Positions 1 to 64,000 of a DNA stretch of 64,000 nucleotides are shown here, in pieces; the first letter of the stretch is position 1; the number at the start of each line of letters is the position of its first letter. The translations under genes were made by a program, and so were the position numbers. The notes beneath the pieces are model-generated. The model was not told where the DNA came from and searched no databases. It worked only from the letters and a program-made list of their open reading frames with translations. The DNA comes from Nitrospirota bacterium (lineage in GTDB: Bacteria > Nitrospirota > UBA9217), in the NCBI GenBank assembly GCA_963790205.1, contig CAWBNQ010000014.1, positions 128,001 through 192,000 of the forward strand, written 5' to 3'.

Positions 1-256
1 ATTTGTTTGCGCCCAAGCCATGACAAATAATAATAACCGGCGCTTTTGAAGCAGGATGCGCGGGTTTGACGAACCAGCCTTTTAACGTTATGCCGTCCTC
101 GCTCGAAAAAGATACTATTTCATAATCGGCCCGATAGGCGGATGGAGGGATATGGAGCGGATATTTCGGCGGATGGGTGTTGGCGTAAACAAGGATGAAG
201 GGAAGAATGACGATGATAAGGGCGAGACCGAGGATGATCTTCATGGCGATTTTCAT
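1..256 (-). CDS. Alpha/beta-fold hydrolase, N-terminal part (runs off window start)
   Basis: Manual translation MKIAMKIILGLALIIVILPFILVYANTHPP...VSFSSEDGITLKGWFVKP...PVIIICHGLGANK: TM anchor followed by the typical DGxxLxGW...HG motif. Confidence 0.8.
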   Translation of the reverse strand, partial: MKIAMKIILGLALIIVILPFILVYANTHPPKYPLHIPPSAYRADYEIVSFSSEDGITLKGWFVKPAHPASKAPVIIICHGLGANK

Positions 257-286
257 GAGTTACTATGGTTGATACGCTTGCCGTCA

Positions 287-430
287 CCCTCGCCCCTTTG
301 GGGAGAGGGCCGGGCCTGCACCCAGCGTTTACGAGCCTGTGGCCGGTGTTTAAGAGTGCGCTGCGCTAATACAGGCCATGCGAGCGTAGCCTGCTCTTGC
401 GAAGCGCGGCCATAAACGAGTGCAGAGTGC
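287..430. repeat. REP-like palindrome plus nested CCTG...CAGG miniature repeat (copy 1)
   Basis: CCCTCGCCCC-TTT-GGGGAGAGGG hairpin, then GGGCCTGCACCCAGCGTTTACGAG (identical at 48387-48410) and CCTGCTCTTGCGAAGCGCGGCCATAAACGAGTGCAG (inverted near-copy at 27072-27109). Confidence 0.85.
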
Positions 431-453
431 AATCTGCATTCCGCAATGCCTCA

Positions 454-1224
454 TCAATCCCATTCGAGGTGGAAGCTGTTCGTCTTCTTCATCCTTGTAG
501 CGAGCTTTTCCGCGGTCCGGGGTCCGTGCGCCAGGACATCGGGCGCGAATGCCTTTATTTGTTGTGCAAAGGCCCTCATGTTGCCGGGCGGCTTGATGAA
601 CCGCGCCTCGAGCCAGTCCGAACCCGCACCCGTGATCACAAAGGTCCCCCGCTGCTGTTGTTTCTTGAGCCAGGCGATGATCGCTTTGGTATCCAGCCGG
701 TAGTTCGGCGCCTCGGTCATCCGGATCTTCAGAATGTCGTAGGAATTGTTGCCCTTGACCACGGTAACGAGGTCGGGCAGGTCTCCGTAGCTTTTGTGGC
801 TCCTGAAGATCAGGTATCCTTTTACCCGAAGCCCCGCCCGGAAGGAAGCGATGAGTTCCTCGGCATTTTTTGTGCGCACGCTGAAGCCGGCAAGCTTCTC
901 TTTTTCAAATCCCTTTTCACCCTTCAGGTTCTCGGAGGGAACGACCACGGACACGAAGAAAGGCTCCGCTTCCGAGCCCGCGGCGCTTTCAACCTTCGCG
1001 ACCAGGTCGGCAGGGAAACCGAGTTCCTTGCGCTGCTCCGGCGTGAGTACCTCGCGCCTGGGCCTTACGATCTTCGGCAGCTCTGTTTTCCTGGGAGGCT
1101 CAATGGGCTTCTCGGCCGAACACGCGGCAGTGAGTGAAATGAAAATAATGCCCAAAACAAGATATCTACCAGCCGTAGCGGACATCAAAATGCCTGAACT
1201 CTCCTTTATAAGGCTCCCATCCAA
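454..1224 (-). CDS. DUF4253-domain putative lipoprotein (true start probably near 1185)
   Basis: Hydrophobic signal ending LTAAC; C-terminal ITGAGSDWLE...FAPDV...LEWD typical of DUF4253. Confidence 0.7.
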   Translation of the reverse strand: MDGSLIKESSGILMSATAGRYLVLGIIFISLTAACSAEKPIEPPRKTELPKIVRPRREVLTPEQRKELGFPADLVAKVESAAGSEAEPFFVSVVVPSENLKGEKGFEKEKLAGFSVRTKNAEELIASFRAGLRVKGYLIFRSHKSYGDLPDLVTVVKGNNSYDILKIRMTEAPNYRLDTKAIIAWLKKQQQRGTFVITGAGSDWLEARFIKPPGNMRAFAQQIKAFAPDVLAHGPRTAEKLATRMKKTNSFHLEWD

Positions 1225-1465
1225 GGTCCACCTTCGTTACGCGCGCGCCCGGCGGGCCTTTGTAGCACCAGGCCACGAGCTCCTCGACCTTTTTCTTTTC
1301 GCCTTCGAACAACGCCTCGACGCCGCCGTCCGGAAGGTTCCTGACCCAGCCTCCCACGCCGAGTTGTAACGCCTTTTCCCTCGTGCTGGCACGGAAGAAG
1401 ACGCCCTGGACCTGACCCTGGATAATGACGTGAGCGCGAAGATTTTCTGATTTGCGGTCCTTCAC
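1166..1465 (-). CDS. acyP: Acylphosphatase
   Basis: GQVQGVFFR and GWVRNLPDG signatures, KGPP near C-terminus. Confidence 0.95.
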   Translation of the reverse strand: MKDRKSENLRAHVIIQGQVQGVFFRASTREKALQLGVGGWVRNLPDGGVEALFEGEKKKVEELVAWCYKGPPGARVTKVDLGWEPYKGEFRHFDVRYGW

Positions 1466-1667
1466 GCGTTACACCCTCGTTGAAGAAGGCCTTAGTACTA
1501 AGGAATTAAATTCTTCTCAAAACGGAAAAAATTTTCTCCAAAGCTTGCTAAGCTCGCAAAGAAAGACCATACCTTTTAGTTTTTAAAACCAGGAGTTAAT
1601 GATTTCCTTTGCGTCCTTTGCGAGAGACGCCTTTTGGTTTTATCTTTTTATCTTTGGTTCCAGTCTT

Positions 1668-3104
1668 TCAGCGCCTTGGCCCTCTGTTGCTCGCCCCTTG
1701 CCCGCGGCCCTTGGACCCCGGCCTCGCTCCCCGTGCCGGTCCTTTGCTTCCCGTGTACGTACTTTTGTTCGGCCGCGGTCCGGAGCTCGGCCTTCGGCCC
1801 TCATTGCTCATCCCACGAGTCGGCCCCTTGCTTCCCGCGTACGTACTTTTGTTCGGCCGCGGTCCGGAGCTCGGCCTTCGGCCCTCAAAGCTCGTTCCCC
1901 TTTCGGGCCCCCTGCCGCTGAATCCCTGGCCGGGCCTGCTTCTGTTTTCTGATTTCCACGTGCCGGCTCCGGTTGGTCGGCCTGTTGCCGGTCTTGTCGA
2001 TGCTCCGTAGGTCCTGACAGTTCGAGGACCGGGGCCGGCTGTACGCGCCCGGCGTTCCTCAGGCCTTGGCTTGCGTCCTGTCCAGGTGCTTCGGCTTCCC
2101 TCGAAAGCCGGTTTCCTGTTCTCCGGCCTGCGACCAGGGCTTTCCCGCGTGGTTGAAACTTCTCTGTGGTCGCTTCGGCCTGCTTCGCTCTGTCTCGGCC
2201 GCACACCCTGGCCCGGCCTTGCGCGCTGGTTCTTTCTCAAACCTTCCCGCGTATCCTGCATGACCCTTGCCCCTGGGCGTCCGACCCGTCCTGCGGCCGC
2301 CGGTCTTCGCCTCACGTCTTCTTCTGTTTTCGCTGCTTTGATCACCGGCTTATACACCCTGACCTGCTGACCGCTGTCATCGGTCTTCATCGCCGTTTCA
2401 CGCAGCGCATTCACTTCGTCAAGCGTCAGATGCCGGAATTTTCCCTCAGGGAGATCGCCGAGCGAGAGCGAGCCGGTCTTGATCCTTTTAAGCTTGATCA
2501 CCGAACGCCCCACGTGGTCGAACATGCGGCGTACCTGGCGCTTCCGTCCCTCGTGGATCGTGATCTCGACCCAGGAGTTGGCTTCTTCCTTCCGGATCTT
2601 TTTAATCCTCGCGGGCGCTGTCTTGCCGTCCTGGAGGAACACGCCCTTTTCGAGCATGTCGATCATGCCGTCTTCGAGCACTCCTTTGACCTTTGCCAAA
2701 TAGGTCTTCGGAAACTCATGCTTCGGGTGCGTGATCAGGTGCGCAAAGTCTCCGTCATTCGTCAGGAGCAGCAGCCCCTCGGTGTTATAGTCCAGCCGCC
2801 CTACGGGGTACACGCGGGTCTTGACGCCTTTCAAAAGATGCTCCACTGTGGGCCGCCCCTCGGGGTCGGACATGGTCGTGACGAACCCGGCCGGCTTGTT
2901 CAGCATGATATACGTCGGCGGCTGCTGGGGATTGATGAGTTTGCCGTCGACCTTGATGTGGTCCTTGGAGGCATCGGCCTTGGTCCCGAGCTCGGTCACC
3001 ACCTTGCCGTTCACGCGCACGCGCCCCTCGGTGATGAGCTCTTCCGCGGCGCGGCGCGAGGTCACTCCAGCGGCTGATATGATTTTCTGTATACGTTCTA
3101 ACAT
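1668..3104 (-). CDS. rluB: 23S rRNA pseudouridine synthase (RluB family) with long Arg/Gly/Pro-rich C-terminal tail
   Basis: S4 domain ERIQKIISAAGVTSRRAAE; catalytic VGRLDYNTEGLLLLTNDG; HEGRKRQVRRM. Confidence 0.92.
   Translation of the reverse strand: MLERIQKIISAAGVTSRRAAEELITEGRVRVNGKVVTELGTKADASKDHIKVDGKLINPQQPPTYIMLNKPAGFVTTMSDPEGRPTVEHLLKGVKTRVYPVGRLDYNTEGLLLLTNDGDFAHLITHPKHEFPKTYLAKVKGVLEDGMIDMLEKGVFLQDGKTAPARIKKIRKEEANSWVEITIHEGRKRQVRRMFDHVGRSVIKLKRIKTGSLSLGDLPEGKFRHLTLDEVNALRETAMKTDDSGQQVRVYKPVIKAAKTEEDVRRRPAAAGRVGRPGARVMQDTREGLRKNQRARPGQGVRPRQSEAGRSDHREVSTTRESPGRRPENRKPAFEGSRSTWTGRKPRPEERRARTAGPGPRTVRTYGASTRPATGRPTGAGTWKSENRSRPGQGFSGRGPERGTSFEGRRPSSGPRPNKSTYAGSKGPTRGMSNEGRRPSSGPRPNKSTYTGSKGPARGARPGSKGRGQGASNRGPRR
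1744..1887. repeat. Direct repeat with 84-bp period (28 aa) in the RluB tail
   Basis: TTGCTTCCCGYGTACGTACTTTTGTTCGGCCGCGGTCCGGAGCTCGGCCTTCGGCCCTCA at 1744-1803 and 1828-1887. Confidence 0.9.
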
Positions 3105-3168
3105 GTGTTCCTTTCGCGGATCAAACCATAATTTTTCTCATTATACAAGTAATGAGGGGTAAAAGCAA

Positions 3169-3708
3169 TTACGGCAGGATCCGGGCAAGAAATAGTTCCC
3201 GCGTACCGGCGTCGTGCAGTCCTTCCTCATCTTCAACAGGGAGCGAGGGGAAACTTCTCATCACCGCCTCTGCAAACAGCCCTGTCGAGCGGCCCACGGA
3301 TGTTCCCGAGGTCGAGAAAAGTTCGGCTCCGCGCACGCCGCAGCTCGGGGACCGGGCCTTGAACACGAACCCGCGGAGACCGGATTGTTCCATCTCCCGC
3401 ACCTTGATTCCGATCCAGCGCGTAAGCTCATCGGTCCGGTCTATTCTCGTTTCGATGGTGATCAGGCGCGGCTTTACGGCATCGCCAACCAGTTGCATCG
3501 GTTCCCTCGGCACCGGCATGCCGGATTCGACCTCGGGACAGATCGGCACCCATTCGACGCTGCGGCCGAAGGTGTCAAGAATATATTCATCAAGTTTGTT
3601 CCCGCCGTCATACCGGACGTTATTGCCGAGAAGACAGGAGCTGATGCCAATCTTGATTTTTTTTGACACGGTTCTCTGCCTTTCAACGGAACATACAGCG
3701 CCGGGCAA
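3169..3708 (-). CDS. DUF523 (YbbK / 2-thiouracil desulfurase-like) Fe-S protein
   Basis: GISSCLLGNNVRYDG, PICPEVESG, KARSPSCG motifs. Confidence 0.88.
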   Translation of the reverse strand: MPGAVCSVERQRTVSKKIKIGISSCLLGNNVRYDGGNKLDEYILDTFGRSVEWVPICPEVESGMPVPREPMQLVGDAVKPRLITIETRIDRTDELTRWIGIKVREMEQSGLRGFVFKARSPSCGVRGAELFSTSGTSVGRSTGLFAEAVMRSFPSLPVEDEEGLHDAGTRELFLARILP

Positions 3709-3714
3709 GCGGCC

Positions 3715-4917
3715 TCAGCACACGGGATACCTTCCCTCGCTCAATTCCCTGCAGAACCTTCCGATGGCCGAGAATTCATGCGCAATGATCTCCTCGGCCT
3801 GTTGGGCAACGTCCCGTATCTTCAGCCCGCGCTGGAGCGCGATCTGCGCCGCGGCCATCTGCGGCCGGTCGATCGGCGCGCCGATCCTGCTCACGAGATA
3901 GACGTATACTTCGCGCGCGCCGTCGATCCTGCTGTAGAGCTTCTCCGCGATCCGGTGCGAGAGCACGTTGTAGATCTTTCCGACATGGCTTACGGGATTT
4001 TTCCCGGCAGCCGCCTCGGTGCCCAGGGGCCGGTTCACCGGGATCAGCCCGTTCACGCGGTTGCCGCGGCCCACCTGCCCCGAATCCGCGTCCTCGGCCG
4101 AGGTGCCGAGGAGGCTCAGGTACACACCACCCAGCCCCCTGCCGGCCTCATCGAGCGTATTGAAATGAATGCGGACATTCCTGAATCCCGGGAACCGCCC
4201 GACGACTTTCTGCATCTCCCGGTGGAGGACGTCTTTCCGCTCAAAATACTCTTGCTCGGACCTGACGTACTTGCAGATGAGCGGCATGGCAACCGTGAGG
4301 TCGAGGTCCGTTCCCGTGCGCACGCCCATGACCTTGATGTCCTCTCCGGTCTCGGGGTGCTTCTTCTTGAACGGCGCGGCGTTCAGGCGACGTTCCAGCT
4401 CGAGGACCATGCGCTCGGTGGGGCTCAGCGGGAAATACCCCACTGCAGCGGAAGTATCGTTCGCGCTCTTGACAACGCCGGGGCGGGAAAAAATGTCCGT
4501 CAGTTCCTCGGACCCGGGCGCAAGCACGACCCGGTATTTCACGTGCTTCTCCGGGTCGATGAAGCGCATGTTCTTTTTGAGCCAGTTCTTCGCCGCGTCC
4601 ACGGCAATGTCCGCCACCGGGACCTTTTTCCCGCCGACCGTGAAAGTGGCCCGGTCGCCGATGATCAGCTCCATGGGCTTCCGGACCTTCCCCCCGCCGA
4701 AGCGTTTCTCCGTGCTCCCCGCGGCAAGCATCCCCTTGTCAGTATTGTGGTGGAGGATCGTCCCGAATTCCCTGAGGTATTCACGGCACAGCGCCAGGGA
4801 AACAGCTTCCATCATGGAATCGCAGAGAGAATCAGGGTGCCCGATCCCCTTTCGCTCGACGATCTCGACCCGCTGGTCAATGACCGATTTCCCCTTGAAA
4901 GGTTCGATAACGATCAT
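3715..4917 (-). CDS. mat: Archaeal-type S-adenosylmethionine synthetase
   Basis: EIVERKGIGHPDSLCD, HHNTDK, ANDTS, GEDIKVM, DSGQVGRGNRVNG, GKNPVSHVGKIYN. Confidence 0.93.
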   Translation of the reverse strand: MIVIEPFKGKSVIDQRVEIVERKGIGHPDSLCDSMMEAVSLALCREYLREFGTILHHNTDKGMLAAGSTEKRFGGGKVRKPMELIIGDRATFTVGGKKVPVADIAVDAAKNWLKKNMRFIDPEKHVKYRVVLAPGSEELTDIFSRPGVVKSANDTSAAVGYFPLSPTERMVLELERRLNAAPFKKKHPETGEDIKVMGVRTGTDLDLTVAMPLICKYVRSEQEYFERKDVLHREMQKVVGRFPGFRNVRIHFNTLDEAGRGLGGVYLSLLGTSAEDADSGQVGRGNRVNGLIPVNRPLGTEAAAGKNPVSHVGKIYNVLSHRIAEKLYSRIDGAREVYVYLVSRIGAPIDRPQMAAAQIALQRGLKIRDVAQQAEEIIAHEFSAIGRFCRELSEGRYPVC

Positions 4918-4967
4918 AGGTGAAGTTTAGCATAAACCGGCAGGATGATTTTGACGCCATGACGAGA

Positions 4968-5312
4968 TCAACAGGTTATATGAAGGGCCGCGATGACGCG
5001 CTCTTTCTTCCCCTGCAAAGCGTTGTATAGCTCAACCGCTTTTGTCGTCCTTTCGACTCTGGCCTCGATCCCCTGAGATGCAATATATGCCAGGACTTCC
5101 TTCGGCACCGCCATGACGCCGTCGTATCCTGTTCCTATAATGAGGCTGTCCGGGTGCTCTTTCAGGGCGTCAGCGATGTCTTCAGAGTGAAGACGGTGTC
5201 CTTCTTTCCGCCGCCACGATGCATCCACGCGGTCGCTGTAGATGATGACATCCGACGTGTATGCGCGCCCCTCGATCACAATGCGTCCGAATGAGTAGGA
5301 ATCGATCTTCAT
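4968..5312 (-). CDS. Mth938-like (DUF498) protein
   Basis: MKIDSYSFGRI, LIIGTG, terminal ALHITC. Confidence 0.88.
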   Translation of the reverse strand: MKIDSYSFGRIVIEGRAYTSDVIIYSDRVDASWRRKEGHRLHSEDIADALKEHPDSLIIGTGYDGVMAVPKEVLAYIASQGIEARVERTTKAVELYNALQGKKERVIAALHITC

Positions 5313-5404
5313 ACTGTCCCCGCCGGCATAGCCGGCATTCCCGGCTTCAGCCTGACAACGATTATACTTCAATTATATATGCCGAAATGAAAATGGTCGG
5401 CGGT

Positions 5405-6229
5405 TCATCCGTTCGTCTCTTTCAGATAAACCCCGGGGATTCCCGGCCAGGTCAAGAACCCGGCGGCACCGGAAGGCAGCCGCTCATGGCTTCCCACAAC
5501 CAGGACACCGCGGGCATTGAGCTTGTCTCGCAAGCGTGCGAGTACTTCGTGCTGCAGTTCTTCATCAAAGTAAGTAAATGCCAGGTTCCTGCAGAGAATG
5601 AGGTGAAACATCTCCTCCGGGCCGGCCCTCCGGATGTCCTGCACGAGAAAGGAAACAGATCCGCGTTCTTCTTCCTTTATGCAATAGAGCTCTCTCCGCC
5701 GGACGAATGCCCGGGCCGTCCACTCCAACGGAAGGCCAGCGAGACTGCTTGAAGCGTAACAGCCCTCCCGTGCGCGTTCGATCATGTTTTCATCCGCGTC
5801 GGTTGCCAATATCCTGACCTTGAGGGACGGGAAGCGACGGCCTGTGCCCTGGCCCCACAGGACCGCAAGCGTGTAGGGCTCTTCTCCGGAGGCGCAGCCG
5901 ATGCTCCAGCACCGGAGCTCGTTGTTGCCCCGCGCGATCGCGTCCTCGGACAATTTCACGAGGACGACCTGTTCGAGAGACCGGAATACTTCCCGGTCGC
6001 GATAAAAGCGAGAGATCGTGACGCGGCAGAGGGAGTCGAGCACTGCCCTTTCATCAGCGCTGTTTTCGAGGAACGAGCAATAAGCCGCGATGTCCGGCAG
6101 CCCGAGTTCGCGCAAACGACGGTCGATGCGCTTGCAGACCTGTCCGCGGACCTTCCGGAACCCATCCCATCGCATGCGGAGCCGGGGGAGCGTGCTTTGG
6201 AGGAATTCGATACAATCGTGGTCCTTCAT
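5405..6229 (-). CDS. cheR: CheR-family protein-glutamate O-methyltransferase (orphan)
   Basis: TISRFYRD, WSIGCASGEEPYT, ILATD, LILCRNLAFTYF. Confidence 0.88.
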   Translation of the reverse strand: MKDHDCIEFLQSTLPRLRMRWDGFRKVRGQVCKRIDRRLRELGLPDIAAYCSFLENSADERAVLDSLCRVTISRFYRDREVFRSLEQVVLVKLSEDAIARGNNELRCWSIGCASGEEPYTLAVLWGQGTGRRFPSLKVRILATDADENMIERAREGCYASSSLAGLPLEWTARAFVRRRELYCIKEEERGSVSFLVQDIRRAGPEEMFHLILCRNLAFTYFDEELQHEVLARLRDKLNARGVLVVGSHERLPSGAAGFLTWPGIPGVYLKETNG

Positions 6230-6274
6230 AATGAGACCATCCCCGGAAGAGCACGCGTCTGCTTTGTCGACTGT

Positions 6275-7165
6275 TTACACGTCGAGCCAGAGCCCCAGGC
6301 TGATGTAGCTCTCGGTATACTGGAAAAACTCCCCGATCGGCGGACGGCCACGATACCATTCGATGCCGACTCGCCAGGTCCGGCCGCCCGAGCGGGCCAC
6401 GAGGCCCATTTGGAGCGCCGTATCAATGCGCCAGTCTCTCTCCTCCATGGCGGACGCGTCCACTGCGCCGTACCATCCTTTGCAGTGTTCACGAGGGCCC
6501 GGGCAGGATTCATACTCCAGACCCGCCTCGCCCCTGCCGGGCTTCATGAGCTCATGGTTCCCAAGCTGGTAGCCCCAGCCCCCCTCGGCATAGGTCCTCC
6601 AGTGGTCACCCAGGGGAACGCTGACGCCGGCGGAAAGTTCATGCCGTGTGTACCCGATCCGCGCGCGTCCGGTCCTCTCCAGGTATTCATCGCCCACGTG
6701 GCTCGAGTCGTGGAGCGCGCCGAACTTGAACGCGGTCCCGCTGGAGCGGCCTGTCGTAATGAGCAGCCCATACCGCCCGTCCCACCCGATGTTATCGAGC
6801 GAATGGTCCGCGTCGAACTGTGCGTTGAACCCTCCCAAAAGGTCCACCTGCCATGCCCGGTCACTCGTACCGGACGGGTCGACACGTACGATGCCGAACT
6901 GTCCTCCCGCACGAAGAGCAACGCGGCTGCCGCCCGAATCGGGGATCGCGGTGTCCGTAAAGCTGAGCCACTGAACGCCGAACCCGACGCGCTGGGGGTC
7001 GGCAAGGGAGGGGGGATAGAGGTTTCCGGGGGGAAGAAAGATGACGCTGCCCCCAGGGGCCTCATCGGAAGAATAGGCGGGTGCCGCAAAAAACAGCAGC
7101 ATGCTGATCAGCGAAAGGTGCCGGAGCCGTCGCATGAAGCTGATCAAGAAGGCACGTTGAAGCAT
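6275..7165 (-). CDS. DUF1207-like outer-membrane beta-barrel protein
   Basis: Signal peptide; LYPPSLADP; HDSSHVGDEY; alternating beta strands ending ISLGLWLDV. Confidence 0.75.
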   Translation of the reverse strand: MLQRAFLISFMRRLRHLSLISMLLFFAAPAYSSDEAPGGSVIFLPPGNLYPPSLADPQRVGFGVQWLSFTDTAIPDSGGSRVALRAGGQFGIVRVDPSGTSDRAWQVDLLGGFNAQFDADHSLDNIGWDGRYGLLITTGRSSGTAFKFGALHDSSHVGDEYLERTGRARIGYTRHELSAGVSVPLGDHWRTYAEGGWGYQLGNHELMKPGRGEAGLEYESCPGPREHCKGWYGAVDASAMEERDWRIDTALQMGLVARSGGRTWRVGIEWYRGRPPIGEFFQYTESYISLGLWLDV

Positions 7166-7450
7166 GAGGCTTCTCCAGTACGAACTGCCCGGTTGCCCGG
7201 TCCGGGAAGGGGCCCCTGCGAACAAAAGACGCTCCTTCGCGCTCAAAAACGTCAACAACAATCAGGAAGATATCTTATGCATCTCGAGTCCTGCAACGGT
7301 TTGGAGGAAAGCGACTTTATTTAAGAATACTATATTTATGGACAAATTTTGAGAACGGATGCTAAAAAAGTTTTTCGGATGCAGCGAAAAGGTCTTTACT
7401 ATCGCAATCCATTATGGTCTCATCGTTGCCTCTTATGATAGAATCATCAC

Positions 7451-8210
7451 ATGGAGCGATACGGAACCGACAACCGCGTCATCCTGGGGCTCATCTTCAC
7501 CACCTCGCTCACGAGCCTTTCCTACGAGATCGCCCTCCTGCGGGTCTTTTCCATCTCCCTCCGGTATCATTTCGCGTTCATGGTCATCAGCATCGCCATG
7601 CTTGGCATCGGCGCCAGCGGGACCGCTCTCTCGCTCTTTTCCGGCCTGAAGGACCTGCGCAGGGTCTATGCGGCGGACCTTTTGGGTGCGGGCTTCGGAG
7701 CGCTGGCCATGGTCTGGCTTCTCTTCCTCGGCGGACCCGAGACAAGCGTGTTCCTCATCTCAGCGCTCCTGGCAACAGGACTTCTTTACCGGCCCACTGC
7801 CTGGAAGGCCCGGTCGATCTCACTGCTCTTAATTGCCGTGGACCTGGTCGTCTTTTTCCTCCATCCCGCTTTCATCCAGCCCATGATATCGCCTTATAAA
7901 CCCTTTGCCCTCGTCATGCAGTTTCCCGGCGCGGAGCGCCTCGGCTCGGCGTACAGCCCCTACGCGCGTGTGGACCTTTTAAGAGCCCTGTCGTAAGGTT
8001 CGCGCCGGGTCTGAGCTTTACCTATCTCGAACCGCTGCCGGAGCAGACGGGCATTGCCGTCGATGCAGGCGACATCTACGCCATAACCGACGAGGCGGAC
8101 AAAGGCAGGCTCGCCTTCATCCGCTCCCTGCCCTCCAGCCTGCCTTATCTGTTGGGCAAAAATGAGGACATGCTTATCATCGAGCCGAAAGCCGGACTCG
8201 CCTTGCTCAC
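7451..8210 (+). pseudogene. Remnant of a spermidine-synthase-like membrane protein (internal deletion, frameshift near 7985, 3' truncation)
   Basis: YEIALLRVFS...HFAFMVISIAMLGIGASG jumps directly to VYAADLLGAG; continues in another frame as RFAPGLSF...TGIAVDAGD...SLPYLL, then abuts the pcm remnant. Confidence 0.75.
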
Positions 8211-8517
8211 GGCCATGAGCGCGACCACGTAGGGCTGCGAGATGGTCTGGCCTTCCCCGATCGGCAGGGGATGGTCTTCATATACCCGGTCCCGGTATGC
8301 TGCATCCACGAACAAATGCCTCGGCACCTTGCCCATCACATTGAGGAGCACAGGGTCCTTCAATTCCCTCACCCTGATGTCCAGCTCGACCATCTGTTTT
8401 CCTTTTGAGATCATACTGGTCCCCGGCCGATGAAAGGGTCAGGGAAAGGAGGAGCGTAAGGGACAGAGCCGGAATCCGCAGGAACTTTTTCAGTGATATA
8501 ACCACGGGACATTTCAC
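8205..8517 (-). pseudogene. pcm: 5' fragment of protein-L-isoaspartate O-methyltransferase
   Basis: [11 protein letters not shown]...[23 protein letters not shown], then breaks off; signal-like N-terminus in another frame. Confidence 0.8.
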
Positions 8518-8648
8518 CTCCTTGATCCAATTATGACATATTGAGGCGAAGACATGGGGAAAAAGCCTTTGACACAGATTCTCCCGTGAAGAGCGCTGTA
8601 CGATTACCTGCTATAATTATGTTGTAGGCCTTGCGAAGAGGTGACATC

Positions 8649-9563
8649 ATGAAGATACTGCTCGCCACGGACGGCTCCGAATACTCGGAAAGAGCGGCAC
8701 AATTCCTGACCCGGATGAATTGGTCCCCGGATGACTCCCTCACGGTTTTTCACGCCGTATACTCGGTCCCGTTTCAGCATGACGAGAAGTTTCATTACGA
8801 CACGCTCAAGGAGATCAAAAAAGTCATCGCGCCCAGGATTCTCGATTCGGCGCTGGCAATCCTGAAGCCCGTCGAGGCGAAACTCAGCGTGGAGATCGAA
8901 GAATTTTCCCCGGGCAGATGCACTCCCGATCAATGCATCGTGAGAGCTGCCGACTCATCGGGTAGCGACCTCATCGTCATGGGTGCGCGCGGGGTCAAGG
9001 GGATCGCCTCGGTCTTTCTCGGGAGTGTGACGAGGCTTGTCGCGATCAAGGCATCCGTACCGGTCCTTGTGGTAAAACCTGCGGCGCGTCCGAATCCCGA
9101 TGCCATGAAAATCCTTTTTGCGGTTGACGGTTCCGCCTCTTCCCAGACCGCCGGAGGGTTCCTTGCTTCCATTCCCCTCTCTGATGCGACCGAGGTAACG
9201 ATATTGCACGTCGTCTCGTCCGGTTTCTCCGATATCCCGGAACGATTTGTCCTGGAAATCGATGATCGTGTCAAGGAGGTTGTTGCGAAAACGAGAGAAC
9301 GGGAATTTGAAGGTTCCGAAAACATCCTGGAACAAAGCCGGGAATCCCTGGGCAAACGATTCCGGAACATATCCGTGCTCTCAAAGGTCGGAGATCCGTC
9401 AGCAGAGATACTCAATACCGCCGAGGCCATGGAGGCGGACATGATCGCTGTCGGCTGCAGGGGGTTAAGGGGAATGAAAGGAGTCATGGGAAGCGTGTCG
9501 AGAAATGTCCTTACCCATGCGAAATGTTCAGTCCTGATCGGAAAAACATGCCAGGAGTCATAG
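8649..9563 (+). CDS. Tandem universal stress protein
   Basis: Two UspA domains: KILLATDGS...DLIVMGARG...LGSV and KILFAVDGS...GDP...VGCRG...MGSVS. Confidence 0.93.
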   Translation: MKILLATDGSEYSERAAQFLTRMNWSPDDSLTVFHAVYSVPFQHDEKFHYDTLKEIKKVIAPRILDSALAILKPVEAKLSVEIEEFSPGRCTPDQCIVRAADSSGSDLIVMGARGVKGIASVFLGSVTRLVAIKASVPVLVVKPAARPNPDAMKILFAVDGSASSQTAGGFLASIPLSDATEVTILHVVSSGFSDIPERFVLEIDDRVKEVVAKTREREFEGSENILEQSRESLGKRFRNISVLSKVGDPSAEILNTAEAMEADMIAVGCRGLRGMKGVMGSVSRNVLTHAKCSVLIGKTCQES

Positions 9564-9720
9564 TAAGGGAATCACCTGCGGGATGTCATTGAGAGGGACC
9601 GGGGATCACGGATAAGTGGATGCCCTTGCTTCTTCAGGCGATATCATGCTTTGAGAAGATCAAAAAAAACACGCACACCCCTCCCTCCGTGCATGACCTC
9701 GGGTAACTGGTTCCCGGTCC

Positions 9721-9972
9721 TTACGACTCGACTGAGCACATGTCATTGTCGCCGAACTGGCAATCATCGGGCAGCACGGCCTGTTCGCCATGTCCCTTGA
9801 TCGAGCTCTTGATCGCCTGGAACGCCCCCTGCTCCGCGTGAAGAATCTCAGAAGTGACCGGTTCCATCTCACGGGGCGCTTCACCCTCGTCCCTGAACGC
9901 CCTCACTTCATAGGCCTCGGTAAGCGTTTCCCGTGTCGGCACTTTTTCGGATATCTTTGCAAACAGTTTCAT
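9721..9972 (-). CDS. Small hypothetical protein, 83 aa
   Basis: Strong RBS AAAGGAGG upstream; acidic C-terminus with two Cys. Confidence 0.6.
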   Translation of the reverse strand: MKLFAKISEKVPTRETLTEAYEVRAFRDEGEAPREMEPVTSEILHAEQGAFQAIKSSIKGHGEQAVLPDDCQFGDNDMCSVES

Positions 9973-10140
9973 GTCCCTCGCCTCCTTTCTTTCAGGTTGG
10001 CTATTACCTTAATTATAGCACTCTGAGCAGAAAGTATTCGCCGCTTCGTGAGAGGATATCCAGCGAAGGGAGCGCATAAAGGCCGTGGCGAGAACATTCC
10101 ATTCCCCAGGCATCTCCGCATTGATCACGGAAAGAGGGAG

Positions 10141-10796
10141 TCACGCTGCTGCACGGCGCCGGAAATCCTGGAGGAGCCGTGTCACATCCGCATCGGTCAC
10201 CTGTCTAAAATCCTCGTAGAAATTGCCGACAGCCATGAAATCCCCGGGCATGGCCAGACAAACAAAGACGTCTACCATCCTTTGCAGTTCCGCTGCGGGA
10301 TAGGGAGGGGCAACCGGAACGGCGACTATGAGCTTCCCGACCTGTTCGCGCTTCAGCATCTCCACAGCCGCCTTCCTTCATGGTAGCGCCGGTAGCAACG
10401 CCGTCGTCCACGAGAATAACGGTTTTACTCCGCAGGTCCGCGAGCTTTTGGCCGCTTCGGTACAGCTGCCGCCGGGCGGTCTCCTCACGCTGTCGTGCCG
10501 GTCTCGCCGCGCAGATAATCCTTTGTGACTTCAACCGATGCAACAACATCTTCGTTATAGACAATGCTGCCGGTTTCGGGAATTGCACCTACGGCAAGCT
10601 CGGGCTGCCAGGGGTGTCCTATTTCCCGGACAATAAGGACGTCCAGAGGGGCTTTGAGGCGATTCGCGATCTCGGCCCCGGTGACGACCCCGCCCCGGGG
10701 AAGCGCGAGAACGAGAAAGTCGCGCTGTCCGGCATAGTCTTTGATTTTTTCAGCCAGTTGCGTTCCGGCATCTTTTTTGTCTTTGAACGTCTCAAT
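10141..10796 (-). pseudogene. Phosphoribosyltransferase-family pseudogene
   Basis: FKDKKDAG...VLALPRGGV...PELAVGAI / VILVDDGVATGATM / VAVPVAP...FMAVGNFYEDFRQVTD in different frames; start reads ATT after an AGGAG RBS. Confidence 0.8.
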
Positions 10797-10975
10797 TCTC
10801 CTGATCTAATCTTATCAAATAAGCTTCTGGATCGCGATCCTTCTATACGAACAACAGCAAGTCGCGGATTATAAGTATTAATTGCTTTTCAGAAAAGTTA
10901 TCACAAAAGTCAAGCGACTAAAGTACTAACAAGGCGATCGTTCCTCGTTTCCCTGCCCCTCTTTAACATCACCAC

Positions 10976-11004
10976 TTGACAAGGTGTGGTATATTAAATA
11001 GTAA
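10976..11004 (+). promoter_or_regulatory. Sigma70-type promoter of the structured RNA
   Basis: TTGACA at 10976-10981; extended -10 TGgTATATT at 10987-10995 (alternative TAGTAA at 17-bp spacing). Confidence 0.6.
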
Positions 11005-11306
11005 GGCGTTGCCGGACTGACACTGAGAAGTGTTAAACGTATCTTTAACTTTCGTTGAGGGCCTTAAGCTCCACAACCCGGCGTGATCCGGAAACGGCAA
11101 ACGGCAGTCCGTGAGGATTGTTAAAGTGCCGGTTTGCAGGTCACCAAAGATTGGAAAGCGGAAAGCCCCTGAGGCCGAAGGAGAATTTGGCGAAGGAAAC
11201 GAACCACCTCAGGATTTGCGAGAGCTGATCCCAGAAGTGATCGTGGATCTTACCGAATATCCCGAGGTTCAACGGAATGATTAAGATGCGGGTCCAAAGC
11301 AGCGCC
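11005..11306 (+). ncRNA. Unclassified highly structured non-coding RNA, about 300 nt
   Basis: No ORF; 5' GGCGTTGC pairs with 3' GCAGCGCC; nested long-range helices; GAGA, GAAA, GTGA and GAGA tetraloop hairpins; bounded by promoter and intrinsic terminator. Confidence 0.8.
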
Positions 11307-11325
11307 GTATTTATTGTTAAAAACG

Positions 11326-11361
11326 AAAGCCGGCAGGGGACGAATCCCTGCCGGCTTTTTT
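11326..11361 (+). terminator. Rho-independent terminator (possibly bidirectional)
   Basis: AAAGCCGGCAGGG...CCCTGCCGGCTTTTTT. Confidence 0.9.
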
Positions 11362-11466
11362 CGTTCCCTCATCAAGGAAACCCTTCGCATCGTTATGCTA
11401 GAGGATAAAAAACGCCGCTCATGTTCAGTAAGCGGCGTCCCTGTTGCTCCTTGAGCATCAGCGTGA

Positions 11467-11865
11467 TTATGATTTCTTCTGTCCGGTCTGGGAGGCCTTC
11501 AATGCCGCCAGGTACTTGCGCTTGTTTTCGAGGACCTCGGATTTCAATACCGACGCGTCCCTGTTCACCAGGCGCTCGACCGGGCGGTTGTTCATGAAAT
11601 GCTCGCGAACGATCTCGGGCACATCGGTCTTCTGCACTCCCGAGTACCACACGCCGTCCGGATAGACAACCATGTTCGGACCGCGTTCGCAGAGACCGAG
11701 CGAGCCCGATGCGGTCACGTGGATCTCGTCGGCAAGGCCGGTTTTGCCGAGTTCGGCGCGGAGCGCTTCGAGGACTTCCTTGCTCCCCTGGTTGGTGCAG
11801 CTCGGGGCTTTCGGGTCCGGCTTCTCCTGCGTACAGAGGTAGACATGATAACGGAACGGTTCCAT
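11467..11865 (-). CDS. Thioredoxin-like [2Fe-2S] ferredoxin
   Basis: RBS GAGGAGG; HVYLCTQ...SC...GLCERGPNMVVYPDGVWYSGV. Confidence 0.85.
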   Translation of the reverse strand: MEPFRYHVYLCTQEKPDPKAPSCTNQGSKEVLEALRAELGKTGLADEIHVTASGSLGLCERGPNMVVYPDGVWYSGVQKTDVPEIVREHFMNNRPVERLVNRDASVLKSEVLENKRKYLAALKASQTGQKKS

Positions 11866-12109
11866 TGTGCTCCTCCTCGAAATAAGAATTATTCCACGCA
11901 AAACAGTAGCACAAACAACTGAAAAAGACAATTGGCGGATGGAACGGTAAGCACCATTGCGCCGGACCGTGAACAGGTCCCCGGTTGAAAGGGAATGCGT
12001 TTGATACACCTGCAAACGTGCGCGTTGGCTGAAGCGGGACAACTATCGATTACCTATTGAAAGGTACGGGGAAGGACTCACCGCTGATTTCACCGGTTGA
12101 TTTCGGTCA

Positions 12110-13228
12110 CTATGTCCGCTTCCCGGTCTCAGGCCGGTGAATATTCAGAAACCATCGGTCAAGCAATACACGCCGGGAAAACCATCTGCTTTTCATGAGC
12201 CTGCGGCTCATGAAACGTCTCGCCGCCTGAGGCAGTATCGAAGGAGTCGTATCGCCTTTGCCGAAACGCTCTGCTAACAGGAGCGGATATCGTAAAAGAC
12301 TGTTGCGTTGATAATCCCCGGCAGCGGAAAGGATGACATCTGTCGCCGTCAAGGCGGACTCTACTGCCGGCTGGATTCCCTCGCCGCTTTTAGGATATGC
12401 CAGGCCGGCTGAATCCCCGATGAGCATCACACCGTCATCAACCAGGGTTTGGGATGCGCCTTTGTACAGCATATAGGCATGACCCCTGAAGTTGCGGGGG
12501 GTATTCACCGGGATTCTCTTCCTCTCTTTCAGATAATCAAAGAATGATCTCACCTGCTCCGCAACGTCAGCGCTGTCTTCACGACCCAGCCCTATATTGA
12601 GAAAATTCCCTTTTCGAAAACACCATCCATACCCCTTCAGGTCCTCGCAAAAGAAAAGCTCGGGAGTGTCTCCCGCCACTTGGCAATCGCGCTGCTCCGA
12701 CTCATCCATCTCAAATTCCACTTCCTGGGCGATCACCGCCGGTGCGTTTCGCTCCCGGTTCCCCCTGAGGAGCCTTGAAACGGGACAGAAATGGCCTCCA
12801 GCGCCGATCACCAACGGGGTCTTCACGTCATCATTGACGATCCAGGCGCCTTTTTCCCGCTCCATGGTCTTGAGGGGTTCTCCAAGCCGCAGACGCGCGC
12901 CGCTGCGCTGAAGAAGGTAGTTGTCGAATTCAGAGCGGCGGATGCCGTAGCTGACCGTGCTTTCGTACCGTGTAACGACCTCCGCCCCCCCGATCATGCT
13001 GGTCTTAAATCCGCTGATGTATTGCAGCACCCGTTCCCGGGAATATTCGTCCTTGTCCAACTGCAGGAGGCCTGTGGTTGTAGGCGTGATCCAGCCGGCG
13101 CAGACCTTGTCCCGCGGGAACGTACTTCTATCGAGGACCAATACGTCCAGGCCGCGGTTTCTCAGCTTCCAGGCGAGCGTGGAGCCCGCGGGGCCGCCGC
13201 CGACGATGAGAACGTCACACGAGTCCAT
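12110..13228 (-). CDS. Geranylgeranyl-reductase-family FAD oxidoreductase
   Basis: DVLIVGGGPAGS, FPRDKVCAG, GYGWCF, IGDSAGLAYPKSGEGI. Confidence 0.9.
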   Translation of the reverse strand: MDSCDVLIVGGGPAGSTLAWKLRNRGLDVLVLDRSTFPRDKVCAGWITPTTTGLLQLDKDEYSRERVLQYISGFKTSMIGGAEVVTRYESTVSYGIRRSEFDNYLLQRSGARLRLGEPLKTMEREKGAWIVNDDVKTPLVIGAGGHFCPVSRLLRGNRERNAPAVIAQEVEFEMDESEQRDCQVAGDTPELFFCEDLKGYGWCFRKGNFLNIGLGREDSADVAEQVRSFFDYLKERKRIPVNTPRNFRGHAYMLYKGASQTLVDDGVMLIGDSAGLAYPKSGEGIQPAVESALTATDVILSAAGDYQRNSLLRYPLLLAERFGKGDTTPSILPQAARRFMSRRLMKSRWFSRRVLLDRWFLNIHRPETGKRT

Positions 13229-13238
13229 GTTCCCTCCT

Positions 13239-14489
13239 TCAGCTACGCGCCTCTGTATACAGATGGGCCCTTGTCCAGGGAAGATCGTTGTTGTCCGGAT
13301 GTGCAAAGACCACCTGGAAGAGCTGGAGATTGCCGGCAGTAAAGGACGCAACGGACCCGGCAAGATACAGCCGCCACAAGCGCAGAAACTTCTGATCGAA
13401 CATCGTGCCTATTCGGTCCCTCGAATGTTCGAATCTCTCGAGCCAGTGCTCCAGCGTTTTCGCATAATGCAGCCGAAGGTTTTCAACATCGAGGATGGAA
13501 AGCCCGGAAGGCTCGAATATCTCCATCATCTCCCGCAGAGTAGGCGGGTAGGCGCCGGGAAATATGCGCTGTTCGATCCAGGGGTTCATCGGCTCCGCCC
13601 TGTTTCGTCCTATGGAGTGTATGAGCCCTCTCCCGTTCTCCGTCAAAGAGCGTCGTATGACCTGGCCGAGCTCTCGGTAATACCGGGCGCCCACGTGTTC
13701 CAGCATCCCGATGGACACGAAGACGTTGAATCTGCCCGACATGTTCCGGTAATCATCCTCGATATATTCCACCACGTTGCCCAGCCCTTCCGCTTTCGCT
13801 TGTTCACGGGCGCTGATCACCTGCTGATGAGAAATATTATAGGCTTTTACCCTGACCCCGTAATGCCTGGCCATGTGGAGCGCCAGGGTCCCCCATCCGC
13901 ACCCCGCTTCCACAACCGTTTCCCCGGGCCTGAGCCTCAGCTTTTTGCACACATGGTCCATCTTGGCGATCTGGGCCTCTTCCAGCGTAGCAGCGGGCGC
14001 CGGGAAATAGGCGCACGTATACTGCATTCGTTCATCAAGCCAAAGCCGGTAAAAATCGTTGCCGATATCGTAGTGATCATGGATGTTGTCTCTCGATCCG
14101 CTCAACGTGTTCAACCGGGGCCGGCTGATGATCTTTGTTCTGTAGGCGTCGACCAGACCTCCTCTGGTTGCCGTCAACATGCTCTTGAATATGGAATCCA
14201 GGACCTCGACCAGATCCCCTTCTACATCGATGTTCCCCTCGCTGTAAGCGTCGCCGAAGTAAAGTTCGGGATGGACAAGAAATCGCAGCAGTGTTTGTCG
14301 ATCGCGGAAAATAATCGTGCCGACAGATTTCCCCTTTGCCGAATAGATCTTGCCGCCGTTCCTCATAACCATGGTGACAGGAGGGTCGCCCAAGTGCGCC
14401 ATCTCTCTGCGGAGAAGCCACTTCTCAATTTCGAATAGTCCGTCAAACCCGAAGATGCCGAGGTCTTTGGCTTTAACTGATTCGTCCAT
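13239..14489 (-). CDS. cfa: Cyclopropane-fatty-acyl-phospholipid synthase family methyltransferase
   Basis: HYDIGNDFY, MQYTCAYF, EAGCGWG, SIGMLEHVG, IFPG, HYAKTL. Confidence 0.9.
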   Translation of the reverse strand: MDESVKAKDLGIFGFDGLFEIEKWLLRREMAHLGDPPVTMVMRNGGKIYSAKGKSVGTIIFRDRQTLLRFLVHPELYFGDAYSEGNIDVEGDLVEVLDSIFKSMLTATRGGLVDAYRTKIISRPRLNTLSGSRDNIHDHYDIGNDFYRLWLDERMQYTCAYFPAPAATLEEAQIAKMDHVCKKLRLRPGETVVEAGCGWGTLALHMARHYGVRVKAYNISHQQVISAREQAKAEGLGNVVEYIEDDYRNMSGRFNVFVSIGMLEHVGARYYRELGQVIRRSLTENGRGLIHSIGRNRAEPMNPWIEQRIFPGAYPPTLREMMEIFEPSGLSILDVENLRLHYAKTLEHWLERFEHSRDRIGTMFDQKFLRLWRLYLAGSVASFTAGNLQLFQVVFAHPDNNDLPWTRAHLYTEARS

Positions 14490-14749
14490 TTTTCTCTCCC
14501 TCATGTAAAGCGTCAGAAGTTTCAATGTAACTTAGTGCATTTTTGGGAGTACCTCACTTCATTACTATAAATATAATAGGTATTTAAGCCTTGTCAACCC
14601 CGCACCCCTCATAAATACGGCATTCCCAAAGCGACCTGGTATAATCACAGAGTAGCACTATCTATCTATGCGTTTTTTGCCTCTTCATCGTATGGGGTAA
14701 GTTACCCGGTCGAGCAAAAGCTATCCTCAGGAAGAACGTCAGGGAAAAG

Positions 14750-15925
14750 ATGGAACAAAACGCTTCCAAGACTCTGGTCCGGAATGTCATGTTTGAATTT
14801 GCCGATCTTACCGGGCTGGTATCAACACGGGTAGCGCCGCGGCGCTACTTATGGACCGACGCGTTTGCCGTCTGCAACTTCCTGGAGCTTTTTCGTCAAA
14901 CGAATGATGAGCAATACAAGCAGCTCGCCCTGCGGCTCGTCGATCAGGTCCATCACATACTCGGACGACACCGTGACGATGACCCGCGAACCGGATGGAT
15001 CAGCGCTCTCGATGAAAGAGAAGGCGCACTACACCCCACACGGGGCGGGTTACGGATCGGCAAGAGGATGAACGAACGCAGACCCGATGAACCTTATGAC
15101 GAACAACGGGAATGGGACCAGGACGGACAGTACTATCATTACCTCACGAAATGGATGCACGCTCTTAGCCGGGTGAGCCGGGTCACGGGAGATCCGACCT
15201 ACAACAGGTGGGCGATCGAGCTTGCGAAAACGGCGCATGCCGGGTTTACCTACGCTCCGTCCCCCGGCGGCCGAAAACGCATGTACTGGAAGATGAGCAT
15301 TGACCTCTCCTATCCGCTCGTAGCATCGATGGGACATCACGATCCTCTCGACGGACTCATCACGTACCTCCACCTGCAGGCGACCGCGTCAAAAGCCTCC
15401 GATAAATCGGCACGGTTCGACCTCAGCGCAGAGATTACGGACATGGCCGCTATGTGTGAAGGAAAAAGATGGGAAACAGACGACCCCCTTGGCCTTGGCG
15501 AGCTCTTGAGTACCGCATACAAACTGGCTCAATTGATACTCATCGAAGGTCTTGTGCAGACCGACCTTCTGGATGCTCTCTTGAGTTCATCCCTGGTTAG
15601 TTTACAGGCCTCTGCGGGCAGGGACCTCTTGAAGCTTCCTGCCCGATACCGGCTTGCATTCCGGGAGTTGGGATTGTCTATCGGATTGCACGCGATCGAG
15701 AGGTTGCAAGGACTGATCAAACAAACTCCAGGCGATTTCAACGGGAAACCTCGTCTGCTTTCGCGGACCGAAAGCCTGATGCAGTATACACCTCTCAGTG
15801 ACAGTATCAAGACGTATTGGCTTGACCCCTCCAACAGACAAGCGAGCGAATGGATGGCGCATCGTGATATCAATATGGTCATGCTGGCAACCAGTCTGGC
15901 CCCCGAGGGGTATCTCTCCCTGTGA
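14750..15925 (+). CDS. Conserved hypothetical protein (possibly six-hairpin alpha/alpha toroid)
   Basis: 391-aa ORF with distinctive RRYLWTDAFAV, GGLRIGK, DGQYYHYLTKW motifs. Confidence 0.7.
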   Translation: MEQNASKTLVRNVMFEFADLTGLVSTRVAPRRYLWTDAFAVCNFLELFRQTNDEQYKQLALRLVDQVHHILGRHRDDDPRTGWISALDEREGALHPTRGGLRIGKRMNERRPDEPYDEQREWDQDGQYYHYLTKWMHALSRVSRVTGDPTYNRWAIELAKTAHAGFTYAPSPGGRKRMYWKMSIDLSYPLVASMGHHDPLDGLITYLHLQATASKASDKSARFDLSAEITDMAAMCEGKRWETDDPLGLGELLSTAYKLAQLILIEGLVQTDLLDALLSSSLVSLQASAGRDLLKLPARYRLAFRELGLSIGLHAIERLQGLIKQTPGDFNGKPRLLSRTESLMQYTPLSDSIKTYWLDPSNRQASEWMAHRDINMVMLATSLAPEGYLSL

Positions 15926-15970
15926 TATGACAGTGGAGCCGCAGGCGACCAGCCGCGACCGGAGAACACG

Positions 15971-17149
15971 ATGATCACCGTCAAGGACATAGAGCAGGCG
16001 CAGAAGAACATCGGACAGTTTATCCACCGGACCCCGCTCATCCCCTCGAATTCCTTGAGCTTCCTCTCGGGCGCCGGCGTGTACCTGAAGCTGGAGAACC
16101 TGCAGAAAACGGGCTCCTTCAAGGTGCGGGGCGCGTTCAACAAGCTCGTCAAGGTGAAGGACCAACGCGTGATCGCCGCGTCCATGGGGAACCATGCCCA
16201 GGCCGTGGCCTATGCGGCCGCCAAGCTCGGCAAACACGCCGTGATCGTGATGCCCGAGACCGCGTCCCTGGTCAAGCAGGAGGCGACGAAGGGATACGGC
16301 GCCGAGGTCGTGCTTTGCGGCGAGCACTTCAGCGACGCCCTGGACCATGCCCACGGCAGGAAGGACGCCCTGTTCATCCATCCCTTTGATGACGACGACG
16401 TGATCGCCGGCCAGGGCACGGTCGGCCTGGAGATCGGAGAGGAACTCCGCGGGATCGACGTTGTCCTGGTCCCCGTCGGAGGCGGCGGGCTCCTTGCGGG
16501 AACTGCCGCGGCCGTCAAGGCGCTCTCTCCGTCGACGAAGATCATCGGCGTTCAGGCGGCATCAGCAGTCTCGGCCTGCGTTTCCTTTGGAGAGCACAAG
16601 GTCTGCGAGCGGGTCCCCGGACCGACCATCGCCGACGGTATCGCAGTGGGCAGGGTGGGCGAGCGGACCCTTGCGCTCATGGCTGCCCACGTGGACGCCA
16701 TGCTCTTCGTGGACGAGGACGCCATCGCCCGCGCGGTCCTGCTGTTCCTGGAGCGGAAGAAGCTCGTTGTCGAGGGCGCCGGGGCCGTGCCCCTGGCAGC
16801 GCTCCTGGAGAACGCGGACCGCTTTCGCGGCAAACGGGTCGTCCTGGTGGTGAGCGGCGGGAACATCGACTTCACGCTCGTGGACCGGATCATCCTGAAA
16901 GGCCTGGTGACCTCCCATCGCATCGGCGTGTTCTCGGTGGTCCTCGACGACGTGGCCGGGAGCCTCCACGCGGTCACCGGGGTCCTCGGAGCGCAGAAGG
17001 CGAACATCCTCGACGTGGCCCATGTCCGGCTGGACCGCGACGTGCCCATCGGCAGGACCAAGGTGGTCTTCACCGTCGAAGTACGCGGGAAGGACCATCT
17101 CGCCGGGGTCTTCACAGCGCTTCGGGACAAAGGGTACAAAGTCGATTGA
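15971..17149 (+). CDS. ilvA: Threonine ammonia-lyase with C-terminal ACT domain
   Basis: KLENLQKTGSFKVRGA (PLP lysine), SMGNHAQ, GQGT, VGGGGL, SGGNID. Confidence 0.93.
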   Translation: MITVKDIEQAQKNIGQFIHRTPLIPSNSLSFLSGAGVYLKLENLQKTGSFKVRGAFNKLVKVKDQRVIAASMGNHAQAVAYAAAKLGKHAVIVMPETASLVKQEATKGYGAEVVLCGEHFSDALDHAHGRKDALFIHPFDDDDVIAGQGTVGLEIGEELRGIDVVLVPVGGGGLLAGTAAAVKALSPSTKIIGVQAASAVSACVSFGEHKVCERVPGPTIADGIAVGRVGERTLALMAAHVDAMLFVDEDAIARAVLLFLERKKLVVEGAGAVPLAALLENADRFRGKRVVLVVSGGNIDFTLVDRIILKGLVTSHRIGVFSVVLDDVAGSLHAVTGVLGAQKANILDVAHVRLDRDVPIGRTKVVFTVEVRGKDHLAGVFTALRDKGYKVD

Positions 17150-17192
17150 GTATGAGAGCGTTCATTTGTGGACGTTTTTCCCGAAGGCCGCG

Positions 17193-17936
17193 TTAATACA
17201 GTTTACGGCATGGTGTCCCCGCTTTTTCGAACGCGGCTCTTAATTCCTCGCCTTTCTCAAGAAAGAAATCCTCATCCAGCGCCCATGTCATTCCGTGTTT
17301 CTTATATGCCCAATCGGCATAATGGTAATTGTACCGGTCGATCAGAACATGGTCCACCCTGCCCTTGAGCATGTCCACAAGCCCCTCGGCATGGGGAAGC
17401 AGGGGCGCGATCATGACAAAGGTCGGGATCCCCTCTGCATGAAGAATTCCCAATGCCTCGACCCGCGCAGCGGCAGGCGGAGCGCCCGGTTCGAATATCC
17501 TCCGCACCTTCTCATCGGCAGTGGTTATGGTGAATCCGACCTCAACGTTCGTTGATCTCTTCAGGATCGCAAGGTCCCGCAGGACCAGGGGAGATTTTGT
17601 CTGGATCGTGATTGGCCACCCTTGTTCAACGAGGATTTCGAGGCACCTCCTGGTGAGCAAATACTTTTTTTCCAGGGGTTGATATGCATCGCACACCCCG
17701 CTTATCCAGACCCGTCCCTTCTTCTTTTTCTTCACCTCCCGGGCCAGGAGTTCGGCAGCGTTTATTTTTACATCGACGAACGCTCCCCACGGCTCCCGGT
17801 GCCCGGTAAATCTCTTCATGAACTTTGCGTAGCAGTAGACGCAGCCATGCTGGCATCCCACATAGGCATTCAAGGCAAAGTCATAGATCTGAGATTTCGA
17901 GAGGATGGCCTTTGCTTCGATCTCTTTGACGATCAT
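17193..17936 (-). CDS. Radical SAM protein (spore-photoproduct-lyase-like)
   Basis: NAYVGCQHGCVYCYA CxxxCxxC; DAYQPLE; TKS. Confidence 0.88.
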   Translation of the reverse strand: MIVKEIEAKAILSKSQIYDFALNAYVGCQHGCVYCYAKFMKRFTGHREPWGAFVDVKINAAELLAREVKKKKKGRVWISGVCDAYQPLEKKYLLTRRCLEILVEQGWPITIQTKSPLVLRDLAILKRSTNVEVGFTITTADEKVRRIFEPGAPPAAARVEALGILHAEGIPTFVMIAPLLPHAEGLVDMLKGRVDHVLIDRYNYHYADWAYKKHGMTWALDEDFFLEKGEELRAAFEKAGTPCRKLY

Positions 17937-18081
17937 GGCTTATTATACAGCAGGAGCACGAGGGGGGGAAAGGTCAAATCAAGTAAATGAAACTTAAACC
18001 CGATGACCCGTTGCTCCTCCCGCCTGAAAAGAAGGATACAGTCCATGCTTTCCATGATATACTGCCCGACAAGGTTGCGAT

Positions 18082-18566
18082 ATGGAGAAGATCAGCAAGA
18101 CCCGGAAGAAAGAGCAGGCCTTGTCCGCCCAGGATCTGAGAGAAAACTCGTAAAATTGCCCGGGGAGCAGCCCGGGAAGATCGCGCTTCCCGAAGAGGTT
18201 ATAAGCGCCGTTACTCAGGCGAAAACGATCAAGAAACACGGGGCACGCAAGAGGCAGATGCAGTATATCGGCGTCTTGATGCGCAAAATCGATGCAACGC
18301 CGATTCAGGAAGCCATACAGAACCTGGAAGAGGGTCACCGCAGGCAGGCTGAACTGCACAAGCAAGTGGAGCACTGGAGGGATGAACTGGTACGCGGGAA
18401 CGATGCATTGATCGGGGAGATTGTGCGTGCCTTGCCCGATGCCGGGAAGGAGCAATTAACGGATCTCGTCAAGAAGGCCAGGGAAGAGCTGAGAAAAACG
18501 AAGCCTTTTCCCGCCCCGGCCCGCGCTTTGTTTCGGTATCTTCATAAATCTGATCAACGGCCATAG
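18082..18566 (+). CDS. yjgA: Ribosome biogenesis factor YjgA/DarP (DUF615), one frameshift near 18143
   Basis: MEKISKTRKKEQALSAQDL in one frame, then KLVKL...HGARKRQMQYIGVLMR...EHWRDEL...ARALFRYL; one missing A restores the frame. Confidence 0.8.
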
Positions 18567-18712
18567 TCGATCGACTATCGACTGTTTCGTCTCCCTGCAC
18601 ACCGTCGCTTTTAAGCCGTTTTTTCAGTCCTGCTTTCCAGATCCATCGGTGATTTTCTAGAGAAAAAGAGAAAATCAAATATTAAAGACCTTACCCTAGA
18701 GATGCTTCTTAT

Positions 18713-19981
18713 TCACCGCGCGTTTTCCTTGTCATGAGGTTTTCTGGTCAGGAGCCCCGGCAAAAATAACGCCAACAGGGTGTATGTCAGGAACAGGTAA
18801 TACCCCGGCTGCAGCGAAGTGCCGTTCGTCGTTAAGATCTCAAGATCCCGGCTTGCCGAACTTACTTGATCGAGCTGACTGGTAATAATCCCGTTCATTC
18901 CGATATAGGCCATAAATATGGCAACCACCATGACATCGGCCATTGACCATTTCCCGGATTTCAAGACAAAAAACCTGATGAACGGGTTCTCCCGTGAACG
19001 GTGATAATTGTAATAATATCCCAAAGACGAGGCTATTTTGAACAGCGGGAAAAAAATACTGAAGGTAATCAGCAAGACCCCGACAAATTTCATCTGAAGA
19101 TCCTTATAGCTGATCAAAACCCTGAATACATCCAGAACGCTTTTGCTCCGGAAATACAAGACCTGGTCCTCAAAATGGACGGGATGCCCCATCAACTCAA
19201 AACTCATGTGTGAGACTTTTGCTTCCAGATCGATCATGGGCGTGGTTACGCCGGCTGTCAGCAACAGGACCAGGGACAGGATGATGAGTGCAAAACGGGC
19301 GGGGGTCAGGGGTCGCCTGCTGAAACCGGACAACGCAAAAAGGACGACCTGCAGAAGGATCAACAGGATGGCCTCTTTCCGTATCATGTCCTGCCCGGCC
19401 GAAATTTCCTTATTGAGTCTGGTCCTCGCGCTTTCGATATCCTTGGAACCGGTCCGAAGAAGAATGCGGCCCAGTTGGGATGCGTTCCGGGTATCAACGG
19501 TTTGGTCCAAATAGTGTTTAAGCCATTTCTTCAGCATGGCCTTTATCTGGCCGCTTGTTTTCGATTTCGTCAGCTCATGCATGACGGCATCCGTATATTC
19601 AGGAATGTCTTTTTTTAAATCTTCCGGGTTGATAAAAATATCTATAAGCGATTGTTTGAGCCCACCCCCTTCCCTCATTTTCTGTTCGACTTTATCAATA
19701 AGCGTATTCAACAGGACTTCGACATGTTTTCGGATTTCCCGCTCGTCCGTTTTTGACAAATACAGTTTGTCGATCTCCTCGGCAAGAATTACACTTATTT
19801 GTCGTTTCCATTCTTCAACATTAAAAAGACCGTATTTGACATGGTTGAGTTCGGCATAATCATTTTTGTTCTTTTGGTTAAAAATTGAATTTGAAATAAT
19901 TTGCTGGCATAAAATGACCGATGCGATGACGATCATTGAGAATGAAAACAATTTGAGCAGTTTTACAATAGTGGCTTTCAT
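18713..19981 (-). CDS. Paraquat-inducible protein A (PqiA)-domain membrane protein
   Basis: FSIFFPLFK, SGKWSMADVMVVAIFMAY; AT-richer than flanks. Confidence 0.8.
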   Translation of the reverse strand: MKATIVKLLKLFSFSMIVIASVILCQQIISNSIFNQKNKNDYAELNHVKYGLFNVEEWKRQISVILAEEIDKLYLSKTDEREIRKHVEVLLNTLIDKVEQKMREGGGLKQSLIDIFINPEDLKKDIPEYTDAVMHELTKSKTSGQIKAMLKKWLKHYLDQTVDTRNASQLGRILLRTGSKDIESARTRLNKEISAGQDMIRKEAILLILLQVVLFALSGFSRRPLTPARFALIILSLVLLLTAGVTTPMIDLEAKVSHMSFELMGHPVHFEDQVLYFRSKSVLDVFRVLISYKDLQMKFVGVLLITFSIFFPLFKIASSLGYYYNYHRSRENPFIRFFVLKSGKWSMADVMVVAIFMAYIGMNGIITSQLDQVSSASRDLEILTTNGTSLQPGYYLFLTYTLLALFLPGLLTRKPHDKENAR

Positions 19982-20129
19982 CGTAGTGGCTTGGGAGGAA
20001 GTTCCGGGCTCACGGCCCGTAGTCGTGTATAAAACTTTTTTCGTACGTACAGCATCCTCGTGCTGTACGTCTGCACCCTTGTGACGGGCAATGCTTACGT
20101 TTCAATTATACATCGATAAGAGGTTTGCG

Positions 20130-20290
20130 GAGAGAAGGGGCGCGTTGGCGCCCTGCAATGCCGCATGGAGAAATCTCCCCGACGGGTCGCTGCTGGCACC
20201 TGTCAGCGCCCCGGTCGTGGCGTTGATCGTATAGACGCAGACATTGTCGGAAAAGAGTTTCGTTGCATAGGCAAACTTCGGCACCGCCTT
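20130..20290 (-). pseudogene. Fragment of a lactonase-family beta-propeller gene
   Basis: PKFAYAT...NVCVYTINATTGALT...DPSGRFL blade motifs, no start codon. Confidence 0.55.
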
Positions 20291-20322
20291 CAAGGCCCTG
20301 CTTCCATGGGTCAGGGCCAGCG

Positions 20323-20608
20323 CTATCGGCCCGGGCTGCCCGAGGTCTTGCCTCGGGACCGGTGGCATATGCCTTCGTCGTCTTCTTCCCGTATCCGCTT
20401 GATCAGCCTCCGCATCTGCCGATCTCCAAGACCGATAAGGCCTGCTGCCTCCGCCCAGGTGATCTTTTCGTCTAATGCCTGATGAATGAGGTGAAGGCAT
20501 TTTGCTTCCCTTCTGCTCATCGTGATCATGTCCTTTTCCGCCACAATGCCCTCCCTGTATGGTCAGGCATTATAACTGGGGATAGGACATTATTATTTTG
20601 GGATTACA
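20323..20608 (-). mobile_element. Truncated ISNCY (IS1202-like) element: left end plus HTH N-terminus of transposase
   Basis: MAEKDMITMSRRE...EAAGLIGLGDRQMRRLIKR...GICHRSRGK; terminal TGTAATCCCAAAATAATAATGTCC starting at 20608. Confidence 0.75.
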
Positions 20609-20808
20609 GGAGATATCGTCGGAAAGAGTATGGAGCAGAGGGCAAGAGGATCTTCAATGCGGAATGGCGAATCGGGTCTGCTACGAAGTAAGATAGAATC
20701 TGATATAATCAAACATAAGTACGACAGACAACTGGTAGTCGAGAAGCGGGATGGAACCATGATCTGCAAAAGTAGAGCATTTTGATGCATTTTTGAGGAG
20801 ACACTGTC

Positions 20809-21651
20809 ATGAATCCTGCACAATTTTGTCCCATATCCAAACTTGACAAGCTGCTTTTGGCCACGGACCGCTCCACATTCAGCGAAGGAGCTGTGAGAGA
20901 AGCAATAGACTTCGCAAAGAGGTGTTCAAGCTGGCTCTATGTAATGGCTGTTATGGAATCAAACCCTGAATATGAGACCATCGGCGCCAATGTTTTTGAT
21001 AAAGAAGAGAAAGAAGCGATGGCATACCTTGAAACCGTAAAAGCACGGGCTGTGCAAGAAGGGGTGTCCTGTTCTACCATTTTACGCGAGGGGGTGACCC
21101 CGCATCAACTGATCACCGATGAGGCCGTCGAGAAAAAGGTTGACATGATCGTCATCGGCAGGCGCGGCCGCAGCGGTTTGATGAAGGTGTTGATGGGCAG
21201 CGTGGCCGCAAAAGTCATCGGCCATGCGCCGTGCAAGGTCCTCGTCGTCCCCCGGGCTGCACGGATCGAATGCAGGAATATATTGGTTGCCACGGACGGC
21301 TCGGCGCACAGTATCGCCGCTGCCGCGGAGGCGATCGGAATTGCAAAACGCTGCGGAAGTACTATTATCGCCGTGTCCACAATGTACGTTGAAGAAGGTT
21401 TCGATGAAGCAAAAGCAAATGTCGGCGCCGTCGTTGAGATGGCCCGGAAGGAAGGCATTCCCGTGGAAGCATTGACCCCGGCGGGCAGGTCTCACGAGGT
21501 CATCGTCGAAACCGCGGGCGGCAGGGGCGTTGATTTGATCGTCATGGGGACCTATGGGAAAACAGGACTCAAGAAAATTCTCATGGGAAGCTCAACGGAA
21601 AAAGTCATCGGCCATGCGAATTGCGCCGTTCTGGTTGTCAGGGCGCAGTAA
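20809..21651 (+). CDS. Tandem universal stress protein
   Basis: KLLLATD...DMIVIGRRG...MGSV and ILVATDGS...DLIVMGTYG...MGS. Confidence 0.93.
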   Translation: MNPAQFCPISKLDKLLLATDRSTFSEGAVREAIDFAKRCSSWLYVMAVMESNPEYETIGANVFDKEEKEAMAYLETVKARAVQEGVSCSTILREGVTPHQLITDEAVEKKVDMIVIGRRGRSGLMKVLMGSVAAKVIGHAPCKVLVVPRAARIECRNILVATDGSAHSIAAAAEAIGIAKRCGSTIIAVSTMYVEEGFDEAKANVGAVVEMARKEGIPVEALTPAGRSHEVIVETAGGRGVDLIVMGTYGKTGLKKILMGSSTEKVIGHANCAVLVVRAQ

Positions 21652-21685
21652 ACCTCGTATTCTCTATTTGTAAAAGGAGTGGAGG

Positions 21686-22615
21686 ATGCCGCAACGTTCG
21701 ATTTTAGTTGCCGACGACATTGAGAATCAGACCGACTCCGGTAAAAGACGTTCGCAAGCTATACGGAAGACTGCTTCTTTTCTGGCCCAACGGCTCAAAA
21801 CCGGCATCGACTTACTTTATGTGGAAGATCTGAAAGCTTATCCCTTGAGCAAGCTCGGTTCATTCCGTTTCCCGGCATGGCACTTTTCGCATCAGGAAGG
21901 GCTCGAGCAGATAGGCAGGCAATTTCCCGTACCGGTTTCCTGTTCCGTAAAAAGCGGTTCTCCTGCGGAAGAGATCCTGAAGGTACTGCGTTCCAAGTCG
22001 TCCCCGGAGCTTGTTATCGTGGGAACACAGGGCCGGAAAGGAGTGAAGCGTTTGCTCATCGGCAGTGTTGCGGAAGAAGTCGTCCGTCATTCCAGGCGGC
22101 CGGTGATGGTGATCGGACCGATAGCTCAGGAAACGGACCGGGACATCTCCGGCCAGAAGCAGCTTAAAATGCTCGTGCCGACCGACCTCGGGAAAAACAG
22201 CCGGGCAGCCGAGCAATATGCGCTGTCTCTTGCAAAGCGCATGGGTGCGAGAGTGACCCTGTTTCATTGCCTGTGGGACAGCATCCATGCAATTATGGTC
22301 AGTACTGCATACTCCGGGATGGCCGCATTTAATATCGATGGAATTATCGCCGAGTCACGGGAGGATGCCTTTAATGCCATGAAACGGAAAACCGGTTTTT
22401 TTCAGAAACACGGCGTGCCCTGTGATTACAAAATCGAAGACAAGTCGATAACTTCCGCGTGTGCGGTGCATCAGGAGTGTGGAAGCGGCTATTCGATCGT
22501 GGTCATGGGAACTCATGGAAGGAATGCCTTGCTCAATGCTTTTTTCGGAAGCACGGCGCGGGAATCGATCCTGAACGCAACGATCCCGATAATCATCGTG
22601 CATTCCGGAAGATAA
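21686..22615 (+). CDS. Tandem universal stress protein
   Basis: VGTQGRKG...IGSVAEEVVRH; VMGTHGR...FGSTARE. Confidence 0.9.
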   Translation: MPQRSILVADDIENQTDSGKRRSQAIRKTASFLAQRLKTGIDLLYVEDLKAYPLSKLGSFRFPAWHFSHQEGLEQIGRQFPVPVSCSVKSGSPAEEILKVLRSKSSPELVIVGTQGRKGVKRLLIGSVAEEVVRHSRRPVMVIGPIAQETDRDISGQKQLKMLVPTDLGKNSRAAEQYALSLAKRMGARVTLFHCLWDSIHAIMVSTAYSGMAAFNIDGIIAESREDAFNAMKRKTGFFQKHGVPCDYKIEDKSITSACAVHQECGSGYSIVVMGTHGRNALLNAFFGSTARESILNATIPIIIVHSGR

Positions 22616-22705
22616 GGATTCTTTTTTGCACATCCCCTTCGCGACCTGGAACGAAATTTTTTCGAAGGAAATTTTGCACGTGACGCTTTCCTGCCCAATC
22701 AATGT

Positions 22706-23001
22706 TCATTTCTTCCCCACCGGCATGAGATAGAGCGGCTGCTCCCGTCCAGGAAGATGCAGAACGGCCCTCACCTCCTCATCATGGAACGCTCCGATGA
22801 CCACGGTCCCGAGCTCCAGGGACACGGCCTGAAGAAGGACGTTCTGTGCGGCGTAGCCCGCCTCCTGATCGGCTGAGGTAGCTTTATGGAACCCCGGGTA
22901 TCGTCCTCAGCGCTATTCATGACAGGGAGAACGTTTGTTGATAAAAAGATCGTGAGGAAAGAGGAAAACAAAAGCAGAGATAAAAGCTTCGTGGGGAGCA
23001 C
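22706..23001 (-). pseudogene. Internally deleted SagB/ThcOx-family nitroreductase
   Basis: Signal peptide and IKLPQP joined out of frame to the C-terminal EAGYAAQNVLLQAVSLELGTVVIGAF...PLYLMPVGKK stop. Confidence 0.75.
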
Positions 23002-23203
23002 CTCGAGTAGTTGTGGATGCAGGCATAAGGATATTGTAGCATGACCTTGCCGTCTTGGGCTTGGAGATGGCCGCAAAACTTCTTCCTGTTTGCGGCACGA
23101 GTGACTCTGTTCTATAATCGTGCATAGAAGCACTTCATGAACAATCGTCACCTAAGCGCAGGAAATTACATTTCCCCGTATCTCAGTAATGAAAGGTCTT
23201 TGT

Positions 23204-23455
23204 ATGCACACCGAACGGATCGACGTCATATCCTACGCAGGCCGCAAGGGCGACGAGCGTCCCAAGACTTTCATCCTCCGGGGGCTCCGCATCGACATCG
23301 TGGAAATCATAGAACGCTGGATCGAAGAAGGGTCCGAAGACAGGGTGCGAAAACGCTACTTCAGGGTAAAGGGAAGCGACGGCAACACGCACCGGATCTA
23401 TTACGACGAGGACATCCTTGAATGGTATTACGCATCACAACATCCAAAGAAATAG
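23204..23455 (+). CDS. Small hypothetical protein
   Basis: YAGRKGDERP...IIERW...RYFRVKGSDG; overlaps the next gene. Confidence 0.7.
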   Translation: MHTERIDVISYAGRKGDERPKTFILRGLRIDIVEIIERWIEEGSEDRVRKRYFRVKGSDGNTHRIYYDEDILEWYYASQHPKK

Positions 23456-24108
23456 TAACAGCGCTCGGGGAAAAGTATCCGGGCAGGTTCTCCGCAGAAC
23501 TCGGCATTGACCTGTCTTCGGAGCGCTCGCCGGAGATCTTCAGGTGGTTCCTTGCGTCCGTGCTCTTCGGCGCGCGCATATCGGAGAGCATCGTAGAAAA
23601 GACCTTCCGTGAGTTCGATGCCCGGGGCATCGTGTCGCCGGAGACCATCCTTCATACCGGCTGGGACGGCCTCGTGGCGATCCTCGATGCGGGCGGCTAC
23701 GTGCGGTACGACTTCAAGACCGCGACAAAGCTTTTGGACCTGTGCAAAGCGCTGACAGAGAACTATCATGCCGAACTCGCGAATCTCCACACTGCGGCAA
23801 TTGACCCAAATGACCTCGAACAGAGGCTCAAGGCGCTTGCCAAAGGCATCGGAGACGTGACCGTGAACATCTTCCTCAGGGAGATGCGCGGCATCTGGAA
23901 AAAGGCAAATCCCCTTCCCTCGGACCTTGTGGTCATGGCGGCAAAGGAAAGGGGCATCGTCCCGAAGACCGTCAAGGACCGGGCAAAGGTCCTCCAACTC
24001 CTGACGGATGCGTGGAAAGAAACGGGTATGAAGAAAAAGGATTTTCCGGACTTTGAGGCGGCCCTGGTGAGGGCGGGAATAGAACTGCGGAGGAAAAAGC
24101 GGATCTGA
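23422..24108 (+). CDS. HhH-GPD-like hypothetical protein
   Basis: WFLASVLFGARIS, GYVRYDFKTA, KGIGDVTVNIFLRE helix-hairpin-helix-like motif. Confidence 0.7.
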   Translation: MVLRITTSKEIVTALGEKYPGRFSAELGIDLSSERSPEIFRWFLASVLFGARISESIVEKTFREFDARGIVSPETILHTGWDGLVAILDAGGYVRYDFKTATKLLDLCKALTENYHAELANLHTAAIDPNDLEQRLKALAKGIGDVTVNIFLREMRGIWKKANPLPSDLVVMAAKERGIVPKTVKDRAKVLQLLTDAWKETGMKKKDFPDFEAALVRAGIELRRKKRI

Positions 24109-24333
24109 TAATAGATTTTTTGCCGGAGAGATGTAGTGTGCTGCTGATTTGATCGATACGTCTTCAGGCGCCCTTCAAATCGACTTCGACAAAACCAAAT
24201 CTGCCGGAAAGACGCAAAGACTCAAGGAAATTCGAGAATCGTTTTGATTTAGTTCGCACCCTGAGATTAAAGTCTTTCTTAGAGTCTTGGCGCCGTCGTG
24301 GCGAGTATTGATTGCGGATCAACAGTACCCGCA

Positions 24334-27042
24334 TCATATCGTCAGCGTGAACATCCCCATCAACTGCTCATTGCTCAGCTCCGTGATCCATGCCTCGGAC
24401 CCGGACTGGATGACGTCGTTCGACAGCTTCATTTTTCCCTCGATCATCTGATCGATCTTCTCCTCAATGGTCCCCTTGGTGATGAACTTGTGAACGATCA
24501 CATTCTTTTTCTGGCCGATCCTGAAGGCCCGGTCGGTTGCCTGGTTCTCAACAGCCGGGTTCCACCACCGGTCAAAGTGAATAACATGGTTTGCCGCGGT
24601 AAGATTGAGCCCCACGCCCCCGGCCTTGAGGGACAGCACCATATAGGGCGCATAGTCCTCATCCTGAAAACGCGCCACAATCTCTTTCCTTTTTCCGACC
24701 GGCGTGCCGCCATGCAGCACGAGCCCCTGCCTCCCGAATATTCCTGTCAGAAATTCTGAAAGCGGGCCCGTGATCTCCCTGAACTGGGTGAACACCAGGA
24801 CGCGTTCCCGTTTTTCATGGATCGTTTCGCAGATCTCGCGCAGCCGGCTGAATTTGCCGCTGTCGCTCTCGTCGTACAGCCCGGTCCCGAGATACTGGTC
24901 CGGGTGATTGCAGAGCTGTTTGAACTTCATGAGCGAACTTAAGATGAGCCCTTTTCTCTGGATGCCCTCCGCGCTTTCGATGGTCTTCCTGAGATCGTCC
25001 ACCAGCTTCTGATAGAGCACTGCCTGCCTTCTGCTTAACAACGACCAGATCTTCATCTCCACCTTGTCCGGCAGATCGGAGATGACCGTTTTGTCCGTCT
25101 TGAGCCGCCGGAGAATGTAGGGGCTGATGACCTTCCTGAGACGCGCATATCCTTCATGGTCTTTGGCCAGGTTCTTGGAGAATTTACTGAACTCCTTGCT
25201 GCTCCCGAGAAGCCCGGGGTTGATGAAGTCGAACAAAGACCAGAGATCGGACAGCCGGTTCTCCACGGGCGTCCCGGTCATGACAATGCGGTTGACGGAC
25301 TTCAGTTTTTTGACCGCCCTGGTCTGTTTGGTGCCGGGATTTTTGATCGCCTGGGCCTCGTCGAGGATAACGTACTTCCACTCATAGGTATGGAGCCATT
25401 CGTACTTTTGCACCATTGAGTAGGTCGTGATCACGAGATCGAGTTTGTCCAACTCATAAGCTTCTTTCAGCTCCACCGTATTGGAATCGTTTCCAGCGGG
25501 GTGAGCGGTATAGAACGTAATATCCGGCGCGAACTTCATGAGCTCACTCGCCCAGTTTGAGAGCAGAGATGCGGGAATCACGAGGAGACTGGCGCCGCGC
25601 TCTCCCCGGTGCTTCAACAGGTGAAGAAGCGCAAGGACCTGCACGGTCTTGCCGAGCCCCATGTCATCGGCAAGGCACATGCCGAACCTCAGGGAATGCA
25701 GAAAAGCGAGCCAGTTCAAGCCCTTTTCCTGATAGGGCCTGAGTTTCGCTTTGAACGAAGGGCTTATTGTTACCGACTCGACCAGGTCAGGATGGCGCAT
25801 CTTCGCCATGACCGATTCAAGCCATTGGCCCCGCGTAACGGATACCGCCGTGTCGGTTCCGGCAATATCCAGCAGCAACTTGGGGTTCATTTGAAACCGG
25901 AGCGCGTCGCGGAACGTAATCCCCCCGCCTCTGGCAAGCTTACGCGCCCTTTCGTAGGCATCGAGGGTTTGGCGCAGCTTTTCGGGGTCAACTGACACCC
26001 AGCGGTTCTTGATCAGAGCGAGCCCTTCCGCGGAGTCAAGAAGACGTTGGGCCTCCTCGAAGGAAACCGGAGTATCCTCAAGGTGCAACCCGATATCAAA
26101 ACTGAGCAATGCATCCATCCCTACCGTAGAAGGCTGGTTATCGCCCAGGGAGATACTGACTTTCAGGCTCGATGACCCGCTCTTCCACCAGTCGGGGATG
26201 CGGCACAGGATGCCCGATCGCTCGTACAGGGGAATTTCTTGCAGGAAGGCGTAGGCCTCTTTCGCAGACCAGGCCAGGGGATGGAACAGCTCTCCGCTCT
26301 CCAAAAGCCCTGCTATGAGCGCGCTCTCCTTCGCGGCGCGATGAACGGTCGAGAGCAGGTCGAGAAGCTTCTTGTTGTCGTTGCCGTGCTCGGTCAGCGC
26401 GTGCTTCAGGGGTAGATGCCGCGACTTGCCTTGTTTGTTCAACTCTGTTGTGTAGGTGGCCAGAAAAGAAAACGGAGCATCCTCACGCTTGTTGTCCACC
26501 AGATGGAAGAATACGCGTCCGACGAGGTGGACATCGGGGCTGTATTGTTGTATGAACTCCTCGACCGTACCCTTGTACCGTCTGATCTCACTGCGAAACT
26601 CGTCGTGGAGCCGCTGCCAGAGGTCATCCAGCACCACCCTGCTCAGGTACTCGGCGCCGGTCATCAGAGGCACGGATGCAAGCGCGTGTTCCCGCTCCTC
26701 GCCGCTGAGCTTGACAGAGACCTCATCACGGATGGATTCAAGGTCCGGAGTCTGTCTGAGCTTGCTGGCGAAAAGACCACAGAACCCGCGCAAAAAATGG
26801 AGTGACGGGGAAAGAGAGACGGAGGTGTCGCGGAATCCAAGAAAAAGAAAAGCGCCGTCCGGATTTTCCGAGAACCGTTTGAACAGTTCCCGCTCAAGCA
26901 GGCTTTTACTCTTGTCGAAGGGCTCTCGTGTCTCCAGCCACTCCAGCCGCACAGTACCGACAGGCATGATAACTGCCTGCAATTCCTGGTTCTCGGATGC
27001 AGCCTTACGATGTTTACCGACCAGGTTCATAGCAGCACACAA
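24334..27042 (-). CDS. SNF2-family (DEAD/H) helicase
   Basis: LRPYQ, LADDMGLGKT, DEAQ, TGTPVEN, KAGGVGLNL, WWNPAVENQATDRAFRIGQ. Confidence 0.95.
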   Translation of the reverse strand: MCAAMNLVGKHRKAASENQELQAVIMPVGTVRLEWLETREPFDKSKSLLERELFKRFSENPDGAFLFLGFRDTSVSLSPSLHFLRGFCGLFASKLRQTPDLESIRDEVSVKLSGEEREHALASVPLMTGAEYLSRVVLDDLWQRLHDEFRSEIRRYKGTVEEFIQQYSPDVHLVGRVFFHLVDNKREDAPFSFLATYTTELNKQGKSRHLPLKHALTEHGNDNKKLLDLLSTVHRAAKESALIAGLLESGELFHPLAWSAKEAYAFLQEIPLYERSGILCRIPDWWKSGSSSLKVSISLGDNQPSTVGMDALLSFDIGLHLEDTPVSFEEAQRLLDSAEGLALIKNRWVSVDPEKLRQTLDAYERARKLARGGGITFRDALRFQMNPKLLLDIAGTDTAVSVTRGQWLESVMAKMRHPDLVESVTISPSFKAKLRPYQEKGLNWLAFLHSLRFGMCLADDMGLGKTVQVLALLHLLKHRGERGASLLVIPASLLSNWASELMKFAPDITFYTAHPAGNDSNTVELKEAYELDKLDLVITTYSMVQKYEWLHTYEWKYVILDEAQAIKNPGTKQTRAVKKLKSVNRIVMTGTPVENRLSDLWSLFDFINPGLLGSSKEFSKFSKNLAKDHEGYARLRKVISPYILRRLKTDKTVISDLPDKVEMKIWSLLSRRQAVLYQKLVDDLRKTIESAEGIQRKGLILSSLMKFKQLCNHPDQYLGTGLYDESDSGKFSRLREICETIHEKRERVLVFTQFREITGPLSEFLTGIFGRQGLVLHGGTPVGKRKEIVARFQDEDYAPYMVLSLKAGGVGLNLTAANHVIHFDRWWNPAVENQATDRAFRIGQKKNVIVHKFITKGTIEEKIDQMIEGKMKLSNDVIQSGSEAWITELSNEQLMGMFTLTI

Positions 27043-27068
27043 CCTTTATTCTAAAAAACATTTAGACA

Positions 27069-27182
27069 CACCCTGCACTCGTTTATGGCCGCGCTTTCGC
27101 AAGAGCAGGCCACGCATGCACACCTGCATTCGCGGTTCCACTCATAAAACACGGGTGCAGGCTCGTAAGCGCTGGGCGCAGG
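27069..27182 (-). repeat. Nested CCTG...CAGG miniature repeat (copy 2, inverted)
   Basis: Reverse complement aligns module by module with 315-430. Confidence 0.85.
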
Positions 27183-27349
27183 CGGAAAAATCGGATCAAC
27201 ATCTGATAAGGGCGGATAACAATAGACAATGAAACCCTCGCCAAAAAGGTGAGTCTCCCTTCCATTAAAAATCCGATTTTATCCGGTTCTTATCAGATTT
27301 GAACCGTGTCAAAAACCGTTTTTAGGTTTATTTATATGTAATAACCGAT

Positions 27350-27381
27350 AAAAAAACCCCGAGTCTTTACAAAACTCAGGG
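27350..27381 (-). terminator. Intrinsic terminator downstream of guaB and the small ORF
   Basis: CCCTGAGTTTT-GTAA-AGACTCGGGG followed by a T-run on the minus strand. Confidence 0.8.
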
Positions 27382-27424
27382 TGTTCAATTCAGCCATAGG
27401 TGAGGTTACCTCATGCGACAGCCC

Positions 27425-27610
27425 TCACTGTTCCCTCTTCGCCAGCCACTCCTTGAGCCTCGGACACTTCTTCTTCGCGCGATTGTCAATACAGTCGCCG
27501 CAGATAGTCATGTCCGGGCTGCACGGGACAAAGCCGTCCGAACCGTGTGCGTTCGCCGCGTTCCTGATCTTCGCGCTGCGCGCTTTTTCGATACTGGTTA
27601 CTTTCGGCAT
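27425..27610 (-). CDS. Small Cys-rich hypothetical protein, 61 aa
   Basis: PCSPDMTICGDC...KKCP; lies between guaB and its terminator. Confidence 0.5.
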   Translation of the reverse strand: MPKVTSIEKARSAKIRNAANAHGSDGFVPCSPDMTICGDCIDNRAKKKCPRLKEWLAKREQ

Positions 27611-27685
27611 GTTAAAATATTTTCATGACACGGGGCTGCCCCTACGATGTTCAATCCGCGATCCGAAATCCGCATTCCGCAATCG

Positions 27686-29170
<1,485 letters not shown>

Positions 29171-29280
29171 TTAATGCAAGCACGATCCATGATAAGCAAC
29201 ATTTGAATGCGCCATCATACATCCTGCATCGTAATTTACTAATTTACCACATTAAGAACAAAACCTCAAGGAAAACCGGA

Positions 29281-29919
29281 TTATTCAAACCCGGATTGCT
29301 TGTTCAGGAAAGGGTTTTCGCGGCGCTCCTCGCCAATCGTGGAACCGGGTCCGTGGCCGGAAAAGACCTTGGTGTCGTCCGGCAGGGTCATGAGGTTCTT
29401 CTTGATGGAATGGAGCAGGGTCATAAGGTCCCCGCCCGGAAAATCGGTCCTGCCGATGGAGCCGGCAAAGAGCGCGTCGCCGGTAAAGACCATGCCCTGT
29501 TCGAGCAGGCTGATGCCGCCCGGAGTATGGCCGGGCGTGTGCAGGACTTTCAGCGATACCTCTCCGGCAATGATCACGTCGCCGTGCTTCACGTATCGGT
29601 CGGCCGGCGGAGAGGACGGGGAATTCATCCCGAAAGCCGCGGATTGCTTCGAAGCAGAGGCGAGGAACGGCGCGTCCCCGGCGTGGATCAGGAGCTCGGC
29701 GCCCGTGGCTTCCTTGACGGCCTTGTTCGCGCCCACGTGGTCAAAGTGGCCGTGGGTGTTCACGATGTACTTGACCTTGAGGCCCTTGTCCTTGATCACC
29801 TTGAGGATGTCCCCTGCGTCGTCGCCGGGATCGATCACGATGGCGTCCATGGTCTTCTCGTCCGCGAGGATGAAACAGTTCACCTGGAGCGGGCCGACGA
29901 CGAGTCGAATTAAGATCAT
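29281..29919 (-). CDS. Metallo-beta-lactamase-fold hydrolase (glyoxalase II-like)
   Basis: THGHFDH, HTPGHT, GDALF, GHG. Confidence 0.93.
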   Translation of the reverse strand: MILIRLVVGPLQVNCFILADEKTMDAIVIDPGDDAGDILKVIKDKGLKVKYIVNTHGHFDHVGANKAVKEATGAELLIHAGDAPFLASASKQSAAFGMNSPSSPPADRYVKHGDVIIAGEVSLKVLHTPGHTPGGISLLEQGMVFTGDALFAGSIGRTDFPGGDLMTLLHSIKKNLMTLPDDTKVFSGHGPGSTIGEERRENPFLNKQSGFE

Positions 29920-30024
29920 AAATACCTACTTTCGCCACAGAGAGCACGGAGGAAAGGCTGCATACAATGAAGATGGCCGGGGAATCAAACAACCATTTCC
30001 CATTATCATGCTTTGCCTGGCATA

Positions 30025-30591
30025 TTACTTACGTTTTTCTCTGCGGGCTCTGTGGTTGATGTTCTTTTCCAACTCCAGCAGCCTCTTCTTCATCCCGAGC
30101 CCGCCCGAGAACCCGCCCAGCGTACCTGCCGAGCTGATCACCCGGTGTCAGGGGATGATGATCGGGACGGGATTGGCCCCCATCGCTTGGCCCACGGCCC
30201 TGCTGGCCCGCGAATTCCCGATCCGCCTGGCAATCCACGCGTAGGACCTTGTCTCGCCGTAGGGAATCTCTGCCGCCGCCTTCCAGACTGCCTGCTGGAA
30301 GCACGTATAATAACGCAGATCGAGCGGGAGGTCAAATGACACCAGTTCGCCGGAGAAGTATGCCCCGAGCAGCTTGGCCGCCTTTTCCAGCATCTTCATA
30401 CTCCCTCTCCCTTCGCGGGAGACGGTTGGTGTGAGGGGGGATGTCGCGCTGTCCAGTTCCTGCTGCACAGCACGTTTGCTCTGCCGGGGGAGGGCGATCA
30501 TCACGATCCCCTTTTCCGACACCGCCACACCCGCCCATCCGAGGGGGCTCCGAAAAACAACGCTTCTTATTCCGCATTCTGAATTCCGCAT
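30025..30591 (-). CDS. ogt: Methylated-DNA-protein methyltransferase with selenocysteine at the active site (UGA at 30148-30150)
   Basis: [47 protein letters not shown]: UGA replaces the Cys of PCHRV; SECIS-like hairpin follows. Confidence 0.88.
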
Positions 30592-30597
30592 TCCGAA

Positions 30598-32178
30598 TTA
30601 CCCCCGCGTTTTCCTTCTCACCATTCCCCAGATGAACTCCAATTCCTCGCTCTTCATAAGCCACATGGCCGCGATATAGAAGAAAATGCTGACCGCCATG
30701 CCGCCGCCGAGCATGCCCATCTTATACAACGAATTTCCGCCGTGTTCCCATACTGGGTTTTTGCTGATCCACCAGCCGATCACGCCGATGGCCAGGGACG
30801 CGGGAATAATTTTAACCAGGGACCGCAGAATGCGGCCGGCATCGATCCTGCCGATCTTTTTCCTGAGTTGGATGGTGAGCAGGCTGATATTCAGCATGGC
30901 GGTGAGCGAGGTGGCGAGCGCAAGGCCGCCGTGGGCAAGCGGCGTCTTGAAGACGAAGAAGGCGCTCAGCGCGATGTTGGTACAGAACGCAAGGAGCGCG
31001 ATGACGACCGGTGTTCGCGTGTCCTGGAGAGCGTAGAATGCCTGGACCACGATGCGGACCCCGGCAAAGGCCCAGAGCCCCACGGCGTAGCAGAGGAGCG
31101 CGAGCGCGACGCCCTGCGTCGAGTTGTGATCGAACCGGCCGCGTTCAAGCAGGATATTCACGATCGGGATACGGAGCGTGATAAGGCCTGCCATGGCAGG
31201 AAACATGATGAAGAACACCAGCCGCAACCCAAAGGAGAATGTTTCCCGGAACTCATTCATCTCCCGCCGTGCTGCCTGGACCGACATGGATGGAAGCACC
31301 GCGGTTGCGATGGCGATGCCGAAGATACCGAGGGGAAAATGGATGAATCGCATACCGTAATACAGATAAGCGATGCTGCCGGTCGCCAGGAACGACGCAA
31401 AGATGGTCGATACGAAAATATTAAGCTGGTTCACCGAGGAGCTCAGGAACACCGGCAGCACTAGCAGGCCTATCCTTTTCACGCCCGGGTGGGAAGGCGT
31501 GAACTCCGGCCGCATCCGCATGCCCTGTTTTTTAAGACCCGGCACCTGGATCAGAAACTGGCACATGCCGCCCAATACCACGCCGACGGCAACCCCGAGG
31601 ATGGGCTGGGGCAAGAACCGAATGCTCAATACTATGGCGCTGATCGTCATAACGTTCAACATCACCGGAGAAAGAGCGGGAGTGAGAAAATAACGGAGCG
31701 AATTGAGCATACCCATGGCCAGCGCGGCGAGGCCGATGAAAAGAAGATAAGGGAACATAAGCCGCGTGAGCGTCACCCCGAGGAGGAACTTGTCCTCATT
31801 CCCGGCCTTGTGCACCCAGCCGTAGGCGATAACGTTGACCACATAAGGCGCGAATACAATACCGAGGCCGGTCAGGACGATGAGAATCACGAGCAGCCGG
31901 GCAAAGACCGCATTGGCAAGGTGGAGTGCGCTCTCCTTCGATTCCTTGGTGAGTGTTTCGGTAAAAACGGGAATGAACGCCGCTGACATGGAGCCTTCGG
32001 CCAAAAGCTCACGCAAAAGGTTCGGGATCCGGTAGGCCACGTAGAAGGCGTCGGCGGCAAGGCCTGTGCCGAAGGCCCAGGACATTGCCATGTCCCGCAC
32101 GTATCCCATGACGCGGGAAACGAGCGTGGCGGAACCGACGATCCCGGCCGCTTTTGCGACCTTTACGTTCTCAGACAT
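30598..32178 (-). CDS. murJ: Lipid II flippase MurJ
   Basis: SRVMGYVRD, AYRIPNLLRELLAEG, FYALQDTRTPV. Confidence 0.96.
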   Translation of the reverse strand: MSENVKVAKAAGIVGSATLVSRVMGYVRDMAMSWAFGTGLAADAFYVAYRIPNLLRELLAEGSMSAAFIPVFTETLTKESKESALHLANAVFARLLVILIVLTGLGIVFAPYVVNVIAYGWVHKAGNEDKFLLGVTLTRLMFPYLLFIGLAALAMGMLNSLRYFLTPALSPVMLNVMTISAIVLSIRFLPQPILGVAVGVVLGGMCQFLIQVPGLKKQGMRMRPEFTPSHPGVKRIGLLVLPVFLSSSVNQLNIFVSTIFASFLATGSIAYLYYGMRFIHFPLGIFGIAIATAVLPSMSVQAARREMNEFRETFSFGLRLVFFIMFPAMAGLITLRIPIVNILLERGRFDHNSTQGVALALLCYAVGLWAFAGVRIVVQAFYALQDTRTPVVIALLAFCTNIALSAFFVFKTPLAHGGLALATSLTAMLNISLLTIQLRKKIGRIDAGRILRSLVKIIPASLAIGVIGWWISKNPVWEHGGNSLYKMGMLGGGMAVSIFFYIAAMWLMKSEELEFIWGMVRRKTRG

Positions 32179-32318
32179 CCTTCTACACCTCGTAATTCTA
32201 TAAAATAAGAGGTAACTGTATCAGAAACCCGCTGGCAAGAAAAGGTTTTTTTTCTTGACACCTGGCGGCCCTTTATGTTAAAAGGTTAATCTGTTTTTAA
32301 CTCCCAAGGAGGCGCGCA

Positions 32319-32588
32319 GTGGCAATACACAAGTCCGTTATCAAAAGGCAGAAGCAGGCCGAAAAGAAGCATGAGATCAATAAATCCGTAAAATCAGCGC
32401 TCAAGACCATTGCAAAGAAGGTGGAACAGGCCGTTGAGGCCAAGAACGCCGCTGCTGCCAAGGAGACCCTAGTCAAGGCCATGAAGGCCTATGACAAGGC
32501 CGCTTCCGCAGGCGTCCTTCACAAGAGCACCGCCTCCCGCAAGATCTCGCGCCTTTCGACCAGGGTGAGCAAGATCGGCGCAGCGTAA
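32319..32588 (+). CDS. rpsT: 30S ribosomal protein S20
   Basis: MAIHKSVIKR...DKAASAGVLHKSTASRKISRL. Confidence 0.96.
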   Translation: MAIHKSVIKRQKQAEKKHEINKSVKSALKTIAKKVEQAVEAKNAAAAKETLVKAMKAYDKAASAGVLHKSTASRKISRLSTRVSKIGAA

Positions 32589-32614
32589 TATCCGGTATTG
32601 ATATTGTCAACCCC

Positions 32615-32648
32615 GAGGCGCCTTCAGAGGAAGGCGCCTTATTTTTTC
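32615..32648 (+). terminator. rpsT terminator
   Basis: GAGGCGCCTTC-AGAG-GAAGGCGCCTT then ATTTTTT. Confidence 0.8.
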
Positions 32649-32660
32649 ATTCCGCATTTC

Positions 32661-33665
32661 TCAGCTTCCGCACAGCTTCAAAATCATCCGCTCCAAAACC
32701 AGTCTTCCCGAGAGCCCGCTCGACTTGAGCGTTTTGTCCGTTGACAGCATCACTTCAAAGGTCTCGCGCAGTTCGTCCAGGCTGAAACTCCTCATCTGGG
32801 CCTTGAACTGGGCCGTCTGATGAAATATTACCGGGGGCCTGAGCTTCTTCATGGCCTCATCGGGCCCCGTGCCGGCGGCCTCCATGGCCTTGGCTTGCAG
32901 CAGCCTCCGGAAATTCCACGCGATCGAACCGAGCAGGCCCACGGGCTGCTCCCCTTCCTGGATCAGACGGGAAAGAATGAGGAACGCCTTTTCCCTGTTC
33001 TTTGACCCGAGGGCGGCCGCAAGGTCGAAGGGCGTGTACTCCCGGAAGTCCTCCACCGCCGCTTTCACGTCCTCGAAGGTGATGGTTTTCTTATCTTTTA
33101 TATAAATTTCGACCTTCTCGAGCTCGTTGCCGATCTTCTGCAGATCGTTGCCGATGGTCTGCCAGAGATACTGCGCCGCGTCACGCTGCAGGGACAGGCC
33201 CCGCGTCCTGGCCCACCCCTCGATCCAGGCAATAATCTCGCGGTCCAGGAGCGGGTAGAACCGCGTAACCGCGCCGTGCGCCTCCACTGCGGAAGTGACG
33301 GATTTTTTGTCATACTTTCCCTGGTTCGAGACCATCACCAGGCAGGTGCTCGGCGACGGGTCGTTGAGATAAGGCGCCAATTCCTCGAGGTCGGCGGCCT
33401 TGAGCGCATCGAAATCCCTGGCGAGCACGAGCCGTTTCTCGGACATGAACGGGAGGGTCTGGCAAAGATTCACGAGCTCCGAGGCCGGAACATCGCGGCA
33501 ATAGAGCGCATTGAAGTTGAAATCCCTGGCGCCGGGGTCAACGACCTTCTTGATGATAAGGTCGAGCGCCTCCTGGATCAGAAACTCCTCTTCGCCGTAA
33601 AAAAGATAGAGGGGAAGGATCTTTCCCTGCTTGAGACTTGATATGAGGTCTTGATATTTAAGCAT
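32661..33665 (-). CDS. holA: DNA polymerase III delta subunit
   Basis: LYLFYGEEEFL, TLPFMSEKRLV, NELEK, DKTLKSS; downstream of lptE. Confidence 0.93.
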   Translation of the reverse strand: MLKYQDLISSLKQGKILPLYLFYGEEEFLIQEALDLIIKKVVDPGARDFNFNALYCRDVPASELVNLCQTLPFMSEKRLVLARDFDALKAADLEELAPYLNDPSPSTCLVMVSNQGKYDKKSVTSAVEAHGAVTRFYPLLDREIIAWIEGWARTRGLSLQRDAAQYLWQTIGNDLQKIGNELEKVEIYIKDKKTITFEDVKAAVEDFREYTPFDLAAALGSKNREKAFLILSRLIQEGEQPVGLLGSIAWNFRRLLQAKAMEAAGTGPDEAMKKLRPPVIFHQTAQFKAQMRSFSLDELRETFEVMLSTDKTLKSSGLSGRLVLERMILKLCGS

Positions 33666-33677
33666 AATGAAAAGGTC

Positions 33678-33800
33678 AAATTTCAAATAACAAACACCAA
33701 ATTCAAAGCTCCAAATTCCAAATCGCAATGTCCCGATCCTTTGAAATTTGAGACTTGGGCATTGGAATTTATTTGGGATCTGTTGCTTGGAGTTTGGTAT
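33678..33800. repeat. Degenerate 7-mer tandem arrays in inverted arrangement
   Basis: TTTCAAA TAACAAA CACCAAA TTCAAAG CTCCAAA TTCCAAA ... TTTGAGA CTTGGGC ATTGGAA ... TTTGG. Confidence 0.7.
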
Positions 33801-33810
33801 CAATAAGCCC

Positions 33811-34377
33811 TTAGAACCCTTCCAAAACCCTGCTCCGCAGCGTCCAGGCAATGTCCTGGCTCGCCTGTTTGATGGCCGCGTCCTTTGCGACCCTCGTGTC
33901 CCTGATATCCGCTCTCCCCGCCGCATCGAAGGAAACGGCATAATCGGATATGAAACTGGACTCGATCCCCTTCTCCTGCCAGAGGACCTTCTTTGATCTC
34001 AGGTCCTCCAGACTTGCATCCACCACGATGTGCACCCGGTACTGCTGCACGTAAGCCTGGAGATTGTAGGAGAGCGGGGTCACTTCGTATTTCATGACCT
34101 TGCCGCGGAGCGCAAGTTCCGCCTCATCGAGGCTCATGACCTTCAGCCTGCCGTCGGTCAGGAATTCCTCCACCACTGCCTGTGTCACTTCCACATCCAC
34201 ATAGGGTTCATTCGTGGCGTTAAAGAACACCGGGATCGAGATGGTACGCACTCCCTCCGGCACGATCCCACCCGTGCCGGAAATATGATAGCCGCAGGAG
34301 GATACGATCAGGACCAATACCAGAGAAAGAATGAGTCTGACGCTTTTACTCCGCATTCCACACTCCACCTTCCGCAT
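33811..34377 (-). CDS. lptE: LPS assembly lipoprotein LptE
   Basis: Lipobox VSSCGY; ISIPVFFNATNEP; leuS-lptE-holA order. Confidence 0.88.
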   Translation of the reverse strand: MRKVECGMRSKSVRLILSLVLVLIVSSCGYHISGTGGIVPEGVRTISIPVFFNATNEPYVDVEVTQAVVEEFLTDGRLKVMSLDEAELALRGKVMKYEVTPLSYNLQAYVQQYRVHIVVDASLEDLRSKKVLWQEKGIESSFISDYAVSFDAAGRADIRDTRVAKDAAIKQASQDIAWTLRSRVLEGF

Positions 34378-34381
34378 TGAT

Positions 34382-36859
34382 TTACACCACCACATTCACC
34401 AGCTTGCCCTGGACCACGATGACCTTCTTTGGGGTCTTTCCGTTCATGAATTCCCTCACCTTGGGGTCCGCGAGGGCAGCGGCCTCGACGTCCTTATCAG
34501 AACCGCCGGCGGGAAGCGTGAGTTTGCTTCTGACCTTGCCGTTCACCTGCACAACGACGGTAAGTCTCCGACGCGACGATCGCTTCGGGATCATACTTTG
34601 GCCAGGGCGCGTTCGCGATGCTCTCCTTGTTGCCGAGCGATTCCCAGAGCTCCTCGGCAAAGTGCGGCGCAAAAGGAGCGATCAGCAGCATGAGCGCGTC
34701 GATCGCCAACCGCAGCACCGGCCCTTGCTTGTCAGGGTTGAACCCGTTCGACGCGTAATCGTACATCTCATTCACCATCTCCATGAGCGCCGAGATCGCG
34801 GTGTTGAAGTGGAACTCGCGCTCGATGTCCTCGGTCACTTTCTTGATTGTGAGGTGGGTCTTGCGGAAGAGCTTGTCCCCCCGCGCTTCGGACCCCGCGG
34901 GCTTGACGTTTTTGACCGCCTCGCTGTGCTTGTACACGATGGTCCAGACACGGTGGAGGAACCGGTATGCGCCGTCCACGCCCTGGTCGCTCCATTCAAG
35001 GTCGCGTTCCGGCGGCGCGGCAAAGAGCGAAAAGAGCCGCGCCGTGTCAGCGCCGTACTTCGTGAGGATAAAATCCGGGTCCACCACGTTGCCCTTGGAC
35101 TTGCTCATCTTGGCGCCGTCCTTGATCACCATGCCCTGCGTGAGCAAATTCTTGAACGGCTCATCGCCGTCAAAAAGCCCCAGGTCGCGTATCACCTTGG
35201 TAAAAAATCTCGCATAGAGCAGATGGAGCACGGCGTGCTCGATGCCGCCGATGTACTGGTCGACGCTCATCCAGTAACCTGCCGCTTTTTTATCGAAAGG
35301 CGCTTTGGTCTCTTTCGGGGAGCAGTAGCGGAGGAAGTACCACGACGAGTCCACGAAGGTGTCCATCGTGTCCGTCTCGCGCCACGCTTTGCCGCCGCAC
35401 TTCGGACAGGTCGTTTCCCGGAAGGACCGGGACTCGGCCAGGGGCGAGCGGCCCTTGCCCGTGAGCTCGACATCGACCGGAAGCCGCACCGGCAGGTCTT
35501 TTTCGGGCACCGGCACGGTGCCGCAAGCGTCGCAGTAGATGATCGGGATCGGCGTGCCCCAGTAGCGCTGGCGCGAGATTCCCCAGTCGCGGAGCCGCCA
35601 GTTCACCGTGCGTCTCGCCGATCTTCTTCTGTCTCAACATAATCGGCGACCGTCTCTTTCCCCCTCGCATTCGGCGTACCGTCAAAGGGTCCCGAGTTCA
35701 CCATCGTCCCTTCCGCGACAAAGGCCTCCTTCATTGCCCGGGGCTCGAGGTTCTTCTCCGCATTCTGGATCACGACGCGAATGGGAATAGTATACTTCTT
35801 CGCGAACTCGAAGTCGCGCTGATCGTGGGCGGGCACGGACATGATCGCTCCGGTGCCGTATTCCATGAGAACGAAGTTGCCGACCCAGACCGGGACCTTC
35901 TCGCTGTTCAACGGGTTGACGGCATAGGCGCCGGTGAAGACGCCTTCCTTTTCCTGTTTCTCGTCGGTGCGCGCCGCCTTGTCCTCGCGCATAACGCGCT
36001 GGCAGAACGCGCGCACGTCGTCGGCCTGCGGCTTCCCCTTGATGAGGGATTCCAGCATGGGGTGCTCCGGCGCTATGCTCATGAAGGTCACGCCGAAGAG
36101 CGTGTCCGGCCTCGTGGTGAAGATCGTGAGCTTCTCGCCCGTGCCCTCGACCGTAAAGTCCACCTCCACGCCGACGGACTTGCCGATCCAGTTCCGCTGC
36201 ATCGTGAGCACGCGCTCCGGCCAGCCCGTAAGTTTGTCAATGGAGGAGAGAAGTTCCTCGGCGTAGTCCGTGATCTTGAAAAACCACTGGTCGAGCTCCT
36301 TGTGCTGCACCACGGAACTGCAGCGCCAGCAAAGACCGTCCTCCACCTGCTCGTTCGCGAGCACGGTATTGCAGGACGGACACCAGTTCACGTACGAGAG
36401 TTTTTTGTATGCGAGGCCGCGCTCGTACATCTTGATAAAGAACCACTGGTTCCAGCGGTAATACTCTTCGAGGCAGGTGGTCACCTCGCGGTCCCAGTCG
36501 TAGGACAGACCAAGCCGCTTCAACTGCTTGTCGCGCATGAAGGCGATGTTCTCGAGGGTCCATTTGGCGGGATGGATACCATGCTTGATCGCCGCGTTTT
36601 CCGCCGGCAGGCCGAAAGAATCCCAGCCCATGGGATGAAGCACGTTGAAACCGCGCATCCGCTTATAGCGCGAGATCACGTCGCCGATGGCGTAATTACG
36701 AACGTGGCCCATGTGGATCCTGCCTGACGGGTACGGGAACATCTCGAGACAGTAGTACTTCGGCTTCGACGCGTCTTCCGTTACCGTAAAGGTCTTTTGC
36801 TCGGCCCAATGGCGCTGCCAGCGCTCTTCAACTTTCTTAAAATCGTACCGTTCGTCCAA
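34382..36859 (-). CDS. leuS: Leucine-tRNA ligase (apparent frameshifts near 35620 and 34565, likely sequence errors)
   Basis: [42 protein letters not shown] spread over three ORFs. Confidence 0.95.
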
Positions 36860-36925
36860 AACACTGCCTCCAAAACCCGGGGCGACCGGCGCAGCATAGT
36901 GTCACCGGGACAGGCCCGGCAACCG

Positions 36926-37600
36926 TTAATGCTTGACGCGCCCCTTGATGAACTGCTCGATGAGAATAATGTATTTCATATTGAGATTGATAAATCGTAC
37001 GCCGTACTGGTATTTGTTCGGCGCAATCCTGACCAGTCGTTTGACCTCGGCATCCGCTACGATCTCCCGGCGGCCGATCTGAAATATACAGGTCACCCGG
37101 TCGCTTCTCTCCAACACCCTGTCGGCTTCGAAAAGCATGCCAGAGATGCTGATGTTATGCGACACGCCGACGAAGGTCGATTTTTTCTCTTGCCCCTTCA
37201 CGGACACATGGAGCAGCGTCCGCATGTCCTCCCTCCGGGGGGCCAGGAGCAATTCGGACACCTTCCAGGTGAGTTGGGAAGGGTCAAGCGGCTTGGGAAG
37301 CATGATATTGGCTTTCGCATCCCGGCACTGCGAGAGTGATGACTCGGGGCCCTCACAGATCAGGATCACCGATACGTTTTTTAGTCTCGCGTCGCTCCGG
37401 ATCGTTGAGCAGAGCTTGATGCCGCCCATCAGCGGCAAACCCTCTTCCGTGATAATGATGTCCGCCCTATGGACGCCGTGCAAATTCAGGATCTCTTCAG
37501 AGGTGCGGGCGGGAAATGTCGTGATATTGCTCCGTTGAAAGATCGTATCGTGACTGCCGATGGCGTGCATAATGTTTCGAGCAATAATGATTTTTTTCAT
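36926..37600 (-). CDS. Degenerate receiver domain plus PilZ domain protein
   Basis: LPLMGGIKLC...KP; PilZ RREDMR and NISISG motifs. Confidence 0.8.
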   Translation of the reverse strand: MKKIIIARNIMHAIGSHDTIFQRSNITTFPARTSEEILNLHGVHRADIIITEEGLPLMGGIKLCSTIRSDARLKNVSVILICEGPESSLSQCRDAKANIMLPKPLDPSQLTWKVSELLLAPRREDMRTLLHVSVKGQEKKSTFVGVSHNISISGMLFEADRVLERSDRVTCIFQIGRREIVADAEVKRLVRIAPNKYQYGVRFINLNMKYIILIEQFIKGRVKH

Positions 37601-37729
37601 ACTGAACTAAACCGGAAAAGCTTTTTCACCGTAGAGAACGCAGAGACCGCCGAGAAAAAATCAAGCAGAGGTTACACGTTCAATAACCTCACGGCCTCCA
37701 CGATTTCAGCGGTCGATAGCTGTTTTCAA

Positions 37730-38254
37730 TTACTCCCTGATCCACCCCGGATACGCATCGGCCTTGCGCGCTTCCTCAGGGAGGTCGACTTCGAGAGAGC
37801 GTCGCGTCTTTGCCATGTTTGTTTCGAGCTTCAGCTGCTTTTTTTCAAGGCTCGATCGGGATTTTTTCTTTTTACCGCCTATCTTCTTCGGCTTCTGGTC
37901 CTGGTCATCCAGTTGCTTTAAGACCATATCGTACTCGTCTTGCTGGTCACGAAGCTTCAGGCGGAGATTGGCGGCCTTCTTGTGCCAGTACTCCTCGCCC
38001 CTGCCGTACTTGTCCTTGTGCTCCCTGACCGTTGCAGGCGATTTACCCGTTGCGGCAGGCTCCTCGCCTACGCTCACACGGCTCTCATCGGGTTTGACCA
38101 CCGTCGCGCTGTTCCGGTATTCCTGCGGTATCTGTTTCAGGTCATTGGTGAAGAACTCCTTGCCCTCCCTGTCTACATAACGGTAAAAATCGGCCCAGGC
38201 AGGGGATGCGGAAAACAAGAGAATGCACAATGCAGAAACAGTCAATATTCGCAT
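37730..38254 (-). CDS. DUF4124-domain secreted protein
   Basis: Signal peptide AWA, FYRYVDREGKEFFTND, coiled coil, PGWIR. Confidence 0.8.
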   Translation of the reverse strand: MRILTVSALCILLFSASPAWADFYRYVDREGKEFFTNDLKQIPQEYRNSATVVKPDESRVSVGEEPAATGKSPATVREHKDKYGRGEEYWHKKAANLRLKLRDQQDEYDMVLKQLDDQDQKPKKIGGKKKKSRSSLEKKQLKLETNMAKTRRSLEVDLPEEARKADAYPGWIRE

Positions 38255-38321
38255 GGCGGCCTCCACGAGTGATATGAAGGTAAAAAATAACACAATTACC
38301 GGGGCTTCGCAAGGTTTTTTC

Positions 38322-38351
38322 TTGAACTCTCGCGCGTAAGCATGATATAGT
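38322..38351 (+). promoter_or_regulatory. Sigma70-type promoter of der
   Basis: TTGAAC-N18-TATAGT with extended TG. Confidence 0.5.
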
Positions 38352-38455
38352 GCATTTACTACAAATCCGAAGCACGAAATCCTAAACTCTAAACACAGCG
38401 ATCGTCGATTCTTTTAGAATTTCGATATGAGAACTGCGAGTTTGTTGTAACTATC

Positions 38456-39817
38456 ATGCCTAAACCAGTCGTCGCCATAGTGGGCCGGCCGAACGTCGGC
38501 AAATCGACCCTGTTCAATCGGATCATCGGGAGGAACTTCGCCATCGTCGAGGACACGCCCGGCGTGACGAGGGACCGCAACTACACCGAGGCCGAGTGGG
38601 AAGGCAAGCGTTTTCTGCTTGTGGACACCGGCGGGTTCGAGCCTGAGACCGAAGACCCCATGTACTCAAAAATGCGGGAGCAGACCACGCTCGCCGTGGA
38701 AGAGGCGGACTTCATCGTCTTCCTCATGGACGGCAAGCAGGGCCTCCTCCCGGCGGACATCGAGGTGTCGCAGCGGCTTCGCGCTTCCGGCAAACCCGTG
38801 ATCTACGCCGTGAACAAGGTCGATGGTGAAAAACACGAAGGTTTCATCCCCGACTTCTACCGTCTCGGCATCGATACCCTCTTTCCGGTGTCGGCCCAGC
38901 ACGGGCAGGGATTCTCCGAACTCATGGACGAGCTCGGACGCATGCTTCCCGAGACGGCCCCGGAGGCGGAAGAAAAAGAACTTGCCGATGCCCCGAGAAT
39001 AGCCATCATCGGACGGCCGAACGTGGGCAAGTCGTCCTTCGTGAACGCGCTCATCGGCGAGGACCGCATGATCGTCAGTCCCGTGGCAGGCACGACGAGG
39101 GACGCCGTGGACAGCATGTATCAGTACTACGGCAGAAGGTATGTCCTCGTGGACACTGCGGGAATCCGGAGCCGCGGCAGGATCAGTCAGGGGATCGAAA
39201 AGTACAGCGTGATGCGGGCCATGAAAAGTTTGAGCCGCGCCGACGTAGCGCTCGTGCTGATCGACGCTTCGGAAGGCATCACCGAGCAGGATGAACGGAT
39301 CGTAGGGCTCGCCCATGAAGAGGGCAAGGGTATCATCCTCGTGCTCAATAAGTGGGACCTGGTGCCGGACAAGGAGCAGGCATACAAGCGGTTTATGACC
39401 GACGTGCAGCAGCGGCTCAAATTCGTCGATTATGCCTCGGTGATCACCCTTTCCGCCAAGACCCGACAGCGGATCACGAAGGTCTTTGAGGAAATCGACA
39501 AGGTGATCGAGGAGCGCGAAAAGCGAGTGCCCACGGCCGAGCTCAACAGGGTCTTCGAGAAACTCGCCGCCCACCATGAACCGCCGCTCTACCGGGCCCG
39601 GCGCGTGAAATACTACTATATTACACAGGTCGCAATCAAGCCGCCGACCTTCGTAGTTTTTGTGAACTATCCGGACGGCGTCCATTTCTCCTATATACGC
39701 TACATCGAGAATAATCTGCGCGAGGCCTTCGGGTTCCGCGGTACGCCCGTCAGGATTTTCGCCAAGAGGCGGAGAGAAGAGGCCGCGAAGAGAGAAAAAA
39801 AACCGGGACGCTTGTAA
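38456..39817 (+). CDS. der: Ribosome biogenesis GTPase Der
   Basis: Two G domains GRPNVGKS/DTGG/NKVD and GRPNVGKS/DTAG/NKWD; KH-like tail. Confidence 0.98.
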   Translation: MPKPVVAIVGRPNVGKSTLFNRIIGRNFAIVEDTPGVTRDRNYTEAEWEGKRFLLVDTGGFEPETEDPMYSKMREQTTLAVEEADFIVFLMDGKQGLLPADIEVSQRLRASGKPVIYAVNKVDGEKHEGFIPDFYRLGIDTLFPVSAQHGQGFSELMDELGRMLPETAPEAEEKELADAPRIAIIGRPNVGKSSFVNALIGEDRMIVSPVAGTTRDAVDSMYQYYGRRYVLVDTAGIRSRGRISQGIEKYSVMRAMKSLSRADVALVLIDASEGITEQDERIVGLAHEEGKGIILVLNKWDLVPDKEQAYKRFMTDVQQRLKFVDYASVITLSAKTRQRITKVFEEIDKVIEEREKRVPTAELNRVFEKLAAHHEPPLYRARRVKYYYITQVAIKPPTFVVFVNYPDGVHFSYIRYIENNLREAFGFRGTPVRIFAKRRREEAAKREKKPGRL

Positions 39818-39869
39818 TAAAGACGGGGACGGCTCAATGCAAGGAATTCAATAAACGCGCAAAAAAAGG

Positions 39870-39899
39870 TTGACAATCCGGTTCTCAAGGGAGTATTAT
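39870..39899 (+). promoter_or_regulatory. Sigma70-type promoter with long leader upstream of the cold-shock gene
   Basis: TTGACA-N18-TATTAT, about 130 nt upstream of the ATG. Confidence 0.6.
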
Positions 39900-40037
39900 T
39901 GCAGCAGATTCTAGGGAAATAGAGAGTGGAACGTGAGTTTTTGTTAATTGCCAGGCTGCAAAAACTACATCGCGTAGATTTGCGGCTATTTTTTTTGTAC
40001 AAAGGGGATTTTCACACTTCAGAAGGAGGAGCAAAAA

Positions 40038-40238
40038 ATGTCGAACGGTTCGGTAAAGTGGTTCAATGACGCGAAAGGCTATGGTTTCATCACCAGCGAG
40101 GAAGGGAGCGATGTGTTCGTCCATTTCTCGGCGATCCAGGGAGACGGTTTCAGGTCTCTCGCGGAAGGGGATGCGGTAAGTTTCGACATCGAGAAGGGAC
40201 CAAAAGGTCTTCAGGCGGTTAACGTCGTAAAGCAGTAG
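40038..40238 (+). CDS. cspA: Cold-shock protein
   Basis: [22 protein letters not shown]. Confidence 0.95.
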
Positions 40239-40309
40239 GCAATCCTGCCAGGAGCAGGGGCCTTCCATTGCGGGCAAAGCGGGATCAACAAACTCGGAGG
40301 AGGAGTAAC

Positions 40310-40672
40310 ATGGCCAAGAAATTGTACGTAGGCAATCTGTCGTACCAAATGACGGAAGACGGGCTCAAAGATATCTTTTCACCGATCGGAGAGGTGTTGT
40401 CTGCGAAGATCATAACCGACGCCGCGACCGGGCGCTCAAAAGGGTTCGGCTTCGTTGAAATGGCGTCTGATGAGGATGCAGACAAGGCGATCGCGGAGCT
40501 CAACGGCACCACCGTTCAGGACCGTGCGCTGAATGTGAGCGAAGCAAGACCGCAGACAGAGCGGGGCGGACGAGGCGGCGGAAGGCCAGGCGGTGGCGGA
40601 GGCGGCAGAGGCGGCCAGCGGGGATTTGACCGGGGCGGCGGAAGCGGAAAAGGTCGGGATAATTGGAGATAA
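40310..40672 (+). CDS. RRM RNA-binding protein with Gly/Arg tail
   Basis: KLYVGNL (RNP2), RSKGFGFVEM (RNP1). Confidence 0.95.
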   Translation: MAKKLYVGNLSYQMTEDGLKDIFSPIGEVLSAKIITDAATGRSKGFGFVEMASDEDADKAIAELNGTTVQDRALNVSEARPQTERGGRGGGRPGGGGGGRGGQRGFDRGGGSGKGRDNWR

Positions 40673-40860
40673 GAGTTGACGGGAACATCGAAAAAGCCAT
40701 ACGGCTTCTCAAGCGAAAAATGCAGACCGACGGCCTTTTCAGGGAACTGAAGAACCGTCGTTTTTATGAGAAACCCTCGATAAAGAAGAAACGGAAGCGG
40801 ATAGAAGCACAGAAACGGAAGCTGAAAAGCCTGAAGAACAGCAGGCGGGACAGGGCGTAA
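40663..40860 (+). CDS. rpsU: 30S ribosomal protein S21
   Basis: IEKAIRLLKRK...RRFYEKPS. Confidence 0.92.
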   Translation: MEIRVDGNIEKAIRLLKRKMQTDGLFRELKNRRFYEKPSIKKKRKRIEAQKRKLKSLKNSRRDRA

Positions 40861-40874
40861 CATCTCGTAGGTGA

Positions 40875-41663
40875 CTACTTCACCTTTTTTCTTTTCTTTT
40901 CCATCTTTACATCGACCATCGTGAGATCGTGGAGACTTTTCTCCAGCTTTTCCTTGGCACGGGCCAGAGCCTCCTTGTCCCTCGTCAAAAGGTCGATCTT
41001 TTTATCCAGCCCGCTGTTGTCTTTGGCCAGGCCGTCTCGCTCTTTGAGGAGTGCGGCCTTTTCCTTGAGCAGGCCGTCCTTATCATTCAGCAGTTCGTCG
41101 ACCTTCATCGTGAGGCTGTTCTTCTCAGTGAGAAGCAGGTTCCGCTCTTTGGCGACCGCTTCATCATCGGCATGAACATTCTGCAGCTCCTCTGTCAATG
41201 CCTCCACTTTCCTCGTTAGCGTATCGACCTCCTTCATAAGCTCATTCGTCCTCGTTTGTTCCAAGCTCCCGAGGACGTCATGCCAGCTCCGTGCCTCGCC
41301 GGCGAGTGTGCCCGATGGGTACCGGACCAGAAATTCCTCAAACTCCCGCGCAGCACGACGGTAATCCTTGTCCGGATTCTTATAGTACACGAGAAGATAC
41401 GCTGCGTTAAACTGCGCCTGCTCGGCGCGGCGCGGATCGGAGAGGTCTTCCGCCAGCGCACGGTATGAGGCGCGCGCCTCACCGTAATGTCCCTGATCGA
41501 AGGCGGTCCCCGCGTCCCGGAATTTCTTCGCGCCTTCTCCCCCTGCCAAACCCTGCATCAGCGGTGCGCAACCTGCCAGCATCAGAATAAGCGTCAAAGT
41601 CAGAAGGCACATCGCAGGGGCGCCCCCTTCCCTTCTCTCAAGGCACTGGAAAGCCCCTTTCAT
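40875..41663 (-). CDS. TPR/coiled-coil lipoprotein
   Basis: Lipobox LAGC; TPR-like FLVRYPSG; heptad repeats. Confidence 0.7.
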   Translation of the reverse strand: MKGAFQCLERREGGAPAMCLLTLTLILMLAGCAPLMQGLAGGEGAKKFRDAGTAFDQGHYGEARASYRALAEDLSDPRRAEQAQFNAAYLLVYYKNPDKDYRRAAREFEEFLVRYPSGTLAGEARSWHDVLGSLEQTRTNELMKEVDTLTRKVEALTEELQNVHADDEAVAKERNLLLTEKNSLTMKVDELLNDKDGLLKEKAALLKERDGLAKDNSGLDKKIDLLTRDKEALARAKEKLEKSLHDLTMVDVKMEKKRKKVK

Positions 41664-43084
41664 CCTGTTCTCCTCTTGTCCACCACATACACGCTCCTGG
41701 CTATCGTCTTGGCATAGTCCTTGAGCTCGGCTGCGAGTTCAGAGGCCTCGAGCGGGTCCGAAAGCTTGTGCTGTTCATCGGTCACGATCGCTATCGAGAT
41801 GGTCATGAGCGGAAACCGCATAGCCTCTCCATACCGGGTCTTGCCGAAGATGAAGCCGTTCTCCCGGTCCCCCTTGTCATAAAAATCGGGGATGCGCTCG
41901 TCGAACTGCTTTACGATTTCTGCGCTTATCTCGCGCATCGTCGCCGGTGTCGTGATCACCACAAAATCGTCGCCGCCGACATGGCCCACGAAGTCCTCAG
42001 ACGACCCTTTTGCCTTCACCGCGTCTTCGATGATGCGGGCGGTCTCTTTGATCACGTCGTTGCCGTGGGCATAGCCGTAATGATCGTTAAAGGCCTTGAA
42101 GTTATCCAGATCGAGCACGCAGAACGCAAATGGGTGTTTGGATTCGAGCCGCCGCTTCAGTACGGTTTCTATAGCAATTCCCCCGGGCAGCCGCGTGAGC
42201 GGGCTTGCATCCAGGTACATTTCCTCAAGCTTGCCGAGTCGCCGTCCCATGCGGCGAAAGGCCTCTGACAAACTCCCGATTTCGTCTTGAGTATCGATAC
42301 GGGGATCAACGTAAAAATCTCCCTCGGCGACACGCCCCGCGGCCACTTTAAGCTTGCCGATTGACGAGGCGATGTGGTTGGTCACCACGAGGCTTGCCAG
42401 CACACCGATAATGATACTGAGGACACACAGCACTGCCGTGGTGATGAAAATCGAATCCGCGACACGGCTGATTTTCTTCATATTGGTTTCCTGGGACCGT
42501 TTTGCTTCCGCTGACATGGTTTTAAGGCTTTCTATCACCTGTTCCAGCTTGCTCTTTAATTCATGGTTGGACAGCGCCGAGGCTTCGCTCAGGTTTCCCG
42601 CCATGACCAGCCGCATTTCCTTCATAAAGAGATCGCCGTACTGCCGGTGGAGCTTCTCTATTTTCCTCAAGGGAAAGCTCTCTTGGCCGGGCAGTGATTT
42701 GAGCAAAGCAAGTTTGGCATCGAACTCTTCGCCGCGCTTCCAGAACAGGCTGCGGACATCCGTTCGCATTAAAATCAGGTAGCGATTTTCGTAGCTGTCC
42801 TGGGCAAGAATAGCGTCGAGCATGTCGTCGGCCGCTTCCTGAACCGGCACATCGACCCGGATGACGCCGTTATTCAGTCCGTGCAGCCGCAGAAGGCCGG
42901 CGAGGACATAGATCACCACGGCCACGGTGAGAACGACCAGCAGCATATAGCCCAGCAGCATCTTACGGGCGATACTAAGCCTGGCGAACAGCGTATGAGG
43001 CGTCATCGCCTCCAGCAGGGCCCTTGGTGAAAAAAAATTCATAACCCCCTGTGCAGTGAACGATCTGTGCGCATGAAACTGCAA
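41660..43084 (-). CDS. Membrane HAMP-GGDEF diguanylate cyclase (start may be near 43042 or 43006)
   Basis: Two TM helices, HAMP DEIGSL, DLDNFKAFNDHYG, GHVGGDDF. Confidence 0.88.
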   Translation of the reverse strand: MQFHAHRSFTAQGVMNFFSPRALLEAMTPHTLFARLSIARKMLLGYMLLVVLTVAVVIYVLAGLLRLHGLNNGVIRVDVPVQEAADDMLDAILAQDSYENRYLILMRTDVRSLFWKRGEEFDAKLALLKSLPGQESFPLRKIEKLHRQYGDLFMKEMRLVMAGNLSEASALSNHELKSKLEQVIESLKTMSAEAKRSQETNMKKISRVADSIFITTAVLCVLSIIIGVLASLVVTNHIASSIGKLKVAAGRVAEGDFYVDPRIDTQDEIGSLSEAFRRMGRRLGKLEEMYLDASPLTRLPGGIAIETVLKRRLESKHPFAFCVLDLDNFKAFNDHYGYAHGNDVIKETARIIEDAVKAKGSSEDFVGHVGGDDFVVITTPATMREISAEIVKQFDERIPDFYDKGDRENGFIFGKTRYGEAMRFPLMTISIAIVTDEQHKLSDPLEASELAAELKDYAKTIARSVYVVDKRRTG

Positions 43085-43247
43085 AAACCGTGTAGTCTTC
43101 CCCTGAAAGATGTTGAGATAGGGAGGCGGGCTGCTGAATAATCCGACTACCCATGGTTTGAATCAATCAGCGTGGGGCATTCTCCCGGTCCTGACCGACC
43201 ATCATGGGTCCGACGGGCCCGCATGAACCGGATTTTTTATTTTTTTA

Positions 43248-43276
43248 AGATTAACAAACTATCATGGTGTTGTCAA
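43248..43276 (-). promoter_or_regulatory. Sigma70-type promoter of the diguanylate cyclase operon
   Basis: TTGACA-N17-TAATCT with extended TG. Confidence 0.6.
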
Positions 43277-43400
43277 TTATAATATGGAAAACACGAAACA
43301 GGGGAATGCGGGAAGAGCACGGGGGGCCGTGCCGTGAACGTGCATCAGAAGGCGTCAATAGTAACAGCGCGGGTGTGTTCTTTTATAATCCACTGCCCGC

Positions 43401-43910
43401 TTACACCCTCACCTCTGCAAAGGTGATCATGTTCGACAGGACCGTGGCCAGCCATGCCATGATCTGTACAGCGACGGGCAGGACAAGGCACGAGAGCGCA
43501 GCCATGGCAGCCCTCTTCTTCGGGGTCTGCTGTTCCGGCAGGGCCGGAACCCTGGCTGTGGTCATGGCGTAGTTCAGGAGGAATGCGAGCGGCAGATAGG
43601 CGAGGACCCTGAGATAGAATTTCGTTTGGAGAATGATCAATATGGCGACCAGCAGGACCACTTCAAGGAACGTGATGAAGAACGTCCTCGTTAAGGACAG
43701 CCTCCACAACTTCTTCGACAGCGCGTTCTTTACGAGCAGTGTCACACCGACGCCGCTCAAGAACATGGCCGAGACGAATACGAAGGTGCAGAAGCATCCT
43801 ACCTCGATGGCGCAGGCAGACGGCGGGAACGCCAGGATCCCCGCCATAAGGACCATCATGAAAAAAGAAAGAGTATGCTCCCTGCCGGGACTCCCGTGAA
43901 CATCCGTCAT
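43401..43910 (-). CDS. Hypothetical membrane protein
   Basis: RBS GGAGG; 4-5 hydrophobic segments. Confidence 0.65.
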   Translation of the reverse strand: MTDVHGSPGREHTLSFFMMVLMAGILAFPPSACAIEVGCFCTFVFVSAMFLSGVGVTLLVKNALSKKLWRLSLTRTFFITFLEVVLLVAILIILQTKFYLRVLAYLPLAFLLNYAMTTARVPALPEQQTPKKRAAMAALSCLVLPVAVQIMAWLATVLSNMITFAEVRV

Positions 43911-44252
43911 AGAGACCTCCCCTGAAAACAGCGGACCGCCGGTCTTTCACCGGGCAGACCAGTGGAACTCGCGATGTATCTCCGAAACCTCCCGGCGCCT
44001 CATTGACCACCAGGATTTTGGACAACCGTCGTTCACCGGAATATTATAGAGTACGCTTCCTCTTGTCAAAGAAAATCGCCGAAAATAAATATAGCTGGGG
44101 AAATTATGATTTTCAGATAAAGTGATGCTGCAATTTGAGCTGACGCCTGCCGTCCCGCGGAGATACAAAGGACGAGAGAGAAGCGCTGGTCCTGCTTTCG
44201 CTACGGCTGGTTCCTCTATTCAAGGAAGAAGATCAAAAAACGGGGATGGTCG

Positions 44253-44477
44253 CTAATTCGTCTTGTGGCAAACCAGGCATTGTCCCTTGGGAGGATGGGT
44301 CGGCTTAAGCGGCGCCTGCTTTGCGGGCCCGTGGCACGCGACGCATCCGGCATCCGTGGTAATGCCGCTGTGCAGGACATCAGACGGAATAGGGGGAACT
44401 TTTTTGCTTGAAGAGAGCAAGAATAAGAGCAGCAGCACAACGAGAATAAAAACTGCAATACCTATGGTATTCTTCAT
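44253..44477 (-). CDS. Small membrane-anchored diheme cytochrome c
   Basis: TM anchor; CVACH and CLVCH plus two extra His. Confidence 0.8.
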   Translation of the reverse strand: MKNTIGIAVFILVVLLLLFLLSSSKKVPPIPSDVLHSGITTDAGCVACHGPAKQAPLKPTHPPKGQCLVCHKTN

Positions 44478-45093
44478 GTCGATAAACCCCCGCTTGGTTT
44501 GTCGGAAATTGTCCCGGGCTCTTTATTAAAACATACTTAGCCCGATGAACAAACGGTCCGCTCCAAAAAGCTTGCCTTTCCCGTGGTGATCAGTAAAAAA
44601 TGATTATGATGAGTTCACATCCACGAATACCTTGTCCAAGGGAACTGTTTTTTGAAAATGCAAATATGCTCCACAATCGTTTTCAGAGGCCCAAATTAAT
44701 TTTACCCGAGTATCTTTGCAAAAGCAATCTCTCGAATGTTCTCAGCTTCGTTTCAGCAGATGGAACTGGGTTTTATTGCAGTCAATCCAAACCCGCGGGC
44801 CCATAACGCCCGCGCTTTCAGCACACACCCGTAGCAGCCGCCCGTTCTCTGTCTGAAGCAGGCCGGCTCTCCCTTCATGCATGCCGTCTTCCGCTGCATT
44901 GAAATCATGATACCATCAGGGACTCCCGGAACGGGAGTTTATTTGTGTAAAACCCAACCGTTAAATCATGGCCCCTGCTTTGATATTCTGCTATAATTTG
45001 TCCATAGATTTCTGATAAATAGCCTTCCTTTTTGAACCTACAGCTCGGACCTTGAATCGTAAATCTTGCATCCCCGTTTTCGAAGGAGCGTTC

Positions 45094-48000
45094 ATGAAGC
45101 ATTATAAATTCGATGTCATCATAATCGGCGCGGGCCCTGCCGGCGTGACTGCCGCGGGCGCGCTCGCGGGAACGGGCATCTCCGTAGCCCTGCTCGAGGC
45201 AGGCGTATACGCCGGGGCCGAGAACTGGTCCGGGTGCGTGTACTTCGCGGAGGGCTTGGCGGAAAAGGACTGTTTCGGGACCGAGGCCGTTCTGAAAGCC
45301 CCGTTCGAGCGGCGCGTGGTCCGTCGCGGCACGCTCGTGCACAACGGTCTTGACGTCGTGGGTGTGGAGCTTACCGACCCGGACGCGTTCAAGAACTGCT
45401 ACACCGTGCTCAGGCCGGTATACGATCCCTACTTCGCGGACCTTGCCCGCAGAAAAGGCGCAATCCACATCACGGAAACGACGGTCACCTCGCTCATCCG
45501 AAAAGACAACAGGGTCATCGGCGCGGAGACGAACCGCGGCCCGCTGTATGCCGACCTTACCTTCATTGCCGAAGGCGACGCGTCGCATCTCGTCCGCGCT
45601 GAACAGCTCGAACGCGCGGCGGAACCGCACTTTCTCCAGGGGGTAAAGGCCGTGCTCTCGCTCAAACCCGAAGAGCTCGAGAAGCGGTTCAGGCTCGGCC
45701 CCGGCGAGGGCGCGGCCTATGAACTGCTCCTCCGGAACGCCTCGATCGGGGGCAGGACCGCAAAGCTGAACGTCGGCGGCTTCCTCTATACGAACCAGGA
45801 CAGCCTCTCCATGGGCTACGTGGTCCCCCTCGACAACGTGCGGAACAACTACCGCGGCAATCACGACAATCTGTTCGAATGGATGAAGGGACTTCCTTTT
45901 ATCAAGGAACTGACGGAGGGAGCCGCGCTTTCAGCCTACGGCACGAAGATCATCAGGAGCGGCGGATGGCGGGAACGGCCGAAACTCATCGAAGACGGGC
46001 TTGTTGTCGGCGGCGCGTCAGCCGGACTCGGCGTCGACCTCCCTTTCCCGAATTTCACCGGCCCTGCCTCGGCAACGGGACTCTATTTTGCGCGGGCAGC
46101 CAGGACCCTCCTCCTGCACGGCCGGACGCCGGACGAGAAAAATCTTGCACAAGAATATCTCGACCCGCTCCGTGAGAGCGTTTACGGAAAGAACGCTCAG
46201 TATCTTTCTCAATGGCCGCATTACTTCGGAAAATCGAAGGTGCTTTTCGGCAGGACCGCGGACATGGCCTGCGGCACGGCCCATTTCCTGTCGAACGGAA
46301 GCCTTATCGAGACCGGGAGGTTCCTCAGAAACCACATCCTCTCCATCCGCGGATTGAAGGAAGCGATCACCGACACCGCACGCATGATCAGCAGCCTCAG
46401 GCTCTGGAAACCGATGGTGACCTCAACGATCAACGCCGGCACCTTCCGGCGCTGGTTTACGAATATCTTTAAAAAAGCTCCCGCGCGCGGGGCAAGGCTC
46501 GGCATCATCCTTCGCATTGCAGGCAAGGATGTTGATGCAACAACCCTGCCCTGGCCCGTGGGCCCGCTGATCAAAAGGCTTTCCCCCGCGCTCCTCAGCG
46601 CGCTCGAGCAAATCTACGGGAACGATGATCAGCCTGTCGGGAAAAAACTTTCAACAGCCTTGCGGCACGTCATAAGGGGCTTGCAGCTGACCGACATCAT
46701 CGTGCTTCCCCTGTTCGGCATGCTTCTCTTCATCATCGCTCTCGGCACGGCACTGTGGGACGCCTTTCGATTCTACGTGCTCAAAACACCGGTGGACCGG
46801 TTTCTTGCCGAGCCGGTGATGGCGTACAACGAATCGCAGAGAAAGGCAAGGGACCTCGACGCGGTCAGACCGGCCGTCAGCCTCGACGCAAAGCTCGCCA
46901 CGAACACCTACCGCGCCGGAACAGTGTCGCACATAAGAACGCTCTGGCCGGAATCGATCAAGGCCCAGCCCGACATGTCCCAGGCCGGGCTCTGGTGGGT
47001 CTGCCCGGCGCGCGTCTACGTCTATGACGCGCCGCCCTTTGCCGGCCGCGGCAGGGTGACGGTGAACTATGAGAACTGCATCAAATGCGAGTCCTGCTGG
47101 CGGGCCGAGCCCGGCCGCGTTCTCTGGGGAAGACACACGGACCACAAGCTCATCTACCGGCCCGAGAGCGCGGCAATGGCGTCCTTGATCGAGACGATGA
47201 AATCAGCGCCTCCGAAACAACAGCAGGCAGCGACGGCCCCGGTCCTGCTCGAAGAAACAGTGTGGTATGTGAGCGACGGGATCAAGCGTTCCTCGCGTGC
47301 CGCGCTGATGGCGTTAACGGCCTTCAGGGACAGCGTGGCAAAACTGCCCTCCTCGGCCGACAAAACGCGGCGGGCATGGCCGTCGGCGCTCGGCAGGAGA
47401 CTCGGAGAAAAGCTCGAGAAGCTCGAAGCGGCGTTCGTGAACGACGGCAGGTCCGCCCAGACCCACATGGTCCGGGCGGAGCGAAATAATCTCGAGGTCA
47501 GGCTTGCCGAAGGAAGATTATTTCATGCGCTCTACTGCTGTCAACGGGTCGAGCAGCGGCTCCAGGCATGGACCGGCGATCGCGAAGACGCGCGGAGCTC
47601 CGACCCGGCAACAACAAATACGGGCAGCACTCTTACCTACGATGAAGTATCGAGTTTATTCCCCGACAGGGTCGTGAAGCAATGGGAAGAGGGTCCCCTG
47701 CCCCCGGAGTGGGCCGGAAAGCTATGGGCCTTCATCTCCGAACATCAGGACGCACCTCAAGACGCCGTGCGCGCGCTCTCGTCCGTCAGTCCCGCGCTCG
47801 GCCTGATCGCCGCGTATCAGTTCCCTGCAGTCGCAGTGCTGGCAAAAGCGGAAATCACCCTGCCTCCCGGCATCTGCGCAGTAGCTTCGGACGATATCGA
47901 CATCCGTGAATCGATCGACAGCGTGAAGCTCCGGGGAACGTTCCATCTTATGCCGCTTGCCGCGTGCAATACTCTTCTCGTTACCGCAAACAATAAAGGC

Positions 48001-51000
48001 CATATCGTTCCGCTTTCCACACCGGGGGTCACGATCACCCCCACGCCGGCGATCGGTTTCAGGGCAGCGGCGCTGTCCGATGTCGTCCTGGACTGCACCG
48101 TGAAAAAACAGGCGCTCATGATCGCCGAGGGGAGAGACGCGCCCGATGCGGCCTCGTACCTCGCGATCGCGTTGGGCGCCGGAGACTATCTCTGCAAAAG
48201 GATAAAGGAGCATGCTGCCGGACGGGTCCAGTTCCCCGGCCAGATGCTCGACACCGAGGGCCGTGACGGCATCGCGAAGCTCGGTGCGGTCAAAGCCATG
48301 ATCGGCCGGACCGAAGCGTGGCGGCTCCTGCTGGAAACCCTGTACAAGACATCGACGGAATCCTCTCCCCTCTGGGGAGAGGGAAAGGGCCTGCACCCAG
48401 CGTTTACGAGTGCGAGTGCAGGGCATGAGGGGGCGCTCCGAACTCAGAACTCCAAACTCGATTTCAACCTCCTCTGCGCCTCGGTCGCCGCCATGGCTTT
48501 CAGTCCCGAGCCGGGCGCCATGGGCTACGACGCGGGCCAGGTCTTCGGCGGGTTCGCCTATTCCGAGGACGACCTGCTTTCGAGGTTCTACCGTGACAGT
48601 TCGCTGTTCAGGTTCCTTGCGCCCGGCTATGGGGCTTCGGCGAAACTGCACGCCGCATTAGGCGAAGAAAGCCGCGATCGGTCCCTTTCCCTTTTCAGCA
48701 GTCTCGATGCCGGCCGCGGAGAGCCGCTGGGACCGCCGGCATTGCGTTTGACGGCAATCACCAGGAAGTGTACGTTGATTTCATCTCGTGCCGATGCTTC
48801 GCTCGCAGGCGAAGCCAAGGCCATCGCGCTGGCTGTTCGCGATCTACTGGCAATAATCGAGAAAGGGCTGGACGAAGGCAAAAGCATGGAGGCCGAGGCT
48901 GCCGCTGTCGAGGTGCTGCTCGCATTAGCTGAAGACGCGGTACAAAAAGCGGAGCTGTCCGCTGGGCGCGGCGCCGTGTCCCCGACGGCCGTATTCCCCG
49001 TCGAACCCGCGGGGAATGAGGTGACACTGGATGCATACTACGAGGCGTTCTGTGCACCTTCGGGAGCGCCGCACAGATCCGGCCGCTTCCTCACGACCGC
49101 ATTCGACCGTTCCGCCCGCTTCGTGCCCGAGATGCAGCTCCATGACGCGAAACTCAGGGCTCGCTGGATCGAACTCGCGGACTGGTTCAAAAAGAACTGC
49201 CGCGACAAAAAGTTCGACGGCCTTCATATCGAGCGCTACATCGAGAAGGTCCACCGTCTGCCCGACGAGGTGCTCCAGGCGGCAAAAGACAACAAATGGC
49301 TCGCCACCACTATCCCCGGAACCGAAGACGGGTTGGGATGGCGGAAAGCGGAATACTACATTTTAAACGCCATGGCCGGCAGCTTCGGCGATGCGGGCAT
49401 CGACCTTTTGATCATGGCGAGCACGAGCATCGGCACTACCCCGATCCTGCTCGGTCTCGAGGAAGAACTGCCGCGCGTGCGCGAAGAGCTGGCGCCCCTG
49501 GCACAGGATGAACGAAAGCTCGGCGAGATCGGCGCGCGGCTCGCGAAGCTCGTCCGGACCCTTTCCAATCCCAACCCCGCCTGGATCAGGAAAGAATACG
49601 AGGCCGTGATGAAGCTCGTTGACGAACGCATTCGCCGCACCCGCGTGGTCAAATACCTTGCCGCCAACTTTCTACGGGCCTTCTACGGCGCGGGCATCGC
49701 CGGCAGGCGCGGAGACTTCAACGGATTTATTTCGAACCTCAAACACGCAGACGAACTGTTCGCAAAGCTCATGCCCGACGTGCAGGCGGCGCTCGATGAG
49801 CTGCCGCGCCGTGAGCGCTGCCACAAGCTCTTTCTCCGCTTTCTCGGCCACGGCGGTGTAAGCGCCTTTGCCCTGACCGAGCCCACGGCGGGGTCCGACT
49901 CGGGCGGGGTCAAGACCACGGCCAAGCTGCAAAGCGCCGGAGCTTACACCGCCTTGACGACGGCAGGTATTCTTTTTATTTGAATGACGACGAGAAGAGC
50001 ACCAGGTACCTGATCGATGCGGACAAGATCGTTTTCCTCGATCACGGCATTGCCTATCACACGCCTGACGGGCAGGTAGCGCCGATCAAGTACGACAAGT
50101 ACGACTACGCGACCGATCAGGGTATTCGCTACTACCTCCGTAACGGGAAGGAATGTCCGTTCCACGACATCGGCCAGGTGCGGGAATCAAATGCCGGACT
50201 CGTGTACGAATATTACAGCATGACGGGCGCAAAGATGTGGATCACGAACGGCAGCATCGCGACCCAGTTCTGTCTCTACGCCCAGACGCCGGAGGGCGTC
50301 ACCGGCTTCATGGTCGACCGGCACGCCGAGGGGCTCAAGGTCGGCGCTGACGAGAAAAAAACGGGCCAGCGCGGCTCGCCCACGAACGAGATATCGATCG
50401 ACAGCGCACGCGTACCGCGCGAGGCAGTCATCGGCTACGAGGGACATGGCCAGGTGAACGCCCTCGAAACTTTGAACGTCGGCCGCTGCGGCCTGGCCGT
50501 GGTGTCCGGCGCGCTCATGCGCAAGCTCATGCAGGAAGCGGCCCAGGCAATCCCCGCCTCGCCCGAACGCGACAGCCTCCTGGGCGAGGCCGCGGCCGTT
50601 CTCTTCGGCAGCGAAACCCTCGCCTATTACCTCGTCGGGCTCTTCGACCGGCCGCATGAGTCGGTGCGCATGGAATCGGCCATAGCTAAATACGTCTGTT
50701 CCGAGGACATCCATGAACTCCTCACGCTCGTGGAGCGCGCCTTCGGCCCGGCGGGCCAGACCGAGAAGTTCCTGCTCGAAAAAGCGCGCCGCGACAGCCG
50801 CATCCTCACGATCTACGAAGGCACGAACGAAGTGCAGCGCTTTCTGATCATTAAAAGACCTGATCGCCCAGGCCGCTTCCTGGCCCGAGCTCACTGAACA
50901 GCAGGAAGACGCCGCCTTGCGAACGCTGGCGTCGTGGAAAAGAAGGCTCCGGCTGCACGTCAAAGAAGCCGCGGCTCTCCTCGGCGACGCCGGCTGGTCC

Positions 51001-53079
51001 GATGCCATGCTTCAGCCCGCCCTGTTCCCGCTTGCCGAGATGGCCGGCGAGATACTTCGGCTTGAATGTATTTATTACCGGGTGAGATGGCTGAACGATT
51101 CAAACGCACTTCTCGCGCAAAACTCTCCGGACTATATACCCGGGATGCAAGCCGCGGCGCAACGCGCTGCCGACAGGGCAATAGCTCGTCTCGAACACCT
51201 CAGCGGAAAATATGTATCAACAGGGGAGCGTGTGAGAGACGGCTTGGACATGCCCGAGGTGGTTATTACAGATGCCGTCCTCGCCGGCATGGCAGCAAAA
51301 CCTTCTCGACACTATGAAGCGCCGGGAGCGCTGTATGCCCCGGTACGCGTCCTCTCCATTGTCAGGCCAATCGCCGACATCTCTCCCGGCCCGAGAGTAT
51401 CGGACGGACAGCTCCGGGAACTTGTCTGGCGGCTGGACCCGTCCGACCTTGCCGGGTTGTCGCACATGTTCGCGCTCAAGTCCCAAAGCGGTCCTCAGGT
51501 GATCGTCGATGTGCTCATGCCCGGCGGCCCCGAGCATGACGCCCTCCTCAGGATGTCCGCGGGTGTTCGCGTTGACGGCCTGCTGCGCCTGGATATCGGT
51601 CCCACTGCGAGACCCGGCGCGTACGTAAAAACCGTGAGAGACCTCGAGGCATTGCAGCAATACGACCTTATCATTATTGGAGCGGATTGCCGGAATGGCG
51701 ACCAAAGTCTCGGCGCTTATCTTGCCGGCGCCCTCAAGAGGCTCCACTATCGCCGCGAGAAGATAGAGGTCAAGACAGACGGCAGCGGTTTTTTACACGT
51801 TGCCCCCCCGGCGGTGATCAGCGTCACGGCCATGACCCCGGAGCCGCTGATGTGCATGACCGATGCCGTCGGTTCTATGATGACGCGAATACGCGTTCTG
51901 GAATTCGCCGGAAAACCCGCTGCGGCGTCCGAACGCTTCGAACAGCCTGCCGGCTCCGCGGCAATCACCCGGATGATCGCCACGGTCGGCCAGGCGGCGG
52001 AATATCTCAAGTCCTTTGCCGCATCTGCGAGCGCAGCTTCTGCGCCGGATTACAAAGGAAGCGTCACGAAGGGCACGTTGAGCGATGGCGATGCGGTCTG
52101 GGCCGTGCTCGATCCAAATGAACCGAGGTCGAACCTGGCTGTTCTTCGCGCATCGCGCATGACAGCGGACCTGCTCGGCAAGAAAATGCGCGCCGCGATC
52201 GCGGCGCCGCGATCGCTGTGGCCGCAGCTTCTGGGGCTTGCCAGGGCGAATGGCTGTGAGCAGGCGTACTGCATCGATACCAGAGGGGGCAGGCTGTCGA
52301 ACGACGGGAAACGCAATCTGCTTCGGTCGCTCATCAAGACGTCTGATGCGACGTTTGTGCTCGCGGGAACGGAGTGGGCCGGTTCCTTCGCCTTTGTGGC
52401 GGGCGAATGGGAAGCTTCGAACAAGACGGTCCTGCTCTGCTCCGGCGTAACGCGCATCGAGAAGCAGGGAACGGGCGGGCTCGTCTTTTCCCTGCCTGTC
52501 TATGAAGGCAAGCTCGTCAGGCTCTGCGCATATGAGAAGGGGCCGGCCTTCGTTACGGTCGCCTTTGAGTCTGACTTCCCCGCCCCTTCAGAGCGGGCCG
52601 ATTTCAAGGTCTCGGCCCTCGCCATTGAAATCGATTCCGACTGGATCATGCCCCTGTTGCCGATCGCTGTGCCCACGCTCTCCCAAGCCGACGTGATCAT
52701 TGACCTCGGCTACGGCATCAGGGACAAAGCGGGATATGAACTGGCGCAGGAGCTGAAGAAGAAACTGGAATCCATGGGCCTCGCGCCCCTGTTCGGCGCC
52801 ACGCGCAAGGTCACGCAGGATTTGAAGCTCCTTCCGCTCGATGCGCAGATCGGCCAGACCGGCGTTCGCGTGAATCCGAAACTCATCATCGCCCTCGGCA
52901 TCTCAGGCGCGCCGCAGCACATCGACTACATCGGCGCGCGCGCGGAAATATTGTGCTTCAACAAGGACACCGAGGCTCCTTTGATGAGGCTCAATCAAAC
53001 TCACGCTTCCCCACGCGTGCATCCGATCGCGGGAGACCTCTTCGTGACCGTGAGGGAGTTGATCGAGAAACTGGGATAG
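45094..53079 (+). CDS. Giant fusion FixC-FixX-ACAD-ACAD-EtfB-EtfA, about 2660 aa (apparent frameshifts near 49940-49955 and 50855)
   Basis: GAGPAG FAD motif; CPARVY...NCIKCESC; AFALTEPTAGSD, KMWITNG, IYEGTNEVQR; ETF-alpha QIGQTG...GISGAPQH; three ORFs join after removing three single bases. Confidence 0.8.
48362..48460 (+). repeat. REP-like palindrome, CCTG...CAGG unit and 7-mers translated in frame inside the fusion protein
   Basis: CCTCTCCCC-TCT-GGGGAGAGG; 24-nt identity with 312-335; CTCCGAA CTCAGAA CTCCAAA. Confidence 0.85.
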
Positions 53080-53100
53080 GGGCTTATTACGGAGGGTAAT

Positions 53101-53946
53101 ATGAACGATCAATTTAAAATCAATGCCGGAAATCCTGCTTGACCGCCCGCTGGCGCCGCCGGAGTTTGCCGGCGCGACAATGCTGAGACGCTCTCAAACG
53201 TTAGCCCGCAGCAGGACCCGGCAGCGATCAAAAGCGCGGTCAGACAGAAGTATGCCGAGGTAGCTGTTTCAGCGGCGGGCAAATTCCAGTATCCTACCGG
53301 CAAAGAGGGCGCGGAGCTCCTCGGATACGACCGCGCCCTTATCCAAAGCGCGCCTCCGCAGCTCCTTGATTCCTTTTGCGGCGTCGGAAACCCCTTTTCA
53401 CTCGGAGAGATCCGTCGCGGGTCGGCTGTGCTGGATGTCGGCTGCGGGGCGGGTTTCGATATGTATGTTGCGGGCCGGCTTGTCGGCGATCAAGGCAGGG
53501 TGTGCGGGATTGACCTGACCTATGAAATGGCGTCCCTTGCCCGGATGAACCTTGCGAAGTCAGATATTGCAAACGTTGAGATCAAAACGGTTGATATGGA
53601 ACACATTCCCTATCCTGACCATTCCTTCGACGTGGTCATATCCAACGGCGTCATCAACCTCTCCCCCTCCAAGCAGGTCACGTTCGAGGAAATCTATCGC
53701 GTTCTGAAGCCGGGCGGGGCACTGCAGTTTGCCGACGTTGTACTGGATAAAGATTTACCTGCATCCCTTGCAGGAAGCGCTGAAGCGTGGTCGCAATGAA
53801 TCGGCGGCGCGATCCCGGTCCGGGATCAAACGAGATTGCTGGAAGAGGCGGGTTTTAAGGAAGTTGAATGGTTGGGGATGACGGGTTTTCGAACCTCGGC
53901 GTATACCGTCGGCGCTCTGTTCAAGGCTCATAAACCGAAATCGTAA
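53101..53946 (+). CDS. ArsM-like SAM-dependent methyltransferase selenoprotein with in-frame UGA at 53140 and 53797
   Basis: RBS GGAGGG; FCGVGNPF, LDVGCGAG, DVVISNGVINL; AWSQ-UGA-IGGA; hairpin after each UGA. Confidence 0.8.
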
Positions 53947-53956
53947 GAGTGAGCAT

Positions 53957-54285
53957 ATGTTCCCGACAAAGGACGACTCATTCAAAGACTTCATTATCGA
54001 CCAGCTCAGCGGGCTCGAGGGCGTGACCGCGCCATGTTCGGCGGGCATGGCCTTTATCGCGGGGGAACGTTCTTCGGCATCATCTTCAAAGGCAGGCTGT
54101 ACTTCAAAACGAACAACACGACGAGAACTGATTATGTCGAGCGCGGAATGAAGTCCTTCCGGCCGAACCCCGGGCAGACGCTCAAGAATTACTTCGAAGT
54201 CCCCGCCGACATTCTGGAAGAGCCTGACCGGCTCGCTGCCTGGGCGCAGGATGCCATTCACGGCTGCAGGCAGGACAACTCGTGA
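53957..54285 (+). CDS. TfoX N-terminal domain protein (one frameshift near 54030)
   Basis: SFKDFIIDQL / MFGGHGLY...FGII...LYFKT...YFEVPADILE. Confidence 0.75.
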
Positions 54286-54422
54286 TCAAACAATTTCAAT
54301 GAACAGGCAAAACAGGAGATATGAGTATAGCAGAGCAAAATATTAAAAAAGGCAGCCGCATAGTGCAGCTGCCATATCGGGTTTGTTTGATTCTTTAAAG
54401 TACGGAGTGTATTTTTGTTGAC

Positions 54423-55112
54423 TTATCGTCTTGATCCGCCCATGCCAGGCCCCATGCCGGAACCATGATCCATGCCCGTGCCATGGTCCATTCCAAGCCC
54501 GTTGCCCATATGGTCACGGTCGCGCGACATGTCGCGGTCCTGGCGCATGGTCCTATCCCTGTCCATGGTCCGTGTTGCGTTTTCCGCGGCCTTGTCCGGA
54601 GCTGTTCCGGATTTTATCTCTCCGGCATAGGTATTTGCAGCGGCAGTTATCCTGCCGCTCCTGAGCCCTTTCTTGATCCCGCTGGACATTACCTGTGAGG
54701 TCTTGTCGACCGGGGCGCCGGCTGCCACCGTCTTGCCGAAGGCGTTCGTCATCTGCGCTGTTTCCCGCGTGTTATACTTGTGCTGTATTGCATCAGCCGC
54801 CACCGTGGCTGCGTCTTTCCTCGCGCCGGGCCGCACCGTCTCTATGGACTTGGCAACCTCGGCAAGGTCCTTGCCTTTCATCCCCTGGTTGATGGACGCT
54901 TCGACCACCCGGGAGGCGTGCTCTACCGGCACACCCTTGTCAACAAGGCCCTGGAGTATGGGGACCGCCTGGGAGCGGTCGTTGGCGCCAAGCTTCCTCT
55001 CCGCGGCCTGTTTATCGACGGTTGTCTTTGCCTCATCCAGCGTGAGGGCGAACGCCGATGTTACGAACATCAGAATGCTTCCTGTCATAATTGCCGTTAA
55101 TACCTTCTTCAT
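54423..55112 (-). CDS. Secreted helical hypothetical protein with DR-repeat and Met/His/Gly tail
   Basis: Signal peptide SAFA; tail DRDRTMRQDRDMSRDRDHMG...GMDHGTGMDHGSGMG. Confidence 0.75.
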   Translation of the reverse strand: MKKVLTAIMTGSILMFVTSAFALTLDEAKTTVDKQAAERKLGANDRSQAVPILQGLVDKGVPVEHASRVVEASINQGMKGKDLAEVAKSIETVRPGARKDAATVAADAIQHKYNTRETAQMTNAFGKTVAAGAPVDKTSQVMSSGIKKGLRSGRITAAANTYAGEIKSGTAPDKAAENATRTMDRDRTMRQDRDMSRDRDHMGNGLGMDHGTGMDHGSGMGPGMGGSRR

Positions 55113-55211
55113 GTCGGTTCTCCCTGATTATTGTGATTTGATTTTAAGAACTGCTCGCTGCTCTGCTTACCGCCGCCCGCCCATGCCGGACATGCCTCCC
55201 GTGATGCGCGG

Positions 55212-55745
55212 TTAATCGTTTCCGTGCATTCCCATGCCCATACCTCGTCCCATCCCATGCCCACGCTGCGGTCTCTCATACCCGTCTCCACCATGGTCAG
55301 CATGATCTCTCCTGTTCTCATAGTTGTCCCAGTGCCGTTCGTTCTCCCAGGTCCGCCAGTTCCTCTTGACCATTCCGTACGGCATGCGCTCGTATCCGGA
55401 AGGAACCTGACGATAATGCGACGGCAAATTCATCAAAACACCGGGCACCCTCTGGATGGCAACAGACCCCCATGGCCCGTTATATTCGGCCGCTATAAGC
55501 CACTGTCCCCGGTAAGGGCGGTACCAGGAACCGTTGTAAAAGAAAACATCCACACCCACATCAGGCGGATAATATACATAGGTCCCGGGTATAACGGCCA
55601 TGACAGGCGGCGCCGAAATTACCATCCCGGGAAAGGGGATCGTTACATTGATATTTACCCCGGCGCTGCTTTCCGCCGGGGCGATCACCACCAAAGCCAA
55701 AAAGACACCAACACAGAGAGCGACAACAACTTTCCATTTTTTCAT
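55212..55745 (-). CDS. Secreted Pro/Tyr-rich hypothetical protein with Met/His tail
   Basis: Signal peptide; VIPGTYVYY...WYR...YNGPW; tail GHGMGRGMGMGMHG. Confidence 0.75.
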   Translation of the reverse strand: MKKWKVVVALCVGVFLALVVIAPAESSAGVNINVTIPFPGMVISAPPVMAVIPGTYVYYPPDVGVDVFFYNGSWYRPYRGQWLIAAEYNGPWGSVAIQRVPGVLMNLPSHYRQVPSGYERMPYGMVKRNWRTWENERHWDNYENRRDHADHGGDGYERPQRGHGMGRGMGMGMHGND

Positions 55746-55784
55746 AGTGCCATCTCCTAATTCAAAATTTTATAGACAAACATA

Positions 55785-55811
55785 AGACGAACGAGAAACG
55801 AAAAGGTTACA
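55785..55811 (-). promoter_or_regulatory. ECF-sigma-type promoter TGTAAC-N16-CGTCT
   Basis: TGTAACCTTTTCGTTTCTCGTTCGTCTTA; same motif and spacing at 57826-57852. Confidence 0.75.
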
Positions 55812-55970
55812 GCTTTGGCAAACATTTTTGAAGTACATCATCAAGAAGAAATCCAGATGGAGCACTTTCGCATTGAGAGGACCGCATCCAGGCATAATAC
55901 GGCAATAGCACGGAAGGTGGCAGCTTGAGGTGTCAGCTGTCTATCGAAAGAAGGTAGCTGAATAGGATAA

Positions 55971-56008
55971 AAAAATGACAGCCGGCTCCATCTCCGGCTG
56001 TCATTTTT
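55971..56008. terminator. Bidirectional intrinsic terminator
   Basis: AAAAATGACAGCCGG-CTCCATCT-CCGGCTGTCATTTTT. Confidence 0.85.
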
Positions 56009-56050
56009 GTTTATTGTTAAAAAGGAATTCGGCCTAACTACAGGCGATCA

Positions 56051-57781
56051 TTAAATCGTGCCGCTTGACGCAGCCAGCGTGTTAATGAGCGTCTGCATGC
56101 CTGATGCCGTAAGTCCTGATTTGTTCGCTGTTGACCCCAGGAACGTTGTCATCGCTGTGGCCAGCCCGCTTGTCCCGGCCGTGGACTGCATCATGGTGCC
56201 GCCACCGCCCATCATGCCGCCGCCCATGCCGCCCATGGTGATGGAGGTTCCGCCCATCATGCCGTTCAAGATGCCGTCGGATGCATCTTGCATCATGGCC
56301 GTGGTCAGGGCCGCGGGGTCGGTTATGCCGATGGTCTGAGCATACTGAGACATGGCGGCAATGGCAATGCCGTAGTTCCTCATGTCCGTCGTTGTTCCGC
56401 CGGAAGCCAGCATCGCCGCGTTCATCGGCAAGGTTTGAAGTATGTCGGACACCATGAAGTAGCCGCCCACTGCCGTGTTCGCTGCCGTGATGTTGGCATC
56501 GATCATCCCGCCCGTCATTGTCTGGGCCCGGGCCTGTGCCATGGACGTAAGGGGCGTCATATGAATGCCCGTCACCGTGGCCCCGCTCGCAATCGTCGGA
56601 ATAACTGCGGTCATAACATCGGTCATAGACATGGTCAAGGTCGCGCCGGTTGCCAGGTTCTCATACGAGCCTCCGCTCATCTTGAGCATAACGGGACCGG
56701 AATACGCGCCAAGGGACAGGCTGAAGCCGCCCATGCTGTTCGTGGTCCCGCTCGCCAGCTGTGCATCCATGATTCCGCTATTCACCGAATAGGCCATGAC
56801 CGTTGCGTTGCTCATCGTCCCGTTGAAGACCGTTCCGCTGACCATCCCGTTCACCGGAGTTCCGCCGCCGCTCTGAATGGTACCGGTCGCGGAGCCCGTC
56901 AACTGGTCCATGAGCGTTTGCATGTTCGTCGCAGTCACGCCCGACCTATTCATGGGGGATGCGATGAACGCCGCCATTTCCGTCGCAAGCCCGCTCGTTC
57001 CCGCAGTCGTGGTCATCTGGGAGCTGATACCCATCATGCCGCCCATCAGGACCGGCGTGTTTCCCATCATGCCGTTCAGGACGCCGTCCGACGCGTCGTT
57101 CATCATTGCCGTGACCATGCTGGATGAGGAGGTCATTTTCATGTCAAATGCAGACTGGGATATGGCCGCGATGGCCATCCCGTAGTTCTTCATGTCCTGG
57201 GTCGCCGAGAGGCCCGAATTGGACGCCAGCGGGTTCATTGGCTGTGTATGCAGGATATCGTTCACCATGAAGTAAGCCCCAATGGAGGCATTCGCCGCGG
57301 CTATGTTCGTGTCGTTCATGCCGCCTGCCATGTTGTCAGCCATGGACTGGGCCATGGAGGTAAGCGGCGTTACCTGGATGCTGGTCATTGTTTCTCCGCT
57401 CGTGATCGTGGGAATGATCGCGGTCATCACGTCGCCGGGGGACATGCTCATTGCAGAGCCGGTTGCCTCGTCAGTAAACGTTCCGCCGCTCAATTGCAGC
57501 ATAACAGGACCAGAATAGGCACCGATCGAGATTTGAAAATTACCCTGTGCGTCCGTCGAGCCGCTGGCGAGTCGGGTGCCCATGGTCCCGTTGATGACGG
57601 CATAAGCCGATACCGTGCCTCCGTTGATCGGCCCCTTAACCGCTGTGCCACCAATCATTCCGCCGCTTGTAGTCGGAGTTGTCCCGCCGCCTCCTCCCCC
57701 GCCGCAACCAAAAAGAAGCGATAGAGAGCCGAGTAAGAGAGTGAGAACCAGCATTGTCTTGAGATTCTTGTGCCTTCGCAT
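56051..57781 (-). CDS. Met/Gly/Thr-rich lipoprotein built from two homologous halves of about 265 aa
   Basis: Lipobox LFGC plus Gly linker; duplicated GAYSGPVML, TPLTSMAQ, AMMxDASDG, TAGTSGLAT. Confidence 0.85.
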   Translation of the reverse strand: MRRHKNLKTMLVLTLLLGSLSLLFGCGGGGGGGTTPTTSGGMIGGTAVKGPINGGTVSAYAVINGTMGTRLASGSTDAQGNFQISIGAYSGPVMLQLSGGTFTDEATGSAMSMSPGDVMTAIIPTITSGETMTSIQVTPLTSMAQSMADNMAGGMNDTNIAAANASIGAYFMVNDILHTQPMNPLASNSGLSATQDMKNYGMAIAAISQSAFDMKMTSSSSMVTAMMNDASDGVLNGMMGNTPVLMGGMMGISSQMTTTAGTSGLATEMAAFIASPMNRSGVTATNMQTLMDQLTGSATGTIQSGGGTPVNGMVSGTVFNGTMSNATVMAYSVNSGIMDAQLASGTTNSMGGFSLSLGAYSGPVMLKMSGGSYENLATGATLTMSMTDVMTAVIPTIASGATVTGIHMTPLTSMAQARAQTMTGGMIDANITAANTAVGGYFMVSDILQTLPMNAAMLASGGTTTDMRNYGIAIAAMSQYAQTIGITDPAALTTAMMQDASDGILNGMMGGTSITMGGMGGGMMGGGGTMMQSTAGTSGLATAMTTFLGSTANKSGLTASGMQTLINTLAASSGTI

Positions 57782-57825
57782 TGAACACATCCTCCATAAA
57801 TTAATTTTTGTTGCAATTGTGCATT

Positions 57826-57852
57826 AGACGAAACAACGACGAAAAGGTTACA
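57826..57852 (-). promoter_or_regulatory. ECF-sigma-type promoter TGTAAC-N16-CGTCT
   Basis: TGTAACCTTTTCGTCGTTGTTTCGTCTAA. Confidence 0.75.
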
Positions 57853-58290
57853 AATAACTTCACGACGAGTTATTTCCTTAATGTCGTCTTATCTATTTCT
57901 GAATACTGCGACGCGTGATGATTATCGATTTCGAGCAGAGGATAGTCGTGAAAGAACATCCTCTCCGCGCGGCAGATTAGTGGGATATATTCCAGGAACA
58001 ACGGCGGTTTGACGTGAGGGAAGTAGCTCTTCGTGAGGCTAATTCTGTGACAAGATTTACAAACCCGCAACCAAAAAATCTGACCTTGAAGAATGAAGCT
58101 CTACCTTGTCTCTTTGTCGATTGTTTCTTTTCAAGCTAACAGATGCGCGCCCCTTTTTATTACGACTCTGTTCAAAAGAAGTCAAGCATTAAAGCAAAAC
58201 GCTGCTATTATTCACTCGGTCTGTAGTATGGAAATCTCTGTACGGATCTTGTGTTTCCCTGTTCGTGATGTCCGCCATTGGATCGAACAG

Positions 58291-58515
58291 TCAGGACCTT
58301 TGCGGGCCAGGATCATTATTCGGCTCAAAATACGGGATGGCAATGATCTCGAGGGCCAGCTGCTGGGACGTACTCTCCTTTGAAATACCGAGCTTCTTGG
58401 CGATCTCGTTGACGTTCAGCTCGCCTTCTCTCAGCAGGCAGAAGATCTCAAGACGTCGGGAGTTGGAAAAAATCTTGCAAAATTCGGCATGCAGCTGCAA
58501 CATCTCTTTCTTCAT
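58291..58515 (-). pseudogene. Truncated ArsR-family regulator
   Basis: HAEFCKIFSNSRRLEI...GELNVNEI...SQQL then loses similarity; ATG overlaps the sqr stop. Confidence 0.7.
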
Positions 58516-59702
58516 GGCAGATTGGTGAGCCCCCTTTTCATCTTCCACAGGAAGTATTTCTCGAATCCGAGCTTCATCCACTTTGCCCAGATTGCCTTCT
58601 TCGTATAAGAGCTTTGTCTCGGCGGGAGAACGGGATAGGCCTTCATGAACGCGGCAGTGTTTCCCATGTCCATGAGGCAGACAACGCCGAGTTCGTCCGC
58701 GAGAGGTGGGGTCTTGCCGGTGACATCGGAAGCAATGGTCGCGGCAGCGGTCTTCGCCATCTTGACAGTCATGAATCCCGTTTTCGGCACACCCGTGGGC
58801 ACCGGCGTAACCTCCGGCGGCGCAATCGCTATCGCAACACCGATCGCAAAGATGTTTTTGTGCTTGGTGTGGCGGTAGTTTTTGTCTACAGGGATGAACC
58901 CTCTCGGATTACCGAGTGGCATAACGGCGGGCACGCCCTTGAACGGCGGCGCGATCATGGCAAGCTTGAACGGGAGCTTCGTGCCGTCTTTTAATTTGAT
59001 CTCTCCCGGCGTTACTTCCTCGATGGCCTGGCTCACGAGGGGCTTGATGTCCCTCTCCGCGAACTCGTCTTCGATGAATCGTCTTGATTTTCCGAGCCCG
59101 CCCACGCCCATGTGACCCAGATAGGGCTCCGAAGTCAGATACAGGATCGGCACCTTATGCCGCATTTTTCTTCGCCGGAGTTCCGCATCCATCTCGAAGG
59201 CAAGCTCATAGGACGGCCCGAAACAGCTCACCATCTGCGAAGACCCGACAACTATGGGACCGGGATTCTCAAGAACGCTCCTCCAGGTCGCTCCGGTCTT
59301 CACTGCATGATCGAGGGTGAAAGTGCAGGACGTGTATCCGTTGTCCGGTCCCAGTCCGGGAATCTCATCGAACGAGAGATGCGGTCCTGTCGATATCACG
59401 AGAAAATCATAAGGCAGCTCCTTGCCCTGGGACGTGATGACCTTCGACGCATCCCGATCTACCTGCTTTGCGGCTTCCTGGACGAAAGCGATCCCCTTCG
59501 GTCTCAGGATATCGCCGACCTTGAGCGTGATGTCTTTCGGCTTTCGCCACCCCATGATAAGCCACGGCAGAGACGGCAGGAACACGAACCGGTCGTCGTC
59601 GCTCACAACGGTCACATCCGCCTTCTTCCCGAGCAGCCGCTTCAGCTCAAAGGCCGCCGTCAATCCCCCGAACGATCCCCCCAACACAACGATCCTTGCC
59701 AT
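58512..59702 (-). CDS. sqr: Sulfide:quinone oxidoreductase-family flavoprotein
   Basis: GGSFGG, SCFGPSYE, EPYLGHMG, VPKTG, CLMDMG, basic amphipathic C-terminus. Confidence 0.88.
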   Translation of the reverse strand: MARIVVLGGSFGGLTAAFELKRLLGKKADVTVVSDDDRFVFLPSLPWLIMGWRKPKDITLKVGDILRPKGIAFVQEAAKQVDRDASKVITSQGKELPYDFLVISTGPHLSFDEIPGLGPDNGYTSCTFTLDHAVKTGATWRSVLENPGPIVVGSSQMVSCFGPSYELAFEMDAELRRRKMRHKVPILYLTSEPYLGHMGVGGLGKSRRFIEDEFAERDIKPLVSQAIEEVTPGEIKLKDGTKLPFKLAMIAPPFKGVPAVMPLGNPRGFIPVDKNYRHTKHKNIFAIGVAIAIAPPEVTPVPTGVPKTGFMTVKMAKTAAATIASDVTGKTPPLADELGVVCLMDMGNTAAFMKAYPVLPPRQSSYTKKAIWAKWMKLGFEKYFLWKMKRGLTNLP

Positions 59703-59784
59703 AACATCCTCCTTTTTGACCAGGAAAAGGTCGGGGCTAAGGTTGAGCTTTTATACGTAACCTTGACCTTAGCCTTAACCTGTT

Positions 59785-60066
59785 TTAGAACATTCCTGTG
59801 ACCTTATCGCCGCTCGTTATAATGTCCGTCAATGTATCGTAGTCGATAATTTTGACCCGTTCGTCCATCTCGGAATCCTTGAGACCCCGGAGCCTCTTGT
59901 CGTCATCCAGGACATACACTGCGGCCGAAAAAGCCCCCAGCCGCTCCTTCTGAGCAAAATAGACGCCGTTCTGCAGGAGAACGAGATCTGCCCCGCTTTC
60001 CTTCGCAAGGGTCAAGCCGAGCGCTCCATCAGTCGTATCCGGTGCGCTTTTGATGATCACAAGCAT
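59785..60066 (-). CDS. DsrH/TusB-family sulfur relay protein
   Basis: LVLLQNGVY, YVLDDDKRLRG, IDYD. Confidence 0.85.
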   Translation of the reverse strand: MLVIIKSAPDTTDGALGLTLAKESGADLVLLQNGVYFAQKERLGAFSAAVYVLDDDKRLRGLKDSEMDERVKIIDYDTLTDIITSGDKVTGMF

Positions 60067-60077
60067 GATAATTTCCT

Positions 60078-60431
60078 TTAAAAAACGATTGTCGTATCTG
60101 TTTTGCCGATAATATCCGCGATTACTGAGCCGCTCGTAATCGTGATCCCCTCGATTATACAATCATTGGCGATCTGTTCCCTTTTCAATGACGCTTCATC
60201 GGCATAGACCGCAACACCCATGTCAATGCAATCCTGAATGCCGTCTCCAGCATTCAAATACTCCGTCTGGGACACGTCCTGTCCTCTTCTCGCCGCATGT
60301 ACCCCTCCGTCAACAAGAAGCAACTTTACTTCCAGGTCGTCGGTCACTCCCCCGAGCGCATGGCGGATCGCTTCCGAGGCATCGACAGTCCCGTACGGCG
60401 GCCTTCTTAGAATTATGCTTATGCTCCCCAT
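60078..60431 (-). CDS. DsrF/TusC-like DsrE-family protein
   Basis: RRPPYGT...EAIR, DGGV, SLKRE. Confidence 0.8.
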   Translation of the reverse strand: MGSISIILRRPPYGTVDASEAIRHALGGVTDDLEVKLLLVDGGVHAARRGQDVSQTEYLNAGDGIQDCIDMGVAVYADEASLKREQIANDCIIEGITITSGSVIADIIGKTDTTIVF

Positions 60432-60441
60432 AATGGCCCCC

Positions 60442-60786
60442 TTATATGCCGAAATTTAAGAATACGGGCTTTGTCTTCACAACATTGAAAAGCCCTTTCA
60501 ACGAGCTCATCTCCCCGCCCTCAATGGAATCGTCAGCCGCAAGACCGCGGCTTTTCATGCAGCCTGTTCAGATATCGACCTTGAGACCTTTTCCGACAAG
60601 ATCTACAAGTGTGGAGAGCGCCTGAGGGACCTGTCCCTTTACAATGGAGAAAACACCGTCGCCGGAGGCAATAAGTCTTGCCCGGTGCCCTTTCTTCAGG
60701 GCAGCTTCCGCCAGTTTGAAAATAGTGTGCGTATTCTCAAAGCTGTAGGGCGTCGTGGAAAGAAACATCACAATCTCTTTTTGCAT
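60442..60786 (-). CDS. DsrE/TusD-family selenoprotein (UxxC; UGA at 60568-60570)
   Basis: TPYS...GDGV...VDI-UGA-TGCMKSRGL; frame continues to TAA at 60442; SECIS-like hairpin. Confidence 0.88.
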
Positions 60787-60806
60787 AGTGACCTCCTCAA
60801 ATGAAA

Positions 60807-61127
60807 TTAAAATGTCAAAACCCTGTCGCTTTCCTTGATGATCGCGTGCATGTCCTTGAGTCCCGCCAGGGGACAGACATCGGTCGGCCCGGCATTGCGT
60901 ATTTTCAGACAAGTGCCGCAGGCGAATATCTTGCCGCCTGCTTTTATAAAGTCCTTCATCTGTTGAGTGACCGAAAACTTTTCCGTATCGAGCGACTCGG
61001 CCTCTACTCCCTTGCCGGTCAGAAATACCTTTGCATCATCCTTTTCTTTCAGAGAGAAGTTGCCGTATCTGAACGCATTCCAAACAGTCTCAGAATCATT
61101 TGAAGAAATGATAATTCCTATTTTCAT
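60807..61127 (-). CDS. DsrE-family protein (CxxC)
   Basis: WNAFR, FLTGKGVE, ACGTCLKIR, VCP. Confidence 0.88.
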   Translation of the reverse strand: MKIGIIISSNDSETVWNAFRYGNFSLKEKDDAKVFLTGKGVEAESLDTEKFSVTQQMKDFIKAGGKIFACGTCLKIRNAGPTDVCPLAGLKDMHAIIKESDRVLTF

Positions 61128-61468
61128 TACCGTCTCCTTTCACCCGGATACGTCCCCCGCTTCGTCACCGGACAGCAGGCCGGCGCGGGTATGTCTTCGT
61201 CATATTCTTTTTTCAGAAGTTCAAGCAGATCGGGAACTAGCGGTTCTTTGAGGAAGTAGCATTTGAGCCGTCCATCGACGAAGTAGTCGACGAGATGGTG
61301 CGACCGGAGGAGCTTCAGGTGCTGCGACACGTTCGGCTGGCTGATGTCGAGAGACTCCTCGAAGTCGCTCACACATTTGACGCCGAGCACGAGGTCTTCC
61401 AGGATCTTGATGCGAGCGGGATGGGCGATTACTTTCAGCAGATCGATGCGCTTGTCAACTGGGATCAT
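61127..61468 (-). CDS. ArsR/SmtB-family regulator with Cys-rich tail
   Basis: AHPARIKI, KCV, SQPNVSQHL, ACCP. Confidence 0.9.
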   Translation of the reverse strand: MIPVDKRIDLLKVIAHPARIKILEDLVLGVKCVSDFEESLDISQPNVSQHLKLLRSHHLVDYFVDGRLKCYFLKEPLVPDLLELLKKEYDEDIPAPACCPVTKRGTYPGERRR

Positions 61469-61495
61469 AGATGGCCTCCGTTAAATAATATATGC

Positions 61496-61526
61496 AAACA
61501 TTATTATGTTTTTATGCTTTTGTCAA
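61496..61526 (-). promoter_or_regulatory. Promoter with overlapping inverted repeat (putative ArsR operator)
   Basis: TTGACA-N17-TAATGT; AAACAT-TATT-ATGTTT palindrome at 61496-61511. Confidence 0.6.
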
Positions 61527-61608
61527 CGTAAAATTCTGATTTGAGGGTGCAGACAAATTATGATGTTGAAGATCTAAGGAAGGATTTCAGAATTGTGGCC
61601 AGAGTAAG

Positions 61609-62229
61609 TTATGTGGGGCGATGATCATCCAGTGAATATGCCACGATCGGCCGAAGACCTCTGCCTGCATATTCAAGCGTCTTGAACAGATACCCGATAA
61701 ACGTTCCCGAATAACGGTAGCGGCGGATACAGCATTCAATCCGTTCCCCGATCAAATCGTCCCGACCTTCCCAGCAGGACAGCTTTGGGCACCGTTCAAT
61801 CCACTCACCGATCGTGGGCCTGACCAGGTTGATGATTTCCTGTTTGGCAGCTGCATTGCCTCGTTGAGCAATTCTTACGAGCGCAATGCTGATGATATCC
61901 CGGGCCCGCTCATCATCAGCACCCGCCGGAGAGAGAAACGTATACAGCTTGTCATGGTGCTTTCTCAGAATGGTCCCGACTGCCTTCTTGCCCCTGACAC
62001 GTTCTGACCGTCTGCCCCTGTGTGAAGCCTGCCATCTTCGTTGTAATCCGCGGTCCAATGCACGGGTGATCCTGTCCCAGTCTATGCCGCCGACTTCAGC
62101 TCTAACGTTCTTCTGAATAAACCGATACACATGCGGAGCATGTAGTCGTATCCATGAACTGCAAAACGTATGAGGCTGTATCGTTCTGAGAAGCTTGTTG
62201 ATTGCCTTAACAGCGGAAACAAAATCCAT
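61609..62229 (-). CDS. Hypothetical protein
   Basis: 206-aa ORF; C-terminal IRRYRYSGTFIGYL weakly reminiscent of sigma region 2. Confidence 0.6.
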   Translation of the reverse strand: MDFVSAVKAINKLLRTIQPHTFCSSWIRLHAPHVYRFIQKNVRAEVGGIDWDRITRALDRGLQRRWQASHRGRRSERVRGKKAVGTILRKHHDKLYTFLSPAGADDERARDIISIALVRIAQRGNAAAKQEIINLVRPTIGEWIERCPKLSCWEGRDDLIGERIECCIRRYRYSGTFIGYLFKTLEYAGRGLRPIVAYSLDDHRPT

Positions 62230-62253
62230 GGAATCATCAAATCAGCGTCCTAA

Positions 62254-63586
62254 CAGTTTGCTGAAAAAGTCCTTTTCAAACGTGATGTAAATGCGTATAG
62301 TGGCGCAACGGCAGTTGACAAGGAGGCCACATGCGCGGTGAAAACGAGATTCAGAGCGGGATGTTCAGTTACTTTTCTCCTGAACAGCGTGTCCCGGCCC
62401 AGCATCCTCTGCGGGCGATCAAAGCCCATGCGGATACGGTTCTTGCAGAGCTTTCGCCGGTCTTCGACTCCATGTACAGCAACATGGGGCGGCCGTCGAT
62501 CCCGCCGGAGAGGCTGCTGAAATCCCAGCTCTTGATCGCCCTGTACTCGGTGCGTTCCGAAACCCAGTTCTGCGAAATGGTGGATTATAACATTCTCTTC
62601 CGCTGGTTTTTGGATATGGACCTGGAAGAGTCGTCCTTCGATCCCACGACGTTCACGAAGAACCGGGATCGGCTTCTGGAACATCGGGTGGCCGTGAAGT
62701 TTTTTGATCGTGTGGTTAACATCGCCCGGAAAGGCGGGCTGCTCTCGGATGATCATTTTACGGTGGACGGCAGCCTTATTGAGGCCTGCGCCAGTCTGAA
62801 GAGCTTCCGTCCCAAGGACGAGGACCCTTCGGACCGCCCGACGACGGACGATGATCCGGGAAATCCCACGGTGAACTTTCGGGGTGAGAAACGGTCGAAC
62901 AAGACTCATGCTTCTACCACTGATCCCGAGTCTCGTTTGATGAAGAAGAGCGCGGGCAAGGAGGCTAAGCTTTCTTTCGGCGCCCATGCCTTGATGGAGA
63001 ACCGAAACGGCCTGCTGGTCGACATCACCGTTACCCCGGCAACGGGTGATGCGGAACGGGAGGCGGCCAAGGATATGCTTACCCGTCAGGCGCGGAAACG
63101 CGTTAAACCCAAGACCATCGGTGCCGATAAGGGCTACGATACCCAGGGCTTTGTTGAGGCCATGCGGGGCAGAGAGATCACGCCGCATGTTGCGGCCAAC
63201 ACCGAAAGAAGAGGCGGCTCTGCCATAGATGGACGCACCACGCGGCACGAAGGATACAACATCAGCCAGCGAATCCGAAAACGGGTGGAAGAGATCTTCG
63301 GATGGCTCAAGAGCATCGGCGGTTTCAGGCGGACACGGTACAAGGGAAGAGATCGAACCCACCTTCAAGCCTTGTTCGTCGGAGCTGCATACAACCTGCT
63401 GCGAATAGTAAATATCCAACGGCGAACTGCGGCTGCTACATAGCAAAAGCGCAGTAGAATCCCGATAATGGGTGCCGAAAGGCGATCTTGAATGAGCTAC
63501 AAAGTGTGTCATAGGCTTTGCAGTAGGATAAAAATCAAGCTCCGAATAGAATTTTTTAAACTGAAGGCCACTTTTTCAGCGGCCTG
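62254..63586 (+). mobile_element. IS5-family insertion sequence, 1333 bp, CTAA target-site duplication
   Basis: IRs CAGTTTGCTGAAAAAGT / ACTTTTTCAGCGGCCTG; CTAA at 62250-62253 and 63587-63590. Confidence 0.92.
62331..63443 (+). CDS. IS5-family DDE transposase
   Basis: GRPSIPPE, FTVDGS, STTDPE, GADKGYD, RKRVEEIFGWLK. Confidence 0.95.
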   Translation: MRGENEIQSGMFSYFSPEQRVPAQHPLRAIKAHADTVLAELSPVFDSMYSNMGRPSIPPERLLKSQLLIALYSVRSETQFCEMVDYNILFRWFLDMDLEESSFDPTTFTKNRDRLLEHRVAVKFFDRVVNIARKGGLLSDDHFTVDGSLIEACASLKSFRPKDEDPSDRPTTDDDPGNPTVNFRGEKRSNKTHASTTDPESRLMKKSAGKEAKLSFGAHALMENRNGLLVDITVTPATGDAEREAAKDMLTRQARKRVKPKTIGADKGYDTQGFVEAMRGREITPHVAANTERRGGSAIDGRTTRHEGYNISQRIRKRVEEIFGWLKSIGGFRRTRYKGRDRTHLQALFVGAAYNLLRIVNIQRRTAAAT

Positions 63587-63658
63587 CTAAACCATCTGTA
63601 AGCACTACTGTCCCCCACAATTTTGATCCGAAGAGGGCATTCCGTGAAAACTCCCGCC

Positions 63659-64000
63659 TTATTCGGCTTTATCTTCTGCGTCTTCAGTTTGATGGACGCG
63701 AATGCGCCCGGTTTCAACGATCCACAGTTTGTTTTCTATGGGCATGGTTTCAAGTGCTTGCAGGAACTGCCGGACCAACTGTTCGAGGAGAGGCAAGGTA
63801 GGATTATGGGGGACCCGGATAACGACAATGCCGCTGCCCTCCCGCGGGGGAAACCTCAACACATCGGAGAAGTCCAAGTCGAGTGTTACCAGACACCGTT
63901 GTTCGGCGCGACAAACTTCGTAAAGCCGCATGTCCGCACAGCCTTGAAGATGCTGGTCCCGGACAGTCAGAACGTCATGACCGTGCAACCGAAAAATCTG
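63659..64000 (-). CDS. DUF5615 PIN-like protein (5' end outside window)
   Basis: GHDVLTV...LVTLDLDF...GIVVIR. Confidence 0.8.
   Translation of the reverse strand, partial: QIFRLHGHDVLTVRDQHLQGCADMRLYEVCRAEQRCLVTLDLDFSDVLRFPPREGSGIVVIRVPHNPTLPLLEQLVRQFLQALETMPIENKLWIVETGRIRVHQTEDAEDKAE

Follow-up and report, generated by a model that had tools for sequence, protein, structure and literature searches.

The window (the whole 64,000-nt stretch of a Nitrospirota contig under analysis) contains a plus-strand RNA gene bounded by minus-strand genes on both sides (Table 1). The sequence-only reading had described an ORF-free segment of about 300 nt which, with both neighbours on the opposite strand, could not be a leader, and this agrees with the 302-nt body that we delimit, in which no open frame reaches 80 codons. 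The broken frames of the divergent neighbour reflect either a pseudogene or assembly indels; the same phosphoribosyltransferase-like gene is undisrupted in loci L003 (219 aa) and L273 (217-219 aa in both), and it also lies near family RNAs at L006, L021, L273, L346 and L436. The convergent ferredoxin-like gene is absent from the other loci examined. Further out, a plus-strand gene (14750-15925) encodes a 391-aa protein without a Pfam match, homologues of which (66-82% identical) adjoin family RNAs in L008, L011, L254 and L307; a minus-strand ORF of 83 aa (9721-9972) also has no Pfam match, and darP lies 7 kb from the RNA. For the body, the folding energy is -115.9 kcal/mol (z = -5.9 relative to 150 dinucleotide-shuffled sequences), compared with -99.1 kcal/mol for its reverse complement; with the terminator included, z is -6.9 on the plus strand and -4.8 on the minus strand, and the plus strand folds more stably in 83 of the 101 family members.

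Table 1. Features of the RNA locus, in window coordinates.
Feature	Position	Strand	Evidence and remarks
Divergent neighbour, phosphoribosyltransferase-like gene	10208-10805	-	Split over several frames
Imperfect palindrome, core ACTAAAGT (10917-10924)	10913-10928		Conserved; 81-86 nt 5' of the RNA in close copies
TTGACA	10976-10981	+	Kept in many close copies; 8 nt from the -10 hexamer, out of -35 register
Extended -10 element TGnTATAnT, putative promoter	10987-10995	+	Present in 25/27 accessory copies
RNA body, 302 nt	11005-11306	+	Full-length match of core-only covariance model; RNA contigs 11013-11307
P1 5' strand, pairs with 11299-11306	11005-11012	+	Sequence almost unchanging family-wide
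P2 5' strand (pairs with 11291-11294) and side hairpin P2a with GAGA loop	11015-11034	+	Alignment pairing
P3 and P4 5' strands (pair with 11283-11290 and 11269-11277)	11038-11058	+	Lead into the three-way junction
Arm 1, irregular hairpin of ~110 nt	11059-11168	+	A-rich internal loops; GUGA tip at 11111-11114
Arm 2, irregular hairpin of ~95 nt	11174-11268	+	GAGA tip at 11220-11223; kept in all variants seen
Intrinsic-terminator-like hairpin	11326-11361		Similar hairpins after most close copies
Convergent neighbour, small ferredoxin-like gene	11467-11865	-	Weak PF06999 match, below cut-off

An own promoter and a strong terminator had also been claimed for this segment. The conserved extended -10 element, from which a transcription start at about 11001-11003 is predicted, argues for the promoter, but a consensus promoter scan returned a single chance-level site inside the RNA (1 found, 1.0 expected); the word GTGGTATAnT occurs 23 times in the genome. 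The terminator hairpin is followed by a T run on either side and probably serves both, but the scan calls a terminator on the minus strand only. Promoter and terminator are both conserved at loci with differing neighbours. Homology upstream mostly stops at the palindrome, a possible activator site that presumably resembles DosR/NarL-type boxes; as a regulon-wide element the palindrome was rejected, its 48 sites genome-wide comparing with 96-109 in three shuffles.

Homologues were recovered from related genomes at two depths. BLASTN gave matches in 19 of 101 relatives, all from the window's taxonomic family and four of them to the terminator only, and a sequence profile found the RNA in 63 of the 64 genomes of one Nitrospirota class, which we take to be GTDB UBA9217, the one miss being a genome 68% complete. 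All 32 good-quality genomes of the class (32/32) carry it. The class search returned a single taxonomic family, that of the window, so that family and class coincide here. Class UBA9217 is described, in the part of the source available, as aquifer-associated and as carrying Wood-Ljungdahl and sulphate-reduction genes (PMC11033732).

Outside the class, sequence model R1 gave one weak match among 114 genomes, and model R2 gave partial matches (E up to 0.05) in 28 of 124 genomes, of which none of the 12 inspected was full-length and three of six printed stretches look by eye like ribosomal-protein coding sequence. Structural model R3 gave four short matches (E 0.017-0.044) among 118 genomes, and none in three further genomes or in 121 genomes of another phylum. 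Within the genomes sampled, then, the RNA was not credibly found beyond the class, and remote homologues may escape such searches. Pattern scanning of a genome collection (27 of 64 parts) yielded 120 loci, seven of them confirmed by the profile, with record titles naming Nitrospirota or Nitrospirae in six cases and, by title alone, Betaproteobacteria in one; in metagenomes (33 of 64 parts) 13 of 120 loci were confirmed. None of 86 viral pattern loci was confirmed, the core pattern gave no match among mobile collections, and the plasmid and phage collections contained no family match. Locus L127 and about 16 others, all from record CAWBFP01, are chance pattern matches from one alphaproteobacterial MAG, whose printed locus appears by eye to encode a transposase, which suggests an insertion sequence present in many copies. 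A small-peptide gene was rejected as an account of the family: closed ATG frames range from none (20/101 members) to 73 codons in length, and indels that break the frame are frequent.

In a tree of 101 members, which omits one partial sequence and 12 profile matches with cut, short or unusual ends, the family resolves into two clades, one of 61 core copies and one of 40 accessory copies, with support 100/99. Core copies group largely by genus, have a sigma-70-like promoter and, at 59 loci, stand in divergent orientation to a pabB/trpE-like gene that scores below all curated cut-offs and has a second paralogue elsewhere. With a loose pattern, a boxA-like word is found about 10-30 nt before P1 in 59 of 61 core copies and in one of the 38 accessory copies scored, and a U run directly follows P1 in 57/61 and 14/38, respectively; the two remaining accessory copies had too little flank for scoring. 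The same boxA-like word is found after the rRNA operon promoter of this genome, and NusB is encoded in the genome; the boxA word given for B. subtilis in the accessible text of PMC13753749 resembles that of the core copies. An origin of the RNA from rRNA was rejected, the family profiles having found no likeness in this genome's rRNA operon.

The window's copy belongs to the accessory form, and no boxA follows its promoter. When trained on core copies only, a covariance model matches it from end to end (61.4 bits, E 2.9e-19), so the core and accessory forms are homologous. Two more distant copies are present in the same genome, on contig C3, where a methyltransferase gene (L030:10022-10738, minus strand) lies between the core and the second RNA copy on the same strand. 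A methyltransferase gene is also found upstream of the RNA in L299, and none separates the tandem copies of L290.

Within the accessory clade, the window's subclade (21 rows, support 100/99) mixes genera g1, g3, g9, g11 and g19 on short branches. Across the 11 genomes with both types, window-type copies from different genera share a mean identity of 0.81 and core copies one of 0.61 (44 pairs), the values within genera being 0.82 and 0.83 (11 pairs); these pairs are not independent of one another. Monophyly is rejected for eight g19 copies (p-AU 0.0025) but not for the two G037 copies (p-AU 0.058). Accessory neighbours vary by locus but share a pool that includes the phosphoribosyltransferase-like gene and the 391-aa protein. 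Homology among copies reaches from about 90 nt upstream to beyond the terminator, which argues that copies move as DNA; inspection of the flank alignments by eye showed neither terminal repeats nor a shared transposase. Horizontal transfer of the window's subfamily between genera is the simplest reading of these patterns, and a likely one; an old duplication combined with stronger constraint and many losses could stand in its place, and is not the simplest.

Copy number and length also vary. Between two and five profile matches were returned by 23 of the 64 genomes, a count of matches rather than verified copies that includes at least one non-member (L451), and G000, G001, G005, G014 and L290 have the RNA in tandem at the core locus. 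In G001, three tandem copies are spaced by about 400-490 nt (L032:10696-11884), two of them with a boxA-like word of their own, and a fourth copy lies 7 kb away. Seven members (L034 and L445-L450) are 230-249 nt long; they lack the distal half of arm 1 and keep P1, P3, P4 and arm 2. One of them, L445, lies near a darP homologue. The L013 copy is truncated. A divergent second copy at L434:2530-2795 has no P2a hairpin, and the tip of its arm 2 has about 16 bases in common with a hairpin of this genome's rRNA leader, which may be chance.

The structure model, built from averaged pair probabilities and RNAalifold, comprises P1 and P2, a side hairpin, P3 and P4, and a three-way junction bearing two irregular arms (Table 1). 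All of the helices that the sequence-only reading had folded by hand are present where it placed them, some inner pairings being weaker or differently arranged. Among 25 close homologues, the helix 11005/11306 is paired in 98% of cells, 11015/11294 in 93%, the hairpin 11020-11033 in 88%, 11038/11290 and 11050/11277 in 91% each, and the arm tip 11103/11122 in 93%; P2 contributes the top covarying pair. The inner helices TCCAC/GTGGA (75%) and CCGGCGT/GTGCCGG (73%) are weaker, and GGTCAC pairs with GTGATC at 11083 in 94% versus 85% with GTGATC at 11237. The helix CCTGAGG/CCTCAGG (11168/11213) is paired in 89%, with three two-sided changes (1/500 shuffles), and the arm-2 helix that competes with it, which covaries and is the supported one in core copies, reaches 94% there (0/500 shuffles); the former is a possible alternative helix in the window's subfamily.

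Covariation among homologues exceeded shuffled expectation in both alignments tested. For the 25 close copies, 91.4% of cells are paired versus 89.5 +/- 0.2 in shuffles and two-sided changes fall at 30 of 105 pairs versus 15.2 +/- 3.0, slid partners pairing at just 34-41%; for 55 core copies the corresponding figures are 85.6% versus 79.7 and 56 of 89 pairs versus 35.5, a total slightly lowered by four pseudoknot pairs that lie one column off. No shuffle out of 500 reached the observed pairing or covariation in close or core copies, in a comparison whose structure derives from the same alignments as were counted and whose shuffles ignore relatedness, which distinguishes it from an R-scape test. 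These compensatory changes support the two long arms as predicted from the alignments. P1 behaves differently: all 12 columns that are invariant among 54 diverse members fall within it and it has no compensatory change, indicating that it is constrained in sequence and not in pairing alone. Junction sequences vary from subfamily to subfamily, few loop bases are conserved across the family, and GNRA tips are found in accessory copies but not in core copies. Two candidate pseudoknots, between the arm-1 loop and either the P3 loop or the 3' strand of P4, are 87-91% complementary, and their covariation is within shuffle range (326/500 and 215/500 shuffles as high, respectively).

Part of the stretch is contained in 20 sequencing runs, and four RNA runs from three studies, selected for containing it, were aligned to the window. 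Contigs of relatives pile on 11013-11307 in all four of these metatranscriptomes (4/4). Summed depth over the RNA reaches 44,350 in X11 and 3,467 in X10 and does not exceed 16 and 108, respectively, in the rest of a 3.3-kb region; depth here is that of contigs summed over organisms, strandless, with the 5' end not shown and no DNA control; as the flanking genes differ among organisms and may be absent, empty flanks cannot rank expression. None of the 171 X11 contigs runs 20 or more unlike letters beyond the RNA, and several have adapter letters right after the 3' strand of P1. These contigs hint, weakly, at a discrete RNA ending at P1, before the terminator, with the mature 3' end probably at 11306. 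The discrete 300-350 nt transcript that had been proposed as a check is in this respect hinted at, by contigs that are confined to the body and carry no strand information. The copies seen in the RNA runs are of the accessory type. The 83-aa ORF is also covered in X10 and X11 (depth to about 108), the other neighbours being nearly empty.

Comparison with catalogued RNAs gave no family to which this one belongs. No part of the window reached the gathering threshold of an Rfam 15 model; relaxing the cut-off to E 10 over 601 bases gave 17 weak hits, centred on the terminator or flanks; seven diverse family loci searched at E up to 0.5 gave no match in the RNA bodies; and 20 loci gave three weak hits, none within an RNA body. 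A confident Rfam hit, which would have removed novelty, was absent. The RNA had been said to lack the hallmarks of tmRNA, RNase P RNA, SRP RNA and 6S RNA, and the genuine genes for all four were found elsewhere in the genome. ARAGORN calls no tmRNA in the window and one on contig C1; RNase P RNA has no Rfam match here and a true gene of 261 bits elsewhere; and SRP RNA and 6S RNA have none at E up to 10, with a small SRP RNA of 73.6 bits and a true 6S RNA of 97.7 bits elsewhere. The shape attributed to 6S RNA in the text available to us, a single hairpin of 180-200 nt with an open central bubble (PMC9130861), contrasts with the 302-nt, branched RNA of the window, in which P3 and P4 are paired in 91% of cells and there is no large symmetric central bubble. 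Ms1, at about 300 nt, is set apart by an actinobacterial host, synteny with a HAD hydrolase and a central bubble with short end hairpins (PMC9130861, in part), since the family's host titles are Nitrospirota and its neighbour is pabB/trpE-like.

Several further candidates were rejected on gene content or neighbourhood. The 98%-complete genome has no match to PF02599 (csrA), speaking against a CsrB/Rsm RNA, none to PF05731 (Ro60/TROVE), speaking against a Y RNA, and no KhpA/B domain was found in it. Neither the window nor the seven diverse loci match the raiA motif, OLE, ROOL or GOLLD in Rfam. A retron or other reverse-transcriptase-linked ncRNA was set aside, the genome's two reverse-transcriptase matches (on C3 and C5) being far from all three copies and none being among the window's neighbours. 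The same genome contains three Hfq-domain matches, two of them adjacent (C11:119724-120237 and C3:892980-893165), and two selenocysteine tRNA genes were called (C1:656899-656993 and C8:121701-121799).

With no Rfam hit, covarying helices, a conserved promoter and terminator, and contigs confined to its body, the stand-alone large RNA of unrecognised family that had been proposed is a real structured RNA gene, the boxA-free accessory copy of an uncatalogued class-wide family. As to what it does, we tentatively favour, as possible rather than probable, a trans-acting, abundant and dose-dependent protein-binding RNA, a scaffold or titrator of which the window contains an accessory paralogue and whose partner would read P1. 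Transcription by a sigma-70-type polymerase would begin immediately upstream of P1, and in core copies, as in rRNA operons, the NusB/NusE complex would be loaded, a step that the window's copy would skip; the transcript would be trimmed on its 3' side to the end of P1; P1, P2 and P2a would be recognised by sequence, the two arms supplying shape; and additional copies, having travelled from genus to genus as DNA segments that include promoter and terminator, would raise dose or change control. A protein reader is suggested because the P1 helix is fixed in sequence; the arms would act as shape because they covary, vary in sequence and tolerate the loss of 50-70 nt; and amount would matter because the RNA has been duplicated and spread repeatedly. 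Judging from the genes not found, the partner is not CsrA, Ro60 or KhpA/B. By analogy with 6S RNA, Ms1 and CoRP, the leading candidate would be the transcription machinery, but the presence of a canonical 6S RNA in this genome counts against that analogy, abundant polymerase-bound RNAs being described as one type only per species in the available part of PMC11077062.

Of the two functions offered by the sequence-only reading, ribozyme-like or RNP scaffold, the scaffold is the better fit. A size and multi-helix fold comparable to those of RNase P and group I introns, and a 3' end that appears precise, would suit a ribozyme, but catalysis is argued against because no loop or junction bases are invariant: invariance is confined to the terminal helix, the junctions differ among subfamilies, and neither a supported pseudoknot nor an Rfam ribozyme match was found, which makes this the most improbable of the accounts we weighed. 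A folded particle or oligomer made of RNA alone, acting through tertiary shape in stress or dormancy as may ROOL, GOLLD or raiA-motif RNA, is unlikely but has more in its favour, namely the long arms, the GNRA tips and A-rich internal loops of accessory copies, a conserved closing P1 like that reported, in the accessible text, for raiA RNA (PMC12968392), and an rRNA-style leader that could aid co-transcriptional folding. The lack of a supported pseudoknot, the few conserved loop bases, the core copies without GNRA tips and the dispensability of half of arm 1 all weigh against it.

The boxA word of the core copies raises a role in the ribosome or in rRNA biogenesis, for example as a decoy that draws off Nus factors or ribosomal proteins, or as a resting-ribosome factor, and one short member near a darP homologue, like the darP gene 7 kb away in the window, would fit. 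Such a role is nonetheless distinctly unlikely, given that the profiles bear no resemblance to this genome's rRNA operon, that no Rfam ribosomal leader matches, that the accessory copies, those seen in RNA runs, have no boxA, and that the darP link is a single case. The extra copies could also be passengers that are not selected. In its fuller form, in which the core copy is functional and accessory copies are passengers or selfish derivatives doing little for the host, this account draws on the mixing of five genera on short branches in the window's subfamily, the rejected monophyly of the g19 copies (p-AU 0.0025), the differing neighbours and the truncated L013. It seems to us slightly more doubtful still, as accessory copies retain promoter, terminator and a fold with compensatory changes and are present in RNA libraries, and as there are no terminal repeats or shared transposase to be seen and no viral, phage or plasmid match.

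A literature search, with most subscription papers outside its scope, found no paper on such an RNA. The main text of PMC11109978 contains no Nitrospira-related names, and its supplements could hold the family; the available part of a bioRxiv preprint (10.64898/2026.10.21.760802) contains none either, and its supplements and cluster database could likewise hold it. At the family level the RNA is new, no membership test that was run having placed it in a known family. To our knowledge, few stable RNAs persist in nearly all genomes of a bacterial class, and several class-wide stable RNAs, among them RNase P RNA, SRP RNA, tmRNA and 6S RNA, proved central. A more ambitious version, which we think has a low chance of holding, would make the family a new class of stable RNA produced by rRNA-type Nus antitermination, retained by every member of the class and assembled into an RNP of a new kind, with boxA-free, independently regulated and horizontally exchanged paralogues that retune or compete with the core particle. 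The accessible text of PMC13753749 names rRNA, suhB and CRISPR arrays as led by boxA, and to these three kinds of transcript the core RNA may add a fourth. The natural series of boxA-bearing core, boxA-free accessory and short half-arm forms offers ready constructs for structure work, and lets one ask what Nus factors do for a non-ribosomal RNA, within the scope of one class known here from genome assemblies alone.

Set beside known systems, the family shares single traits with several. Like CsrB, RsmY and RsmZ it is multi-copy, stand-alone and purine-rich, with 10 GGA words in the window's copy, but these words number 4 to 10 per copy across the family and are not arrayed in short hairpin loops. 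Large SRP RNA of the archaeal or Bacillus type has a similar outline, with paired ends, a small 5' hairpin, a long helix and a two-arm junction; the arms of the family, by contrast, are about 100 nt each, and there is no Rfam SRP match. The order of promoter, boxA-like word and stable RNA in core copies is that of a boxA-bearing rRNA leader, but the product has no likeness to rRNA and the window's own copy has no boxA. OLE, ROOL and GOLLD are likewise large structured bacterial RNAs of unclear function. The raiA-motif (ModT) RNA is reported, in the part of the paper available, to be abundant, to vary in its peripheral stems and to have a closing P1 that is strongly conserved and is held by tertiary contacts (PMC12968392); it has two pseudoknots and comes from a different phylum, whereas the family RNA has no supported pseudoknot. 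Ms1, CoRP and 6S RNA, as far as the accessible texts describe them, are alike in being abundant, stand-alone, lineage-restricted and structured, with a conserved context (PMC9130861, PMC11077062), but each is built as one hairpin with a central bubble, whereas the family RNA is built around a three-way junction with two long arms.

Follow-up and report, generated by a model that had tools for sequence, protein, structure and literature searches.

Introduction

The ACAD-ETF-ETF-QO chain normally operates through brief encounters between separate proteins that are hard to capture, and its defects lead to multiple acyl-CoA dehydrogenase deficiency in humans. In mitochondria and proteobacteria its parts are VLCAD or ACAD9, EtfAB and ETF-QO (PDB 3b96, 8phe, 1efv, 2gmh), and electrons pass from acyl-CoA through FAD, ETF-FAD and a [4Fe-4S]/FAD pair to quinone. 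Within homo-oligomeric ACAD subunits, the RxQF and QxxGG motifs are the partner-side FAD motifs. Related components are found in the NADH-oxidising FixABCX/EtfABCX complexes of Thermotoga maritima (PDB 7koe) and diazotrophs, whose FixX pattern supplies ligands for two [4Fe-4S] clusters. ChsE3/FadE34 is a fused two-domain ACAD. According to the summary in PMC11153573, the heteromeric ACADs of Mycobacterium tuberculosis (ChsE1-ChsE2 and ChsE4-ChsE5) divide one active site between them, one partner holding the flavin ring, the substrate and the catalytic Glu and the other the ADP-ribose of FAD. SaETF is a monomeric, bifurcating EtfB-EtfA fusion whose partners are separate proteins, and genes of this type adjoin ACAD, ETF-QO or FixCX genes (PMC12042025).

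Here we describe a locus within a window of 64,000 nucleotides of Nitrospirota DNA in which enzymes that normally act as four or five separate proteins, leading from acyl-CoA to membrane quinone, are fused in a single chain. The domain order is an ETF-QO/FixC-type module with one [4Fe-4S] site, a degenerate dehydrogenase (ACAD1), a catalytic VLCAD-type dehydrogenase (ACAD2), EtfB and EtfA. We put at about 70% the probability that this conserved polypeptide carries out the acyl-CoA dehydrogenase step of fatty-acid beta-oxidation and passes the electrons to menaquinone. The chemistry itself is already known; our literature search found no description of the single-chain architecture, and the networks of monomeric ETFs in PMC12042025 could include such fusions.

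Results

One gene, three extra bases

The locus falls into three frames on the + strand (45094-49983, 49980-50897 and 50857-53079), which the intact homologue P0002 (2637 aa) tiles at 88, 84 and 82% identity. Read with an X at each of three four-base steps, the whole fused gene (45094..53079, + strand) comprises 2660 codons with no internal stop, and the resulting chain aligns end to end with P0002 in one alignment at 86.5% identity. Its start Met (ATG 45094) is shared with the homologues and is preceded by a Shine-Dalgarno-like AGGAG (45084..45088, +). At least 205 full-length homologues occur in Nitrospirota, Verrucomicrobiota, Planctomycetota and Acidobacteriota: 98 of the 119 other matches listed first were at least 2400 aa long, and in a second set 107 of 116 new matches reached at least 2200 aa, 100 of those 107 carrying seven motifs in order. 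The read-through and these intact copies bear out the single chain of about 2660 aa proposed in the preliminary description, and its domain order agrees with Pfam, PDB profiles and models. Automatic annotation names of the homologues reflect one domain only. In a quick tree the fusions group by phylum label, with one Betaproteobacteria bin inside Nitrospirota.

The breaks had been ascribed to single extra bases in short homopolymers. The frames do join once bases are removed, but three bases are involved, two at the first junction (49941 and 49947, +) and one at the second (50849, +), these positions being those chosen by the aligner, and the third lies outside any homopolymer. Without base 50849 the junction peptide reads ILKD, matching the homologues, and not IIKD as first given. 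All three bases are missing from contigs of runs X1 and X2, which derive from a 99%-identical strain and not from own-sample reads of the assembly; since 73 of about 8200 positions differ from the window, X1 and X2 represent another strain. Runs X3 and X4 do not span the break sites.

This strain difference leaves some room for the gene of the window strain to be a true recent pseudogene, and in one relative (G005) the gene carries an internal deletion that looks real. We nevertheless consider such decay very improbable: the essential, single-copy leuS of the same genome is split by similar extra bases, dsrA on the same contig is also split, and every tallied motif of the fusion is intact. Judged against the near-identical strain and leuS, the three breaks are very likely assembly errors.

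Nor do the homologues share a break point. Matches run in one frame in 55 of 61 loci and the other six have frame changes at scattered sites, which excludes a consistent natural split at the window's positions; among the nine changes of locus L031, one lies no more than about 15 residues from the first break in the window. None of the 21 shorter matches of the first listing ends at a break. The nearest of them, P0117, extends about 40 residues beyond the third break; it could represent a form that naturally lacks the ETF, or a truncated one.

The putative quinone-reductase module

The chain begins with a FixC/ETF-QO-like FAD and quinone domain (aa 1-400; 45094..46293, +) that has a glutathione-reductase-type FAD fold with GxGxxG at 45127; G12, G14 and G17 are kept in 95 of 98 homologues, the remaining three being gaps. 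FixC is the best match in both sequence and fold, the P0002 profile hitting 7koe_C with E 2e-27 and the model superposing with Z 41.4 (rmsd 2.2, 422 residues aligned). The model of aa 1-690 also aligns with porcine ETF-QO 2gmh (Z 31.2, rmsd 3.2, 473 aligned), from which the fusion differs in being nearer to FixC in sequence and in an added helical region (46294..46893, +). This region is likely to bind the membrane: the model shows amphipathic helices together with a single hydrophobic one (aa 532-561; 46687-46776, +), and 91/98 homologues have a hydropathy peak; PF21162 matched weakly (E 0.014), and an Atlas search with the membrane region gave no usable match.

The Fe-S domain that follows (46894..47169, +; Cys codons 47002, 47077, 47086 and 47095) was at first described as a FixX-like ferredoxin. 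Its only four conserved Cys occupy the ETF-QO position in 98/98 homologues and 39/39 loci, and correspond to one cluster fused to the flavoprotein, as in ETF-QO, instead of the two of FixX. A modelled four-helix linker bundle (aa 728-827; 47275..47574, +; mean column conservation 0.53) leads to the dehydrogenases.

Two dehydrogenase folds, one putative active site

ACAD1 (47599..48993, +) was recognised by its fold (aa 836-1194 of the model, Z 27-28), by a VLCAD profile alignment that reaches into the C-terminal extension (E 1.3e-6) and by motif tallies. It retains RxQF (48223), QxxGG (48538), SEDD and YRD and has none of TEPxxGSD, KxWITN and the catalytic YEGT; its own-side FAD motifs and catalytic Glu are gone and the fold is kept. 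In the window, one ACAD1 loop carries an in-frame insertion with a dispersed hairpin repeat (48346..48460, +; 38 other blastn matches in the genome; folding energy -41.6 kcal/mol), which makes the protein 23 aa longer than P0002 at this point. The beta domain of ACAD1 measures 25-27 aa, versus about 93, in 10 of 39 loci, all from Verrucomicrobiota, with the partner-side motifs kept.

ACAD2 (49141..51300, +; TEP motif at 49873, KMWITN at 50232, catalytic Glu codon at 50817) is of the VLCAD/FadE type. A model of a relative's copy (pLDDT 88.9, pTM 0.88) superposes over its full length on FadE5, VLCAD and ACAD9 (Z 27-29), including the C-terminal helical extension of the VLCAD/Bacillus FadE class. 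The nearest folds are long-chain dimeric ACADs, the type used in the mitochondrial and proteobacterial chain; unlike VLCAD and ACAD9, ACAD2 has two extra inserts, about 125 aa helical and about 95 aa beta (conservation 0.72 and 0.63). The catalytic Glu of ACADs lies in the J-K loop (PMC11153573), and ACAD2 has it there, together with TEPxxGSD (97-98/98), KxWITN (98/98) and YEGTNE (98/98).

The FAD motifs are thus split between the two folds. The R, Q, F and Q, G, G residues are present in ACAD1 of 98/98 homologues and at the proper sites of ACAD2 in 0/98 and 0/104, and TEP and KxWITN occur at most once per chain, always in ACAD2. QxxGG-like matches in ACAD2 of 16/104 proteins fall on a different helix and were discarded. 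Ordinary stand-alone ACADs such as P0376 have both motif sets within one domain. When ACAD1 and ACAD2 of a relative were predicted as a complex, they scored 0.85 and the best of three controls 0.00. The score of 0.85 may stem from resemblance to ACAD dimers already solved, and it fits pairing within and between chains alike; the mark used is reached by 116/157 solved complexes and 2/215 mismatched pairs. At least 74% of contacts recur between runs, partner pLDDT is at least 84, and the predicted interface includes QxxGG, SEDD and YR of ACAD1. The motif split and the predicted complex support the earlier suggestion that the degenerate ACAD acts as a pseudo-dimer partner. In the single FAD site of such a pair, ACAD1 would form the partner side and ACAD2 the own side with its Glu. 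The homodimer of the mitochondrial and proteobacterial chain would here be replaced by a one-site pseudo-dimer.

By sequence and model, this split follows the same pattern as that of the ChsE pairs. Those are alpha2beta2 tetramers encoded by separate genes and acting on steroid side chains, whereas both halves of the fusion are VLCAD-like and joined to an ETF and a quinone reductase. ChsE chains were absent among the top matches listed in the ACAD1 and ACAD2 profile and fold searches, and the split therefore likely arose independently. Direct comparison of ACAD1 with ACAD2 is weak (BLASTP E 1.6; hhalign probability 2%, E 0.023), their homology being shown by PDB profiles and fold. The best 150 representatives included no stand-alone ACAD2 complete with both inserts. 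Most of the free proteins nearest to it are ACADs of 530-650 aa, and some are tandem ACADs of 740-770 aa in which both halves preserve more motifs.

Features of this region also bear on whether the architecture may be right and the chemistry different, with another acyl-CoA as substrate (branched-chain, dicarboxylic or carrier-bound), or with ACAD1-ACAD2 pairing or ETF shuttling between the chains of an oligomer. The two conserved inserts have no assigned role, ACAD2 falls far below the cut-off of the NCBIfam Bacillus FadE model NF058590 (144 against 600 bits), and the complex model is compatible with pairing between chains. We regard these variants as unlikely, given that the fusion co-occurs with FadJ in 26/26 genomes and that the ACAD1-ACAD2 linker is nearly constant in length, at 39 aa in most rows.

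An apparently non-bifurcating ETF

The EtfB-like domain (ETF domain III; 51313..51935, +) matches EtfB chains with E 4e-22 to 1e-11, and its AMP/bifurcating-FAD loop at 51679 is decayed in the alignment and deleted in 10/39 loci. EtfA domain I (52090..52670, +) has LPVYEG at 52492, where another residue takes the place of the conserved interface Arg. EtfA domain II (52678..53079, +; PF00766 E 1.6e-18) has an intact electron-transfer FAD site with the motifs GATR, QIGQTG, SGAPQH and NKD (Arg 97/98, His 96/98), so that all three ETF domains and the transfer-FAD site are present. As in SaETF, EtfB precedes EtfA on one chain; unlike SaETF, the fusion appears non-bifurcating and has its partners on the same chain.

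Bifurcating ETFs are marked by a DGDTAQ zipper and an Arg-165 equivalent, and canonical AMP-binding ETFs by a DxDxNQ-type zipper along with this Arg (PMC8958531). Here the DGDTAQ zipper occurs in 0/98, 0/107 and 0/28 proteins, Arg is outside the five commonest residues of the Arg-165 column, and the canonical features are likewise missing (zipper 0/98 and 0/107; Arg motif 1/98 and 0/107). The fused ETF has no AMP-binding motif, which sets it apart from its mitochondrial and proteobacterial counterparts.

The chain is therefore no FixABCX, and the comparison drawn earlier with FixABCX and ETF:ETF-QO must be limited: the parts match, EtfA and EtfB homologues among them, but the nucleotide-binding features of both bifurcating and canonical ETFs are lost. 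A fused, electron-bifurcating FixABCX that couples NADH oxidation to ferredoxin reduction and quinone reduction would agree with the FixC-like N-terminus and with some bifurcating EtfA and EtfB chains heading the profile search; set against the missing zipper, the replaced Arg-165 equivalent and the loop deletions, it is extremely improbable. The fusion further differs from FixABCX in having no bifurcating-FAD motif, Cys for one cluster instead of two and a single chain, and its likely donor is an acyl-CoA dehydrogenase and not NADH.

Beta-oxidation and respiratory context

The fusion is present in 26 of 201 phylum genomes, and all 26 lie within the 39 that have a FadJ-like gene, a count to be read with the kinship of these genomes and the strict cut-offs in mind; it occurs in 0/8 genomes with an E. 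coli-type FadE. Among the 13 FadJ-positive genomes without a fusion match, partial or deleted fusions or another FadE account for six, two are fragmented and have no explanation, and five belong to another family. The window genome has a fadD-fadI-fadJ operon without an ACAD, located elsewhere than the fusion, and two further ACADs. Two relatives without the fusion (G007 and G016) instead have separate fadN-thiolase-fadE-FeS oxidoreductase-etfB-etfA genes, a Bacillus-type fadN-fadA-fadE arrangement that apparently does the same job with an ordinary FadE (NF058590, 853 bits), a free ETF and a membrane Fe-S oxidoreductase non-homologous to the fusion. Within 8 kb of the fusion we found lineage-specific synteny only and no conserved functional neighbour gene.

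The window genome also encodes futalosine-route menaquinone synthesis, haem-copper and bd oxidases, and dsrAB. The potentials are about -10 mV for enoyl-CoA/acyl-CoA and about -74 mV for menaquinone, so that electron flow from acyl-CoA to menaquinone would be slightly uphill unless the pool of quinone stays oxidised. These potentials, the FixC-like N-terminal module and a host that makes menaquinone and has dsrAB would all suit a chain that works chiefly the other way round, with menaquinol driving the reduction of enoyl-CoA, as an anaerobic electron sink comparable to E. coli CaiA with FixABCX. We hold this to be unlikely: the fusion accompanies FadJ and seems interchangeable with FadE-type oxidative dehydrogenases, and no conserved CoA-transferase or transporter neighbour was found in the 8-kb neighbourhood.

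Discussion

We propose that the fusion acts in the oxidative direction, by what is likely the same route as in the mitochondrial and proteobacterial chain, here on one polypeptide and likely with menaquinone as the quinone. The cofactors, substrate, direction and within-chain electron transfer that we infer would be as follows. FadD, FadI and FadJ, encoded elsewhere, would provide and process acyl-CoA; the substrate may be long-chain, as the co-occurrence with FadJ indirectly suggests. ACAD2 would oxidise it with its Glu and one FAD, which we predict to lie between ACAD2 on the flavin-ring side and the catalytically dead ACAD1 on the adenosine-pyrophosphate side. The tethered, non-bifurcating ETF would accept the electrons singly on its mobile FAD domain, from which they would go on to the [4Fe-4S]/FAD pair in the N-terminal module. 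This module would in turn reduce quinone at the inner face of the membrane.

A bolder form of this proposal, to which we give even odds, is that of a self-contained acyl-CoA:menaquinone oxidoreductase on a single chain. It would hold three FADs and one [4Fe-4S] cluster; its only active site would be completed by a dead dehydrogenase fold, and its ETF, covalently tethered and with no need of AMP or of a second FAD, would move within the one molecule from dehydrogenase to quinone reductase and back. In several uncultured phyla such an enzyme would be where beta-oxidation begins, and it would act as a natural trap of the ETF:ETF-QO encounter.

It has been proposed that AMP is mere assembly glue in ETF (PMC8958531), and a natural single-chain version could show whether that is its only role. 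One structure of such a chain could also show the ETF flavin domain reaching both of its partners. More generally, the fusion would fill a gap in many uncultured Nitrospirota, where a beta-oxidation dehydrogenase is apparently missing, and is a potential one-gene module for acyl-CoA oxidation.

A probably intact single-chain gene behind three breaks

In the assembly, the fusion gene (45094..53079, + strand) reads as three long frames (45094-49983, 49980-50897 and 50857-53079), which the intact 2637-residue homologue P0002, our reference for numbering, tiles at 88, 84 and 82% identity. With an X placed at three extra bases, the translation runs for 2660 residues without a stop and matches P0002 at 86.5% identity in a single alignment. 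The preliminary description of one chain of about 2660 residues (an ETF-QO/FixC module, a degenerate dehydrogenase ACAD1, a catalytic ACAD2, EtfB and EtfA) is upheld, with three extra bases rather than the two it had counted.

Contigs of a 99%-identical strain, from the public runs X1 and X2 of one study, carry exactly one base fewer at each of 49941, 49947 and 50849, with no further indel. X1 supplies a single piece spanning the whole stretch with 73 differing letters, X2 several pieces; two further runs (X3, X4) leave these sites uncovered. The X1/X2 contigs also lack bases at 35631, 35617 and 34566, where leuS (34300-36859, - strand), a single-copy gene in this genome (G000), falls into pieces in the window. 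The leuS case indicates that the assembly carries one-base insertion errors, and dsrA, on the same contig as the fusion, is likewise split. As had been suspected, the breaks in the fusion gene very likely stem from assembly errors. X1 and X2 represent another strain's contigs rather than reads from the sample behind this assembly, which leaves a small chance that the gene is a true pseudogene in the window's strain.

Spread of the fusion

A first homologue search returned 212 relatives; 98 of the 119 further proteins listed have 2400 residues or more, and 94 measure 2600-2800. Searching again with a Verrucomicrobiota member as query brought 466 proteins with E values no higher than 1e-100. The matches listed include 116 not seen before; 107 of them reach at least 2200 residues, and 100 of these 107 carry the seven diagnostic motifs in the expected order. 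At genome level, 606 stretches matched and 61 loci were kept, with titles naming Nitrospirota, Verrucomicrobiota, Planctomycetota, Acidobacteriota and a few other groups. The match lies within one frame in 55 loci, and in 40 of these the open frame measures 2257-2929 codons (39 enter the tallies below, L039 being left out); the other six break at scattered sites, so homologues are not consistently split at the same positions. The read-through, the intact P0002 and at least 98 homologues of at least 2400 residues together confirm the single-chain fusion.

Judged from the names of the closest homologues, the window's host belongs to the Nitrospirota. In a quick tree, fusion copies cluster by phylum label, a pattern that fits an old fusion and gives no date. 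One copy from a bin titled Betaproteobacteria (L032) nests among Nitrospirota, by misbinning or transfer. P0117, named Candidatus Firestonebacteria, stops at 1973 residues, shortly past the ACAD2 core and without the ETF, as a natural short form or a truncation.

Architecture of the proposed electron-transfer chain

The first 400 residues match FixC from Thermotoga EtfABCX (E 2e-27). An AlphaFold model of residues 1-1200 (pLDDT 84.5, pTM 0.68) superposes on 7koe_C (Z 41.4, rmsd 2.2, 422 residues aligned), and its residues 1-690 on porcine ETF-QO (Z 31.2, rmsd 3.2, 473 residues). Four cysteines, invariant in 98/98 homologues and 39/39 loci, are predicted to ligate a single cluster, as ETF-QO does. 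The flavin and cluster parts are separated by amphipathic helices and a hydrophobic one (residues 532-561; hydropathy peak in 91 of 98 homologues); since the ETF-QO-like model packs these two domains against each other, we infer a one-sided membrane anchor, not a crossing.

ACAD1 is modelled as a full ACAD fold (residues 836-1194, Z 27-28), and its profile best matches VLCAD (E 1.3e-6); compared directly with ACAD2, it gave a negative BLASTP and a weak hhalign result. The ACAD2 profile lies nearest ACAD9/VLCAD, and a model of a relative's copy (pLDDT 88.9, pTM 0.88) superposes full-length on FadE5, Bacillus FadE, VLCAD and ACAD9 (Z 27-29). ACAD2 keeps TEPxxGSD, KxWITN and YEGTNE with its catalytic Glu (97-98/98), and has RxQF and QxxGG at their proper sites in 0/98 and 0/104 proteins. 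ACAD1 lacks the former three and keeps RxQF, QxxGG, SEDD and YRD (96-98/98). In ACAD structures, RxQF and QxxGG contact the FAD of the neighbouring subunit. These partner-side motifs persist even in the 10 of 39 loci, all Verrucomicrobiota, whose ACAD1 beta domain has shrunk to 25-27 residues from the usual ~93. According to PMC11153573, FAD-binding motifs are divided in the same way between the partners of ChsE1-ChsE2 and ChsE4-ChsE5.

A predicted ACAD1-ACAD2 complex, computed on protein chains without FAD, scored 0.85 against 0.00 for the best control, a mark that 116 out of 157 solved complexes attain, compared with 2 out of 215 mismatched pairs; contacts agree by at least 74% between runs, with partner pLDDT of at least 84. 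The predicted interface joins QxxGG, SEDD and YR of ACAD1 to a Trp and the EKxG motif of ACAD2, RxQF not being among the residues named. Together with the complementary motif split, this prediction favours the proposal that the degenerate ACAD acts as a pseudo-dimer partner. As ACAD dimers are textbook pairs, the score may reflect likeness to solved ACAD structures, and the modelled pairing would fit within-chain and between-chain contact alike.

An in-frame loop insertion in ACAD1 (48346-48460) consists of a repeat able to form a hairpin, with 38 further blastn matches across the genome; similar-looking in-frame stretches occur in other window genes, for example near 30500 and 33700. Stand-alone tandem ACADs of 740-770 residues (P0300, P0306, P0307, P0322) partly retain the motifs in each half.

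Profile searches clearly recover EtfB, then EtfA, and the transfer-FAD site is intact (Arg in 97/98, His in 96/98). As PMC8958531 describes, a DGDTAQ zipper and Arg-165 are conserved in bifurcating ETFs and take a variant form in AMP-binding canonical ETFs. The fusion ETF differs from both: either zipper form occurs in 0/98, 0/107 and 0/28 proteins, 10 of 39 loci have lost the zipper loop, and other residues stand in place of the Arg-165 equivalent. These residues predict a non-bifurcating ETF, probably nucleotide-free at the AMP/bifurcating-FAD site, in which the covalent link would take over AMP's role in assembly.

Every part and the electron route are already known, and an EtfB-EtfA fusion alone has been published (PMC12042025). 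No description of the whole fusion was found in the openly available literature searched, PMC6678751 and PMC9038741 included, and NCBIfam has no model that it matches above cut-off.

Physiological role

Neighbourhood comparison found no functional neighbour gene conserved beside the fusion. The adjoining ArsM-like methyltransferase gene (53101-53949, + strand) has an in-frame TGA at 53797, after AWSQ, past which the frame stays open over some 50 codons. The gene matches selenoprotein methyltransferase models with scores under the cut-offs, and the TGA is a likely selenocysteine candidate.

G000 has one thiolase and one FadJ-like gene, both within a fadD-fadI-fadJ operon without an acyl-CoA dehydrogenase (G000:C2:45379-50724, or L090:7379-12724, - strand, behind a DEAD-box helicase gene); G009 and G010 share the order. 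Across 201 genomes of the phylum, the fusion ACAD2 (E at most 1e-60) occurs in 26 and a FadJ-like gene (E at most 1e-100) in 39, and all 26 fall among the 39 in a comparison by hand of the rows listed, a pattern rather than a statistic because kin genomes are not independent. Of the 13 remaining FadJ-positive genomes, two have the fusion's 5' part at contig ends, one (G005) an internally deleted fusion, two an E. coli-type FadE and one a 606-codon ACAD frame, while two are fragmented and the last five come from a different family. The fusion is absent from all eight genomes in which an E. coli-type FadE occurs. Instead of its single chain, G007 and G016 carry separate genes for fadN, thiolase, Bacillus-type fadE, an Fe-S oxidoreductase, etfB and etfA (G016 scanned, G007 by likeness). 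From the G005 copy (L093:5901-8213), residues of about 490-2420 in P0002 numbering are missing, and the genome holds a FadN-type cluster as well, an apparent natural loss and replacement.

The other ACADs of G000 are a PigA-like protein and one adjoining a ferredoxin-bearing EtfA. The latter pair (L098:4391-11727, on G000:C8) lies inside what we take, from gene names read at ORF starts, to be a fatty-acid-synthesis-like cluster, found in nearly all family members, and is possibly an ETF-linked enoyl reductase. A similar pair occurs in G011 and G024, both without a true 3-hydroxyacyl-CoA dehydrogenase match.

G000 encodes menaquinone genes of the futalosine route, two oxidases each of the haem-copper and bd types, and dsrAB (dsrA split in the assembly; dsrAB and oxidases at G000:C14:62669-64855, C2:27854, C5:204961, C5:290056 and C1:881377), which suggests a sulfate reducer also able to respire oxygen. 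The main rival reading is that the fusion runs in reverse; the potentials make the step from acyl-CoA to menaquinone slightly uphill, so that it should proceed best with the quinone pool kept oxidised by oxygen or some other acceptor of high potential. In these bacteria the fusion likely serves as the beta-oxidation dehydrogenase. As a single-chain version of an electron-transfer chain already known, it is real and conserved, and apparently undescribed so far.
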